Positions 1 through 64,000 of a DNA stretch of 64,000 nt are shown in pieces (the first letter of the stretch is position 1; every line of letters starts with the position of its first letter). The translations under genes and the position numbers were made by a program. The notes beneath the pieces were generated by a model. It searched no databases. It was not told where the DNA came from and was given only the letters and a program-made list of their open reading frames with translations. The DNA lies in assembly GCA_963747235.1 (NCBI GenBank), contig CAVVEU010000008.1, positions 192,001 through 256,000 on the forward strand, in the 5' to 3' direction. Origin of the DNA: an uncultured Candidatus Rokubacteria bacterium (lineage in GTDB: Bacteria > Methylomirabilota > Methylomirabilia > Rokubacteriales > CSP1-6).

Positions 1-1530
1 GGCTTCCTCGGCTGCCTCGCCCTGGCCGGGCTGATCATGACGTGGCGCTACGTCGGCTTCCAGGCCAGCGACGACGCCAACTACCTGGCCGCGGGCCTGC
101 GCTGGCTCGAGCACTTTCCGTACGTCGGCAACTCCCACTGGACCCTCCGGCACCCCATCGCCCTGCCGATCGCGGCCTCGGTCGCGATCCTCGGCGTCAA
201 GGAGATCGCGGTGAGCCTGCCCGCGATGCTGTACTTCGTGGCCACGCTCGCGGTGAACGTCTTCTTCGTGTCGCGCTTCATCGGGCTCGGTCCCGCCCTC
301 GGCGGAACCCTGCTGATGACGACCTTCCCGGGCTTCGTCGTGCTGGCCACCTACATGAATGCCGACCTGGTCGAGCTCTTCTACATGACGGTCGCGTTCT
401 GGGCGTTCGTGGACGCGGTCGAGCATCCCACTCGGCGGTGGTCGCTCCTCCTGTCGGGGGCCGCGGGAGCGGTCGGCTTCCTGACCCGCGAGACCTCGGC
501 CGCCTTCGTCATCTTCGCGGGGATCATGTTCCTGTTCCGCCCCGCGATGCCGCGACGGAACTACTTCTTCCTCGCGGCGGGCTTCGTGGGGGTGATGGGC
601 ATCGAGTGGCTCTATCTCACCGCCATGACCGGCAACCCGCTCTACCGGATCCACATCGACCAGCATCACGACATCATCGACCGCGCCGGCGAGATCGCGC
701 GTACCCAGGGGCGTGGCGGCATGATCGACGCGGAAGGCAACGTGTCGGTCAGCGTGTGGCTCGATCCGATCCTGAACCTGCTCGTCACCCAGAAGTATGG
801 GCTCCTCTTCTGGGTCTCGATCCCGGCCGCGTTGGTTCTGTGGCGGTCGCGGCCGTCTCTGCCGATCCGGGCGCGGGTCCTGCGTCTGATGCTCCTGTTC
901 GCGATCGTGTGGTTCGCGTTCGTCGACCTGAACCCGAAGCTCTACCTCGTCCCGCGCTACATCGTGGTGACCGCCAGCCTTTTCACGATGGCGGTCGGCT
1001 GGTGGCTGGTCGAGGCCTGGCAGCGCGGCCGGCGTCTCCTGGTGGGAATCACGGTGGCCGCGTTGCTGGGGGTGAACCTCCTGGGCCTGATGGTGGAGAA
1101 CACGAACCCACGCTTCGCGGAGCGCACGCTCGTGGCCTTCGTGGCCGCCCATCCCGGCCAGATCGTGTACACGGACGCCGACACCGACATCCGGGCCGAC
1201 TTCTTTCTCCAGTTCAAGGGCATGGACGGGAGCCGGGTGTCCCGCGAGGCGCCCGGTCCGAACGCCCTCATCTTCTACAACGGTGAATCCATGGCCCGCT
1301 GCGCCCGCAGCGTCCGGTGCCGCAAGGACCTCGCGGTCTACGCTCCGAAGCCGAGCTGGCAGGAGGTCGAGCGCATCGACGTCCCGCGCAGCGCAGCGGC
1401 CCGGCTGATCGAGGCGTTCTCCCTCCAGCGCTTCCTGCCCGGGGAGGTGGCGCGGAAGGTCACGCAGCCGGTCGGCGCGGTCGTGGTGTACCGGGTGCCC
1501 GCCCCGACTCCGGAGAGAAACGGCCGATGA
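1..1530 (+). CDS. GT-C fold (ArnT/PMT family 39-like) membrane glycosyltransferase, 5' end probably upstream of window
   Basis: Frame open from base 1; multi-TM protein with early DD motif (ASDDANY) and C-terminal soluble domain. Confidence 0.75.
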   Translation, partial: GFLGCLALAGLIMTWRYVGFQASDDANYLAAGLRWLEHFPYVGNSHWTLRHPIALPIAASVAILGVKEIAVSLPAMLYFVATLAVNVFFVSRFIGLGPALGGTLLMTTFPGFVVLATYMNADLVELFYMTVAFWAFVDAVEHPTRRWSLLLSGAAGAVGFLTRETSAAFVIFAGIMFLFRPAMPRRNYFFLAAGFVGVMGIEWLYLTAMTGNPLYRIHIDQHHDIIDRAGEIARTQGRGGMIDAEGNVSVSVWLDPILNLLVTQKYGLLFWVSIPAALVLWRSRPSLPIRARVLRLMLLFAIVWFAFVDLNPKLYLVPRYIVVTASLFTMAVGWWLVEAWQRGRRLLVGITVAALLGVNLLGLMVENTNPRFAERTLVAFVAAHPGQIVYTDADTDIRADFFLQFKGMDGSRVSREAPGPNALIFYNGESMARCARSVRCRKDLAVYAPKPSWQEVERIDVPRSAAARLIEAFSLQRFLPGEVARKVTQPVGAVVVYRVPAPTPERNGR

Positions 1531-2468
1531 GCCCGGTCACCCCGCTGCGCCTTGCGGTGCTGGTGCCGTGCTACAACGAGGAGGCCGCGATCGCCGCGGT
1601 CGTCCGGGACTTCCGGGCCGCGCTCCCCCACGCGGTCATCTACGTCTACGACAACAACTCGCGGGACCGGACGGTAGAGATAGCGCGCCGGGCCGGCGCC
1701 GTCGTGCGGAGCGAGCCGCTCCAGGGCAAGGGCAACGTGGTCCGCCGCATGTTTGCGGACATCGAGGCGGACGTCTACGTGCTCGTGGACGGCGACGCGA
1801 CCTATCACGCGCCGAGTGCCCCCGTGATGATCGACCGGCTGGTCAGCGAGCGGCTCGACATGGTGGTGGGCTGCCGGGTGGACTCGGAGGAGGCCGCCTA
1901 CCGGGCCGGCCACCGGCTCGGAAACGCGCTGTTCACGGGCTCCGTCGCCCGGATGTTCGGCAACCGGTTCACCGACATCCTGTCCGGCTACCGGGTATTC
2001 TCCCGCCGATTCGTGAAGTCGTTTCCGGGGCTGTCCAAGGGCTTCGAGATCGAGACCGAGCTGACCGTGCACGCGCTCGAGCTGCGCATGCCGATCGCGG
2101 AGATGGACACCCCCTACGGCGCCCGTCCCGCCGGCTCCCAGAGCAAGCTGTCCACCTTCAAGGACGGCTTCCGGATCCTGCTCATGATGGCCGCGCTCTT
2201 CAAGGATGAGCGGCCGCTGCAGTGCTTCAGCATCGTGTTCGGGGTCCTCGCGGCGGTGTCGGTGGGGCTGGCCATTCCCGTCGTCCAGACGTACATGGAG
2301 ACCGGGCTCGTACCCCGCTTCCCCACCGCCATCCTCGCCACCGGCATCATGCTGCTCGGCTTCCTGAGCCTCACGTGCGGGTTCATCCTCGATACGGTGA
2401 CCCACGGCCGGCGCGAGCTGAAGCGGCTGTCCTATCTCTCCGTCCCCGGCCCCGGCTCTCCGGAGTGA
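1527..2468 (+). CDS. GT2 polyprenol-phosphate glycosyltransferase (GtrB/DPM1-like)
   Basis: VPCYNEE, DNNS, DGD, DILSGYR, FEIETE motifs; two C-terminal TM helices; ATGA overlap with upstream stop. Confidence 0.88.
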   Translation: MSPVTPLRLAVLVPCYNEEAAIAAVVRDFRAALPHAVIYVYDNNSRDRTVEIARRAGAVVRSEPLQGKGNVVRRMFADIEADVYVLVDGDATYHAPSAPVMIDRLVSERLDMVVGCRVDSEEAAYRAGHRLGNALFTGSVARMFGNRFTDILSGYRVFSRRFVKSFPGLSKGFEIETELTVHALELRMPIAEMDTPYGARPAGSQSKLSTFKDGFRILLMMAALFKDERPLQCFSIVFGVLAAVSVGLAIPVVQTYMETGLVPRFPTAILATGIMLLGFLSLTCGFILDTVTHGRRELKRLSYLSVPGPGSPE

Positions 2469-2477
2469 CGGGTACGC

Positions 2478-3677
2478 TCAGCGCCGCCGGGTGCTGAGGG
2501 TGAAGAGGACCCAGCTCAGCGCGACCGCGACCGGGGCCGCGCCGAAGGGGATGGTGTAGGCGCCGGTGAGGTCGTAGAGGAAGCCCGCCGCCGCGGGGCC
2601 GATCGCGGCGCCCAGGCGCCAGCCGAGGGTCAGGACCCCCATGATGGCCCCGATGGCGCGGACCCCGAACACTTCCGGGATCACCTTCGCGACCATGGTG
2701 TCGGAGGCGGCGAAGCCGGCGCCGAACAGCACCAGCGAGGCGAGCAGCGCGGCGCGCGACGGGAACCACAGCAGCGCGATCAGCGCGACGATCTCGATCA
2801 CGTAGGCCGTCCCGATGGTCATGCGCGTGCCCATCCGATCGGACACGAATCCCGCGGTGAGCCGTCCGGCCACCGAGCCGATCCCGTAGGCGGTCAGGGC
2901 GAGCGAGGCGTCGGCCAGGCTCACGCCCTGGTCCCGCGCGAACGGGACCGCGTGCACCGAGATCATGAGGGCCAGCCCGCCGAGCAGCAGCCAGGAGAGG
3001 TTCAGGCCCCACTGCCGCGGATCGCGCAGCGACTGGCGCAGCGTCATGCCGTCCGGCGGGGCGCCCGCGGGTCCGGTCGGGGCGCGCAGCAGGTCTCGCC
3101 GCTCGGCGCCGTGCGGCAGGCGCACCGTGATGGCCGCGCAGAAGCTCAGCAGCCCGCAGCCGCCGCCGAGGACCCAGTACGCGGCGCGCCACCCGAGCTT
3201 GATGATGAGCCACGCGGCGAGCGGCCCGCCCGTGATGTAGCCGAGATTGAAGCCCACCAGCACCAGGGCCAGCGCGAGCCCGCGCCGCTCGTCGAACCAG
3301 TGGGTGACGGTGGCGGTGCTCAGCAGGTAGAAGCTCGACATCCCGATCCCGCCCAGGAGCCCGATGAGCAGGTAGAGCTGCCACAGCGCGCCGATCACCG
3401 AGACGAGCGCGAACGCGGCGCCGGCGAGCGTGACCGTCACCACCAGCAGCAGGCGGGGGCCGCGGCGGTCCGCGAGCGCGCCGACCCCGAAGCCGGCCAC
3501 GCCGCCCACCAGCAGGTTGACCGACAGCGCGGCCGAGATCGCGCCGCGGCTCCAGCCGAAGTGCTCGGCGAGCACGGGCAGGAAGACGCCGTAGGCGGCC
3601 AGCGGCGTCGAGATGCCGTAGGTGACCACGAAGAGCGCCGCCACGATCAGCCAGCGGCGGGTGTCCGGGCGCGGCAT
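2478..3677 (-). CDS. MFS transporter (OFA/MCT-like)
   Basis: About 12 TM; GxLADRRGPR and GFVSDRMGTR motif-A repeats. Confidence 0.88.
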   Translation of the reverse strand: MPRPDTRRWLIVAALFVVTYGISTPLAAYGVFLPVLAEHFGWSRGAISAALSVNLLVGGVAGFGVGALADRRGPRLLLVVTVTLAGAAFALVSVIGALWQLYLLIGLLGGIGMSSFYLLSTATVTHWFDERRGLALALVLVGFNLGYITGGPLAAWLIIKLGWRAAYWVLGGGCGLLSFCAAITVRLPHGAERRDLLRAPTGPAGAPPDGMTLRQSLRDPRQWGLNLSWLLLGGLALMISVHAVPFARDQGVSLADASLALTAYGIGSVAGRLTAGFVSDRMGTRMTIGTAYVIEIVALIALLWFPSRAALLASLVLFGAGFAASDTMVAKVIPEVFGVRAIGAIMGVLTLGWRLGAAIGPAAAGFLYDLTGAYTIPFGAAPVAVALSWVLFTLSTRRR

Positions 3678-4168
3678 CAGGTCGCGATCGGAGAGCGCTT
3701 TCGCAGCAGGTAGCGGTGCTCGCCTTCCATCACCAGGTCGCCGGCCTGGTTGTGCACGGTCGCGCGCATGACGACCACCCCGGTGGTGCGCCCGGGCTCG
3801 AGCGCGGTGATGGTGAGCGCGGGATACACGGTGTCGCCCACGTAGACCGGCTTCAGGAAGCGGGACGACTGCTCGAGGAACGCGATCAGCGACTCGCCGA
3901 TCCCGTGCGGGAACATGCCCGCGCCCGCCGCGGCCTGCGCGGTGACCAGGAGCCCGTGGGCGAGCAGATCGCGATGGCCGTGGGTGTGGCAGTACTCGCG
4001 GTCGTAGTGGATCGGGTGGTTGTCGGCGGAGGCGAGCTGGAAGGCGGCGAAGAGCGCCTCGGTCATGGTGCGCGAGGGATTGAGGAAGCGCTCGCCCAGC
4101 TTCAGATCGTCGAACCAGCGCGGCTCGGCGAGCCGGTGCGCGCCCGGAGAGAAGGCCGGATCGGGCAT
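3677..4168 (-). CDS. MaoC-family dehydratase
   Basis: DNHPIHYD hydratase motif, FLKPVYVGDT; start MPDPAF at 4168. Confidence 0.85.
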   Translation of the reverse strand: MPDPAFSPGAHRLAEPRWFDDLKLGERFLNPSRTMTEALFAAFQLASADNHPIHYDREYCHTHGHRDLLAHGLLVTAQAAAGAGMFPHGIGESLIAFLEQSSRFLKPVYVGDTVYPALTITALEPGRTTGVVVMRATVHNQAGDLVMEGEHRYLLRKRSPIAT

Positions 4169-4191
4169 GGACCGCGTTCCGCTCGGCCGCG

Positions 4192-5385
4192 CTAGCGCGC
4201 CGGCACGGGCGCGGCGGCGGGCACGGAGGACGGGATGCGGCCGGGCAGCAGCGAGACGAAGAGCGTGGTGAGGGACGAGATGCCCGCCATCACCAGGAGC
4301 AGCGTGGTGAAGCCCGCCGCCTTGACCGTCGGCCCCAGCAGGTAGACCGCGAGCGCGCTGACCCCGAAGGAGACCGCGAGGCGCATGCCGGCCACCCGGG
4401 AGCGCATCCGGTCGTCCACGTACTGCACGATCATGGCGTCGACGAACGGGATGGCCCCGAACACGACCACCATGAAGAGCAGCATGAGGGCGTACAGCGC
4501 CCAGCCCTCCGAGTGGGCGGCCAGGGCGAAGAGCGGGACCTGCATGGCCACGATGGGCAGGTAGACGTACTTGAGCGGGTAGCGGTCGATCAGCTTTCCC
4601 ACCACGATCTGGGCGAGCGAGGCGATCGCGTAGACCACCGCGAGGAGGACGCCGAGGGTGGCCGGATTGTCCACCAGGCCGCGGAGCCGCTCGGCCAGGA
4701 GCTGGTTGTTCCCGTTGGTGGTGAAGTTGAAGATCATGCTGCTCGACACCGCGGCCAGCGACATCACGAGGAAGATCCGCGCCATCAGCGCGGGGGGCAG
4801 CTCCACGTGGCGCTTGGGCTTCCTGGCGGGCGCCATCTCCTCGCGCGGGACCACGAGCGCGAAGGTGATGCCGCACGCGATGGACAGCAGGGAGGGCACC
4901 GCGAAGGCCATGCGCCAGCCCGCCTGCTGGACCAGGAAGCCGGTCAGGATCGCCGCGACCGCGATGCCCAGGTTGCCCGCGAGCCCGTTGAGCCCGATGG
5001 TGAAGCCCGGGCGCGTCGAGTTCTGCACGATCATGGGGATGCCCACCGGGTGATAGATGGAGGCGAAGGCGCCCATGAGCGTCAGCGCGACCGCGAGCTG
5101 CCAGGGGCGCTGCGCCGTCGCCACCACGAGGCCGGCCGCGCCGAGGCCCAGGAAGAAGATGATCATCATGACGCGCCGGCCCCAGAGGTCGCCCAGGCGG
5201 CCCGCGGGGAGCGAGCCCAGCCCGAACATGACGAAGGCCCCCACGGTGTAGGGCATCAGGTCCTGCCAGACCATGCCCCACTGCGTCGCGATCCCCGACA
5301 CCGCGGTGGCGAAGATCAGCAGGAAGAGGTGGTCCATCGCGTGACCGACGTTGAGGAGCAGCGCGGTGGGGCTCGTGTTCGACAT
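4192..5385 (-). CDS. MFS transporter (Fsr-like)
   Basis: GRLGDLWGRR motif A, SIYHPVG, 12 TM pattern. Confidence 0.88.
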   Translation of the reverse strand: MSNTSPTALLLNVGHAMDHLFLLIFATAVSGIATQWGMVWQDLMPYTVGAFVMFGLGSLPAGRLGDLWGRRVMMIIFFLGLGAAGLVVATAQRPWQLAVALTLMGAFASIYHPVGIPMIVQNSTRPGFTIGLNGLAGNLGIAVAAILTGFLVQQAGWRMAFAVPSLLSIACGITFALVVPREEMAPARKPKRHVELPPALMARIFLVMSLAAVSSSMIFNFTTNGNNQLLAERLRGLVDNPATLGVLLAVVYAIASLAQIVVGKLIDRYPLKYVYLPIVAMQVPLFALAAHSEGWALYALMLLFMVVVFGAIPFVDAMIVQYVDDRMRSRVAGMRLAVSFGVSALAVYLLGPTVKAAGFTTLLLVMAGISSLTTLFVSLLPGRIPSSVPAAAPVPAR

Positions 5386-5464
5386 GGGGCCTTTGGTCTC
5401 CGCTACGTTGCGGGATAGAAGCGCTTGCCGTAGAGCATACCGTACCGCGCGGCCCGACGGACGC

Positions 5465-6844
5465 TCATTTGACCTGGGGCAGGTGGCGCAGCGCCTCCTG
5501 GACCTGCTCCGCGGGGTACTCGTAGTCCTGGAGCTTCCCCGCCAGGTACGCCTCGTAGGCGGAGAGATCGAGGTAGCCGTGGCCGCAGAGGTTGAACACG
5601 ATCGTCTTGCGCTTGCCTTCCTTCTTCGCGGTGAGCGCCTCGTCGATGGCCCCGCGCACCGCGTGGGCCGCTTCCGGCGCGGGCAGGATCCCCTCGGCCC
5701 GCGCGAAGAGCACCGCGGCCTCGAAGGTGGCGAGCTGGGGCACCGCGCGCGCCTCGATCAGCCCCTCGTCGTAGAGCTTGCAGATGAGCGGGGCCATGCC
5801 GTGATAGCGCAGGCCGCCCGCGTGCACCGGCGCGGGGATGAAGGTGTGGCCGAGCGTGTGCATCTTCACGAGCGGGGTCAGGCCGACGGTGTCGCCGAAG
5901 TCGTAGACGTACTTGCCCTTGGTGAGGCTCGGGCACGCGCTGGGCTCGATCGCCACGATCCGCCGCTTCTTGTTCTTGCCGGTGAGCCGGTCGGCCACGA
6001 AGGGGAAGGAGAAGCCCGCGAAGTTCGAGCCCCCGCCGATGCAGCCCACGACCACGTCGGCCTCGTCGTCCGCCTTCTCGAGCTGCTTGCGGGTCTCGAG
6101 CCCGATCACGGTCTGGTGCAGGAGCACGTGGTTGAGCACGCTGCCGAGCGCGTACTTGGTGTCGTCGCGGGTGGCCGCGTCCTCCACCGCCTCGCTGATC
6201 GCGATGCCGAGGCTGCCCGGCGAATTCGGATCCTGCGCGAGCACCTGCTTGCCCGCCTGGGTGTCGGGGCTCGGGCTCGCCACCACCTGCGCGCCGAACG
6301 TCTCCATGAGGATGCGGCGGTAGGGCTTCTGCTGGTACGACACCTTCACCATGTACACCTTGCACTGCAGGCCGAAGAACGCGCAGGCCTGCGAGAGCGC
6401 GGAGCCCCACTGGCCCGCGCCGGTCTCGGTGGCCAGGCGCGCGACCTTCTCCTGCTTGTTGTAGTAGGCCTGCGCGATCGCGGTGTTCGGCTTGTGGCTG
6501 CCCGCCGGGCTCACGCCCTCGTACTTGTAGTAGATGCGCGCCGGCGTATCGAGCGCCTTCTCGAGTCGCCGCGCGCGATAGAGCGGGGTGGGGCGCCAGA
6601 GGCGCAGGATGTCGCGCACCTCGTCCGGGATCTCGATCCACCGCTCCTGGCTGACCTCCTGCTTGATCAGCTCCATCGGGAAGAGCGGGGCCAGATCCTG
6701 CGGCCCGATCGGCTGGCCGGTGCCCGGGTGCAGCGGCGGCGGCAGCGGCGTCTTGAAGTCGGCCTGGATGTTGTACCAGCGGGTGGGCAGCTCCTTCTCG
6801 GAGAGAAGGTACTTGGTGGTCATGTCGGCCGGCTTCCGAGCCAT
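5465..6844 (-). CDS. trpB2: TrpB2-type tryptophan synthase beta-like PLP enzyme
   Basis: [28 protein letters not shown] motifs; not linked to trpA. Confidence 0.93.
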
Positions 6845-6856
6845 GAGCGGCCTCCT

Positions 6857-7413
6857 TTAGTGCGCCGCGCGGTCGGCGCGGTCGATCAGGGCGTTCGACG
6901 GCAACCGCGGATCGAGGGCCTTGCGGGCGGTCTCGCGGCCGGCCACGGGCAGGGTCGCCGGATCGAGCAGGCCGAGCTGGACGAGCACCGAGGCCTGGTC
7001 CCAGTAGATGTGCTCGTGGGCCAGCTTGCCGTCCCGGAACCGGACGATCGCGACCAGGGCAATCTCGACCCGCTTCCCGGTCGGCGCCAGGCCGGGCAGC
7101 ATCCAGTCCATGCGGATCGTGTGCGTAAACGTGAAGACCATCTCGTCCACCACCTGGTCGGCGCCGATGGTGCGGGAGATGGGCGTCATCTCCGTGTCCG
7201 GGGGCATCTGGGGGATGAAGCGCCGGGAGTAGAACTCCCGCAGCGCGTCCCGGCCCACCCCGCCGGTCAACACCGGGATGTGGTTGACGTAGGCGTCCTC
7301 GACCATGGTGGCGAGGGTATCCTCGGTGTTGCGCGTCGCGAACTCGTACCGCACGTGCGCTTCCCAGAGATCGCGCAGGAGCTCCTGGGCCGGCGTGAGC
7401 TCGGGTCGGACAT
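6857..7413 (-). CDS. SnoaL-like ester cyclase family protein (probable 1-nt indel just after ATG)
   Basis: WEAHVRYEF...HEHIYWDQASVL; ATG TCC GAC CC|GAG would give MSDPELTPAQ. Confidence 0.8.
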
Positions 7414-7477
7414 GATCGGGCCCCACAGTACAGGGCGGCCCGGGAACAGCCGTCAAGCGCCGGCGCCGGACAGCGGC

Positions 7478-7506
7478 TTGACGCCGCGCGGCGGTGCCGT
7501 GATACT
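7478..7506 (+). promoter_or_regulatory. sigma70-type promoter, leaderless start of nitroreductase gene
   Basis: TTGACG-17 bp-GATACT, then 6 nt to ATG 7513 with no SD. Confidence 0.6.
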
Positions 7507-7512
7507 CCCTCC

Positions 7513-8094
7513 ATGCTCAGCGACGACGGCCTCGACCTGCTCTTTCGCAACGCGCGGACCCACAAGGTGTGGCTCGACCGGCCCGTGCCGGAGGATCTCC
7601 TGCGCCGGGTCTACGACCTGGCCCGGCTCGGCCCCACCAGCGCCAACTGCAGCCCGATGCGCGCGCTGTTCCTGACCTCGCGCGAGGCCAAGGAGCGGCT
7701 GCGGCCCGCGCTGAGCCCGGCCAACGTGGACAAGACCATGCAGGCGCCGGTGACCGCCGTCATCGGCCACGCGGTGGACTTCTACGACGAGCTGCCGCGC
7801 CTGTTCCCGGCCGCCGACATGCGCGTGCACTTCGCGGGGAAGCCCGAGTTCGCCGCCGCGACCGCGTTCCGCAACGGCAGCCTCCAGGGCGCCTACCTGA
7901 TGCTGGCCGCGCGCGCCCTCGGCCTCGACTGCGGCGCGATGTCCGGCTTCGACAACGCCAAGGTGGACGCCGAGTTCTTTCCGGACGGGCGGGTGAAGTC
8001 GAACTTCCTGTGCAACCTGGGTCACGGTGACGCGAGCAAGCTCACTCCGCGCGGGCCGCGCCTGTCGTTCGACGAGGCCTGCCGCATCCTGTAG
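7513..8094 (+). CDS. RutE-like nitroreductase (malonic semialdehyde reductase family)
   Basis: LFRNARTH, GPTSANCSP, RNGSLQGAY, GLDCGAMSGFD. Confidence 0.88.
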   Translation: MLSDDGLDLLFRNARTHKVWLDRPVPEDLLRRVYDLARLGPTSANCSPMRALFLTSREAKERLRPALSPANVDKTMQAPVTAVIGHAVDFYDELPRLFPAADMRVHFAGKPEFAAATAFRNGSLQGAYLMLAARALGLDCGAMSGFDNAKVDAEFFPDGRVKSNFLCNLGHGDASKLTPRGPRLSFDEACRIL

Positions 8095-8109
8095 GAGGAC
8101 GATCCGATC

Positions 8110-10425
8110 ATGGCATCCAAGCTCCTGGGAGCCCACGTCAAGCGCAAGGAAGACCCGCGCCTGATCACGGGCGTGTCGCAGTACGTGGCCGACATCGCGA
8201 TGCCCGGCATGCAGCACGTGGCCTTCGTGCGGAGCCCGCACGCGCACGCGCGGGTCCGCGGGATCAAGAGCGCCGCCGCCGCGAAGCTCCCGGGGGTGGT
8301 CGCGGTGGTGACCGGCCAGGATCTCAAGGCGCACTTCGCGCCGATCCCCACCGCGACCGCGTCGGCCGAAGGCGGTGGCGTGGCCGAGGTCAAGGTCGGG
8401 CGCCAGCACTACCCGCTCTCGCTGGATCGGGTGCGCTACGTGGGCGAGCCGGTGGCCGCGGTGATCGGTCTCTCTCCGGAGGCGGCGATGGACGCGGCCG
8501 CCCTCGTCGAGGTGGACTGGGAGCCGCTGCCCGCGGTGGCCGACCCCTTCGCCGCGATGGCGGACGGGGCGCCCCAGCTCTTCGACGACGCGCCGAAGAA
8601 CATCGAGCACGGCACCACCATCAAGGCCGGGGATCCCGACGCGGCCTTCGCGAGCGCGCACCGGGTGGTCAAGCAGCGCATGAACAGCCAGCGGCTCTCC
8701 GGCATCCCGATGGAGACCCGCGCGGTGCTGGCCGCGCCCGACTTCGCCAGCGGCGGGCTCACGGTGTGGGCCACGCACCAGGCGCCCCACGTGCTGCGCG
8801 GCGGCCTGGCCGACGCGCTCCGCATGCCCCAGAACCAGATCCGGGTGATCTGCCCGGAGGTGGGCGGCGGCTTCGGCGTGAAGTTCGGGACGTATCCGGA
8901 GGACGTGACGGTCGCCGCGCTCGCGAAGCTGCGGAAGGTCCCGCTGCGGTGGATCGAGAGCCGGGTCGAGCACATGACCGGCACCACGCACGGCCGCGCC
9001 CAGATGACCGATCTGGAGGCCGCGGTGGACGCCGAGGGCCGCATCAACGGCCTGCGCATGCACGTGGTGGCCGACATCGGCGCCTACCCGATCTTCACGT
9101 TCATTCCCGACCTCACGCTGATGATGGGCGTCGGCGTGTACCACGTGAAGAACGTGGAGCTCAAGAGCACGTGCGTGTTCACCAACACCACGTCGGTCGC
9201 GGCCTATCGCGGCGCGGGCCGGCCGGAGGCCGCCTACTATCTCGAGCGGCTGGTGGACTGCATCGCGATGGAGCTGGGCAAGCCGCCCGAGGACGTGCGC
9301 CGGGTCAACTTCATCCCGCCGAGCGCGTTCCCCTACGCCGCGCCCACCGGGCAGAACTACGACAGCGGCGAGTACGCGCGCGCGCTGGCCAAGAGCCTCG
9401 AGGTGTCCCAGTACACCGCGCTCCGCGCCGAGCAGCGCGAGCGGATCGCGAAGAACGACCGCAAGCTGCTCGGCATCGGCATGGCCTGCTACGTCGAGAT
9501 GTGCGGCTTCGGGCCCTACGAGAGCGCGATGATCCGGGTCGAGCCGAGCGGGACGGTGACCGCCTATACCGGCGCGTCCGCCCACGGGCAGGGGCACGAG
9601 ACCACGTTCGCCCAGCTCATCGCGGACTATCTGGGGGTGGACTTCGACCAGGTGGTGGTGCGCCACGGCGACACCACCGGCGCGCCGATGGGCTTCGGCA
9701 CCGGCGGCAGCCGCAGCCTGGTGGTCGGCGGCTCGGCCATGGTGAAGGCGGCCGAGAAGGTGCAGGAGCGCGCCCGCCGGGTCGCGGCCTCGGCGCTGGA
9801 GGCCGCGTTCGAGGACGTCGTGGTCACCGACGGGCTCTATCACGTCAAGGGCTCGCCGGCCAAGAGCCTGACCCTGGCCAAGATCGCCGAGAAGGCCTAC
9901 GGCGAGGGTCTGCCCGCCGGGATGGAGCCGGGGCTCGAGGCCACCGAGTACTTCCGCCCGCCGCAGCTCGTGTATCCCTTCGGCGCGCACGTGGCGGTGG
10001 TGGAGGTGGATCGCGACACCGGCCGGGTCACGCTGCGCGACTTCACCTCGGTGGACGACTGCGGCGTGCGCGTCAGCCCGCTCCTGGTGGACGGGCAGGT
10101 GCACGGCGGCATCGCCCAGGGCGTGGCCCAGTCACTCCTCGAGGAAGTGGTCTACAGCGCGGACGGCCAGCTCGTCACCGGGACCTTGATGGACTACGCG
10201 GTCCCGCGCGCGGAGGACCTGCCGTTCTTCGTGACGGACCAGACGGTCACCCCGTCGCCGTTCAACCCGCTGGGCGCGAAGGGCATCGGCGAGGCCGCGA
10301 CCATCGGCTCCACGCCCGCGGTGGTCAACGCGGTGGTGGACGCGCTGAAGCCGTTCGGCGTGCGCCACCTCGACATGCCGCTCCGGCCCGAGCGGGTGTG
10401 GCGGGCGATGCAGAAGAAGTGGCGT
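8110..10425 (+). CDS. Xanthine dehydrogenase-family molybdopterin large subunit (form II CoxL-like); native stop apparently lost near 10410
   Basis: RKEDPRL, GGGFGVK, AYRGAGRPE, GQGHET, KGIGE motifs; homology ends at PERVWRAMQKK, ORF runs on through a repeat to 10812. Confidence 0.85.
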
Positions 10426-10439
10426 CACAGCGCCCTGTG

Positions 10440-10474
10440 CCCCTCACCCTACCCTCTCCCCAGAGGGGAGAGGG
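10440..10474. repeat. REP-like palindromic element, single unit
   Basis: CCCCTCACCCTACCCTCTCCCC-AGA-GGGGAGAGGG. Confidence 0.85.
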
Positions 10475-10494
10475 GGATGAGGAGGGACGGCTCG

Positions 10495-11337
10495 TCAGGC
10501 GGACGGCTGCAGCATGAGCGTCGGGACGCCGCAGGTCCCGTCGCGCACCGTGAAGACATGCGTGCCCGGCTTGCGGCCGGGGCGGGCTTCGGAGACGTCG
10601 AGGCCGGCGCCGCCGAGGCGGGCGATCGCCGCCGGCGGGTCGTCCGTCCGCCAGGAGAGGCCCCAGAGGCGGTCCGGTCCGGCGGAGACGCCGGCGCGCA
10701 GATCGTGGGCCAGCTCGACGATCAGTCGCCGCAGCGGAAGAACATGAGCCGCGCGCCCCACGCGGGATTCGACCGGTCGAGGCGCATGTCGAGCCCGAGG
10801 CGCGCGCCGTAGAGCGCGGCGGCCCGCTCGGGATCGGGCGTGCGGATCACCACGTGGTCGAGCCCGGTGACCTCGCCGGGCGCGGCCGGCGGCGGGGCGG
10901 GGAGCGGCGCCTCGCGCTCGATCAGGAAGATGCGCACGCCGTGGGTCGCCGCCGTCGCGGCGCGGGTACGGCGCCAGCGGCGGCGCGCGCCGGTGGCGCG
11001 GTCCACGCTCTCCGCGGCGGCGACCGGCTCCGGATCGAGGCCGAGCCGGGTGAGGCGACGATGGGCGCGCTCCACGTCGTCCACCGCGAAGGCCAGGCTC
11101 GCGAGCCCTTCGCCCTGGGCGTCGAGGACGGCGCGCAGGCGCTCCGCGCCGGGGCCGTCGCCCGCGGGCGCGATCAGCTCCGCCGCGACGTTGGCGAGCT
11201 GGAAGACCGCGGTCTGCGCCGCCGCCGGCCGCGTCCGCGCGCCAGCACGGGGGGCGGCCGAGCAGGCGCTGGTAGGCGGCGATCCCGGCGTCGAGATCGC
11301 GCACCGCGATGACCACGTGATCGAGTGCTTGAATCAT
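10495..11337 (-). CDS. Two-domain VOC/glyoxalase family protein (frameshifted)
   Basis: [11 protein letters not shown] and [11 protein letters not shown] repeats spread across frames; shifts near 11220 and 10725. Confidence 0.75.
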
Positions 11338-11401
11338 GCGACGGCTTCGTCGCGCGGAGCCAGGGTGGCGGGCACGGTGCGGGAAGTGTAGCATTCAGCC
11401 G

Positions 11402-12289
11402 ATGGCACAGCCGATTTCCGCCGCCGATCCGTATCCGCGTCGCCGCGTGGCGACGCTCGACACCGAGATGGCCTACGTGGACGTGGGCGCGGGCGATCCG
11501 GTGGTGTTCCTCCACGGCAACCCGACCTCGTCCTATCTCTGGCGCAACGTGATCCCGCACGTCGAGGCGCTCGGCCGCTGCCTGGCTCCCGATCTGGTCG
11601 GCATGGGCGACTCGGGCCGGGCGCCCGCGGGCTCCTATCGCTTCGTGGACCACGCGCGCTATCTCGACGCCTGGTTCGACGCGATCGTCCCGGCGCGCCC
11701 GGTGACGCTGGTCGTGCACGACTGGGGCTCGGCGCTGGGCTTCGACTGGGCGCGGCGCCACCCGGAGCGCGTGCGCGGCGTCGTCTACATGGAGGCGCTC
11801 GTCCGGCCGGTGACGTGGGATGAGTGGCCGGAGCCGGCGCGGAAGGTCTTCCAGGCCATGCGGTCACCGGGCGGCGAGGAGATGGTGCTCCAGAAGAACG
11901 TGTTCGTGGAGCGGATCCTGCCCGCGAGCGTGCTGCGCGGCCTGACCGAGGCCGAGATGACGGTCTATCGCCGGCCGTACCTCGAGCCCGGCGAGTCGCG
12001 CCGCCCGACGCTGACCTGGCCGCGGCAGATCCCGATCGACGGCGAGCCCGCCGACGTCGTGGCCATCGCGGACGCGTACGCGACATGGCTGGCCGCGGCC
12101 GCCGACCTGCCGAAGCTCTTCGTCAACGCCGATCCGGGCGTCATCCTCACCGGGCCGCAGCGCGAGTTCTGCCGGCGCTGGCCGAACCAGCGGGAGGTCA
12201 CGGTGCGGGGCAGCCACTTCATCCAGGAGGATTCGCCGGACGAGATCGGCGAGGCGGTGGCCGCGTTCGTGGGGCGGCTGCCGCGCTGA
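11402..12289 (+). CDS. Haloalkane dehalogenase (HLD-II, LinB/DhaA-like)
   Basis: [18 protein letters not shown] nucleophile Asp-Trp, YMEAL acid, GSHFIQED base His. Confidence 0.9.
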
Positions 12290-12296
12290 CCTCGCG

Positions 12297-12379
12297 CCCC
12301 CTCACCCTGCCCTCTCCCCCTCCGGGGGCGAGGGTTCCCCTTCTCCCTCTCCCCTCAGGGGAGAGGGCAGGGTGAGGGG
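12297..12379. repeat. REP-like element, inverted doublet
   Basis: CCCCTCACCCTGCCCTCTCCCC...CCCTCTCCCCTCAGGGGAGAGGGCAGGGTGAGGGG between convergent genes. Confidence 0.88.
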
Positions 12380-13258
12380 TCAGGCGAGGAACTCGCGGAT
12401 AACCCGCAGGAACTCGTCGAGGCGGTCGTGGTGCAGCCAGTGGCCGGCGCGGTCGAAGCCGATGACGGAGGCGTTGCGGAACGGCTCGAGGCGCCCGTCC
12501 TCGGCCGGATTGCCGGACCAGCTCTCCTTGCCGTAGAGCAGGAGCGTCGGGCAGGTGATGCGCGAGTAGAGCAGCGCGAGGTCCCGCAGGCGCATGTCGT
12601 AGGGCGGAAACACGCGCACGTAGTTGTCGAACTTCCAGCTATACGTCCCGTCCTCGTTCTGGTTCACCCCGTGGACGGTGAGGTGCCGCGCCTGCTCGGC
12701 GGAGAGATGCGGGTTCTCGTCCTGCATGCGGCGGAAGGCGTCCTCGATCGACGGGTAGCGGCGGGGGAGCCGGCCCGCCAGGTTGCGCTGCTCGCGGATC
12801 CACTCGTCCATCCGGTCCGCGATCGTCTTGGCCCTGCGCTCGGCGAGCTTCCGCGGCGACGGCCCCACGCCCTCGATGGACACCAGCCGGGCCACCGTCT
12901 CCGGGTAGATCCCGGCGTAGCGCAGCGCGATGTTGCCGCCCAGCGAGTGGGCCACGATGGTGACCGGGGCCAGCCGCTGGCCGTGGATGAGCTGGGCCAG
13001 GTCGTAGATGTAGCCGGCCATCGTGTAGCTGCCGTCGGTGGACCACTGGCTGTCGCCGTGGCCGCGCAGGTCCGGCGCGATGATGTGCCAGTCGTTGCGG
13101 AGCGCCGCCGCGGTCCAGTCCCAGTTGCGGCAGTGGTCGCGCCCGCCGTGGAGCAGCAGGAGCGGCGGCTTGTCGGGATTGCCCCAGTCGACATAGTGCA
13201 GGCGGAGGCGCTGGGAGAAGAACGTGTGCGACGCGGGGCCCGGCATGGTGTCGGTCAT
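12380..13258 (-). CDS. Alpha/beta hydrolase (Ser nucleophile)
   Basis: LLHGG, DLRGHGDS, AHSLGG, AGHWLH. Confidence 0.88.
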   Translation of the reverse strand: MTDTMPGPASHTFFSQRLRLHYVDWGNPDKPPLLLLHGGRDHCRNWDWTAAALRNDWHIIAPDLRGHGDSQWSTDGSYTMAGYIYDLAQLIHGQRLAPVTIVAHSLGGNIALRYAGIYPETVARLVSIEGVGPSPRKLAERRAKTIADRMDEWIREQRNLAGRLPRRYPSIEDAFRRMQDENPHLSAEQARHLTVHGVNQNEDGTYSWKFDNYVRVFPPYDMRLRDLALLYSRITCPTLLLYGKESWSGNPAEDGRLEPFRNASVIGFDRAGHWLHHDRLDEFLRVIREFLA

Positions 13259-14338
13259 GGATGACGGCTGATCCGGGGAGCCGCTCCCGTCAGGAGGTAG
13301 TCCACCGCGCGGCGGTGGCTCTCGAGCAGGCCGTCGAGCCGCGCGGGCTCGCCGCGGCCCCAGCCGCACTCGGTGGCCACGCCGAAGCCGCCGCCCACCG
13401 CGGCGCGCGCGGTGTCCATGCGCCGCCGGTCGCCCTCGACATCGTCGTGGTGGATGAGCCCCAGGTAGAGGCGCGTGCGCTCGGGCAGGCGCAGGCCGCG
13501 GAGCGGCGCGAAGTACGCGGCGTCGTCACGCTCGCGCGGCACCGGCAGGTGGATGAAGTCGAGCGGCCGCCTCACCGCGGCGACGATGGCGCGGGTGAGC
13601 TCGGCGAGCACGCCCGCGTCGGTCGGCATCACCAGGTGCTGATCGGCCGGGCTGCCGTAGCAGAGGTGATAGCCGAGCTCGACGTCGGCGGGCACCGCGG
13701 CGCCCAGGCGCTCGAGCAGGGCGAAGATCCGCGTCTTGTAGTCGGCGGGGCGGGACGGGAAGTAGTTCTCGAACACCAGCACCTCCTGGCAGATGTCCCA
13801 CTGGATGCTGAGCTCGGCGTGGGGGATGGCGGCCGTGATGTCGTCGAGCGCCCGGAGCAGCGAGCGCTCGTAGACCCGCAGGTAGTCGTCGTGCGCGCGC
13901 GGGCTCACGTACATGCAGGCGCTCGACATGGCGGTGGGCAGGCAGACCTGGAAGCGCAGCCCCGGCGGCACCACGCCCTCGCGGCGGAGCCGCGTGAAGA
14001 CGGCCCAGGACTCGCGCGCGGCCTCCGCGTAGCCGGTCGGGAACACGACGGAGTCGGGATCCACGCCGGGCCGGAAGCGCAGGAGATCGGTGCGGCGCAG
14101 CAGGGAGCCGTCCCACTGGCGCAGCTCGAGCAGCCCCGCGTCCGCGTCCACCTCCATGGCGGGATGGCGCTCGAGCATCGTCCGCTGCCAGTAGATCCAG
14201 CGCCGGCGCTCGCCGGTCTCGCCGTCGGGCATGCGCGAGAGCACGGGGCCGAGCGGCGGCGGAGAGGCGGCGGAAGACGTCCTCGGTGGTGGCGAGCGGG
14301 ACGCTGCCGATGAGGTGCGCGAGCCCCGGCGCGCTCAT
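13255..14338 (-). CDS. Cobalamin-independent methionine synthase II-like protein (frameshift near 14250)
   Basis: HLIGSVPL, PDGETGER, QWD, GYHLCYG, ATECGWGR. Confidence 0.7.
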
Positions 14339-15015
14339 CGGACCAGGGCCCCGCGGTCGAGCGTGGCCACGCGATCGGCGACCGCCTCGGCCACCGCCGT
14401 CTCCCGCTCGGTCAGCACGATCGTCGCGCCGGCGGCGCGCAGCTCGGCGATCAGCGCGGCCATGCCCGGGCGGTCTTCCAGGGGCAGGCGGCCGAGCGGG
14501 CTGTCGAGGAGGAGCAGGCGCGGCGCCAGGGCCAGGGCCTGGGCCAGCTCGAGCCGCGCGAGCTCCGCCGCCGAGAGCGCGTCGCGGCGCCGGCGCGCGT
14601 CGGCGGCGAGCCCGACGCGCTCGAGCAGCGCGGCGTCGCGCGCGCGGCCGTCCGCGCCGGGCCAGCGGGCCGCGACCGCGCTGAGCGGGCCCCAGCGCGG
14701 CCAGCGTCGCGCCAGCGTGATCGCCTCCGTGACCGCCAGGGACCAGGGCGGCGTGGAGATCTCGCCGACCCGGACCAGCCCCTGCCGGGCGCGCTCGCGC
14801 GGATCCGTCCCGGTGATCTCACGGCCGTCGTAGATCAGCCGGCCGGACTCGAAGGGGAGCGAGCCGGTGAGACAGCGCAGGCCGACGGTCTTGCCCGCGC
14901 CGGCGGGGCCGCAGAGCGCGAAGATCTCGCCCTCCTCCACGGTGAACGAGAGCGCGTCCAGCACGGCGACGCCGCCCACGCGGCAGGTGAGGCCGACGAC
15001 CTCCAGTATTCTCAT
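14335..15015 (-). CDS. LivG-like ABC ATP-binding protein, degenerate motifs
   Basis: Walker A GPAGAGKT; Walker B LLLLDS (Glu missing); H-loop TER. Confidence 0.7.
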   Translation of the reverse strand: MRILEVVGLTCRVGGVAVLDALSFTVEEGEIFALCGPAGAGKTVGLRCLTGSLPFESGRLIYDGREITGTDPRERARQGLVRVGEISTPPWSLAVTEAITLARRWPRWGPLSAVAARWPGADGRARDAALLERVGLAADARRRRDALSAAELARLELAQALALAPRLLLLDSPLGRLPLEDRPGMAALIAELRAAGATIVLTERETAVAEAVADRVATLDRGALVR

Positions 15016-15021
15016 GCGGGC

Positions 15022-15890
15022 CTAGCAGTCCAGTCGCGTCACGCGGGCTCCAGTCGAGGTCAGCGCGCGCACGCGCTCCATGAGGCCGGCCTGGTCCATC
15101 GTGGCCAGGCGCTGGCCGAGTACCACCGGGCGGCCGTGGACCCACACGTCGGTCACCGCCTGGTGGGACATCGCGTACACCACGTTCTTCAGCAGGTGCG
15201 CCCGCGGATGCAGCGACGGGTGCTCGAGATCCACCGCCACCAGGTCGGCGAGCATGCCGGGGGCGATGTCGCCCGCGGGCAGGCCCACAGCCGGCCGCCG
15301 TCCACCGTGCCCATCGCGAAGGCCTGCTCGGCGGGGAGCCGCGTGCCGTCGAGATGCCGCACCTTCTGGAGCAGCGCGGCCATCCGCATCTCCTCGAACA
15401 CGCTCAGGCGATTGTTGGTGCAGCCGCCGTCGGTGCCGAGCCCGATCAGGATGCCGAGCGCCTTCATCTCGGTGATGCGGGTGATGCCGTCGCCCAGGAT
15501 CATGTTGGACGACGGGCAGTAGGCGAGCCCGGCCCCGCGGTCGGCCATCAGGCCGAGCTCCTCGTCGTCGAGCCACACGCAGTGCACGCCGATCATGCGC
15601 GGGCCCAGCACGCCGAGCTTGTCGAGCAGGCGGATGGGCGTGGCCCCGTGCTCGGCGAGCGTGCGCTGGCCCTCGTACTGGCCCTCGGCGGCGTGGATGT
15701 GGAACTTGGTGTTGGCTTCTTCCGCGACCTCCCAGCCCGCGCGGATCATGGCGGGCGAGGCTCCGTGGGGGCTGTGCGGGGCCGGCTGCACGGCCACCAG
15801 CGCGTCGCCGGTGTGCGCGCGGATCAGCTCGCGGACCCGGCGCGCCGCGTCCGCGGGGGTCTCGCGATAGCGGGCGGGGGCGGTCTTCTC
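15022..15890 (-). pseudogene. Amidohydrolase (MTA/SAH deaminase-SsnA-like) lacking its N-terminal part
   Basis: APHSPH, HIHAAE, VHCVWL, CPSSN, LGTDGG, ADLVAVD; no N-terminal HxH region; frameshift near 15290. Confidence 0.7.
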
Positions 15891-16141
15891 CTCCGGCGCG
15901 CTCCAGCTCGACGGCCGCCCCACCACGGTCCCCGCGCTGGACGAGGAGCTCCGGAGGCTCAAGTCCGACAAGGGCGTGGTCTGGTACCACCGGCAGAATC
16001 CCGGCCAGCGAGCCCCCGCCGCAGGGCCAGGCCGTCATCCAGCTCATCATCAAGCATCAGCTCCCGGTCAGCATGTCGACGAAGCCCGATTTCTCGGACT
16101 ACGTCGACGACAAGGGCGTCTCGCGGCCCCGTCCCCGGTAG
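15883..16141 (+). pseudogene. C-terminal fragment of a hypothetical protein
   Basis: Strong GC3-biased reading VFSSGALQLDGRPTTVPALDEELRRLKSDKGVVWYHRQNP, then after 1-nt shift ASEPPPQGQAVIQLIIKHQLPVSMSTKPDFSDYVDDKGVSRPRPR*. Confidence 0.55.
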
Positions 16142-17455
16142 CTAGTACCGGTTCGCGATCGGCAGCTCGTCGGCCGGGAAGAGGGTGATGATCTGCGCGC
16201 CCTTCGGCGTCACGATCACTTCCTCCTCGATGCGCGCGGCCGAGGTGCCGTCGGTGGCCGGGCAGTAGGTCTCGACCGCGAAGACCATGCCGACCTCGAG
16301 CTCCATCGGATCGTCGAAGGAGTTCAGCCGCGAGATGATCGGCCGCTCGTGCAGGCCGAGGCCGAGCCCGTGGCAGAAGTTGAGGCCGAAGGCCGCCATC
16401 TCGCTCTCGAAGCCGATGTCCTGCGCGCGCGGGAAGGCGCGCGCGATGCGATCGGTGCCGACGCCCGGCTTGATGAGGGCGATGGCCCCGTCCATCCACT
16501 CGCGGGCGCGCTTGTAGGCGGTCTGCTGCGGCGCGGTCGCGCGCCCCACGCTGAAGGTGCGGTAGTAGCAGGTGCGGTAGCCCACGTAGGACTGGATGAT
16601 GTCGAAGAAGGCCTGGTCGCCCGGGCGGATGATGCGGTCGGTGAAGTTGTGCGGGTGCGGGGAGCAGCGCTCGCCGGAGATCGCGTTGATGGCCTCCACG
16701 CAGTCCGAGCCCATCTCGTAGAGCCGCTTGTTGGCCAGCGCCACGATGTCGTTCTCGCGCACCCCGGGCTTGAGCGCCTCGAAGATGTCCTGGTAGACGC
16801 CGTCGCCCATCGCGGCGGCCATGTTGAGCAGGACCAGCTCGTCCGCGTTCTTGATCACGCGGGCCTCCAGCATCACCTGCTGGCCGTCGCGCACCTGGAT
16901 GCCCACCTTCTGCAGCGCGAAGAGGAAGGGCGGCTCCACGACGTCGATGCCGAGCGGCATGCCCGCCACGCCCTCGCGGGTCAGGATGGCCTTGATCTCG
17001 CGCGCCGCCGCCTCGAAGAGGCCGGCCTTCGGCGAGACCGCGCCGCGCATGCCCACCATGCCGGCCAGGCACTGGTTCGGCGGGAGCTGCGGCGTGGAGA
17101 GGCGGTGATGCCGCGCCGCGGAGCCGAAATCCCACACCCAGGGCTGGCCGTTGCCGGTGAGCAGGCTCCAGCGGGTGAGCTTGTCGCGCGCCCACTCGCC
17201 GATGACGGTGCCGGAGATGTAGCGGATGTTGTACTGGTCGAAGAGCAGCAGGGCGCCCAGGCCCGACTTCGCGAGGGCCCGGCGGGTGCGGCCGAGGCGA
17301 TACTCGTGCAGGCGGTGGAAGTCCACCCGCTCCTCGAAATCCACCTGGGTGTGGCCGGGCGCCTGGATGGGCCGGTCCCAGCGGTGCTTCGGGTCCACCG
17401 CGTCGGACTTCCGGGCCGTGGCCTTCGTGGCCGGGGCCGCTGCCTTGCGCGCCAT
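16142..17455 (-). CDS. M24 Xaa-Pro peptidase/creatinase family protein
   Basis: Creatinase_N domain, CHGLGLGLHERP, AVETY, RIEEEV. Confidence 0.88.
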   Translation of the reverse strand: MARKAAAPATKATARKSDAVDPKHRWDRPIQAPGHTQVDFEERVDFHRLHEYRLGRTRRALAKSGLGALLLFDQYNIRYISGTVIGEWARDKLTRWSLLTGNGQPWVWDFGSAARHHRLSTPQLPPNQCLAGMVGMRGAVSPKAGLFEAAAREIKAILTREGVAGMPLGIDVVEPPFLFALQKVGIQVRDGQQVMLEARVIKNADELVLLNMAAAMGDGVYQDIFEALKPGVRENDIVALANKRLYEMGSDCVEAINAISGERCSPHPHNFTDRIIRPGDQAFFDIIQSYVGYRTCYYRTFSVGRATAPQQTAYKRAREWMDGAIALIKPGVGTDRIARAFPRAQDIGFESEMAAFGLNFCHGLGLGLHERPIISRLNSFDDPMELEVGMVFAVETYCPATDGTSAARIEEEVIVTPKGAQIITLFPADELPIANRY

Positions 17456-17534
17456 CTCCGCCTCCTCGCGTTCGTGGTGAGCGACGCGTCTCTCCTACCA
17501 CAGACCGTGGGGGTGCGATAGACTCGGCTGCATC

Positions 17535-19303
17535 ATGACGACGCCGTCCTCGCACGACGCCCCCGCCCAGGACGCCATGCCGACGACCAAGGGCCTGAAC
17601 TACTTCCTGGAAGACCGCAACTTCCAGTTCCTCTGCGAGTCGGTCATGGGCGCGGAGGTCTACGAGCGGGCCCGGCCGCACCTGACCGACCTGGGCGCGA
17701 TCGCGGGCGACGAGCTCGACGCGCTGGCCGCCGTCGCCGACCGCAATCCGCCCGTGCTGCGCGCCTGGGACGAGCGGGGGCGGCGCGTGGACGAGGTGGT
17801 GCGCCATCCGGCCTATCGCCGCATGGAGGAGATCGCCTTCTCCCGGTTCGGGCTGGCCGCCATGGCGCACCGGCCGGGCGTGCTGGGCTGGCCCGGCCGC
17901 GCCCCGCAGGTGCTCAAGTACGCGCTGTCGTATCTCTTCGCGCAGGCCGAGTTCGGCCTGCTCTGCCCGGTGAACATGACGGACTCGTGCGCGCGCATGC
18001 TCGGCGCGTTCGGCAGCGAGGAGCTCAAGGCGCGCTACCTGCCGCATCTCACCACCACCGAGTCCGACGCGCTCTGGCAGGGCACGCAGTGGATGACCGA
18101 GCGCACCGGCGGCTCCGACGTGGGCGCCTCCACCACGGTGGCCCGGCGCGGCGCCGACGGGCAGTGGCGCCTGTGGGGCGACAAGTGGTTCACCTCGGTG
18201 GCCAACGCGGAGCTCGCGCTGACGCTGGCGCGGCCCGAGGGGGCGCCCGAGGGCACGCGCGGGCTCGCGATGTTCCTGGTGCCCAAGCGCCTGCCGGACG
18301 GCAGCAAGAACGCGTGGACGATCAACCGGCTGAAGGACAAGCTCGGCTCGCGCTCCATGGCGACCGGCGAGGTGACCTACGCGGGGGCGGTCGGCGTACG
18401 TGGTGGGCGAGCTCGACTCGGGCTTCAAGCAGATGATGGAGATGGTCAACGGCTCGCGGCTGTCCAACGCGATGCGCGCGGCCGGCATCATGCGGCGCGC
18501 CCTGCTCGAGTCGCTGGTGCACGCGCGGCAGCGCGTGGCCTTCGGCCGGCCGCTGATCGAGCTGCCGCTGCTGCGCAGCAACCTGCTCGGCATGCTGCTC
18601 GACGCGGAGGCGGCGGCCTCGGTGATCCTGAACGGCGCCGCGCTGCTCGACCGGCGCGACACCGGGTCGGCCGAGGCGCGCGCGCTCGCGCGGGTGTGGA
18701 CGCCGCTCGCCAAGTACTGGATCACGCTGCGGGCCCGCGACGTGACGTCCGAGGCCATGAACGTCCGCGGCGGCAACGGCTACGTCGAGGAGTGGGTGAA
18801 CCCGCGCCTGCTGCGCGACGCCTACCTCGGCGCGATCTGGGAGGGCTCGGCCAACGTGGTGGCGCTCGACGTCCAGCGCGCGATCGCCAAGGACCACGGG
18901 CTCGAGGCGCTGGCCGCCTTCATGGCCGAGCGACTCGCGACGCGTGACGGAGCCGGCCGCGAAGCCGTGGGTGGACCTGGTGAAGGCGAACCTCGAGGCG
19001 GTGACGCGGCAGACCGCGGGCTGGGCCGCGCAGTCCGCGGCCGAGCGGGAGCTCGCCGCGCGCCCGGTGGCGGACACGCTCTACCATCTGCTCGCGGGCT
19101 CGCTGCTGCTGGCCGAGGGGCAGCTCCTGCGCGAGCAGGGCGGGGGCTACCGGAAGCTGCTCGCGGCCGGCCTCTATCTCAAGCGCTGGCTCGAGCCGCG
19201 CGGCCCCGCGAGCCCGCCGTTCACCGCGCGGCAGATCGAGTGGCTCGACGCCCTCGCGGAGTGGCGGCCCATCGCCGCCGCCGCGCTCGCGGACGTGGAC
19301 TAG
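17535..19303 (+). CDS. Acyl-CoA dehydrogenase, AidB-like (frameshifts near 18395 and 18945)
   Basis: CPVNMT, QWMTERTGGSDV, RLKDKLGSRS, GGNGYVEE, IWEGSANV. Confidence 0.85.
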
Positions 19304-19310
19304 GAGAGCC

Positions 19311-21305
19311 ATGGACGTCACCGAGATCATCTGGCGGCCCGACCCCGCGGCGGCCGCGCGCACCCGCATGGGCCGCTTCATGGCGCAGCACGGTCTCGCG
19401 ACCCTGGAAGACCTCCAGCGGCGCTCGATCGCGGAGCCCGAGTGGTACTGGGACGCGGTCTCCCGCGACCTGGGCCTGCACTGGTTCACGCCGTACCGCC
19501 GCGTGCTCGACGAGTCGCAGGGCATCCCGTGGCCGCGCTGGTTCGAGGGCGGCCGGCTCAACCTCGCCGACAACTGCGTGGACCGGCACATCGCCGAGGG
19601 ACGCGGCGGCAAGCCCGCGGTGATCGCCGAGGCGGAAGACGGCACGGTGCGCACGCTCACCTACGCGGAGCTGGCGGGGGAGATCAACCGGCTCGCCAAC
19701 GCGCTCAAGCGGCTCGGGATCCGGCCCGGGCGACACGGTCGGGATCTTCCTGCCCATGTGCGCCGAGGCGGTGATCGCCACGCTCGCGGTGGCGCGCATC
19801 GGCGCGGTGTACACGCCGTGCTTCTCCGGCTACGGCGCGCAGGCGGTGGCCTCGCGGCTCGACGGCTGCGGCGCGCGCCTGCTCATCACCGCGGACGCCT
19901 TCGCGCGCCGCGGCCAGGCGATCCCGCTCAAGCGCACCGCGGACGAGGCGGTGAGCGCCTCGCCCACCGTGGAGCACGTGATCGTGTACCGCCGCGGCGA
20001 CGGCGACGTGCCGTGGAAGGACGGCCGCGACCTCTGGTGGCACGAGCTGGTGGCCAAGGAGTCCACGGAGTGCCCCGCGCTGCCGGTCGAGGCCGATCAT
20101 CCGTGCCTGATCATCTACACGTCGGGCACCACCGGCCGGCCCAAGGGCACCGTGCTCACCCACGGCGGCTTCTCGATCAAGAACGCGCACGACTTCGCCT
20201 ATCTCTTCGACCTGGGCGAGAACGACCGGCTCTTCTGGGTGACCGATCTGGGCTGGCTCATGGGGCCGATGCTGATCGGCGGCGCCCTGCTCACCGGCGG
20301 CACCGCGGTGCTCTTCGAGGGCACGCCCGACTATCCGAAGCCGGACCGGCTCTGGTCCGTGCTGGAGCGCCACCGCGTCACCGTGCTCGGCATCTCGCCC
20401 ACCGCGGTGCGCGCGCTCATGCCCCACGGCGCCGAGTGGGTCACGCGCCACGATCTCTCGTCGCTCAAGCTGATGGCCTCGACCGGCGAGCCGTGGAACC
20501 CCGAGCCCTATCGCTGGCTCTTCGAGACCGCGGGGAAGGGCAAGCTGCCGATCATCAACTACACGGGCGGCACCGAGATCTCGGGCGGCATCCTCTCGTG
20601 CTTCCCGATCGCGCCCGATCAAGCCGTGCTCGTTCGCGGGGCCGATTCCCGGCATGGCCGCCGACGTCTACGACGACGACGGCCGGCCGGTGCGCGGGCA
20701 GGTGGGCGAGCTGGTCGTCACGCGGCCGTGGCCGGGCATGACCGCGGGCTTCTGGAAGGACCGCGAGCGCTACCTCGAGACCTACTGGTCGCGCTGGCCC
20801 GACGTGTGGGTGCACGGCGACTGGGCCTACGTCGATCCCGACGGCTTCTGGTTCATCCAGGGGCGCTCGGACGACACGCTGAAGATCGCGGGCAAGCGGG
20901 TGGGCCCGGCCGAGGTGGAGTCGGTGCTGGTGGGCCACCCGGCGGTGGCCGAGGCGGCCGCCATCGGCGTGCCGCACGAGATCAAGGGCGAGAGCGTGGT
21001 GTGCTTCGCGGTGCTGCGCCCCGGCCAGCAGCCGTCCGAGGCGCTCCGCGCCGAGCTCATCGAAGCACGTCGTGCGCTCGATGGGCAAGGCGATCCGCCC
21101 GGAGCGCGTGCTCTTCGCGCGCGAGCTGCCCAAGACCCGCAGCGCCAAGATCATGCGGCGGGTGGTGCGCGCGACCTACCTCGGCAAGGACCCCGGCGAT
21201 CTCTCCTCGCTCGACAACCCCGGCGGCGTGAAGGCGATCAGCGACGCCCAGTACGAGGGTTTCCCTCACCAATCCCTCTCCCCCTCGGCGGGAGAGGGTC
21301 AGTAA
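19311..21305 (+). CDS. Acetate/acyl-CoA ligase (AMP-forming), several frameshifts
   Basis: [39 protein letters not shown] across frames. Confidence 0.85.
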
Positions 21306-21338
21306 CCCTCCCCTCAGGGGAGAGGGTAGGGTGAGGGG
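21263..21338. repeat. REP-like element, inverted doublet overlapping 3' end of acyl-CoA ligase
   Basis: CCCTCACCAATCCCTCTCCCCC...CCCTCCCCTCAGGGGAGAGGGTAGGGTGAGGGG. Confidence 0.8.
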
Positions 21339-21343
21339 TGGTG

Positions 21344-23270
21344 CTAGGCCGCCCGCCGCCGCGAGTACGCGAAGGCGCCAACGATCAGCAGCACCAGCAC
21401 GAGCTGGGTGATCACGCCCTGCCACGTCGGGTAGAGGCCGAGCGACGGAATCGCGGGCAGGTCGAGCGGGCCGACCGGCAGGGTGCCCGCTTGCTGGAGC
21501 GCCGCGATGCCCTTGCCGGCGAGCACGACCGCCAGGACGGCCATGAGGATCGAGCCCAGGCCGAAGAACCAGCCGATCGGCAGCCGCAGGCCCAGCTTCA
21601 GGATCAGCCAGGCGAGCAGCCACGAGGCCCACGACGGCGGCGGCGAAGCCCCGCGCCCACCGCGACGCGGCCCGTCGGGGCCCGCCTCGAGCCAGAGCGC
21701 CTGGTAGAACAGCACGGTCTCGAACACCTCGCGGTAGACCGCGAGGAAGGAGATGGAGCCGAGCGCCCACATCGTGCGGCCGGAGAGGGCGGACTGCCAC
21801 GCGCGTCTCGATGAAGGCCTTCCAGCGCGCCGCGTGGGCGTGGCGGTGCATCCAGAAGCCCACGTAGAGCAGCATGGCCGCGGCCAGCAGCGCGGTGACG
21901 CCCTCGGTGATCTCGCGGCTCGGCCCCGCTCAGCGTGACCAGGTACGAGGCGGCCAGCCAGGTCAGCGCCGCCGAGCGCGAGCGCGGCGATCCAGCCCGC
22001 GTGCACGTAGCGCAGCGCCTCGCGGCGGCCCGACTTGATCAGCATGCGCGATGAGCGCGGCCACCACCAGGATGGCCTCGAGCCCCTCGCGCAGCAGGAT
22101 GACGAGCGCGCTCGTGAAGATGGTGGCGGGGGAGAGCCGGGCCGCGTCGAGGCGCTGGCGGGCGGTGACGAGCAGGGCCAGGATCGCGCGCGCCTGCGCC
22201 TCGACCGCGTCCACCGGCGCGCCGCGACTGGAGCAGGGTCCGGTAGCGCATCATCTCGGCCTCGACGCGGGTCTTGAGCGCGCCGTCCACCGCGCCGAGC
22301 GGGGCCTCGACCAGCTCGAAGCCCTCGAGATAGCCGGTGACGGCCAGCCGGTGCGCGCGCGGCGCGTCGCCGCGCCGATAGGCCTCGACGCTCTCGCCGG
22401 AGCAGGCGCGCGCTCAGATCGAGGGCGCGACTCGCGGCCCGATCGCGACCGCTTCGGGCTCGCTCGCGCAGGTAGGCCAGCACCGCCGCGCCGTCACCGC
22501 CCGGCGCGCGGTCACGTCGCGCGGCGTCGCCATCACCAGGGCGCGGAGGTCGCCGCAGCTCGCTCTTGCCCGCGCCGCCCTTCCAGAGCGCGGCGCCGCG
22601 CGCGCGCGCTCGTCGCCCGAGCTGGCGAGCGTGCTCACGTGGAAGGCCAGGGCCCACCGCTGCGCCTCGCTCAGCGCCGGGAAGCCGGTCATCGCCGTGC
22701 CCTTGATGCCGAGCGTGATCGTGTTGTAGAGCCCGAAGACGCTGTGCTGGCCCTGGCGGGCCGCGTCGGTGAGATCGGCGGGCGGCGGCGTCAGCCCCTT
22801 GGCCGCCGGGCCGTCGCCCCGGCCGGCGGCGCCGTGGCAGACCGCGCAGTGGGTGGCGAAGTCGGCGGCGGCGGGGCGCGAGATCCGGCGCCTGCCGGGG
22901 GCGACCCGCACCTGGTAGAGCTCGATGATGCGCCGGCGGAGGTCGCCCGCGATCGCGCGCCACTTCCTCGCCCGGGCCGCTTGTCGCCGGATCGCGCCCA
23001 CGAGGCCGCCGCCGTCGCCTCGAGCGCGGCGCGCTCGGGCCGGCCGGGCAGCTCGGCGATCATGGTGCGCACGCCGGTCGGCGAACTCGAGCTGCTCGTC
23101 GTACTCGCCCTGGTCGACGACCTTGCCGTCCTTGACCGCGCTCCGGATAGTCGACGCCCAGGTAGTCGAGCACGTGCAGGATCGGCGCGAAGGGATCGGC
23201 GTCGGCGGCGACGCGCGGGGCCCGCCGTGAGCCCGACGCGCCGGGTCAGGAGAGTCAGGACGCGCGCACG
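21344..23270 (-). CDS. Cytochrome c / FTR1-family iron permease fusion (PbrT-like), heavily frameshifted
   Basis: CAVCHG haem motif; ILLREGLEA and VYREVFET REXXE motifs; YLEGFELVE; start approximate. Confidence 0.8.
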
Positions 23271-23283
23271 GATGAAGCGAGCG

Positions 23284-23694
23284 TCAGCGTTTCGTCTCCC
23301 GCGGCGTGACCGCGATCGCGAGCTTGCCGACGCCGGCGAGCCGGGCCGCGTCCATGACGTCCACCACGCGGCCGTGCAGCACGTCGGTGTCGGCCTCGAT
23401 CACCACCGCCAGCTCGGGCTCGGTGCGGGCGCGGGCCTGCAGGCGCGCGCTGAGCTGGGCCGCGTCCACCGGCTCGCGATCGAGGTAGATGACGCCCTCG
23501 CGCGAGATCGAGACCGAGACCGGGGCGCGCGCCGCTTCCGCGCGGGCCGCCTTGGGCAGGTTGACCGGGATGCCGCCGTGCACCGTCATCGCGAGGCTCG
23601 CCATCATGAAGAAGACGAGCAGGAAGAACACGGTGTCGATCATCGGGATGATCTCGATGCGCGCCTTCCGGGGCGGCCGGCGGCGGAACTTCAC
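23284..23694 (-). CDS. exbD: Biopolymer transporter ExbD/TolR
   Basis: IEIIPMIDTVFFLLVFFM, VNLPKA, VVDVMD; GTGA overlap with exbB stop. Confidence 0.88.
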   Translation of the reverse strand: MKFRRRPPRKARIEIIPMIDTVFFLLVFFMMASLAMTVHGGIPVNLPKAARAEAARAPVSVSISREGVIYLDREPVDAAQLSARLQARARTEPELAVVIEADTDVLHGRVVDVMDAARLAGVGKLAIAVTPRETKR

Positions 23695-24306
23695 GGGACC
23701 TGCTGCTCCCGCAGCGTGAGGTCGAGACGGCTGGCGAGGCGCTCCATCGCGTCCATGGCGCTGCTCGGCCCGGGACAGGAAGTAGTTGTAGGGCACCAGG
23801 GTCGCGATCGCGATGGCGAGGCCGGCCGCGGTGGCGATCAGGGCCTCGGCCACCCCGCCGGTGATGGCGTTCGGCTGGTTCATGCCGCTCGTGGAGAGGA
23901 TGCCGAACGCGGCGATCATGCCGGTGACGGTGCCGAGCAGCCCGAGCAGGGGCGAGAGCGTGATGATGGTGTCGAGCACCGGGAGGTAGTTGCGGAGCCG
24001 GCTCATCTCGGTCTGCGCGGCCGCTTCCATCGCGGCGGCGGGCGGGGCCTGCCGCTCGGCGAGCCCCGCCGCGATCACGCGGGCGGTCGCGGTGCGGGAG
24101 GCACGGGCGACCTCGAGCGCCTCGTCCAGCTTGCCGCGCTCGGCCAGCTCGAGCGCGCGCTCGGCGGGGCTCAGGTCGCCCTGGCGCCACCAGAAGCCGA
24201 GCCGCTCGATCACCACCGCCAGGGCCACGACGGAGCAGATCACCAGCGGGATCATCACGGGCCCGCCCTTGGCGAGCATCTGGATCAGAGAGCCGATGTG
24301 AAACAC
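23691..24306 (-). CDS. exbB: ExbB/MotA/TolQ proton channel (frameshift near 23755)
   Basis: GGPVM, SPLLGLLGTVTGMI, GVAEALIATAAGL. Confidence 0.88.
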
Positions 24307-24408
24307 GACGCGTCCCTCGCTGCCGGCTCCGTCGCGGGGACGGCCGGCTCTGGTGGCTCGCTGCCCGGGCGGGAACGCCCGTCGGGGTGGCTGGCTGGGG
24401 TGAACGGG

Positions 24409-24588
24409 TTACTTGGTCAGGATCAGCTTGTCCGCCTTGGTGATGTGCAGCCGGTATTCCTGGCCTCGATGCACGATGACGACCTCACGACGTCCCCGGA
24501 ACAGCTCCGTGCTCGCGATCCGCACGTTCGCGCGCGTCGCCGCGGGAGCGTCGCGCGCGATGGGAGCCTCGCCGGGGTCGTCGATCAC
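24409..24588 (-). CDS. hemP: Hemin uptake protein HemP
   Basis: [34 protein letters not shown] with terminal KLILTK signature. Confidence 0.88.
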
Positions 24589-25064
24589 GTATCCTCTTCC
24601 TTGATCTGCTGGGAGAGATAGTGCGCCTCTCCCACCTGCCGGATCAGCTCCATCTGTTCCTCGATCCAATCGATGTGCCCCTCTTCTGCGGTCAGGATGT
24701 CTTCCACCAGATCGCGGGTGCCGTTGTCGCCCAGGCCGCGGCACAATTCCACGCCCGCGTTGAGCGCGGCCACCGCGGCCCGCTCCAGCTCGAGATCGAG
24801 CCGGAGCTGCTCGGGCACCGTCTGCCCCACGTTCACCTTGCTGAGGCGCTGCACGTTGGGCACGCCCTCCAGGTACAGGATCCGCTCGATGAGCCGGTCG
24901 GCGTGCCGCATCTCACCGATCGATTCTTCGCGCAGCTTCTTCCACAGGCGCTTGTAGCCCCAGTTCTCGCACATCCGCGCGTGGATGAAGTACTGGTTGA
25001 TGGCGGTCAGCTCCGCCGTGAGGATGTCGTTGAGCAGGCTCACCACCTGGTCGTGCCCCTTCAT
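24585..25064 (-). CDS. bfr: Bacterioferritin
   Basis: MKG...[17 protein letters not shown] (haem Met), RILYLEG, EEGHIDW. Confidence 0.95.
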
Positions 25065-25117
25065 AGATTCCCCCCGTGAGGACGTTAGTGGACTGCTGCC
25101 GCCCACCATAGTGCCCG

Positions 25118-25278
25118 TCACGGGCCCGCTCCACCAGCGCGTCCAGGAGGTCGCCGCAGGCGCCGCAGTCCCCGCCCGCGCCGCACGCGCGCTCGATCTG
25201 GGCGGGGGTGCACGCGCCCTCCGCGATGACCGCCTCCACGGTGCGGTCGGAGACGCCGCGGCAGAGGCAGAGGATCAT
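25118..25278 (-). CDS. bfd: Bacterioferritin-associated [2Fe-2S] ferredoxin (3' end uncertain)
   Basis: CLC...CGAC Bfd motif immediately upstream of bfr. Confidence 0.82.
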
Positions 25279-25361
25279 CCGCGGGGGCTCCGGGAGACGG
25301 CCGGCCGGTCGATCATTCGGGTACCTTTCCGTTCACTCTTAGGGCCCTGTTCCTACGGCGG

Positions 25362-25393
25362 TTAGGTATACCTAATCATGTTTGGGCTGTCAA
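25362..25393 (-). promoter_or_regulatory. sigma70 promoter of bfd operon overlapped by a 14-bp palindromic operator
   Basis: Minus strand TTGACA (25393-25388)-17 bp-TATACC; perfect palindrome TTAGGTATACCTAA at 25362-25375. Confidence 0.7.
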
Positions 25394-25474
25394 CGAAGAA
25401 TTTTGCGCCGGATTCCGGCTCCGGTCGGACTACCATCTGGACGCTCCACCAACCTGACCCGAGGGAGGCGTCAC

Positions 25475-26723
25475 ATGCGCATGCGACAGACCGTGAAGTG
25501 GCTGTGGGGTGTGGCTGCTCGCGATGGCCCTGGCGATGGCGCCCGCCGCGCCGGCCGTGGCCGACGAGACCTGCCAGTCCCCCTTCCTGCCCAAGGTGAC
25601 GGGCCAGGAAGACTTCATCTACGTGTGGACCCTCGGGGTGAAGGGGGTGGCGGACGGCAACGACAGCATCGTCACGGTGGACGTCAACCCGACGTCGGGC
25701 CGCTACGGCCAGATCGTCCACCGGGCCCCGGTGCCCGGCCAGCACGAGGCCCACCACGCCGGCTTCACCGATGACCGGCGGTTCCTCTGGGCGGGCGGCC
25801 TCGACACCAGCCAGATCTTCATCTTCGACGTGGCCACGAACCCGGCCCAGCCGAAGCTGGTGAAGACGATCAAGACCTTCGTGAAGGACACCGGCGGCCT
25901 GGTGGGCCCCCACACGTTCTACGCGCTGCCGGGGCGGATGCTGATCTCGGCCCTGTCCAACGCCAAGGACGGCGGCGGCCGGACCGGGCTGGCCGAGTAC
26001 AGCAACGACGGCCGGTTCATCCGGACGATCTGGATGCCCGCGGAGGCGGTCTACGGCTACGACGTGCGGGTCAACGTCAACCTCAACCGCATGCTCACGT
26101 CGTCGTTCGCGGGCCGGAAGAACTACATGCGGCCGATCGGGGAGCTCCTGAAGGACGGCGAGGCGATGAAGCAGTTCGGCTCGTCGGTCATCGTGTGGGA
26201 CTTCCACGCGCGCAAGCCGCTGCAGGTGCTCTCGGTTCCCGGCGCCCCGCTCGAGCTCCGGTGGGCGCTGCTGCCGAATCACCCGTACGCCTTCACCTCC
26301 ACCGCGCTCACCGGGCAGCTCGTGCTGATCCACCAGCAGGCGGACGGCAAGTGGGCGGCCAAGAACATCGCCGAGATCGGGGCCAATATCCCGGTCGACA
26401 TCAGCATCGCGCCCGACGACAGCAAGATCTACGTCAACTCCTACGGCGACGGCACGATGCGGATCTACGACGTGACCAATCCGTTCGAGGGCAAGCTGAT
26501 CCACCAGGTGAAGCTCGGGGACCAGGCCAACATGGTGTCGACCTCGTGGGACGGCCAGCGCGTGTACGCCACCACCTCGCTGCTCTCGCAGTGGGACAAG
26601 CCCGGCGATCAGTGGCTCAAGGGCATGGCCTGGGAGGACGGCAAGCTGGTGCCGAAGTTCACCACCGACTTCACCAAGGTCGGCCGCGCGCACATCATGA
26701 ACTTCGGGAGCAAGTCCCGGTAG
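25475..26723 (+). CDS. SBP56-family selenium-binding protein / methanethiol oxidase-like, exported (indel in signal peptide)
   Basis: Signal peptide then DETCQSP, YVWTLG, EAHH, GPHT, PLELRW, SLLSQWD; SD GGGAGG. Confidence 0.85.
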
Positions 26724-26725
26724 CC

Positions 26726-27424
26726 ATGCGGAGCCGTCTCGGTCCGGGCGCGCTCGCGGTCGTCCTGGCCGCGGGCGCGCTGGGGCCGGGGATCGCGACG
26801 GCGCATTCGACCGGCCCCGCGGCCCCGGACGAGTTCATCCAGGGCGCGTTCACCCCCGCGTTCGTGCCGCCGCCGCCGGGCAGCTACGAGCTGCCCGCGA
26901 TCAAGCGCGTGGGCGCCTTCACGCTCCGCGACACCGCGGGGCGGGCGGTGGACACCCGCTCGCTGATGGCGGGCAAGATCGCGGTGGTGAGCTTCATCTA
27001 CACCGCGTGTCCGGACCGGCTCGGCTGCCCGCTGGCGAGCCAGACCCTGCGCGATCTCCAGGCGCGGCTGCGCGAGAGCGGGCTCGCGCGGCAGGCCGCG
27101 CTGGTCTCGATCAGCTTCGATCCGGAGCGGGACCATCCCGCCCAGCTCGCGAAGTACGCGCAGGTCTACGACGCCGATCCCGCGCTCTGGCGCTTCCTGA
27201 CCGCGCCGTCCGGACGCGTGCTCGACGCGGTGCTGGAGAGCTACGGGCAGGACCGGACGCCCGAGCGGGACGAGCGGGGCCGGCCCACCGGACGCATTCG
27301 CCACGTGCTGAAGGTGTTCCTGGTGGATCGCGAGGGGTTCATCCGCAACGTCTACAGCGCGGGGTTCCTGGTGCCGGAGCTGGTGCTCAACGACATCCGC
27401 ACCCTCACCCTGGGCGAGCGCTGA
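26726..27424 (+). CDS. SCO/SenC-family copper chaperone
   Basis: SFIYTACPDRLGCP, SISFDPERD, RH...VFLVD; signal peptide. Confidence 0.85.
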   Translation: MRSRLGPGALAVVLAAGALGPGIATAHSTGPAAPDEFIQGAFTPAFVPPPPGSYELPAIKRVGAFTLRDTAGRAVDTRSLMAGKIAVVSFIYTACPDRLGCPLASQTLRDLQARLRESGLARQAALVSISFDPERDHPAQLAKYAQVYDADPALWRFLTAPSGRVLDAVLESYGQDRTPERDERGRPTGRIRHVLKVFLVDREGFIRNVYSAGFLVPELVLNDIRTLTLGER

Positions 27425-27491
27425 CCCCTCACCCTCAGGGCCCCTCACCCTCAGGCCCCCTCACCCTACCCTCTCCCCAGAGGGGAGAGGG
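27425..27491. repeat. REP-like element with two extra tandem copies of its 5' arm
   Basis: CCCCTCACCCTCAGG x2 then CCCCTCACCCTACCCTCTCCCCAGAGGGGAGAGGG directly after TGA. Confidence 0.85.
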
Positions 27492-27499
27492 TTCGCCCG

Positions 27500-28036
27500 C
27501 TAGAGGACGTAGAGGAGGGGACGGGCGCGCAGCGACGCCTCGTCCCAGAAGCCGGTGGCGCGCAGCTCGTCGAGCGCCTTGGCCGCGTCGTCGCCGCGCA
27601 TGACCGCGAGGGTCTCTCCGCCCGGGAAGAACCCCCCGAACGCCATGCGCCCACCGCCCCGCGCCTCGATCAGCGCGAACGACGCCATCTCCACGTCGGG
27701 GGCCACGCCTTCCACCAGCATCACCGGGCGCGAGCCGTCGGTGACGAGCGGGGGCAGCTCCCAGGGCTCGAGGAACTGGGAGAAGGAGCGCGGCGTGTAG
27801 CTCAGCCAGACCCCGCCCGTGAAGTAGGGATCCTCCTCCACCAGGCGGCGCAGGTCGTCCGGCTGCTGGAGGCGGTAGAACACGTCGGCCCCGCGACCGT
27901 CCGGGGTGGGCCCGCCGCCGATGACGAGCCCTTGCGATCGGAGGCCCATGAGCCGATCGAGGTGGGTCTTGCGATGGGGCTCGCGCTTCTGCAGGTAGTC
28001 GTCGCCGGTCTTGATCGCGACGTGGAAGACGATCAC
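27500..28036 (-). CDS. Extended YciI-family protein
   Basis: REPHRKTHLDRL, GGP, EEDPYF; second degenerate half; GTGA overlap with upstream gene. Confidence 0.7.
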   Translation of the reverse strand: MIVFHVAIKTGDDYLQKREPHRKTHLDRLMGLRSQGLVIGGGPTPDGRGADVFYRLQQPDDLRRLVEEDPYFTGGVWLSYTPRSFSQFLEPWELPPLVTDGSRPVMLVEGVAPDVEMASFALIEARGGGRMAFGGFFPGGETLAVMRGDDAAKALDELRATGFWDEASLRARPLLYVL

Positions 28037-28791
28037 GGCGTCACCCAGCCGCCCGCGAACGGGATGACCTGGCCGATGAAGAAGTCGGCGTCCTCGGAGG
28101 CCAGGTACACGGCCAGGCGGGCGGATTCCTCGCCGCGGGCGAGCCGGCCCGCCGGGATGTTCTTGACCATGCGCGCGAGGCGGGCCGGGTCGCCGGTGAG
28201 GGCGGGCGGGAAGTAGGTCGGGTTCTCGACGTAGTTCTGCGCGATCGCGTTGACCTGGATGCCCGCGCCCGCCACCTCGCGCCCGACCGCCTTGGTGAGG
28301 CCGTTCACGCCCGCCCGCGCCGCGGTGTAGGCCGCGTAGTTGGGGAGGCCGGGGAACGCGGCGGCCGAGGACATGTTGATGATCTTGCCGCGCCCGGCCG
28401 GCCGCATCACCCGGAGCGCGGCGCGCAGGCAGAAGAACGGCTCGTCGAGCAGCCGCGCCATCATCTCGCGCCACGCCGCGTCGGTGATCTCCTCGACCGG
28501 GCTCCCGGACGGCGGGTGCGCGTTGTTGTTGACGAGGATGTCGAGCCGGCCGAAGCGCGCCACCACCGCCTCCACCGCGCGCTCCGCCTCGCCCGAGCGG
28601 CTCAGGTCGCCGCCGAGCGAGAGCACGTCGCGCCCGAGGCGCTCCGCGATGAGCGCGTAGGGCTTGATCGCCGCCTCGTCGCGGTCGTGCAGCGCCACCG
28701 AGGCGCCCTCGCGGCAGAACTCCTCGGTGATGGCGGGGCCCATGAAGTGGCTGACGTTGGTGATGAGGGCGATCTTTCCGGTGAGCTTCAT
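28033..28791 (-). CDS. Halohydrin dehalogenase (SDR fold, HheD-like)
   Basis: T-X4-F-X-G (TNVSHFMG) and S-X12-Y-X3-R (SAAAFPGLPNYAAYTAAR); QVNAIAQNYVENPTYFP. Confidence 0.82.
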   Translation of the reverse strand: MKLTGKIALITNVSHFMGPAITEEFCREGASVALHDRDEAAIKPYALIAERLGRDVLSLGGDLSRSGEAERAVEAVVARFGRLDILVNNNAHPPSGSPVEEITDAAWREMMARLLDEPFFCLRAALRVMRPAGRGKIINMSSAAAFPGLPNYAAYTAARAGVNGLTKAVGREVAGAGIQVNAIAQNYVENPTYFPPALTGDPARLARMVKNIPAGRLARGEESARLAVYLASEDADFFIGQVIPFAGGWVTP

Positions 28792-28882
28792 GGGCCGGTG
28801 ACCTTCATGGCCCCGAGCCTACTCGGGGCTTCGCGGCCGCGCAAGGCCGTGGTAACGTGAGGGCGCGGGCAAGGGAGGTGCC

Positions 28883-31472
28883 GTGGCCGTGGCAGAGCAG
28901 CTCCTCGAGTCGTTCAAGGCCCGCTACCAGTTTCCGCTCGACGACTTCCAGCTCCGGGCCATCGCGGCCATCCTCGACGGCAAGTCGGTGATCGTGTCCG
29001 CGCCGACCGGCTCGGGCAAGACCCTGGTGGCCGAGTTCGCCATCCACGCCGCGCTCGCACCGCGGCCGCCGCATCGCCTACACCACGCCGCTCAAGGCGC
29101 TCTCCAACCAGAAGTACGCCGACTTCGTCCGCCAGTGGGGCGCCGAGCAGGTCGGCATCCTCACCGGCGACGTCAAGGTCAACTCCCGCGCGCCGGTGGT
29201 GGTGATGACCACCGAGATCCTGCGCAACATGTTCTACTCGGGCGGGCTCGCGGGCCTCGACACGGTGGTGCTCGACGAGTGCCACTACATGGGCGACGAG
29301 GGGCGGGGGACGGTGTGGGAGGAGATCATCGTCAACTGCCCGAAGGACGTGGCCCTGGTCGCCCTGTCCGCCACCGTGCGCAACGTGGACGAGATCGCGG
29401 ACTGGATCAGCCTGGTGCACCGGCCCATCGTGGCCATCACCCATCCGCACCGGCCGGTGCCGCTGCAGTACCTGGTCGCGGACCTCTCGGGCGAGATCCA
29501 CACCTACGACGCGGTCCGCCACGGGAAGGTGCGCCTGCTCGGCGAGGAGCGCGAGGGCGGCTACAACGACCGCGGGCGCTGGTACACGCGCCGGGTGGTG
29601 GATCCCACCGTGATGCTCGACGAGCTGGAGAGCCGCGGGTGGCTGCCCGCCATCTACTTCATCTTCAGCCGCGCGGGCTGCGAGCGGGCGATGGAGACGG
29701 TCCTGGCCGAGGGCAAGCCGCTGCTGACGCGCGAGCAGCAGCGGCAGGTGGACGAGGCGATCCGCGAGCAGGTCACCGACAACCCGACCATCGCGGAGTC
29801 GCCGCTCAACCAGACCATCTTCCAGGCGCTCGGCATGGGGGTCGGGCTCCACCACGCGGGCATCCTGCCCACCGTGAAGCGCTTCATCGAGCTGCTCTTC
29901 GAGCGGGGCCTCTGCAAGGTGGTGTTCGCCACCGAGACGATGTCGCTCGGCATCCACATGCCGGCCAAGAGCGTGATGCTCCAGTCGCTGACCAAGCGCA
30001 CCGACCGCGGCTTCCGCAGCCTCACCCACAACGAGCTGACCCAGATGGCGGGGCGCGCGGGCCGCCGCGGCATCGATCCCGAGGGCAAGTGCGTGATGGC
30101 CCTCGACGTGCGCGACGGGCTCGACGACATGAAGCGGGTGGTGAACGGCCCGCCCGAGCCGATCGCGAGCCAGTTCAAGCTGGGCTACGGCTCGGTGGCG
30201 CTCCTGCTCTCGACCGGCAACGACCTCGCGACGATCCGGCGCATCGTCGAGTCCTCGTTCGGGCAGTACCAGAACATGAAGCGCATCAAGTCGCTCGAGA
30301 CCGACGTGCGAAGCCTCGAGATGGCGGTCGCCGACGGCCAGCGCTTTGACGCCCCCTGCGGCGACTTCGCGCGCATCGGCCGCTACCGCCAGGCCCGCTC
30401 CGAGCTCGAGGTGGCGCGGATGGCGCGCGGACGGGGCGGGCGGCGCGGGCGCGCCGCGGCGGACGCGGAGCCCGGGCGCCTCGCGCTGGTGCGGCGCAAG
30501 AGCGGCGCCAGCCTCGGCCTCATCGTGGGGGTGGACCGGCGGCGGCACCGCGATCTGATCCAGGTGCTGCTGGCCCACGGCGGCACCGTGCAGATGAAGG
30601 AAGGCAACGTGAAGCGCGTCTTCTGGCAGACGCCGCCGCTGCACGTGCCGCGCGACTGGGAGCAGCGCACCCGCGGGCTCACCGAGCAGATGACGCGCCT
30701 GTCGGTGCCCGAGCTGATCGAGCGCGAGAAGAGCCACGGCCCGGAGGGCGCGCTCGCCGCCATCGAGTGCCACCGCTGCCCGTGGGGCTCGCAGAGCCGC
30801 TGCGAGCAGGCCTGGAAGGGCCTCGACGGGGTGGACCGGCAGCTCGCCCAGAAGCGGGAGATGCTCGACGCCTTCCGCAACGCGTACTGGCAGGAGTTTC
30901 TCCGGGTCGTCGAGGTGCTGGAGCGCTTCGGGGCGGTGCAGGACGCCAAGCTCCTCGCCAAGGGCCAGCTCATCGCCGGGCTCCGGCACGACAACGAGCT
31001 GCTGGTGGCCGAGGTGGTGGACCGCGGCGTCCTCCGCGACACCACGCTCGCGGAGGCGGCCGCGCTCTGCTCCGGGCTCATCGAGGAGTCGCGCTCCGGG
31101 GACGCGGCGGTGGCGCGGCTCTTCCTCAAGAAGCGGCCCAAGATCAAGCGCAAGCTGCAGGAGATGGAGTCCGTCGCGAACACCGTGCTCGAGGTCCAGC
31201 GGCGGCACGGGCTGCCGATGCCGGTGTCCATCTCCACCGGCTTCATGCCGTCGGTGTTCCGCTGGGCCTCCGGCGAGGACGACTGGTCCGCGATCGTGGA
31301 GGAGTCCTTCGGCGGCCACGAGGGGGACCTGATCCGCGCCATGCGGCGGCTCATCGACGTCCTGCGCCAGCTCGCGGAGTCGCCCGAGGTCGAGCCGGTG
31401 GTGGCCGGCCTCCTGAGCCGGGCGTCCCGGGTCATCGACCGCGGGATCGTGCTGGAGTCCGCCCTGATTTGA
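28883..31472 (+). CDS. Ski2/HelY-like DEAD/DEAH RNA helicase (frameshift near 29060)
   Basis: APTGSGKT, PLKALSNQK, DECH, LSAT, QMAGRAGRRG, DSHCT EGDLIR. Confidence 0.9.
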
Positions 31473-31525
31473 GGGGCCGGCGGCCCCTCGTATATATAAT
31501 GAGGCCATCCATGATGAGGATCACC

Positions 31526-32032
31526 ATGAGCCGACTGACCCGCTCGTCCTCCCGGCTGGCCGCGGCGGCGCTCCTGACCGCCGCGTGCGCGGCGACCGAG
31601 CCCGTGCTCGAGCGCACCACCCGGGGCCCCAACGCCGAGGAGTTCTTCATCATGCAGTCGTTCGCGGTCAACGGCCGGAGCCCCAACTTCGACGAGAAGC
31701 GCGTCTGGCAGGACCAGATGGACGAGAAGGTCTTCAAGTATCTCCGCGAGCATCCGGAGCTCGAGAACACGTCGCGCTACAGCGAGTTCCGCTTCTGGCG
31801 CCAGGTGACCAGCGGCAGCACCCCCGGCGAGGTGAAGATCCTGCTGGGCGAGCCGCGCGAGCGGACCATCGATTCCGCCCTGATGGCCTCGCTCGGCGAG
31901 CAGCACTGGCAGGCGGTCCGGACCACCGCCAAGGAAGCCTGGGTGTACCCGCTCGGCTGGGTCGTCTTCTTCGACGACAAGGGCGTGGTGGACCTGCTCC
32001 GTCGGGTCTCGCCGCTCGATCGCGAAGAATAG
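31526..32032 (+). CDS. Hypothetical lipoprotein (BamE/SmpA-like C-terminal motif)
   Basis: Lipobox LTAAC; GSTPGEVKILLGEP...EAWVY. Confidence 0.6.
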   Translation: MSRLTRSSSRLAAAALLTAACAATEPVLERTTRGPNAEEFFIMQSFAVNGRSPNFDEKRVWQDQMDEKVFKYLREHPELENTSRYSEFRFWRQVTSGSTPGEVKILLGEPRERTIDSALMASLGEQHWQAVRTTAKEAWVYPLGWVVFFDDKGVVDLLRRVSPLDREE

Positions 32033-32036
32033 CTGC

Positions 32037-32693
32037 GTGCTAGACTTGGGCGTCTTCACGACGACGCCCATGCCGAGTACGAGTGCCCTCACGTGGATCG
32101 AGCCGGGAGCGAGCGCCACCCTCATCTGGCACGGCGCGGTGGCGTCCCAGCCCGGTGGCGGCCGGCTCTACGTGGTGTCCGGCCCCATCCTGGAGCTGCC
32201 CCCCGCGTCCCCCTACTTCATCCTCGCCGCCGAGGAAGACGACGACTTCGCGGCGCGGCTCTATCGCGACCAGGTGACGCTGCCCGACCTGCGCGCCTTC
32301 CTGGCCCGCTGCCGCGTCACTCGCGGCGCACTGGTGGACGACCAGCAGTACGTCGCCGCCGCCGAGGAGGCGCCGGTGCTCGCGGTGCTCGACGACTGGC
32401 GCGAGCGGTCGGGGCCCCCGGCGCTGCCGTATCTCGACGACATCAACGCGTTCATGCCCGCGGCCGCCCCGCTCTACGTGACCGCGGAGGCCCACGCGGC
32501 CGCGCAGCGCGAGGCGGAGCAGTTCAGCACCGCGTGGGTGTGCGACGAGTGCGGCGAGGCCGAGGACGCGGGCGTCTTCTTCTGGACCGCGCACCGCGGG
32601 CCGGTGGTGCGCGTGTGCTTTCTCATCCACAACGACGCCGGGGTCTGGACCTGCCGGCTCCACCCGTTCGAGTTCGCGAAGGAGACCGCATGA
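32037..32693 (+). CDS. Hypothetical protein with C-terminal Cys/His cluster
   Basis: GC3-biased ORF; CDEC...C...H...C..H; ATGA overlap with next gene; start uncertain. Confidence 0.6.
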   Translation: MLDLGVFTTTPMPSTSALTWIEPGASATLIWHGAVASQPGGGRLYVVSGPILELPPASPYFILAAEEDDDFAARLYRDQVTLPDLRAFLARCRVTRGALVDDQQYVAAAEEAPVLAVLDDWRERSGPPALPYLDDINAFMPAAAPLYVTAEAHAAAQREAEQFSTAWVCDECGEAEDAGVFFWTAHRGPVVRVCFLIHNDAGVWTCRLHPFEFAKETA

Positions 32694-34418
32694 TCCGCTC
32701 CACCCTCGACGTGACCAAGCACACCCCGAGCGCGCGCGCCCTCGTGGCCGCCGAGCACCCGCTCGGGGCCGAGGTGGGCGCGGGCATCCTGGCGCGCGGC
32801 GGCAACGCGGTGGACGCGGCGGTGGCCACCGCGTTCGCGATGACGGTGGTGGAGCCCTTCATGTCCTCGGTGGCGGGCGGCGGCACCATGCTGCTGCACC
32901 TGGCCAAGCGCGGCGAGACGATCGCGCTCGACTTCAACGTGCAGGCGCCCGCCGCCTGCCACGAGCGCTGCTACGAGCTGGGGGAGGGCGTGGCGCAGGC
33001 CCTGTTCCCGTGGCGGAAGGTGGTGGGCGACGCCAACAACTTCGGTCCGAAGTCGGTGGCGATCCCGGGCTCGGTGGCGGGGTTGTGCCTCGCGCTCGAC
33101 GCGGTACGGCACGATGGATCTGGCCGACGTCATGGCCCCCGCGATCGCGCTGGCCGAGAAGGGCTTCGAGGTCGACTGGTACCACACCCTCACCATCGGG
33201 CCGCACTGCGACGAGCTCGACGTCTTCCCGGAGACCGCGCGCAGCTACCTGCGCGACGGCCACTACGTGTACCGCCCGGCCTCGAGCGCGCCCGCCGACG
33301 TGCTGCGCCAGCCGGACCTCGGCCGCAGCCTGCGGCTCATCGCCAAGGATGGCCCGAAGGCGTTCTATCGCGGCGCGATCGCTCAGGCCATCGACGAAGA
33401 GATGCGGCGCACCGGCGGCTTCCTCCGCGCGAGCGATCTCGCGGGCTACGCCCCGCGGGTGGCCGAGCCCTTGACCATGAAGTATCGCCGGCTCGAGCTC
33501 GCCTTCTCGCCCGGCGCCACCGGCGGGCCGACCGCGGTCGAGATGCTGAACATCCTGGCCGAGTTCCCCTCCGCGAAGGTCGGGTACGAGACGCCGGGCG
33601 GGCTCCACCTGCGCGCGGAGGCGATCCGCTACGCCTTCCTCGACCGGCTGCGCCATCTGGCCGATCCGCTCGCGGTGCGCGTGCCCTGGCGCGGGCTGGC
33701 CTCGAGCGAGCACGCCCAGGAAGTGGCGGCGGGCCTCCGGGCCGCCGGCCCGCGCAGCGACGCCAAGCTGCCGGACGCCTGGGCGCACGACGCGGCGAGC
33801 GGCCTCGGCCGCGGCAGGATGGCGGTGGCGCGCGGCCGGCGGCGGCTGCCCACCGACGGCAGCGACTGCACCACCCACATCTGCGCGGTGGATCGGCAGC
33901 GCAACATGGTCTCGCTGACCAACACCGCGGTCTCGCTCTTCGGCTCGCGCATGGTGGTGCCGGGCACCGGCATATTGCTTCAGAACGGCATGCTCTGGTT
34001 CGATCCGGAGCCGGGCCGCGCCAACTCGGTGGCGGCGGGCAAGCGGCCGGTGGTGAACATGGTGCCCGCGCTCGGCTTCCGGCAGGGCGAGCCCTATCTC
34101 ACGGTGGGGGCGCCGGGCGGGCGCAAGATCGTCTCGGCCATCCCGCAGGTGATCGCCAACATCGTGGACCAGGGCGATGCGCCGCAGGCCGCCATCGAGG
34201 CCCCGCGCGTGCACACCGAGGGCGGCGAGCTCTGGGTGGACGATCGGGTGGGCGAGCGGTCGCTGGCCGCGCTGCGGAGGATGGGCCACGACGTGGTCCC
34301 GAAGCACCAGGCCTACGGCACCATCTACTTCGCGCGGCCGGTGGCGATCCGGGTCGGCCGGCGCGGGCTCGAGGCGGGCCTCGATCATCTGAACGCGGCG
34401 GCGGCGGCGGGGATCTAG
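32690..34418 (+). CDS. Gamma-glutamyltransferase-family Ntn hydrolase (frameshift near 33100)
   Basis: GGNAVDAAVA, EPFMS, DCTTH autoprocessing Thr, LQNGM, GAPGG. Confidence 0.87.
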
Positions 34419-34422
34419 CGCC

Positions 34423-34734
34423 ATGGCCGAGATCACCCTGACCGCCGCGTTCTCCACCGTGCCCGCGCCCGAGCAGGAGGCGATCAAGCGCCTGCTCACC
34501 GAGACCATCGAGCAGCTCGCCCAGGAAGACAAGAGCTTCTCCCGGGCCCGCGTGGTGTTCACCGAGTCCGACGAGCGCTGCGGGCTCACCGCCGAGCTCG
34601 ACGGCGTGAAGAAGGAAGGCGTGCCGCTGTCCATCGACATCGAGCAGCTCGAGGATGCCCAGACCGGCGCGGGCGCCCGGGCGCAGCTCAAGGAAGCGCT
34701 CCGGCTCTACTTCCGGCGGGTGATGGGGAAGTGA
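34423..34734 (+). CDS. Hypothetical protein
   Basis: 103-aa GC3-biased ORF tightly packed in operon. Confidence 0.65.
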   Translation: MAEITLTAAFSTVPAPEQEAIKRLLTETIEQLAQEDKSFSRARVVFTESDERCGLTAELDGVKKEGVPLSIDIEQLEDAQTGAGARAQLKEALRLYFRRVMGK

Positions 34735-35459
34735 CCGACGCGGGCGTGCTGCTCTTCGTGCACGGCGGCTGCACGTTCACGGTGGCCGACGGGGTGCAGC
34801 CGCCCAAGGCGGGCTCGCTGCTGTTCTGCCGCCACCTGCCGGTGCGCGCGGGCGATCGGATGCTCGAGATCGGCACCGGGATCGGCCTGGCCGCGGTGCT
34901 GGCCGCGCGGGCCGGGGCGCGGGTGGTCGCGACCGACGTGGTGGACGCGGCGGTGCGCTGCGCGCGCGCGAACGCGGTGGTCAACGGCGTGGCGGATCGC
35001 GTCGAGGTGCTCCAGGGCGACGGCTTCGCGCCGGTGCGCGGGCGCGTCTTCGACCTGATCTGCACGAGCCCGCCCCAGATGCCGACGCCGCCCGATCGCG
35101 AGCGCGCCGACGCGACGGCGGCGGCCGACAACGGCGGCCCGGACGGCTGGGCCCTGCTCGACCGGGTGATCGCGGGCGCCCCCGCGCACCTCACGCCGGG
35201 CGGCCGGCTCGTGTTCACGCTCTTCGGCTTCCTCGGCGTCAAGGCGGCGCTCGCCCGGCTCCACGCCGCGGGGTTCGAGCCTGCGATCCTGGGCCAGGAG
35301 ACGCAGGCCTTCCCCCGCATCGGCTACGAGCGCATCGAGCACATCCGCGCCCTCGACACGGAGGCCACCCTGCCGCCCCACGGGTGGCCCGCCACCGTCG
35401 AGCGCTACGTGATCCAGGGTATTCGGCAGGACAGCCGGACGGAGGATCCATCACGATGA
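34731..35459 (+). CDS. HemK/PrmC-like SAM methyltransferase
   Basis: LEIGTGIG motif I; FDLICTSPPQ motif IV variant. Confidence 0.8.
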   Translation: MTDAGVLLFVHGGCTFTVADGVQPPKAGSLLFCRHLPVRAGDRMLEIGTGIGLAAVLAARAGARVVATDVVDAAVRCARANAVVNGVADRVEVLQGDGFAPVRGRVFDLICTSPPQMPTPPDRERADATAAADNGGPDGWALLDRVIAGAPAHLTPGGRLVFTLFGFLGVKAALARLHAAGFEPAILGQETQAFPRIGYERIEHIRALDTEATLPPHGWPATVERYVIQGIRQDSRTEDPSR

Positions 35460-36214
35460 AGCCGGCCCGCAGTCTCATCGTCAACGCCGACGACTACGGC
35501 CTCACCGCGGGGGTGAGCCGCGGCATCCTGGACTCGCACCGGCGCGGGATCGTGACGAGCACGACCCTGCTCGTGAACCGCCCGGTGGACCCCGCGCTCA
35601 TCGACGCGCTGAAGGCCTCGGGGCTGGGCGTGGGACTGCACATGAACCTCACGCTGGGGCCGCCGGTGGCGCCCGCGAAGCGGGTGGCCTCGCTCCTGGA
35701 CGGGGAAGGGACGTTCACCCGGGACGCGCGGGAGGCCGCCCAGCGCGCCCGACCCGACGAGGCGCGCATCGAGCTCGGGATGCAGATCGACGAGTTCCGG
35801 AAGATCATGGGGCGGTTCCCCACGCATCTGGACTCCCATCACCACGTCGGCCGGCAGGAGCCGATCCTGGAGCTGGTCCTGGACTTCGCGCGCGCCATCA
35901 AGGTGCCGGTGCGGACGCAGGACGCGGAGGTGCGGGCGGCGGCGCGCAAGCTCGCGCTCAAGACGCCGGATCACTTCATGGGCGAGTCGGGCCCGGACGC
36001 GTACTGGTCGTCGGAGCGCGTGCTCGCCCACCTGCGCGAGCTGCCGGGCGGCGTGACCGAGTTCATGACCCATCCCGGCTATTTCGACGACGACCTCGCC
36101 TACAGCCGCTACGGGCGCCAGCGGGACATCGAGCTGGCCGGCCTCACCGATCCGGAGGCGCGCACCCTCATCGAGCGGGAGGGCATCCGGCTCATGCACT
36201 TCGGGGACCTGTAG
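35456..36214 (+). CDS. ChbG/YdjC carbohydrate deacetylase
   Basis: IVNADDYG, GLHMNL, THLDSHHHV, EFMTHPG. Confidence 0.9.
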   Translation: MKPARSLIVNADDYGLTAGVSRGILDSHRRGIVTSTTLLVNRPVDPALIDALKASGLGVGLHMNLTLGPPVAPAKRVASLLDGEGTFTRDAREAAQRARPDEARIELGMQIDEFRKIMGRFPTHLDSHHHVGRQEPILELVLDFARAIKVPVRTQDAEVRAAARKLALKTPDHFMGESGPDAYWSSERVLAHLRELPGGVTEFMTHPGYFDDDLAYSRYGRQRDIELAGLTDPEARTLIEREGIRLMHFGDL

Positions 36215-36221
36215 GACGCGC

Positions 36222-37182
36222 GTGGCCCCCGACGTCGTCATCGGGATGGACGTGGGCGGGACGACCGTGGCCGCGGGCCTCGTGGCCGCCGACGGGCGGG
36301 TGCTGGAGCATCAGCAGGCGCCCACCCACGCGCGCGGCCCGGGCACCGCGCTCGAGACCATCGGCGAGCTGCTCGAGCGGCTCTGCGAGCAGGCCCGAGC
36401 CCTCGGTGTGACGGTCATCGGGGTCGGCATCGGCGTGCCCGGGATCGTCGACGCCGAGCGCGGCACGGTGGGCGTGGACGTCCACCACGCGCCCGAGCTG
36501 GCCCGGGCGCCGCTCGGCGCCATGCTGGCCGAGCGCTTCGGCGTGCCGGTCCACGTGGACAACGACGTCAACGCCCTCGCGCTGGCCGAGTGGACGTGGG
36601 GCGCCGGGCGCGGGGCGCGGTCGCTCGTCATGCTGGCGCTCGGCACCGGCGTCGGCGGCGGCATCATTGCTCGACGGGCGGCTGCATCGCGGACAGTCCG
36701 GGTTCGGCGGCGAGCTCGGCCACGTGCCCATCGACTTCGACGGGCCGCCCTGCATCTGCGGCGGGCGCGGCTGTCTCAAGGCCTACGTGTCCGGCACCGA
36801 CATCGGGCGGCGCGGAACCGAGCGGCTCGGGCGTCCGGTGAGCGCGGCCGAGATCTTCCGCCTCGCGGCGGGCGGGGACGCGGCGGCGGACGCGGTGGTG
36901 GAAGACGTCTGCGCCGCCCTCGGGGCCGGGCTGGCCATCATCGTGAACGGGCTCAATCCGGAGCGCGTGCTGCTCGCGGGCAGCGTGGCCAAGTCGCTCC
37001 GGCCCATCGAGGCGCGGGTGCGGGCGGCCCTGGCGCGCTACGCCTTCGCGGAGGCGCTGCGCGCGACGCATCTCGAGATCCTGTCCCTCGACAAGGACGC
37101 GACGGTGCGGGGCGGCGCCGCGCTCGTGCACTACGAAGCCCAGCGACCGAGGACGACGCTGGCACACCGCTTGCTCCCCTAG
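36222..37182 (+). CDS. ROK-family sugar kinase (frameshift near 36665)
   Basis: DVGGT, NDVNA, GTGVGGG, GELGH, CICGGRGCL. Confidence 0.85.
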
Positions 37183-37257
37183 GTCCCCAGCCTCGTCCAG
37201 GGGCCACTTCGGTGCCCAGACGGACACGTCTGACACCGATGTGACGGAGGAGCGAAC

Positions 37258-37776
37258 ATGGACCCGAACGGCAGCCCCTTCCGCCGTCCGCCCCCGCGGC
37301 CGGCATTCCGGCCGCGCCGGAGCGGGTTCGGGCCGGTTCCCGCCGCGCCCCTGACCGCCGAGGCGCGGAGCGGTCCGGCCGCACGCGGGCGGAGCCGCGG
37401 TGTCGCCCGCGACGCGCGCGCCCGCGCGCGCCGCCTGGGCGCGAGCGCCTTCTACGTGGTGGCCGCGCTCACGCTCCTGGACGCCACGCTTGCCTTCGCC
37501 TCGCACGACCCGGGCGCGATCATCGGGCTCGGGCTGACCCGCTGGGTGGCCGGCGCCACCCCGGTCGCCTGGATGGCCCTGCCGTTCGCGGTGGGATTCC
37601 TGCTCCTCGGTCTGCTCGCCCGGCGCGGGCGGCTCGGCGCCTTCGCGATCGGCGCCGCGGTGTACGCGCTCGACGGGCTGATCGTCGTCGCGGCCCACGA
37701 CTGGGTGGCGGTGGCGATCCACACGGTCGTGCTCGTGATGATCGTGCGGGGCCTGGACGCGGGGCGGCGGTTCTAG
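37258..37776 (+). CDS. Hypothetical membrane protein
   Basis: SD GGAGG; four hydrophobic segments. Confidence 0.55.
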   Translation: MDPNGSPFRRPPPRPAFRPRRSGFGPVPAAPLTAEARSGPAARGRSRGVARDARARARRLGASAFYVVAALTLLDATLAFASHDPGAIIGLGLTRWVAGATPVAWMALPFAVGFLLLGLLARRGRLGAFAIGAAVYALDGLIVVAAHDWVAVAIHTVVLVMIVRGLDAGRRF

Positions 37777-37787
37777 CCGCCCCGGTG

Positions 37788-38312
37788 CTACCTGGCGCGG
37801 GCGGGTGCCTTGGGCGCGGGGGTCTTCGGGCCGGGCGCGCGCTTGACGAGCGGATCGAGGATCCGCGTGAGGCGCGCCTCGTCGCTCCGGCCGTGGATGC
37901 GGGCCACGATCTCGCCGCGCTTGTTGATGACCACCGTGTACGGCGTGCCCCGGAAGCCGAAGCGGTTGGCGACCTTCAGGCGCGGATCGAGGCCGGCCGG
38001 GTACGTCGCCTTGTTGACCTCGAGAAAGTGGCGCGCGTCGGCCTCCGTATCCTGGACCTGCACGCTCACCATCTCGACCCCGCTCGCGCGGTACTTCTTG
38101 TAGACCCGCTCGAAGGCCTCCGCCTCCTCGTTGCACGCCTTGCACCACGAGGCCTGGAAGCGCACGACCAGCACGTGCTTGCCCAGGTGCGCGCGTGAAT
38201 CGAAGTGGCCGGAGCCGTCGAGCAGCGTGACGGTGAACGCGGGCGCCGCGGGCGCGGCCGCCGCGGGCGCGGCGGCGAGCAGGAGCGCGCCCAGCGCGAG
38301 AGCCAGGCGCAT
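37788..38312 (-). CDS. TlpA-like thiol-disulfide oxidoreductase, exported
   Basis: Signal peptide; ASWCKAC; GTPYTVVI. Confidence 0.85.
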   Translation of the reverse strand: MRLALALGALLLAAAPAAAAPAAPAFTVTLLDGSGHFDSRAHLGKHVLVVRFQASWCKACNEEAEAFERVYKKYRASGVEMVSVQVQDTEADARHFLEVNKATYPAGLDPRLKVANRFGFRGTPYTVVINKRGEIVARIHGRSDEARLTRILDPLVKRAPGPKTPAPKAPARAR

Positions 38313-38740
38313 CAGATCGGTCCGAAGCCCGGCTTGGGCGCGGGCGGCGGGCCGGGCCGGCGGAACGCGGACTTCGAGTCGAGCATCTGCTTGATCGTGC
38401 TCACGAGATCGTTCGTCTTGAACGGCTTCGAGATCAGGGGCCGGGCCGAGCCCTTGACCGCGGCGGTGGAGTAGCCCGACATGAGCACGATCTTCGTGGT
38501 CGGGCTGGTGGCCTCGATGCGCTTGGCCAGCTCGAGGCCGTTCATCATCGGCATCACCACGTCGGTGAGCAGCAGGTGAATCGGCTGCGCCTCGACGATG
38601 CGGCGCGCCTCCATGGGATCCCCGGTGTCGATCACGTTGTAGCCGTGCAGGGTGAGGATCTCGCGCACGAGCGCGCGCACCTCCGCCTCATCGTCGACGA
38701 CGAGAATGGTCTGCTGCGCTTCCTCGCTGGGCTCGGACAC
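38312..38740 (-). CDS. Single-domain response regulator
   Basis: ILVVDDE, LLTDVVMP, MSGY, KPF. Confidence 0.88.
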   Translation of the reverse strand: MSEPSEEAQQTILVVDDEAEVRALVREILTLHGYNVIDTGDPMEARRIVEAQPIHLLLTDVVMPMMNGLELAKRIEATSPTTKIVLMSGYSTAAVKGSARPLISKPFKTNDLVSTIKQMLDSKSAFRRPGPPPAPKPGFGPI

Positions 38741-38985
38741 AGTTCTCTCTGCCCCGACCCGGGCCTCCGCGGCAGGCCAGAGGACAGGACGAGTTGATTG
38801 TAACCTACCGTTTTTGCGTGCGAGGCCGACCTTTCGCTCCAGGGCCGATCGCGTAACTTTTTCCGCCGGGCGGTCATCCGCTCCGTCGTGCGGGGCGCCG
38901 AATCTCGGCGGTCGATTCGCGGCTCGGCTGCTAGAGTTTCCGCATGCGGTCAACCGCCGGATCGCGCCCCGTGGCCAGGAAGCGC

Positions 38986-39549
38986 ATGCTCAAGAGGTAC
39001 CTGACGACCGGTAAAGTGGGTGAAATGCTTGAAGTTTCGCCCGCCGCGATCAAGAAGTGGATCCAGCAGGGCAAGCTGTCCGCGTTCCGGACCCCCGGCG
39101 GGCACTTCCGCATTCTCGCGGACGAGTTCGAGCGCTTCCAGAAGACCCATGGCTTTGGAGCCGGGACCGGCGAGCCGCTGCGCGTGCTCGTGGTGGACGA
39201 CCAGCTCGACGTGGCCGAGGTGATCGTGGCGTCGCTTCGCGCCTTCCATCCGCGGGCGCGGCTGGAGACGGCGGCGAACGGCTTCGAGGGCCTCCTCAAG
39301 GTCGGCACGTTCCGCCCCGACGTCCTGCTGCTCGACCTCAGCATGCCGGGCATGGACGGCTTCGAGGTCTGTCGCCAGATCAAGCGCGATCCGGTCATCC
39401 GCGACACCAAGGTCGTGGTGATGACCGCGCGCTTCCTCGACGCGGAGGCGCGGGCGATGGACGCGGGCGCCGACGGGTTCCTGTCCAAGCCGTTCGAGGC
39501 CGCCACCGTCTACGGGCTCCTGGCCCGCCTGCTCGCCGCGCGACGCTGA
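38986..39549 (+). CDS. Excisionase-type HTH (HTH_17) plus receiver domain protein
   Basis: YLTTGKVGEML...RTPGGHFRI then VVDD...DLSMP...KPF. Confidence 0.85.
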   Translation: MLKRYLTTGKVGEMLEVSPAAIKKWIQQGKLSAFRTPGGHFRILADEFERFQKTHGFGAGTGEPLRVLVVDDQLDVAEVIVASLRAFHPRARLETAANGFEGLLKVGTFRPDVLLLDLSMPGMDGFEVCRQIKRDPVIRDTKVVVMTARFLDAEARAMDAGADGFLSKPFEAATVYGLLARLLAARR

Positions 39550-39622
39550 GCGCGCCCCTCACGCGCTCCGCGCCGCCGCGCTCAATTGCGGGCCCGCGCG
39601 GGCGCGTGCCATAATCCCGGCC

Positions 39623-42490
39623 ATGAGCGACCTCGAGCACGAGCTGCGCCGCCGTGTCGAAGGCGACGTCCGCTTCGACCACTACTCCCGCCTGCTGTAC
39701 TCGACGGACGCCTCCATGTACCAGATGGAGCCGATGGGCGTGGTGATCCCGCGCCACGCCGACGACGTGCAGGCGGCGATCGAGGTCGCGAACCAGCTCG
39801 GGGCGCCGCTCCTGCCGCGCGGCGGCGGCACCTCGCTGACCGGGCAGACGGTGAACCACGCGGTGGTGCTCGACTTCTCGCGCCACATGGCGGGGGTGCT
39901 CGAGGTGAACCGCGAGGAGCTGTGGGCGCGGGTGCAGCCCGGGCTGGTGCAGGACGAGCTGAACCACCACGTGCGGTCGCTCGGGCTGCTCTTCGGGCCC
40001 GACACCTCCACCTCGAACCGCGCCACCATCGGCGGCATGCTCGGCAACAACTCGGGCGGCTCGCACTCCATCGCCTACGGCCTCACCGTCGAGCACGTGA
40101 TCGAGATGACCACGATCCTGGCCGACGGCAGCCGCGCGGTGTTCGGCGAGGTGACGCCCGCGCAGTTCGCGGCCAAGATGCGCCTGCCCGGGCTGGAGGG
40201 GCAGATCTACCGCGAGATCGACCGGATCCGGACGCAGTACGACACCGAGATCCGGACGCGGTACCCCCGGCACTGGCGCCGCGTGTGCGGCTACAACCTG
40301 GACGAGCTGGTGAAGGACCGGCCGCTCAACATGGCGCGGCTCATCGTGGGCTCGGAGGGCACCTTCCTCACGGTCGTCGAGGCCAAGATGCGCCTCGTGA
40401 ACAAGCCCAAGGCCACCGCGGTGGACGTGATCCACTACCACGACATGCAGGAGGCGCTCGAGTCCTCGCAGGCAATTCTCGAGACGGGCCCGTACGCGGT
40501 CGAGCTCACCGACAAGATGATCCTCGACCTGGCCCGCAACAACATCGAGCAGGCCACCCGCATGGGGTTCGTGCAGGGCGACCCCGCCGCGATCCTGATC
40601 GTGGAGTACGCGGGGGACACCGAGCAGGAGGTCAAGGCCAAGGTCGCGGACCTCGAGGCGCGGCGGACGCGCGGCCGCTTCGGCTACGCCTCGCACATCG
40701 CCACCGACTCGGCCGAGCAGCAGTCCATCTGGAAGCTCCGCAAGGCCGGCCTCGGCCTGCTCCTGGGCACGCGCGGCGAATCCAAGCCCATCGCGTTCAT
40801 CGAGGACACCGCGGTGGACCCGAAGCACCTGCCCGAGTTCGTGCCGCGCTTCACCGAGATCATGACCAAGCACGGGGCGGACGCCGCCTACTACGGCCAC
40901 TGCTCGGTGGGGTGTCTGCACATCCGCCCGCTGATCAACCTCAAGACCGAGCGGGGCCTCGAGCAGGTCCGGGTGATGGCCGAGGAGATCTTCGACCTCG
41001 TGCTCTCCTTCGGCGGGGCCATCTCGAGCGAGCACGGCGACGGCCGCGCCCGCAGCCCGTTCCTGGAGCGGGTGTTCGGGCCGACCATGTTCCGGGCGTT
41101 CAAGGAGACGAAGGCCGCCTTCGATCCGCGCGGGCTGATGAACCCGGGCAACATCGTGGGCAGCCCCGGCGTCACCGAGCACCTCCGCTACGGCGCCAAG
41201 TACAAGACGTGGGAGCCCAAGACCCTGCTCGACTTCTCGGCGCAGGGCGGCTTCGCGGCCGCGGTCGAGATGTGCAACGGGGTCGGCGTCTGCCGCAAGA
41301 AGCTCGAGGGCACCATGTGCCCGTCCTACATGGCCACCCGGGACGAGGAGCACAGCACGCGCGGGCGTGCCAACGCGCTGCGGGCGGTGCTGTCGGGCCA
41401 GGTCCCGGCGACCGACTTCGCGGGCAAGCGGCTCTACGAGGTGATGGATCTCTGCCTCGAGTGCAAGGGCTGCAAGGCGGAGTGCCCGTCCAACGTGGAC
41501 ATGGCCAAGATGAAGTACGAGTTCCTGCACCACTATCACGCGGTCAACGGGCTGCCGCTCCGCAACCGCCTGTTCGGGCACATCGCGCGGCTCTCCTGGC
41601 TCGGCTCGCGGCTGGCCCCGATCTCGAACTGGATCGCGCGCTCCTGGCCGAACCGGTGGCTGATGGAGCGGGTCGCGGGCATCGACCGGCGGCGGCCGCT
41701 GCCCGCCTTCGCGCGCGAGACCTTCACCGACTGGTTCGATCGACGCCGCGCGCCGGTCGAGGCCCCGCGCGGCGACGTGGTGCTCTTCCACGACACCTTC
41801 ATCACCTACAACGCGCCGGAGATCGGGCGCGCCGCGGTGGAGCTGCTGGAGACGGCCGGCTACCGCGTCCAGCTCGTGGACAAGAAGTGCTGCGGCCGGC
41901 CGCTGATCTCCAAGGGCATGCTCGACGAGGCCAAGGCGCACGCGGAATGGAACGTGGCGCGCCTGCTGCCCTGGGTGGACCGGGGCGCCGCCATCGTCGG
42001 GCTCGAGCCTTCCTGCCTTCTCACGCTGCGGGACGAGACCGTCGAGCTGGTGCGCACCGACGAGGCGCGCCGCGTGGCGGCCTCCGCGTTTCTCCTGGAA
42101 GAGTTCCTGCTGCGCGAGCGCGCGCGGGGCCTGACGCTGCCCTTCGCCAATGGCTCCGTGCGCAAGCAGGCGCTGCTCCACGGCCACTGCCACCAGAAGG
42201 CCATGGTCGGCACCGCGCCCACGGTGGCCGCGCTGCGATGGGCCGGCTACGAGGTGGCGGAGGTGGACTCGGGCTGCTGCGGCATGGCCGGGTCCTTCGG
42301 CTTCGAGCGCGAGCATTATGACGTCTCGGTGACGCTGGGCAACCGGCGTCTCGCGCCCGCGGTGAAGGCGGCGACCGCCGAGACCGAGATCGTCGCGCCG
42401 GGTGTCTCCTGCCGCCAGCAGATCGAGCACCTGGCGGGCCGCCAGGCCAAGCACCCCGCCCAGATCCTGCGCGACGCGCTCCGCTCCTGA
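39623..42490 (+). CDS. FAD-binding and Fe-S (CCG) oxidoreductase, YdiJ/D-2-hydroxyacid dehydrogenase-like
   Basis: RGGGTSLTGQ, EHGDG, CNGVGVC, CLECKGCKAEC, CCG motifs. Confidence 0.9.
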   Translation: MSDLEHELRRRVEGDVRFDHYSRLLYSTDASMYQMEPMGVVIPRHADDVQAAIEVANQLGAPLLPRGGGTSLTGQTVNHAVVLDFSRHMAGVLEVNREELWARVQPGLVQDELNHHVRSLGLLFGPDTSTSNRATIGGMLGNNSGGSHSIAYGLTVEHVIEMTTILADGSRAVFGEVTPAQFAAKMRLPGLEGQIYREIDRIRTQYDTEIRTRYPRHWRRVCGYNLDELVKDRPLNMARLIVGSEGTFLTVVEAKMRLVNKPKATAVDVIHYHDMQEALESSQAILETGPYAVELTDKMILDLARNNIEQATRMGFVQGDPAAILIVEYAGDTEQEVKAKVADLEARRTRGRFGYASHIATDSAEQQSIWKLRKAGLGLLLGTRGESKPIAFIEDTAVDPKHLPEFVPRFTEIMTKHGADAAYYGHCSVGCLHIRPLINLKTERGLEQVRVMAEEIFDLVLSFGGAISSEHGDGRARSPFLERVFGPTMFRAFKETKAAFDPRGLMNPGNIVGSPGVTEHLRYGAKYKTWEPKTLLDFSAQGGFAAAVEMCNGVGVCRKKLEGTMCPSYMATRDEEHSTRGRANALRAVLSGQVPATDFAGKRLYEVMDLCLECKGCKAECPSNVDMAKMKYEFLHHYHAVNGLPLRNRLFGHIARLSWLGSRLAPISNWIARSWPNRWLMERVAGIDRRRPLPAFARETFTDWFDRRRAPVEAPRGDVVLFHDTFITYNAPEIGRAAVELLETAGYRVQLVDKKCCGRPLISKGMLDEAKAHAEWNVARLLPWVDRGAAIVGLEPSCLLTLRDETVELVRTDEARRVAASAFLLEEFLLRERARGLTLPFANGSVRKQALLHGHCHQKAMVGTAPTVAALRWAGYEVAEVDSGCCGMAGSFGFEREHYDVSVTLGNRRLAPAVKAATAETEIVAPGVSCRQQIEHLAGRQAKHPAQILRDALRS

Positions 42491-42524
42491 GTCCGGCGTC
42501 CCGCGGACGCCGGCCGCCCCGCCG

Positions 42525-43304
42525 ATGGACAACCTGACGCTCAAGCTCGTGGTGACGCCCGCGCTGATCGGGGCGGCCACGCTCGCGGGCCGGCGGTGGG
42601 GCCAGTCCATCGGCGGCTGGCTGGTGGGCCTGCCGCTCACCACCGGCCCGGTGGCGTTCTTCATCGCGCTCGACCACGGGGAGTCCTTCGCGGCGGCCGC
42701 GGTGGTGGGCTCGCTCGCGGGCGCCGTCGCGGAGGTCGCGTTCAGCCTGGCCTACGGCTGGAGCGCGCTCCGGCGCTCGTGGCCGACGGCCCTGCTGGCC
42801 GGCACCGTGGCCTACGGGGCCGTCGCGGCGCTGGTGCAGGGTCTGGGGCTCGGGGCCGTCGCCCTGTTCGCGCTGGTCATCGTCGCGCTGGCGGTCTCGC
42901 TCCGCCTCATGCCGCGGGGCGCCCCCGGGGCTGCGCCCGTGGTGTCCCCGCGCTGGGATCTGCCGGCGCGCATGGTGCTCGCCACCACCGTGGTGCTCGT
43001 CCTCACCGCGCTCGCGCCGCGGCTCGGCGCGCGGTGGAGCGGGCTGCTCGCGACCTATCCGCTCTTCGCGGCCATCCTGACCGCCTTCGGCCACCGGCAG
43101 CAGGGCGCGGGCGCGGCCATCGGCGTGCTGCGCGGCCTGCTCTTCGGCCTGTTCTCCTTCGCCGGCTTCTGCCTGGTGCTGGCCCTGGGCCTGGTCCCGC
43201 TCGGCATCGCGACCGCGTTCGCCGCCGCGGTCGCGGTCGCGCTCCTGGCGCAGGGGATCTCGCTCTGGCGGCTGCGGGCGCCCCGCGCGCCGGGACCCTC
43301 TTGA
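42525..43304 (+). CDS. Hypothetical multi-pass membrane protein
   Basis: Internally repeated GWLVGLP / SGLLATYP, about 8 TM. Confidence 0.7.
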   Translation: MDNLTLKLVVTPALIGAATLAGRRWGQSIGGWLVGLPLTTGPVAFFIALDHGESFAAAAVVGSLAGAVAEVAFSLAYGWSALRRSWPTALLAGTVAYGAVAALVQGLGLGAVALFALVIVALAVSLRLMPRGAPGAAPVVSPRWDLPARMVLATTVVLVLTALAPRLGARWSGLLATYPLFAAILTAFGHRQQGAGAAIGVLRGLLFGLFSFAGFCLVLALGLVPLGIATAFAAAVAVALLAQGISLWRLRAPRAPGPS

Positions 43305-43374
43305 CTCCGCGGCGGCGCCACCCCTAGATAGTGCCGGCGTCACTCGTCCCGCACCCGACCAAGGAGACTCGCGC

Positions 43375-44388
43375 ATGAGAGCGTCCCTCTACGAAGGCTC
43401 CCGGACTTTTCGCACGGTGCCCGCGGCGCGCCCCACCCGCGCCCCGGACCAGGCGCTGCTCCGCGTGCTGCGCGCGGGCATCTGCGGCACCGACCTGCAC
43501 ATCTTCCAGGGGCATCTCGACCACCGCATCCCGAAGGGCGGGATCATCGGGCACGAGACCTTCGCGGAGGTGGTGGAGGCGCCGGCGGGCAGCGGATTCG
43601 GTCCGGGTGATCGGGTCGTCGTCGAGCCGATTCACGCCTGCGGCGAGTGCCGCGCCTGCCGGATGGGCGGCTACTACCTCTGCTATCGCCTGAAGATCTA
43701 CGGCGTGGAGCTGCCGGGCGGCATGCAGGACTACTGGACGGTGGAGGCCAAGCGCATGCTCCACGTGCCCGCCTCGCTCGGCGACGACGAGGCCGCGATG
43801 ATCGAGCCGCTCGCGGTGGCCACGCACGACGTGCGGCGCGCGGCGGTCAAGTCGGGCGACTCGGTGCTGGTGCTGGGCGGCGGGCCCATCGGGGCCCTCA
43901 TCGCGATGGTGTCACGCCATCGCGGCGCGCGCGTCATCGTGAGCGAGGTCAACCCGTACCGGATCGAGCTGCTGCGCGGCCTCGGGCTCGAGGTGATCGG
44001 GATGGACGCCGACCCGGTGCGCTTCGTGAACGAGTGGACCGAGGGGCAGGGGGTGGACGTGGCCTTCGAGGTCACCGGCCATCCGGCCGCGGCGCGCGTG
44101 ATGACGGAGACGGTGCGCGTCTGGGGCACGGTGAGCATCGTGGCGATCCACTCGGAACCCACGCCGGTGAATCTCTACCCGATGTTCGCGCGCGAGGTCA
44201 CCATGCACGGCAGCCGTCTCTACAACCGCGAGGACTGGGAGGAAGCCATCCGCCTGGCCGCCTCCGGCGCGGTGACGCTCTCGCCGCTGGTGAGCCGCAA
44301 GATCCCGCTCGAGGGCCTCCAGGAGGGCATGGAGGAAGCGCTCCGCGGCGGCCCGGTGATGAAGGTGCTGGTGGACCTGACCGCCTGA
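43375..44388 (+). CDS. Zn-dependent MDR alcohol/sugar-acid dehydrogenase
   Basis: GICGTD, GHE, CGECRAC..C, EPLAVA, GGGPIG. Confidence 0.9.
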   Translation: MRASLYEGSRTFRTVPAARPTRAPDQALLRVLRAGICGTDLHIFQGHLDHRIPKGGIIGHETFAEVVEAPAGSGFGPGDRVVVEPIHACGECRACRMGGYYLCYRLKIYGVELPGGMQDYWTVEAKRMLHVPASLGDDEAAMIEPLAVATHDVRRAAVKSGDSVLVLGGGPIGALIAMVSRHRGARVIVSEVNPYRIELLRGLGLEVIGMDADPVRFVNEWTEGQGVDVAFEVTGHPAAARVMTETVRVWGTVSIVAIHSEPTPVNLYPMFAREVTMHGSRLYNREDWEEAIRLAASGAVTLSPLVSRKIPLEGLQEGMEEALRGGPVMKVLVDLTA

Positions 44389-44394
44389 CTGCAG

Positions 44395-44482
44395 CCCCTC
44401 ACCCTACCCTCTCCCCAGAGGGGAGAGGGTGGACGAGCAGAAGAGCCCTCTCCCCCTTGGGGGAGAGGGCAGGGTGAGGGGG
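44395..44482. repeat. REP-like element, inverted doublet
   Basis: CCCCTCACCCTACCCTCTCCCCAGAGGGGAGAGGG...CCCTCTCCCCCTTGGGGGAGAGGGCAGGGTGAGGGG. Confidence 0.88.
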
Positions 44483-44498
44483 TGCTCCGCGCCGTCCG

Positions 44499-44675
44499 CT
44501 ACTTGTCCTTGATGGCGGCCTGCACCTTGGCCACCATGTCGGGCGGAATGGCCGCGAGCCCGTGATCCTTCTTGGCGTGCTCGGCGCCCTTGGCCATCAC
44601 CTCGGCCACGTCCTTGCCCTCGATCACCGTGTTGCAGCCGGCCATCAGGTCACCGCACCGAAGAACCTTCGCCAT
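44499..44675 (-). CDS. DUF1059 small metal-binding protein
   Basis: C.D...GC......EV.....EHAK..H; SD AGGAGG. Confidence 0.8.
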   Translation of the reverse strand: MAKVLRCGDLMAGCNTVIEGKDVAEVMAKGAEHAKKDHGLAAIPPDMVAKVQAAIKDK

Positions 44676-44710
44676 GACAGTCCTCCTTCTCGATCCGCTG
44701 AGGGGTTGCG

Positions 44711-45674
44711 CTACCGCCCGGGCGAGACGATCAGGTTGCTCGGCTTGCCCTGGAGGTAGCTCTCGATGTTGGCCACCGCGGCGAGGAGCCCGTCGCGGAT
44801 GACCTCGGGCGTCTGGCCCGCATTGTGGGGCGAGACGACCACGTTGGGGAGTCTCAGGATCGGGTCGTCGGCGGCCAGCGGCTCCTGGTGGAAGACGTCG
44901 AGGCCCGGCGCCCAGCAGGCGGCGCTCCTGCAGCGCGGCCAGCAGCGCCTCCCGGTCCACCAGCGCGCCCCGGCCCGTGTTCACCAGGATCGCGGTGGGT
45001 TTCATCATCGCGAGCTCCTTGCGCCCGATGAAGTTGCGCGTCTCCGGGGTGAGCCGCACGTGCAGGCTCACCACGTCCGCGGTCGTGAGGATCTCTTCCT
45101 TGGAGGCCGGCTTGGCGCCGGTCTTGCGGATGCGCGCCTCGTCGCCGAGCGCGCTCCAGCCCAGCACGTTCATGCCGATGCCGCGCGCGATGGTGGCCAG
45201 CCGCCCGCCGATGGCGCCCATGCCGAAGACGCCCAGGGTCTTGCCCACGAGCTGGGTCAGCATCTCGCGCGGCCAGCGGCCCTGGCGCATCTCCGCGTCG
45301 ATGGTCAGGATCCGGCGCCCCACCACCAGCATGAGGGTGAGCGCGTGCTCGGCGACCGCGAACGCGTTGATGCCCGGGGTGTTGCAGATGGTGATCCCGC
45401 GCATGCCCGCCGCGTTGAGGTCGATGTTGTCGGTGCCGGTGCCCCACACCGAGACGATCTTGAGCCGGGGGCAGGCCACGAACACGGCCTCGCTGAAGCG
45501 GGCGTGGGCCCGGATGTTGAGCGCGGCCTGGGCGTCGCCGATGCGGCGGATCAATTCCACTTCCTGATCGGCGCCGCGCTCGGTGAAGACGCGCACCGCG
45601 CCCAGGCGCTTCGCCCGCTGGTGCGCCTCGCTGCCGTCGAAGACGGAGGGGAAGTCGTCCGGGGCGACGATCAT
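44711..45674 (-). CDS. D-isomer 2-hydroxyacid dehydrogenase (SerA-like), frameshift near 44905
   Basis: GTGTDNID, AVAEH, GMGAIG, NTGRG, LDVF..EP, SPHNAG. Confidence 0.85.
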
Positions 45675-46898
45675 GCGCCGGGCCCCGAGAACACGGCCTG
45701 GGCGGCGGACACGCCGGCGCCCGCCTCGCTCCGGTAGCCGAGGTCACGCAGCGTCATCTCGATCGCGGAGAGCGTCGGCAGCACGTACATCGGGCTCGAG
45801 GTGATGCCCATGTGCCCGACGCGCAGCGCGCTGGTGCGGATCTTGTCCAGGCCGGTGCCGATGAGGATGCCGTAGCGATCGCGCATGTGGGTGACCACCG
45901 CCGCCGGATCGATCCCGTCCGGCGTCTTGAAGCACGACACGGTGTTGGACATGAGCGACGCGTCCGGGAACATCTGCAGGCGCATGGCCTCGACGCCGGC
46001 GCGGAACGCGCGGCCCGCGGCCGCGTGACGGCGGAAGCGGTGGGCGAGGCCCTCCTCCAAGATGAGGCGGCGCGCCACCCCCAGGGCCTGGGTGAGGTGC
46101 GTCGGGATCGAGACCGGCTGCCGCCGCGGGCTGCCGTCGGGGATGTGGCCGCCGCGGGAGGTGGGGATCCAGTTCTCCTTCCAGCGGAGGAGATCGTAGG
46201 CCCACGAGCTGGCCTTGTGCTTGCGGCGCTCCATCGCCTCCCACGCGGCGGGGCTCACCGACACGATGGCCATCCCGAGCGGCGCGGCGAGGCACTTCTG
46301 CGAGCCGGTCATGTTGAAGTCCACGCCCCACTCGTCGGTGCGCACGTCGAGGCCGGCGAGGGAGGACACCGTGTCGAGCATGAAGAGCGCGCCGTGGCGC
46401 TTCACGATGCGGCCCACCTCGGCGGCGGGATAGGTGGTGCCGGTGGACGTCTCATTGTGGACCATCGAGACGACCTTGGGCTTCACGCGCTCGATGTCCT
46501 TCTCGAGGCGCGCGAGGTCGAGCGGGCGGCCCCACTCCACGGTGTGCTCGGTGACCTCGGCGCCCGCGCGCGTCATGATCTCGCGCATCAGGGAGCCGAA
46601 GACGCCCGCGACCACCACGAGGGCGCGGTCGCCCGGCTCGAGCACCGAGATCGCGGAGGCCTCGAGCGCGGTGCGGCCCGGAGCCGGGCATCGCGATGAC
46701 CTCGCCGCGGCTCGTCTGGAAGATGTCCCGCAGCGCGAGGGTCACCGGCTCCAGGATCTTGACGTCGAAGTTCATGTCGTACTGGATGGTGGCCGGCTGA
46801 TTCATCGCCTGGACGACGGGGAAGGGCAGCTCCGTCGGGCCCGGGATCATCAGGATCGGATGCGACTGGGTCACTCCCCACCGGATGGTGGAATCCAT
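45671..46898 (-). CDS. Class V aminotransferase (serine/alanine-glyoxylate type), frameshift near 46680
   Basis: MIPGPT, VHNETSTG, DTVSS, GSQKCL, RVGHMG. Confidence 0.87.
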
Positions 46899-46927
46899 GA
46901 ACAGCTCCTTTGCCGGCCGGGGCCGGG

Positions 46928-47215
46928 CTACGCGCTGGCCTGGGCCAGGCCGCTCTGCTTGCGACGGATCAGGTAGAGGTTGCGCAGGTACACGAACAGG
47001 CCGGCCCCCTGCCCGAGGATGAAGACGGGGTCCAGGCGGTAGATGGCGTAGATCAGCAGGGTGAGGCCGCCGCCGATGGAGAAGAACCAGAACGAGACCG
47101 GGATCACGCTCTCCTTCTTCCGCTCGGAGGCGATCCACTGGACGAGGAAGCGCCCCGAGAAGAACGCCTGCCCGAGGAATCCCACCGTCAACCAGAAGTG
47201 CTCCGAGGTCATCAT
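46928..47215 (-). CDS. LAB_N (lipid-A-disaccharide synthase N-terminal domain) membrane protein
   Basis: GFLGQAFFSGRFLVQWIASE...DPVFILGQ...YLRNL. Confidence 0.85.
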   Translation of the reverse strand: MMTSEHFWLTVGFLGQAFFSGRFLVQWIASERKKESVIPVSFWFFSIGGGLTLLIYAIYRLDPVFILGQGAGLFVYLRNLYLIRRKQSGLAQASA

Positions 47216-47297
47216 CGCGGCTCGAACCTCCATGCTAGAATTCAGCCACTCACGTTACCGGACATCCCCGGGGGGCCGCAAGGAGTTTCGCGCGACC

Positions 47298-47786
47298 GTG
47301 CGAAGCATCGATCAGACGCTGGTGGACGAAGTCTGGCGCGAGACCGCGTCGTATCCGCCCGGGCGGGTCGCCGAGGAAGCGAGCGACTTCCTCGCCCGGC
47401 AGCCGCACGTGGCCGCCTTCGCCCACTCGGTCACCCACGAGCAGGACGCCTCCGTGCAGCGCGCCGCGCTGGGGCTCTGCTTCCTCCTCTTCAAGATCCT
47501 GGAGCGCAGTCTCGGGCATCCGTTCCCGCTTCTCGCCGACTCGCGCATCCAGGACGCGCACCACGCGGTGACGGAGTGGCTCCTCACGCTGGACGGCGAC
47601 GGCGAGGAGTCGGACCGCGTGCTCGAGACGGTGAGCGCCCCCGGCCATCCGACGCTGCCCGCCTACATCATCGCGGTGTTCTACGGTGAGAGCGCCGAGG
47701 GCTGTGACGAGCGGGTCCGCGCCGGCTTCGCGCTGATGCTGCGCACGCTGACCGACGCGCTCGACGTGGGGCAGGTGGAGGCCTGA
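47298..47786 (+). CDS. Hypothetical protein
   Basis: SD AAGGAG before GTG; GC3-biased ORF. Confidence 0.6.
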   Translation: MRSIDQTLVDEVWRETASYPPGRVAEEASDFLARQPHVAAFAHSVTHEQDASVQRAALGLCFLLFKILERSLGHPFPLLADSRIQDAHHAVTEWLLTLDGDGEESDRVLETVSAPGHPTLPAYIIAVFYGESAEGCDERVRAGFALMLRTLTDALDVGQVEA

Positions 47787-47865
47787 TGCCGCGGGTCGCG
47801 GTCAACGGCATCGCGCTGCACTACGACGAGGCGGGCGCGGGCCGCTGCTCCGACGCCCGCCATTA
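47786..47865 (+). pseudogene. 5' remnant of an alpha/beta hydrolase
   Basis: MPRVAVNGIALHYDEAGAG then abrupt loss of homology; TGATG coupling with upstream gene. Confidence 0.55.
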
Positions 47866-48005
47866 GCGGGAGCTCCCTCCGGATGGGAACTCCTCGTCGC
47901 AAGCAGACGAGAAAGCGGGTCGTGATCAGAGGCCCACCCCCGCCCCCCGCGGCCTCCCCCTCCCCGTCGAGCGCGCGCGCGAACGACGCAGACCGCGGAA
48001 GGAGG

Positions 48006-48333
48006 CTAGACGGGTTCGGTTGGGCCGGACGTGATGGCGATGACGAGCGCGCCGGTGGGGCTGGTAACGGTGTGCACGCAGCCGGGCGGGCGACGCGCGT
48101 AGTTGCCGGCCGTGCACACGCCGGTGTCGTCCGCGACGCTGCCCTCGAGGACGTAGATCTGCTCGTCGCCGACGTGCCGATGCCGCGGGATCGTCGCGCC
48201 GGGCTCGTAGCGCATGAGGATGGCCTTGTGCGGCGCCGTCCTCCCAGAGCGTCTTCCAGAAGACGCCGGGGCGACGCTCGACCCAGGGCACGGTGCTCGT
48301 GGTCACGAAGAGGCTGACGGGCGGGGTGGTCAC
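48006..48333 (-). CDS. ChrR-like cupin (frameshift near 48235)
   Basis: KTLWED...RYEPGATIPRHRH..DEQIYVLEG...PPGCVH. Confidence 0.78.
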
Positions 48334-48358
48334 GGAGGCGGTCTCCTTCCGCGCGAGC

Positions 48359-48967
48359 TCAGCGGCCGGCGTCGCGCAGGGCTTGCTTGATGGCGTCGCG
48401 GAACTCCTCGAGGGGCAGGGCGCCCTCGATCTTGCGCTGGTTGATGAAGAACGTGGGGGTGGCGCGCACGCCGGCCTCGCGCCCCTCGCGCTGCTCGGCC
48501 AGGACCGCGTCCCGGTACCGTCCGGTGTCGAGACACTCGGTGAACGCGGGCGCGTCGAGCCCGAGCCGCCGCGCGTAGCCGATCAGGTGGTCGCGGGCGA
48601 GGTCGGGCTGGGCCACGAAGAGCAGGTCGTGGTACTCCCAGTAGCGGCCCTGGGCGCCCGCGCAGCGGGCCGCGAGCGCGGCGGGCAGCGCGTTGGGATG
48701 GGAGCGCAGGGGGAAGTCCTTGAACACGAAGCGCACGGTGTCGGGGAACTCCGCCTGCAGCCGCTGGAGGACGTCCTGCGCGCGCTGGCAGAACGGGCAC
48801 TCGTAGTCGCTCCACTCGAAGACGGTGACGGGGGCCGCGGCCGGGCCCTTGGTCATCGCGGGATCCGCGGTGAACCGCGGCGCGTCCTGCGCGCCCGCCG
48901 ACGCGGCCCACGCGGTCAGGAGCAGGCCGGCCGCGACGCGGAGGGTGTAGACTCGGACGCGAGCCAT
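48359..48967 (-). CDS. DsbA/BdbD-like thioredoxin, exported
   Basis: Signal peptide; SDYECPFC; KDFPL; GVRATPTFFIN. Confidence 0.88.
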   Translation of the reverse strand: MARVRVYTLRVAAGLLLTAWAASAGAQDAPRFTADPAMTKGPAAAPVTVFEWSDYECPFCQRAQDVLQRLQAEFPDTVRFVFKDFPLRSHPNALPAALAARCAGAQGRYWEYHDLLFVAQPDLARDHLIGYARRLGLDAPAFTECLDTGRYRDAVLAEQREGREAGVRATPTFFINQRKIEGALPLEEFRDAIKQALRDAGR

Positions 48968-49394
48968 GGGATTCATCCTTCGGATCGTCGTGTACACGCT
49001 GGCCCTCTTGGTGGCGGCGTACGTGGGGCCGGGCATCCGGCTCGACGGGCTCGCCTCCGCGCTGGTGGCGGGGTTGCTGCTGGGGCTCGTCAACGCGATC
49101 GTGCGTCCGATCCTGGTCGTGCTGACGTTCCCGATCACGCTGCTGACCCTCGGACTCTTCCTGCTCGTCCTCAACGCCTTCTGCCTGTGGCTCGTCTCCG
49201 TCTTCGTCTCCGGCTTCCACGTGGCCGGCTTCTGGCCCGCGTTCTGGGGCGCGCTGATCGTGAGCGTCGTGAGCTGGATCCTCACCGCGCTGATCAGCGA
49301 CCGGGGGCGAGTCGAGCGTCATCGAGCGACGGCGCTGAGCCACGGCGTCCGAGCTCAGGCCGCGCGGTCGGACTCGACCGACGTGATGATGTAG
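48966..49394 (+). CDS. YvlD/Phage_holin_4_2 family membrane protein
   Basis: LGLVNAIVRPIL..LTFPITLLTLGLFLLVLNA; FWPAFWGALIVS. Confidence 0.85.
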   Translation: MGFILRIVVYTLALLVAAYVGPGIRLDGLASALVAGLLLGLVNAIVRPILVVLTFPITLLTLGLFLLVLNAFCLWLVSVFVSGFHVAGFWPAFWGALIVSVVSWILTALISDRGRVERHRATALSHGVRAQAARSDSTDVMM

Positions 49395-50116
49395 GTCCCG
49401 CTCTTGGCGTCCCGCTCGAGGGTCACGATCTTCTGCTTGGCCGCCTCCTCCAGGAGCTTCGAGAAGGTCGAGTAGCCGTAGTAGGACTCGTTGAACGCGG
49501 GGTTCTTCCGGATCATGGTCTGCTTGACCATGGAGCCCCACAGCGTGTCCTTGTTCTCGCGCTGCAGCGCCTGGATGGCCTCGATGAGCTGGGCGAACGC
49601 TTCCGCCTTCTTCTCGGGCAGCCCGCGCAGCGCGGTCGTCTTCTTGGACTCGCGGATCAGGTCCTCGTAGAAGATGAACTCGTCGCAGTTGCCCACCAGG
49701 AGCTCGGACGACGACGACTTGACCCCGAGGCCGATCACGTAGCGGTCGTTCTCCCGCAGCTTCGACACCAGCGGGGAGAAGTCGGAGTCGCCCGAGACGA
49801 GCGCGAAGCTGTCCACGTGCTGCTTGGCGTAGGCGAGGTCCATCGCGTCCACGACCATGCGGATGTCCGCCGAGTTCTTGCCGCTGTAGCGGCTCTGGGG
49901 GACGTCGATCAGCTCGATGGCGTGCTCGTGAAAGGGCCGCTTGTACTCCGCGTAGCGGTTCCAGTCCGCATAGGCCCGCTTGACCATGATCTTGCCCTTC
50001 TCGACCAGCCGCTCCAGCACCAGCTTGATCTCGAACTGCTTGTACTGCGCTTCCTTGACGCCGCGGACGATGTTCTCGAAATCCATGAACATCGCCAGCT
50101 TCCGGTCGTCACTCAT
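49355..50116 (-). CDS. NYN (LabA/DUF88) domain protein with C-terminal OST-HTH/LOTUS
   Basis: FMDFEN, KNSADIRMVVDAM, SGDSDF, FNESYYGYSTFSKLL. Confidence 0.9.
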   Translation of the reverse strand: MSDDRKLAMFMDFENIVRGVKEAQYKQFEIKLVLERLVEKGKIMVKRAYADWNRYAEYKRPFHEHAIELIDVPQSRYSGKNSADIRMVVDAMDLAYAKQHVDSFALVSGDSDFSPLVSKLRENDRYVIGLGVKSSSSELLVGNCDEFIFYEDLIRESKKTTALRGLPEKKAEAFAQLIEAIQALQRENKDTLWGSMVKQTMIRKNPAFNESYYGYSTFSKLLEEAAKQKIVTLERDAKSGTYIITSVESDRAA

Positions 50117-50266
50117 GCCTTCCATCCCTCCCGCTGCCCAGGGGCGTTCCGGCGCCGGTGCTCCAGGGCGGGCCCGTGCCCACCCCCTCGCCGATCTTCA
50201 TTATAGGGCCACATTTGACAGCGGCGTGACATCGGCCCGGCCCCGGCCGGGTAGACTGGCGGAGCC

Positions 50267-50791
50267 ATGAGACGGATCCGAGCGCTTGCACTGATGGTGG
50301 GCATGCTGCTGGCGGGGACGGGAGCCGGCGAGGCCGCCGGCGTCCTGGTGAAGGTGGGCCAGACCGCGCCGGAGGTCACCGGCGGTCCCTGGATCAACAG
50401 CGAGCCGCTCTCGCTCGCCGGGCTTCGCGGGCGGGTGGTGCTGGTGGAGTTCTGGACCTACGGCTGATACAACTGCAAGAACGTGATCCCGCAGTTGCGG
50501 GACTGGCACGCGAAGTACGAGAAGCAGGGGCTCACCATCGTCGGCGTGCACTCGCCCGAGTTCTTCTGGGAGAAGCCGATCGAGAAGGTGACCGCGGCCA
50601 CGAAGGAGCTGGGCGTGAAGTACCCGGTCGTGCAGGACAATGACTTCGCGATCTGGCGCCGCTACCGCAACTGGGCGTGGCCGGCCGCGGTCATCGTGGA
50701 CAAGAAGGGCGTCGTCCGCTTCACCCACATCGGCGAAGGGGCCTATACCGAGATGGAGCAGGTGATCCGGCGCCTCCTGCTCGAGCCGTAG
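50267..50791 (+). CDS. Exported TlpA/DipZ-type redoxin, putative selenoprotein (Sec at TGA 50465-50467)
   Basis: EFWTYG-TGA-YNC gives UxxC; frame continues VIPQL...GVHSPEF...WAWPA...HIGEGAY. Confidence 0.82.
50487..50502 (+). promoter_or_regulatory. Candidate bacterial SECIS hairpin
   Basis: TCCCGC-AGTT-GCGGGA starting 19 nt after the TGA, G at loop position 2. Confidence 0.5.
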
Positions 50792-52320
50792 GTGGGCGCG
50801 CGTCGCGCCCCGCTCCTGATCTTCGGCGCGGTGTTCGCCGCCGCCTTCGTGCTGGCCGCGCTCGGCTACTTCTCGCTCCGCCGCTGGGAAGCCGCGGCGG
50901 AGCGGCAGCTCCACGGGCAGGCGCGCGACACCGCGGCGATGGCGGCCGAGAAGGTGGAGATGGCGGTGGTGCGGGCCGAGCAGGACGCGGTCACGGCCCT
51001 GCAGGCCGCCGCGCTCGCCCCGGACTTCGGGCCGGACGCGGTGCAGGCCTGGAAGGCCCGCCATCCGCTCTTCGACGCGGTCTACGTGCTCGACCGCCAG
51101 GGGCGCGTGCTCTACCCGGTGAGCTGGACGCGCGACGAGGCGGAGCTGGTCGACCGCGCTGCGCGCGGAGATCTCGCAGGGCTTCTGGGACCGCGGCGGC
51201 CGGCGCCACGTCGAGGCGGGCGGCCACGTGATCCTGGCCGCGGTCATCCCCGGCTCCGCGCGCGGCCCCCTGCTGATCGGGCTCCGGCGCGACGACCAGG
51301 CGCTCCACCGCGACATCTTGACGACGACGCTCGGCGGGACGGAGGGCCAGGGAGCGCTCGCCATCCTCGACGGCAGCGGCCGGCCCGTCTTCAGCTCGCG
51401 GCCGGTCGAGCGGGGCGAGCCGGTCCTCACCGTGCCCTTCGGGGAGGCGCTGCCCGCCTGGCGGGTGGCGCTCTACCCGCCGGCCGGCCTCTCCCCGCGC
51501 GACATGGTCCGCCGCCAGGCGATGATCTTCATGGCCGCGCTGGCGCTGCTCCTGGTGGTGATCGCGGGCGGCCTCGTCGCGACGTACCGCCTGGTGCGCC
51601 GCGAATCGGAGATCGCGCGGCTCAAGTCGGACTTCGTGGCCAATGTCTCCCACGATCTCAAGACGCCGCTGGCCCTGATCCGCATGTTCGCGGAGACGCT
51701 CGAGATGGACCGGGTGCCCGACGAGCGCCGCCGCCGCGAGTACTACGGCGTGCTCACGCGGGAGAGCGAGCGGCTGAGCCGGCTGATCGACAACGTGCTC
51801 GACTTCTCGCGGATCGAGAGCGGACGCCAGCGCTACGAGATCACCGCGGGCGCCGTGGAGCCGATCGTCCACGAGGTGGTCGAGAGCTTCCGCCATCCGC
51901 TCGCACCAGCAGGGCTTCACGGTGGACGTGGCGATCGAGCCCGATCTGCCCGACGTCCCGCTGGACGGTGACGCGATGAAGCAGGCGCTGGCCAACCTGG
52001 TGGACAATGCGATGAAATACTCGGGCGACCGGCGGCGCCTCCGGGTGGCGGCCCGTCGCGAAGGAGGCGGGGTCGCGGTGGAGGTGGCGGACGAGGGCAT
52101 CGGCATCCCGATTGCCGAGCGGGAGCGAATCTTCGAGAAGTTCTATCGCGTCGGACGGAGCGAGACGCAGGGCCGGCGGGGCAGCGGGGTCGGCCTGGCC
52201 CTGGTCAAGCACATCGTGGAGGCCCACGGCGGCCGCGTCACGGTGGACGGGCGGCCGGGCGAGGGCAGCCGCTTCACCCTCCACCTCCCCCCTCTCCCCT
52301 CAGGGGAGAGGGCGGGGTGA
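50792..52320 (+). CDS. Membrane sensor histidine kinase (frameshifts near 51155 and 51905)
   Basis: Two TM; VSHDLKTPL H-box; NLVDNAMKY, DEGIGI, GSGVGL. Confidence 0.85.
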
Positions 52321-52324
52321 GGGG
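52287..52324. repeat. REP-like unit forming the 3' end of the kinase gene
   Basis: CCCTCTCCCCTCAGGGGAGAGGGCGGGGTGAGGGG; supplies the TGA. Confidence 0.8.
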
Positions 52325-52344
52325 TTCCACGGTGAGGGTTCGGT

Positions 52345-53037
52345 ATGCCGCGCATCCTGATCGTGGACGACGAGCCCGAGATGCTGCGCGGGCTGGAGGA
52401 CAATCTCCAGTTCGAGGGCTACCAGACCGTCACCGCCGGCGACGGCAAGAAGGGCCTGGCCCTGGCGCTGTCGGAGGCGCCCGACCTGATCCTGCTCGAC
52501 GTCATGATGCCGGGCATGAGCGGCTGGGATCTCTGCCGCGAGCTGCGGCAGCGGGGCCTCGACGTGCCGGTGATCATGCTGACCGCGCGAGGCGAGGAGG
52601 TGGACCGCGTGCTGGGCCTCGAGCTGGGCGCGGACGACTACGTCACCAAGCCCTTCAGCCTGCGCGAGCTGATGGCGCGCATCCGCGCGGTGCTCCGCCG
52701 GCCGGGCCCGCGCCAGAAGTTCGAGGAGTTCGCGTTCGGCTCCGTGCGCGTGCACCTGCGGGCGCGGCAGGCCTTCAAGGCGGGTCAGGAGATCCGCCTC
52801 ACCCGCAAGGAGTTCGACCTGCTCCGCTACCTGGTGGAGCACCCGGGCGAGGTGATCACGCGCGACCGGCTGCTGGACGAGGTGTGGGGCTACGAGCGGT
52901 TCCCGACCACGCGGACGGTGGACACGCATATCCTGAGGCTGCGGCAGAAATTCGAGGACGACCCGGAGCGGCCGGCGCACATCCTGACCGCGCACGGCCA
53001 GGGCTACCGGTTCGTCGCCGAGAGGAGCGCGACATGA
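52345..53037 (+). CDS. OmpR-family response regulator
   Basis: IVDDE, DVMMP, GADDYVTKPF, RTVDTHI, GYRF. Confidence 0.93.
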   Translation: MPRILIVDDEPEMLRGLEDNLQFEGYQTVTAGDGKKGLALALSEAPDLILLDVMMPGMSGWDLCRELRQRGLDVPVIMLTARGEEVDRVLGLELGADDYVTKPFSLRELMARIRAVLRRPGPRQKFEEFAFGSVRVHLRARQAFKAGQEIRLTRKEFDLLRYLVEHPGEVITRDRLLDEVWGYERFPTTRTVDTHILRLRQKFEDDPERPAHILTAHGQGYRFVAERSAT

Positions 53038-53675
53038 GCGACACCGCCGACGAGCTGGCCCGGCGCACCCCGCCCGGCCAGGTGCTCACGAAGAAGTGGC
53101 CCGTGCTCACCTACGGCCTCACCCCGCGCTTCGATCCGCGGAAGTGGTCGTTCCGGTGCTTCGGACTCGTCGAGCAGGAGGTGAGCTTCACGTGGGAGGA
53201 GTTCCTCGCCCTGCCGCGTACCGAGGTGACCTGCGACATCCACTGCGTCACCCACTGGTCGCGCCTGGACAATCGCTTCGAGGGCGTGTCCATCCGGGAG
53301 ATCATGCGGCGCGTGCGGCTCAAGCCGGAGGCGCGCTACGTCCTCATCCACGCCGATCCGGACTACACCACCAACCTGCCGCTCGAGGATCTGCTGGGCG
53401 ACGACGTGGTCCTGGCGCTCAGGCACGACGGCCAGGATCTCACGCCGGATCACGGCGGCCCGCTGCGGCTGGTGGTGCCCAAGCTCTACTTCTGGAAGAG
53501 CGCCAAGTGGCTCCGCGGCTTCGAGTTCCTCGACGTCAACCCGCCCGGCTTCTGGGAGATCAACGGTTACCACATGCACGCCGACCCCTGGACCGAGGAG
53601 CGCTACTCCGACCAGGAGACCAACGCGATGCAGAAGATGCGGGCCGAGGCCGCCCGCAAGCTCCGGGCGAAGTAG
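53034..53675 (+). CDS. Sulfite oxidase-like molybdopterin oxidoreductase (YuiH-like)
   Basis: PPGQ, DIHCVTHWS, HGGPLRL, YFWKSAKW, GFWE.NGYH. Confidence 0.88.
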   Translation: MSDTADELARRTPPGQVLTKKWPVLTYGLTPRFDPRKWSFRCFGLVEQEVSFTWEEFLALPRTEVTCDIHCVTHWSRLDNRFEGVSIREIMRRVRLKPEARYVLIHADPDYTTNLPLEDLLGDDVVLALRHDGQDLTPDHGGPLRLVVPKLYFWKSAKWLRGFEFLDVNPPGFWEINGYHMHADPWTEERYSDQETNAMQKMRAEAARKLRAK

Positions 53676-53677
53676 CG

Positions 53678-54505
53678 CTACGCGCCGAGGAAGGCGCGCA
53701 CGTGCCCGACGAAGTCGTCCGGCCGGTCGGCGGGCACGGTGTGCCCCGCGCCGGGAATCTCGACCAGGCGCCCGTCGGGCAAGCGCTCGGTCATCTTCTT
53801 CGCCACCTCGGGCGAGAGGATGTCGCTCTCCGCGCCGCGCACGACCAGCGTCGGGCACGGGATGCGCGCCAGCGGCTCCCACAGGTCCACCGCGTCGCGC
53901 CGGCCCGCGCGCATCATGTCGCGCAGCCCCTTGGCGTACTTCCAGGTGAGCTCGCCGTCCGGCAGCTGCTTGAGACCGTGGTGGACGCGCTGGCGCAGCA
54001 TGTCCACGTCCTGGAGCGGGTTGGCGCGTCGGATGTACTCGACCGCCCACTCCTCGCTTTCGATCCGCTCGGGCGATTTCGACATCATGTCGCGCACCCG
54101 CTGAAGGCCCGCGAGCTCGATATCGGGGCCGATGTCCACGATGATCAGCCGCTCCAGGCGACCCGCGTGGGCCGCCGCGTACTGGATCGCGATGCGCCCG
54201 CCCATGGAGTGCCCGAGGAGGGCGAAGCGGTCGAGCTTGAGGCTCCCCGCGAACGCGGCCACGTCGTCGGCCATGGTGGCCACGCGGTAGTCGTCGTCGG
54301 GCGCGGGATCGCTGTCGCCGTGGCCCCGCTGATCGAGCGCGAGCACGCGCCGGCCCGGCACGAGGCGCTCGGCCAGGTGGTCCCAGACGCGCCCGTGGCC
54401 GGTGATGCCGTGGAGCAGGACGACGGGCGGGGCGCCGGCGGGCCCCCAGTCGAGATAGTGCAGCGTGATGCCGTTGACACGGACGGTGCGGTCGGCGAAG
54501 GACAT
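53678..54505 (-). CDS. Alpha/beta hydrolase (Ser nucleophile)
   Basis: LLHG, DQRGHGDS, GHSMGG, AGHTV. Confidence 0.9.
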   Translation of the reverse strand: MSFADRTVRVNGITLHYLDWGPAGAPPVVLLHGITGHGRVWDHLAERLVPGRRVLALDQRGHGDSDPAPDDDYRVATMADDVAAFAGSLKLDRFALLGHSMGGRIAIQYAAAHAGRLERLIIVDIGPDIELAGLQRVRDMMSKSPERIESEEWAVEYIRRANPLQDVDMLRQRVHHGLKQLPDGELTWKYAKGLRDMMRAGRRDAVDLWEPLARIPCPTLVVRGAESDILSPEVAKKMTERLPDGRLVEIPGAGHTVPADRPDDFVGHVRAFLGA

Positions 54506-54543
54506 GATCGAGGCAGTCTAGTCCCTGCGCCGCCTTCGGTCAA

Positions 54544-55056
54544 TCAGGTGACTGTCTGACGCGCCGCTGGCATCGAGACGAAGGCTGTCATGATCAGATG
54601 GACGATCGTGGCGAGGACCGCGACCCACATCTTGGACATGCCCGCGGACAGGTCGCGCGGATAGGCCACTGTACCCTGGAGCCGATGAGCCGGATCAGCT
54701 CCATGGCGATCGCCGCGCGCTCTGCGCGCGCATTCTTGGCCGCAGCCCGAACTCGAGGTTGTCTGCACCGTCATCCACGGAAAGATCGCGTCCTCCTGGA
54801 AGACGTACCGCGGTCGGCGCGGGCGCGCGCACGGGGCACATTGCACAGGACGTGCCGGGTCGGTCGCGAGGAACCCAGCGACGATGCGCAGGAAGGTGGT
54901 CTTGCCGCATCCGACGGGCCCGACGATGGCGAGAAACTCGTTGTCGTGCACGTCCAGCGTGAGCCCTTCGAGCGCGAGCGTCCGTGTGCCGCCCGGGTAG
55001 CGGTAGGACACATCCTCCACGTGGAGCCGGACCTTCCGGGGCTGGTTCTTATTCAT
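54544..55056 (-). pseudogene. Degraded SsuB/TauB-type ABC ATP-binding gene
   Basis: GPVGCGKT, YVFQEDAIFPWMTV, YPRDLSAGM with many deletions and truncation. Confidence 0.7.
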
Positions 55057-55864
55057 GCCTCCTCCTCACCCAGCGGGTCGCCCACGGTAGGCCACCAGCG
55101 TGAGCCCGTCGGAGATCAGCACGAGCAGCGCGATCGCGGCGAGGGCGATCATGATGGTCGGCACTCGCGGGTAGGCGCCGGCCAGGGCCAGGAGGTAGCC
55201 CAGGCTGGGCATGGTGGGCTTGATCAGTTCGGCCACCACCACCGTGACCCATGCCAGCGCGATGGCGATGCGCAGGCTCGCCAGGATCTGCGGCAGCGCG
55301 GCGGGCAGGATGACGCGACGGACCAGGAGACGCCGCGGCGCCGCAAGGGACGCAGCCGAGTCCCAGTACACGCGCGGGATTCCGCGCACGCCCTGATAGG
55401 CGCCCTGCAGCGTGACGACCGCGACGCCGTGGCGATCAGCCCGATCTTGGATACTTCGCCCAGGCCGAACCACAGCACGTAGAGCGGAAGCAGGGCCAGG
55501 GCGGGGGTGAATCGGACCAGCACGACCCAGGGCTCGAGCACGTACTCGAGCCCGGCTGCCCACCCCATCGCCAGGCCCAGGGCGATCCCGACGGTTGATC
55601 CCAGCAGCAGACCGATCAGGACCCGAGACGTGCTGACGGCCACCCCGCCTGGAGAATGCCCGCCTGCACCAGGAACGTCGCCTCCTCCGCGAGCGACGAG
55701 TAGGTGGGCAGGAGTTCCACGCCCTCGATCTCGTGCGGGGCTATGAACACCGTGGTCGGGAGGCGGCCGTTGCCGATCTGCGCGGCCAGGCCGTAGAGCG
55801 CGGCCAGGCCGAGGAGCCCGACGAGCCCGCGCCTCAAGCGAGCGGGGCGCCGCTCCGCTACCAT
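55053..55864 (-). pseudogene. SsuC/TauC-type ABC permease, frameshifted
   Basis: RVLIGLLLG, LWFGLGE, VILPAALPQI, VVVAEL in different frames. Confidence 0.7.
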
Positions 55865-56620
55865 GCTCGCCGCCTGCTGGCCCAGAAGGTCACCCGGTCG
55901 GTCACGATCCGGGCCGCCGCGTCCATCATGTATCCAGCCGCGGCCAGCGCGAGGATGGCGACGATGACCACGGCCGGATCCACCCCGACCTGGAGGCGAG
56001 AGGCCCAGAGACCGCCTCCGACGAGCAGGTGGCCGATGCCGGTCTCCGCCATCAGCATCTCGACGCCGACCGTGGTCATCCACGCGATGATGAGGGAATA
56101 GCGCAGGGCGGAGAGCACGCCGGGGCTCGCGGCCGGCAGAACCACCCGGGCGAACAGGAGCCACCCGCCGGCGCCGAGCGAGCGCGCCGCGCGCACGTAC
56201 ACCTCGGCGAGGTCACGGACGCCGTGGTAGGTCGGGATCACCACGGTCGTGAAGACCGCGTAGACGATGGGGATGAGCCGGTGGGCTTCGCCGTGCCCGA
56301 ACCACAGCATGACGTAGGTGATCATCGCGATCGGAGGGATCGAGCGCAGGACGACGTAGATCGGGTGGAGGTAGTCATCCGTCTTCCGGCTCCAGCCCAT
56401 GACGATGCCCGCCACGATGCCGAGCGGCCCCCCGACGGCCACGCCGAACAGAACCCTCAGGACGCTCACGAGCAGCGAGCCCTGCAACGTGACGTGCTGC
56501 CCCACGAGATGGCTGACGTGATCGCTCGGGTGCGCGTGGTGGCCTTGCATCGTCGGCAACTCGCCGGTCACGAGACTCACGAGGGCCGCGAGGATCGTCT
56601 TCGCGCGGCTTGCCTACGTG
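55858..56620 (-). pseudogene. SsuC/TauC-type ABC permease, 5' end disrupted
   Basis: SVLRVLFG, RSIPPIA, AARSLGA, VVLPAA; in-frame TAG upstream, N-terminus ends near the repeat. Confidence 0.65.
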
Positions 56621-56659
56621 GGAGCGCTGACGGTAGAGTGGGCTGCCCCTCACGGCGAG

Positions 56660-56695
56660 CCCCTCACCCTGCCCTCTCCCCGTAGGGGAGAGGGG
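56660..56695. repeat. REP-like element, single unit
   Basis: CCCCTCACCCTGCCCTCTCCCCGTAGGGGAGAGGG. Confidence 0.85.
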
Positions 56696-56713
56696 GAGAA
56701 GAGAGATCACGCA

Positions 56714-58258
56714 ATGGCGACGTACGCGATTACCGATGTGGCGATCGTGCTGAAGCCCGAGGACGACGTGGCCATCGCCAAGAAGGAGATCCCGGCGGGC
56801 ACCGTGCTCGAGGACGCGGGCGGCCGCATCGAGGTGCGGCAGGACATCAAGCCCGGCCACAAGGTCGCGCGCCACGCCCGGCGGATCGGCGAGGCGGTGC
56901 GTCGCTACGGCCAGCCCATCGGGTTCGCCACCGCGGATATCGCGGTCGGCGATCACGTGCACACCCAGAACGTCGCGGTGGGCGACCGGCACCAGGAGTA
57001 CGAGGTCGGCACCGACGTGCAGCCGGTCGCGTTCTACCCGCCCGAGCAGATGCGCTACTTCGACGGCTATCTCCGGGAAGACGGTCGGGTCGGCACGCGC
57101 AACTACGTGGCGGTGATCTCGGGGGTCAACTGCTCGGCGAGCGTGAGCCAGTTCGTGAAGGACCGGTTCCGCGACGTGCAGAAGGACTACCCGAACATCG
57201 ACGGGGTGCTGGCCATCACCCACAAGTCCGGGTGCGGCACCAAGCTCTTCGGCGAGGACCACATGGCGCTGCAGCGGGTGCTGGCCGGCTACGCCAAGCA
57301 CCCGAACATCGCGGCCTACATCCTGATCGGGCTCGGCTGCGAGGTGAACCAGGCCGCGGTCATGGTGGACCGGCAGCGCATGGCCGCGCCCGGGCATCCG
57401 GAGCGCAAGCCCTTCGTGGTCAACATCCAGGAGGCGGGCGGGATCCGGAAGACGGTGGAGACCGCGGTCCGCGAGGTGGCCAAGCTGCTGCCGCTCGCCA
57501 ACGCGATGCAGCGCACGAAGCAGCCGGTCTCGGAGCTCACGCTCGCCACCAACTGCGGCGGCTCCGACGGCGCCTCCGGCATCACCGCGAACCCCGCGCT
57601 CGGCTGGGCGGTGGACGAGCTGGTGCGCTACGGCGGCACCGGCGTGCTCGCGGAGACGCCGGAGATCTACGGGGCCGAGCACCTGCTGATCCGGCGCGCG
57701 ATCAACGAGGGCGTGGCCAAGAAGCTGATCGACCGCTACAAGTGGTGGGAGTGGTACTGCCGCGGCATCGAGGCGATGGACAACAACCCCGCCCCCGGCA
57801 ACAAGGCGGGCGGCATCACCACCGTCTACGAGAAGTCGCTGGGCGGCGTCACCAAGGGCGGCACCACCCCGATGATGGACGTCTTCCAGTACGGCGAGCC
57901 CATCACCACCCGCGGCTTCGTGTTCATGGACACGCCGGGGCACGATCCGGTGTCCATCACCGGGCTCGTGGCGGGCGGCTGCAACATGATCTGCTTCACC
58001 ACCGGCCGCGGCTCGGTGTTCGGCTGCAAGCCGGTGCCCTCCATCAAGCTGGCGACGAACAGCCTCATGTACCGGCACATGTCGGAGGACATGGACATCA
58101 ACTGCGGCGTGATCATGGAGGGCACGCCGCTGCCCGAGGTGGGCCGGCAGATCTTCGAGGAGATCGTGGCGGTGGCGTCGGGCAAGCGCAGCAAGAGCGA
58201 GCTGTCGGGGGTCGGCGAAGAGGAATTTGCGCCGTGGATCATCGGGCCGGTCATGTAG
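56714..58258 (+). CDS. UxaA/GarD-family (altronate/galactarate) dehydratase with SAF domain
   Basis: GHKVA, HVHTQN, GTRNY, GLGCE, CGGSDG, EKSLG, FTTGRG. Confidence 0.9.
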   Translation: MATYAITDVAIVLKPEDDVAIAKKEIPAGTVLEDAGGRIEVRQDIKPGHKVARHARRIGEAVRRYGQPIGFATADIAVGDHVHTQNVAVGDRHQEYEVGTDVQPVAFYPPEQMRYFDGYLREDGRVGTRNYVAVISGVNCSASVSQFVKDRFRDVQKDYPNIDGVLAITHKSGCGTKLFGEDHMALQRVLAGYAKHPNIAAYILIGLGCEVNQAAVMVDRQRMAAPGHPERKPFVVNIQEAGGIRKTVETAVREVAKLLPLANAMQRTKQPVSELTLATNCGGSDGASGITANPALGWAVDELVRYGGTGVLAETPEIYGAEHLLIRRAINEGVAKKLIDRYKWWEWYCRGIEAMDNNPAPGNKAGGITTVYEKSLGGVTKGGTTPMMDVFQYGEPITTRGFVFMDTPGHDPVSITGLVAGGCNMICFTTGRGSVFGCKPVPSIKLATNSLMYRHMSEDMDINCGVIMEGTPLPEVGRQIFEEIVAVASGKRSKSELSGVGEEEFAPWIIGPVM

Positions 58259-58340
58259 CTACATGCGGTAGGCGGTCACAGCGAGACTTCGTGCCAGACC
58301 CGGGCATGAGCGAGCCGCCGCCGAGCGTTTGCGCGCGGAG

Positions 58341-58901
58341 CTAGCCGCGGACCGGCTCGGCCGCGCGGGTCTCCGGCCGGGCGGCCGGGCCGCTCGGTGC
58401 GCCGTCCTCGACCTGGCCGCCCTTGAAGAACGCGGCCAGGAAGCCGTCGGCGGACACGGGACGCCGCGGGCGATCGGTGAAGCGGTCGGCGCGGAACCCG
58501 GCGCGGGCCCGCACGATGAAGCTGTAGAAGTGGACGAGGCCGCTCGAGGCGAACTTGCCGTTGAAGACGATGTCGAGCGGCAGGTGCAGCAGCATGCCGA
58601 AGACCCATCCCCAGAGCCAGTCCACGTTGGTGTACCACGCGACCGCGGCCAGCAGGACCAGCAGCTCGTAGGAGTGCAAGACGAGGACGACCCGCTGCGC
58701 CTTGCCATTCAGATAGTAGCGGAGGAAGCTGCCGGGGCGGAGGTCGCGCTGGCGCTCGAAGAGCACGTAGTCGACCACGTGGTCCACGTCGATCAGGAAG
58801 CCGCCGGCGGCGAGGCCCGCGATGAGCGGCAGGCTCTCGGTGCCCGCGTAGACGGCCGCGCAGGCGACCGCGGTGGTGACGAGATGGCCTCCGGGGCTGA
58901 T
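58341..58901 (-). CDS. Membrane-bound metal-dependent hydrolase-like protein (YdjM-like), apparent ATC start
   Basis: SPGGH, IDVDH, LHSYE, LHLPLD motifs; AGGAG 6 nt before ATC. Confidence 0.65.
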   Translation of the reverse strand: MSPGGHLVTTAVACAAVYAGTESLPLIAGLAAGGFLIDVDHVVDYVLFERQRDLRPGSFLRYYLNGKAQRVVLVLHSYELLVLLAAVAWYTNVDWLWGWVFGMLLHLPLDIVFNGKFASSGLVHFYSFIVRARAGFRADRFTDRPRRPVSADGFLAAFFKGGQVEDGAPSGPAARPETRAAEPVRG

Positions 58902-58910
58902 GGCGAGCTC

Positions 58911-59036
58911 CTAACGCAGGTACGGGTTGCGGTAACGGCGAACGCGAACGGGGACCGGCTGACGCGCGGGGGCCAGCCATCCGAGCGGGACGCTGTCGAT
59001 CAGCTCCAGGAGGCGGCGCCCGAGTCGCTTCAACAT
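58911..59036 (-). CDS. 41-aa small ORF
   Basis: MLKRLGRRLLELIDSVPLGWLAPARQPVPVRVRRYRNPYLR*, directly after a sigma54 promoter. Confidence 0.5.
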   Translation of the reverse strand: MLKRLGRRLLELIDSVPLGWLAPARQPVPVRVRRYRNPYLR

Positions 59037-59050
59037 GCCTCCTGGAGGGA

Positions 59051-59065
59051 GCAACTACGGTGCCA
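59051..59065 (-). promoter_or_regulatory. sigma54 -24/-12 promoter
   Basis: TGGCAC-cgtag-TTGC on minus strand; IHF-like ATTCAATGACTTG just upstream. Confidence 0.7.
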
Positions 59066-59168
59066 GGCCCCGCGTGGCGCAAGTCATTGAATTATCGTGG
59101 ACCCGCGGGGCCGGGCGTGGAACAGTAGGCCAAAACAGGGAGTCTTGGGGACCAAAATGGGGAGAACG

Positions 59169-61163
59169 ATGGCAGGCAAGACCGCCGTGACCGGCTTCGA
59201 CGAGATCGTCCGATCCGACCCGTCGCTCTGGGAGATCCGGACCACGGGCGCCGGCCCGCAGGGCCAGCTTCCCCTGACCGCGGAGATGCTGCTCGAGAGC
59301 CCGAGCGGCGACATCTTCGGGCTCACCCAGAACGCGGGCATGGGCTGGGATCCGCGCGAGCTCGGCCGCCCGCAATTCCTCATGCTCTGCACCCAGGGCG
59401 GCATCCGCGCCCCCGACGGCAAGCCGATCGCGCTCGGCTACCACACCGGGCACTGGGAGATCGGGCTGCTCATGCAGGCCGCCGCCGAGGAGCTGGCCGC
59501 GCTCGGCGGCCTGCCGTTCGCCGGCTTCTGCTCGGACCCCTGCGATGGGCGCACCCAGGGGACGCCCGGGATGATGGACAGCCTCGCCTACCGCAACGAC
59601 GCGGCGGTGGTGCTGCGGCGGCTGATCCGCTCGCTCCCCACGCGGCGGGGCGTGCTCGGCGTGGCGACCTGCGACAAGGGCCTGCCCGCGATGATGATGG
59701 CCCTGGCCGCGCTGCGCGATCTGCCCTGCGTGCTGGTGCCGGGCGGCGTGACGCTGCCGCCCACCGAGGGCGAGGACGCGGGCACGGTGCAGTCCATCGG
59801 GGCCCGCTTCGCGCACGGCGAGCTCACGCTGGAGCAGGCCGCCGACCTGGGCTGCCGCGCCTGCGGCTCGCCCGGCGGCGGCTGCCAGTTCCTCGGCACC
59901 GCGGCCACGTCCCAGGTCGTCGGCGAAGCGCTCGGCCTCTCGCTGCCGCACACCGCGCTCGCGCCCTCCGGGCAGCCGATCTGGCTCGACATGGCCCGCC
60001 GCTCGGCCCGCGCGCTGACGTCGCTCGCCGCGCGCGGGCTCACCACGCGCGACATCCTCACCGACGCCGCGGTGCGCAACGCCATGATGGTGCACGCGGC
60101 GTTCGGCGGCTCGACGAATCTCCTGCTGCACCTCCCCGCGATCGCGCACGCCGCCGGGCTGCGGCGCCCGGTGGTGCAGGACTGGATCGACGTCAACCGG
60201 CAGGTGCCGCGCCTGGTGGACGTGCTGCCGAACGGCCCCCGCAATCATCCCACCGTGCGCGTCTTCCTGGCCGGCGGCGTGCCCGAGGTCATGCTGCACC
60301 TGCGCCGCCGCGGCCTGCTGGACGAGACCTGCCTGACCGTGACCGGCGAGTCGCTCGGCCGCGCGCTCGACTGGTGGGAGGGCTCCGAGCGGCGCACCGC
60401 GCTGCGCGCGCTCCTGATGCGGCAGGACGGGGTGGACCCGGACGACGTCATCATGGATCCCGATCGGGCCCGCGAGCGGGGGCTCACGAGCACCGTGACC
60501 TTCCCGCGCGGCAACCTGGCCCCGGAGGGCGCGGTGATCAAGAGCACCGCCATCGATCCGTCGGTCGTCGATGCCGACGGGGTCTATCGCAAGACCGGCC
60601 CGGCCCGCGTGTTCACCACCGAGCGCGCCGCGATCGCGGCCATCAAGAGCACGGGGCCCGAGCGCATCAAGCCGGGCGACGTGCTGGTGCTCATCTGCCG
60701 CGGGCCGCTCGGCGCGGGGATGGAGGAGATCTACCAGATCACCTCCGCGCTCAAGCACCTGTCCTGGGGCAAGCAGGTGGCGGTGCTGACCGACGCGCGC
60801 TTCTCCGGCGTCTCCACCGGCGCGTGCATCGGCCACGTCGGGCCCGAGGCGCTCGCGGGCGGGCCCATCGGGCGGCTGCTGGAGGGCGATCTCGTGCAGA
60901 TCGTGGTGGATCGGCTGCGGCTCGAGGGCAGCGTGGACCTGATCGGCGCGGACGGCCGGACGTTCGGCGCGGCGGAGGGGGCGCGGGTCCTCGCGGCGCG
61001 CGGCCCGCGGCCCGATCTGGCGCCCGACCCGGGGCTCCCGGACGACACGCGGCTCTGGGCCGCCCTGCAGCACGCGGGCGGCGGGGCCTGGGGCGGCTGC
61101 GTCTACGACGTGGACGCGATCGTGGCCAGACTGAACCACCCCTCGCCCCGCCCTCTCCCCTGA
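59169..61163 (+). CDS. YjhG/YagF-family D-xylonate dehydratase (IlvD/Edd superfamily)
   Basis: [53 protein letters not shown]. Confidence 0.88.
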
Positions 61164-61222
61164 GGGGAGAGGAGGTCAGACTCTCCCTCTCCCCTGTCGG
61201 GGGAGAGGGCAGGGTGAGGGGG
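61139..61222. repeat. REP-like element, inverted doublet providing the dehydratase stop
   Basis: CCCCTCGCCCCGCCCTCTCCCCTGAGGGGAGAGG...CCCTCTCCCCTGTCGGGGGAGAGGGCAGGGTGAGGGG. Confidence 0.85.
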
Positions 61223-61227
61223 CTCCG

Positions 61228-61530
61228 TTACGACTGGGTCACGGTGACGACGAGGCCGATCGACGCCAGGACATTGCCGACGCGCACGCACTCGGTCTCG
61301 GCGCCGACCTTCACCACCGCCTTGCCGCTATTGTGCACCTGCCACGCGAGCTCCCAGCCCCGCTCCTCCGAGCAGGCGATGGCCTTCATGAGCTGCTTCA
61401 CCACTTCCTCGAAGGTGTGACAGTCGCAGTTGTGCAGCACGGTCATCCAGGGGGGCGCGACCTGGACGTCGGTCGCGTCGAGCTCGTCGACCTGTGGGCT
61501 CTCGGTCGTCTCGGCCTGCAACCGAGGCAT
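61228..61530 (-). CDS. clpS: ATP-dependent Clp protease adaptor ClpS-like
   Basis: PW.TVLHNCDCHTFEEVV...VHNSGKAVV. Confidence 0.8.
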   Translation of the reverse strand: MPRLQAETTESPQVDELDATDVQVAPPWMTVLHNCDCHTFEEVVKQLMKAIACSEERGWELAWQVHNSGKAVVKVGAETECVRVGNVLASIGLVVTVTQS

Positions 61531-61542
61531 CCTGTCTTTGAT

Positions 61543-62739
61543 CTAGCCTATGACTCCGGTTTCGCGGAGTCGAGCGATCGTGCTGTCGCTGTAGCTCAGG
61601 ATCTCGCGGAGGATCTGATCCGTGTGCTCGCCGAGCCGTGGCGCCCGCGCGGGGTGGCGGATCTCGCCCTCGGTGCGGACGGGGCTCCGCACTTCTTTCA
61701 AGGGCCCGAAGTCCGGGTGCTCCACCTCCACGATCATATCGCGGGCCAGCACCTGCGGGTCGGCCAGGGCCTGGCGCACGTCGTTGACCGGCGCGCACGG
61801 CACGCGGCCCCGCAGGCGGTCGAGCCATTCCTCCGTGGTGCGGGTGGCGAAGCGCGCCTGCAGGAGCGGGAGCAGCGTGTCCTTGTGGGCGAACCGGTCG
61901 CCGAAGGTGCCGAAGCGCGCGTCCTCGGCCAGCTCCGGGACGCCCAGGGTCTCCACCAGGTCGCGCCAGAACTTGTCCTTGTTGCAGAAGATGACGATCC
62001 AGCCGTCGCGGGTGGCGAAGTTCTGGGCCGGCACGAGGGTCTGGTGCGCCGAGCTGCGGGTGCGCTCCGCGATCCAGTCGCGGTTGAGCGTCCACACCGC
62101 GAAGTACGACAGCATGCTCACCGCGGTGTCGAGCAACGCGATGTCCACGTCGCGGCCCACCCCGGTGCGCTGGGCGTCGAAGAGCCCCACCATCAGGCCG
62201 ACCATCGCGGCGTAGCCGCCCGCGAAGTCGATCACCGAGACGCCGCACTTGCCGGGAGGGCCGTCGGGCTCGCCGGTCACCGCCATGTAGCCCGCGTAGC
62301 CCTGGACCAGGTAGTCGAAGGCGGGCTCGGCCGCGCGCGGGCCGGTGCGCCCGTAGCCGGTGAGCGAGCAGCAGACCACGCGCGGATTGATCTCCTTCAG
62401 CCCGTCATAGGTCAGGCCCAGCTTGTCGGGCAGGTCGCCGCGCGCGTTGTTGAAGACCGCGTCCGACACCCGCACGAGGTCGTGGAAGACCGCCTGCCCG
62501 TCGGGATGCCGCAGGTTGAGCGACACCGAGCGCTTGCCGCGATTGAAGGACTGGAAGTAGGGCGAGTCGGCCTCGCCCTGGAACGGGGGCACGTAGCGGG
62601 CGCTGTCGCCGCCCACCCCGGGATCCTCGATCTTGATGATGTCGGCGCCCAGGTCCGCCAGCATCTGGGTGCCGAACGGGCCGGCCCCGAACTGCGACAC
62701 GGCCAGGATGCGCACGCCGTCGAGCGGGGGGCGGGTCAT
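61543..62739 (-). CDS. Family III CoA-transferase (CaiB/BaiF)
   Basis: GAGPFGTQMLADLGAD, NRGKRS, GYGRTGP, AFDY, APRLGEH. Confidence 0.92.
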   Translation of the reverse strand: MTRPPLDGVRILAVSQFGAGPFGTQMLADLGADIIKIEDPGVGGDSARYVPPFQGEADSPYFQSFNRGKRSVSLNLRHPDGQAVFHDLVRVSDAVFNNARGDLPDKLGLTYDGLKEINPRVVCCSLTGYGRTGPRAAEPAFDYLVQGYAGYMAVTGEPDGPPGKCGVSVIDFAGGYAAMVGLMVGLFDAQRTGVGRDVDIALLDTAVSMLSYFAVWTLNRDWIAERTRSSAHQTLVPAQNFATRDGWIVIFCNKDKFWRDLVETLGVPELAEDARFGTFGDRFAHKDTLLPLLQARFATRTTEEWLDRLRGRVPCAPVNDVRQALADPQVLARDMIVEVEHPDFGPLKEVRSPVRTEGEIRHPARAPRLGEHTDQILREILSYSDSTIARLRETGVIG

Positions 62740-62740
62740 G

Positions 62741-63223
62741 TCAGGAGGGGAGCCGGCCCTCGCCGAGGGTCGCGTGGTTCTTCCGGGGGACGAGCACGGC
62801 GCGGGTATAGGAGCACACGGTTTCGCCTCGCTGGTTGACGCCCTGGGTGGCCACCGTGACGATGCCGCGGTCGCCCTGGCGCGACTCCCGCAGCGCGAGC
62901 ACGTGGCTCTTCGCGTAGAGGGTGTCGCCGATGAAGGTGGGCTTCTCGTGCTTGAGCTCGTTGACCTCCAGGTTCGCGATGGCCCGCCCCGAGATGTCGG
63001 CCACCGTCATGCCGATCACCACGCTGTAGACCAGCGGGCCCAGCACCACGCGCTGCTTGTGCTGGGTGTGGGTCTGGGCGTAGTGGGCGTCCGAGTGCAG
63101 CGGATGCTGGTTCATGGTGAGCAGCGCGAACCACGTGCAGTCCGCTTCCGTGATCGTCCGGCCGGGCCAGTGGGTGAACTCCTGGCCGACCGCGAATTCT
63201 TCGTAGAAGCGGCCGTAGCTCAC
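62741..63223 (-). CDS. MaoC-family dehydratase
   Basis: GRTITEAD, NQHPLHSD, PTFIGDT. Confidence 0.88.
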   Translation of the reverse strand: MSYGRFYEEFAVGQEFTHWPGRTITEADCTWFALLTMNQHPLHSDAHYAQTHTQHKQRVVLGPLVYSVVIGMTVADISGRAIANLEVNELKHEKPTFIGDTLYAKSHVLALRESRQGDRGIVTVATQGVNQRGETVCSYTRAVLVPRKNHATLGEGRLPS

Positions 63224-64000
63224 GGCGCCTCGAGCCGGCGCGCGGCGATGCGGCGCCGCTCGCCCGCCTGGTCGCGCGGGCCGACCAGCAGGGCGGCCGC
63301 GTCGCGGTAGTAGCGCTCCACCGGGAACTCGCTCGTGTAGCCGTAGCCGCCGTGGATGCGCATGGCCTCGAGCGTCACCATGTAGGCGGTCTCGCCCGCG
63401 GCCAGGCGCGCCATCATGGCGCCCGTGTCGTCGCGCGCGTCGGCGTCGAGGCGCGCGGCCGCGCGGCCGGTCAGGAGTCGCGCCGCGGTGATCGCGGTCG
63501 CCATGTCGGCCAGCTTGAGCTGCACCGCCTGGTGCTGGCAGATCGGCTTCCCGAAGGTGGACCGCTGCTGGGAATAGCGCAGCGCCGCCTCGAAGGCGGC
63601 CTGGGCCAGCCCCACCGCGGTGGCGGCGGCGCCGACATTGGTCGCGGCCTCGAGCAGTGTCTCGCCGCCCTCGCGGAGCGCGGCCGCGGCGCCGAGGCGC
63701 ACGCCGACCAGGACCACGTCCGCCGCGCCGAGGCCGCGGAGGCCGATGGTGTCGGAAGCCAGGCCCACCGTGAGGCCGGCCCGGCCCGACTCGACCATGA
63801 AGCAGCGGGCGCCGCCGTCCTCCAGCGCGGCGTTGACCAGGAAGAGCCTGGCCCGGCCCGCGTTCGGCACCACCGGCGCGGACCCGGTGAGGACCCAGTC
63901 CGCGCCCGCGCGCCGCGCGCCGATGGACGCGCCGACCACCGGCGCGGTCCAGCGCTCGCCCCGCGTCATGGGCGGCAGCAGCCGCTCGCGGGCGTCGCGC
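63220..64000 (-). CDS. Acyl-CoA dehydrogenase (5' end beyond window)
   Basis: YSQQRSTFGKPI..HQAVQ..LADM, IHGGYGY..E..VERYYRDA. Confidence 0.85.
   Translation of the reverse strand, partial: RDARERLLPPMTRGERWTAPVVGASIGARRAGADWVLTGSAPVVPNAGRARLFLVNAALEDGGARCFMVESGRAGLTVGLASDTIGLRGLGAADVVLVGVRLGAAAALREGGETLLEAATNVGAAATAVGLAQAAFEAALRYSQQRSTFGKPICQHQAVQLKLADMATAITAARLLTGRAAARLDADARDDTGAMMARLAAGETAYMVTLEAMRIHGGYGYTSEFPVERYYRDAAALLVGPRDQAGERRRIAARRLEAP

Follow-up and report, generated by a model that had tools for sequence, protein, structure and literature searches.

In the stretch of DNA analyzed here (64,000 nucleotides from an uncultured Candidatus Rokubacteria bacterium; hereafter, the window), a gene that databases label an SDR probably encodes a cofactor-free lyase of the halohydrin dehalogenase (HHDH) type. 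We consider it fairly probable, taking all of the evidence together, that this enzyme belongs to a conserved Rokubacteria lineage and that the YciI protein encoded beside it is an inherited neighbor. The two genes and their junction are as follows.

28033..28791, minus strand: HHDH-type gene (hhdh), 252 aa, SDR fold
28033..28036, minus strand: GTGA stop/start overlap of hhdh and yciI, 4 bases, junction ...ACG CCG TGA / GTG ATC
27500..28036, minus strand: extended YciI gene (yciI), 178 aa from GTG, two ferredoxin-like domains

Pfam, NCBIfam, and public records all label the 252-aa protein an SDR, as a preliminary description of this DNA had expected of annotation pipelines. That description had also read T-X4-F-X-G and S-X12-Y-X3-R in the gene in place of GxxxGxG and YxxxK, and regular-expression searches agreed: motif 1 is TNVSHFMG (T11/F16/G18), motif 2 is SAAAFPGLPNYAAYTAAR starting at S142 (S-X12-Y-X3-R; triad S142/Y155/R159), and none of TGxxxGxG, GxxxGxG, YxxxK, or S-X12-Y-X3-K was found in the protein. 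These two motifs were said to define HHDHs, and Schallmey and Schallmey give the same definition, with motif 1 (T-X4-F/Y-X-G) replacing the SDR glycine-rich motif (PMC4989007). Their review reports activity for 19 enzymes chosen by these motifs, and its Table S1 has no Rokubacteria enzyme among its entries. Motifs 1 and 2 occurred jointly in 1e-4 of 20,000 shuffles of the 252-aa protein. A TGxxxGxG-type motif was present in 110 of 150 library representatives, and among those 110, motif 1 was found in none and motif 2 in two. Both HHDH motifs were present and the SDR motifs absent in 120 of 120 close homologues among the matches listed (92 to 98% identical and not independent), and the HHDH motifs were kept in 27 of 30 related loci read in one frame.

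Searches against solved structures pointed the same way. The best PDB sequence matches to the 252-aa protein were HheD8-M3 (8XXB; PMC11782660) at 148 bits, the "dehalogenation enzyme" 6A41 at 145, and HheD2 (7B73) at 136; the best NAD(P) SDR reached 118 bits. S142, Y155, and R159 align with the triads of 8XXB and 6A41, and motif 1 and the halide-pocket loop (NYVENPTYFP, residues 186 to 195) match those in solved HHDHs, to which overall identity is only 30 to 37%. HheG scored below the D and A types (100 bits; 30% identity). A profile search put 14 HHDH entries first, a ranking that is partly circular, given an alignment that included 19 motif-picked relatives. We rejected the fold search as a means of telling HHDHs from SDRs, since classical SDRs rank level with HHDHs: the predicted model (pLDDT 93) is equally near NAD(P) SDRs (FabG, 2UVD; VIA Z 35.6, rmsd 1.8 over 245) and HHDHs (6A41; VIA Z 34.5, rmsd 1.6 over 241).

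A tree of 78 rows combined the window protein with 18 of the 30 related loci, 19 of 27 motif-2 representatives (fragments dropped), and 40 SDRs, the latter being the first 40 SDR representatives of 235 to 275 aa. Solved HHDHs are not among its rows, and its clades were labeled via PDB searches of one member each. NAD(P) SDRs split from the Ser-Tyr-Arg proteins with support of 100/99. The phylogeny proposed earlier as a check thus places the 252-aa protein away from NAD(P)-dependent SDRs, with motif-picked relatives as rows rather than the named HheA to HheG. The protein lies inside a Rokubacteria clade (99/99) that stands outside both the A/C-like (100/99) and B/D-like (100/99) clades, and the closest full-length representative beyond that clade is 48% identical to it. 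We also observed an unlabeled three-member Ser-Tyr-Arg clade (P0247, P0249, and P0252; 100/97), 41 to 48% identical to the window protein, in which motif 1 is varied (Leu/Met, Gln, or Asp where the aromatic region stands).

The level ranking in the fold search would also suit an unusual SDR that binds NAD(P), has Arg in place of Lys, and is no lyase, and so would three features of the protein: a full-length Rossmann core, the acidic residue that follows strand 2 (HD36), and a GDL segment. However, motif 1 with its aromatic residue replaces the glycine-rich loop, the tree separates the protein from SDRs, and 6A41 has HD at the same place; we therefore regard this reading as very improbable. Motifs, top PDB matches, and tree position together support the assignment well, and the 252-aa protein is very likely HHDH-type.

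Among characterized enzymes, the window protein resembles the D type (HheD8, 8XXB; HheD2, 7B73), which gives its best phmmer match, and the B type (HheB, 4ZD6) in both motifs, the QN(F/Y)VENPTYFP loop, and the C-terminal GGW. Unlike these D/B-like HHDHs, which are about 225 to 235 aa and lack a helix and strand after strand 2, it keeps both elements; it is about 34% identical to HheD2 and falls in a separate clade. With the A/C-like HHDHs (6A41; HheA, 4Z9F; HheC, 1PWX) it shares the motifs and the triad spacing, and 6A41 is its top Foldseek match (TM 0.90; 35% identity), but it again falls in a separate clade and has no HheC-type C-terminal extension. On this sequence evidence, the Rokubacteria proteins likely form a new HHDH lineage or subtype outside the A to D groups, in a tree that knowingly holds no E, F, or G reference. 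A later HHDH subtype, H, exists.

The mechanism that we propose follows HHDH chemistry, in which Ser positions the hydroxyl, an Arg-activated Tyr takes the proton, and the halide goes to the motif-1 pocket (PMC4989007; PMC11976700). Ser142 would bind the substrate hydroxyl, whose proton would be taken up by Tyr155 under activation by Arg159; the alkoxide would then displace the neighboring halide or another anion, giving an epoxide, while the leaving anion would enter a pocket that Phe16 and the NYVENPTYF loop line. In the reverse reaction, the 252-aa enzyme would open epoxides, acting as a cofactor-free lyase in either case. The residues are read from the protein itself; HheC supplies the mechanism, and HHDH activity is inferred. 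We expect with high confidence that the enzyme is active as an HHDH in vitro; as a member of the class, it would also be expected to form a homotetramer.

The distribution of the family was examined in a GTDB genome scan with a 55-sequence YciI alignment, in which 221 stretches matched and 30 loci were confirmed; the scan used two short patterns, and 30 is a lower bound. Twenty-two of these loci are assigned to Rokubacteria, Methylomirabilota, or Methylomirabilia. The remaining eight are from soil MAGs with other taxon names; they have the same gene order, and those included in trees nest among Rokubacteria rows, which suggests that the MAGs are mislabeled. Atlas clusters for one stored homologue had Methylomirabilota as the commonest taxon, and across the GTDB scan and the Atlas clusters the family was found only in Rokubacteria-type DNA (the window is 71% G+C). 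Selection was compared across the 17 loci whose matches are intact and lie in a single frame (136 pairs, uncorrected). Mean identity and pN/pS were 83% and 0.28 for HHDH, 85% and 0.26 for the helicase on the far side of hhdh, 71% and 0.45 for YciI, and 75% and 0.39 for GGT. HHDH is therefore constrained about like the neighboring helicase and more tightly than YciI or GGT. Among plasmids, HHDH had no match at E 1e-35 and YciI a single partial one, and no catabolic or mobile context was found around hhdh. These data point to vertical inheritance of HHDH in Rokubacteria under strong conservation and not to a recently acquired pollutant gene. Accordingly, the enzyme appears to have a standing physiological job, most likely the detoxification or recycling of natural haloalcohols or epoxides.

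Other genes bear on whether that job involves halogens.

11336-12289, plus strand: haloalkane dehalogenase (NCBIfam NF002938, 444 bits; cut-off 241), about 16 kb from hhdh
14541-15251 of related locus L029, plus strand: type II haloacid dehalogenase (TIGR01428, 156 bits; cut-off 125)

The haloacid dehalogenase cluster also occurs in L006, L013, and L016, making 4 of 30 loci, a few kilobases downstream of yciI. A soil metagenome study assigned many dehalogenase genes, apparently no HHDHs among them, to Rokubacteria (PMC10385969); dehalogenation appears to go unmentioned in a genomic description of the group (PMC5712423). Because of the haloalkane dehalogenase in the window, the haloacid dehalogenase at related loci, and the assignments of the metagenome study, halogen metabolism in the host organism is plausible.

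A Ser-Tyr-Arg protein could nonetheless serve a naturally halogen-free reaction, for example cyclizing, isomerizing, or opening an endogenous epoxide, with dehalogenation as a side activity. Conservation at a housekeeping level suits this reading, as does the lack of catabolic or mobile context and of a plasmid match at the threshold used. The pocket residues after S142 also vary by branch (AAAFPGLPN versus AAGIPGLAR), a review allows other physiological functions for HHDHs (PMC4989007), and the substrates on which HHDHs have been assayed are probably unnatural ones (PMC11976700). Against it, the protein retains motif 1 and the halide-pocket loop of solved HHDHs, and further dehalogenases are encoded by the host in the window and, according to the metagenome study, in Rokubacteria. 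We judge a halogen-free role possible but the less probable case; it overlaps our preferred explanation of an HHDH-type lyase, from which it differs solely in the natural substrate.

The neighboring 178-aa protein had been described as YciI-like, and family searches, predicted structure, and conserved residues bear this out. Pfam YCII (PF03795) covers residues 7 to 81 at 28 bits (cut-off 24), and the fold and catalytic dyad agree; the protein scored below the cut-off of every one of four NCBIfam YciI models. Relatives fell into 475 clusters, and the best 120 of the 475 are almost all 178 aa. The predicted model contains two beta-alpha-beta-beta-alpha-beta units, with pLDDT 82 and a pTM of 0.51 that leaves the domain arrangement unsure. 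The N-terminal domain (residues 1 to 90) superposes on HI0828 (1MWQ; Z 11.5, rmsd 2.2, 86 residues aligned) and on TftG (4LBH; Z 10.9, rmsd 2.8, 85 residues, 24% identity), with the His and the Asp of DPY conserved. The C-terminal domain (about residues 100 to 178) matches CutA/RAM-type ferredoxin folds at Z of about 8 to 9, near the level that common arrangements attain. All 30 of 30 YciI rows share R18, R22, H25, R28, and D69-P70-Y71 without variation. The His25-Asp69 dyad aligns with that of HI0828 and is kept by the first domain only; no conserved His-Asp pair was found in the C-terminal domain across the 30 rows. Unlike HI0828 and TftG, the window protein is of double length, has a second ferredoxin-like domain without the dyad, and carries Ala at the apparent oxyanion Ser position. 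Ala stands there, beside invariant Asp51, in 113 of 120 homologues among the matches listed, in an alignment that is gapped and weak at this point. A comparison of the two domains by hhalign for internal duplication gave E 0.089 and a probability of 0.6%, although the order of secondary structures does match. The His-Asp dyad and an Arg/Ser oxyanion hole are general to the YciI family, in which roles are poorly defined (PMC7641849, PMC4850264). The protein may be a single-chain pseudo-dimer with one active site, and the two-domain YciI is probably an independent acid-base enzyme, with one His-Asp site and a degenerate second domain.

We then considered whether the two genes form a functional unit, as the preliminary description had proposed. 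The comparison includes a third gene as a synteny control.

28883..31472, plus strand: divergent DEAD/DSHCT helicase, in two frames here

The two parts of the helicase share one frame in, e.g., L001. An HHDH gene or its remnant lies upstream of yciI on the same strand in 30 of 30 loci, all of which were gathered with the YciI query, so the linkage proposed for checking is conserved; the helicase is adjacent in 30 of 30 as well. GGT was present in 24 of 30, several of the misses being short contigs. Downstream of yciI the neighbors vary (SCO in 5 of 30 loci, bacterioferritin in 16 of 30). The reported GTGA overlap of the hhdh stop with the start of the 178-aa gene was read directly at the junction, and the same -4 overlap occurs in 23 of 30 related loci. 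Translational coupling, inferred earlier from that overlap, thus extends to those loci, whereas the other seven are uncoupled, with a gap of 51 to 2311 bp between hhdh and yciI. In L025 and L026, an opposite-strand CHASE2/cyclase gene lies between the two. A single branch splits coupled from uncoupled loci in both gene trees (20 of 30 loci used), and the counts of the two states therefore amount to one event. On whether the overlap was gained or lost, the trees disagree: the uncoupled loci are basal in a small rooted tree (support 85 to 87) and nested in the 78-row tree. A -10-like TAnnnT box stands 7 nt ahead of the yciI ATG in 5 of 7 uncoupled loci versus 0 of 23 coupled loci, on a background of 64 in 12,738 start triplets (0.5%). 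In L030, yciI is whole, but hhdh has an internal loss of about 560 bases and pieces of the intervening genes are deleted too; an assembly error is possible. YciI is probably cotranscribed and translationally coupled with HHDH in one branch of the lineage. Separately, in two of the uncoupled loci, L022 (9367-9783, plus strand) and L025 (7686-8102, plus strand), the gene that overlaps the hhdh stop (ATGA) is not yciI but one for a hydrophobic protein of 138 aa that has no Pfam match.

In a dedicated two-step module, HHDH would make an epoxide and the YciI His-Asp dyad would activate water or another nucleophile to remove it, or YciI would prepare the HHDH substrate. Gene order and strand are constant in all 30 loci while the downstream genes vary, the -4 overlap recurs in 23, and the YciI catalytic residues are invariant, all of which would fit such a module. 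So would the neighborhood: no conserved epoxide hydrolase was found among 34 annotated neighbor proteins within 10 kb (most of the clusters present in at least two loci, from a noisy ORF clustering), and YciI would take the place of the epoxide hydrolase that adjoins HheC in its operon (PMC11976700) and that the window locus lacks. Few HHDH genes adjoin an epoxide hydrolase, and other roles for them are open (PMC4989007). The further dehalogenases of the host are compatible with a module too, and TftG and ClcF, both dehalogenating enzymes, are the second and third structural matches of the two-domain YciI model. Nevertheless, the helicase is equally linked, and correlations of pairwise identity reveal no excess codivergence of HHDH with YciI (0.88) compared to the helicase (0.90) or GGT (0.90). 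The 23 overlaps reduce to one event on one branch; the uncoupled branch has its own promoter-like boxes ahead of yciI, a gene on the opposite strand intervenes there, and L030 shows decay of hhdh. The Ala at the apparent oxyanion Ser position, as far as that low-confidence alignment goes, also speaks against a module, and the absence of any HHDH-YciI fusion among 5,805 longer candidates does so weakly. The sole fusion match, P0393, was discarded as artefactual, since it contains no HHDH part and consists of a YciI that continues, out of frame, into the downstream methyltransferase.

We consequently regard a two-step module as unlikely, and its fullest form, a native Rokubacteria pathway for organohalides and epoxides, with a new HHDH subtype passing its epoxide to a two-domain YciI that replaces the epoxide hydrolase, as distinctly improbable. 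Of the processing unit proposed earlier, the HHDH assignment and the conserved linkage stand, but the linkage is no tighter than that to the helicase. As to the connection drawn to TftG, that enzyme acts on a chlorinated hydroxyhydroquinone according to its PDB title (5-chlorohydroxyhydroquinone, in the context of a chlorophenol pathway), which has no chemical connection to halohydrins, and no chloroaromatic or chlorophenol pathway genes were found among the annotated neighbors here. The pair looks more like a conserved syntenic block, held together mainly by inherited gene order, than a dedicated module, in line with our preferred reading of an HHDH-type lyase beside an inherited YciI neighbor.

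Several local elements surround the pair.

28816..28844, minus strand: promoter-like site, TTGCGC-17 nt-TAGGCT, 7 nt ahead of an ATG
28778..28811, minus strand: 17-bp direct duplication of the hhdh start, which makes a 6-codon ORF (28808-28788)
27399..27498, no strand assigned: intergenic repeat with hairpin, CCCTCACCCT copies and ACCCTCTCCCC/GGGGAGAGGGT, separating the yciI stop from the convergent SCO gene
25509-27424, plus strand: SBP56/methanethiol oxidase-like gene (NF052453, 620 bits, just under the cut-off of 650), then SCO1/SenC gene

The promoter-like site is so near an ATG that it suggests a leaderless mRNA, and 24 of 30 loci have a TAnnnT box 5 to 10 nt ahead of the hhdh ATG; a strict scan for sigma-70 promoters and terminators found nothing. 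The stop of the 6-codon ORF overlaps the hhdh ATG (ATGA), and similar ATG-containing duplications precede hhdh in L001, L005, L024, and L028. We take the intergenic repeat to be REP-like. Only 5 of 30 loci have the SBP56-like and SCO1/SenC pair here, and it lies on the convergent strand; a link between hhdh and these genes was rejected on those grounds. Elsewhere in the window, two conserved genes (140 and 218 aa; 31612-32693, plus strand), neither with a Pfam match, lie between the helicase and GGT, as they do in most related loci. The helicase (28883-31472) and the acetyl-CoA synthetase-like and cytochrome c-FTR1 genes (19311-21334 and 21344-23001) are split between frames, suggesting sequencing indels in the assembly; hhdh and yciI are intact.

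Our literature search found no work joining HHDHs with Rokubacteria, Methylomirabilota, or YciI, in a field in which much HHDH work sits in journals and supplements beyond the search. HHDHs are a known class of enzyme, but this lineage appears to be undescribed, as do its strong conservation and its two-domain YciI neighbor. The natural role of HHDHs is an open question, and other physiological roles are possible (PMC4989007). Since HHDHs are valued biocatalysts, the Rokubacteria lineage is a candidate source of a new enzyme for synthesis. If YciI were a partner of the enzyme after all, the pair would give HHDHs a natural context and the largely uncharacterized YciI fold a new reaction. Hidden under SDR labels, under strong purifying selection, and in fixed synteny within an uncultured soil group, this lineage offers a clean case in which to approach the natural role of HHDHs.
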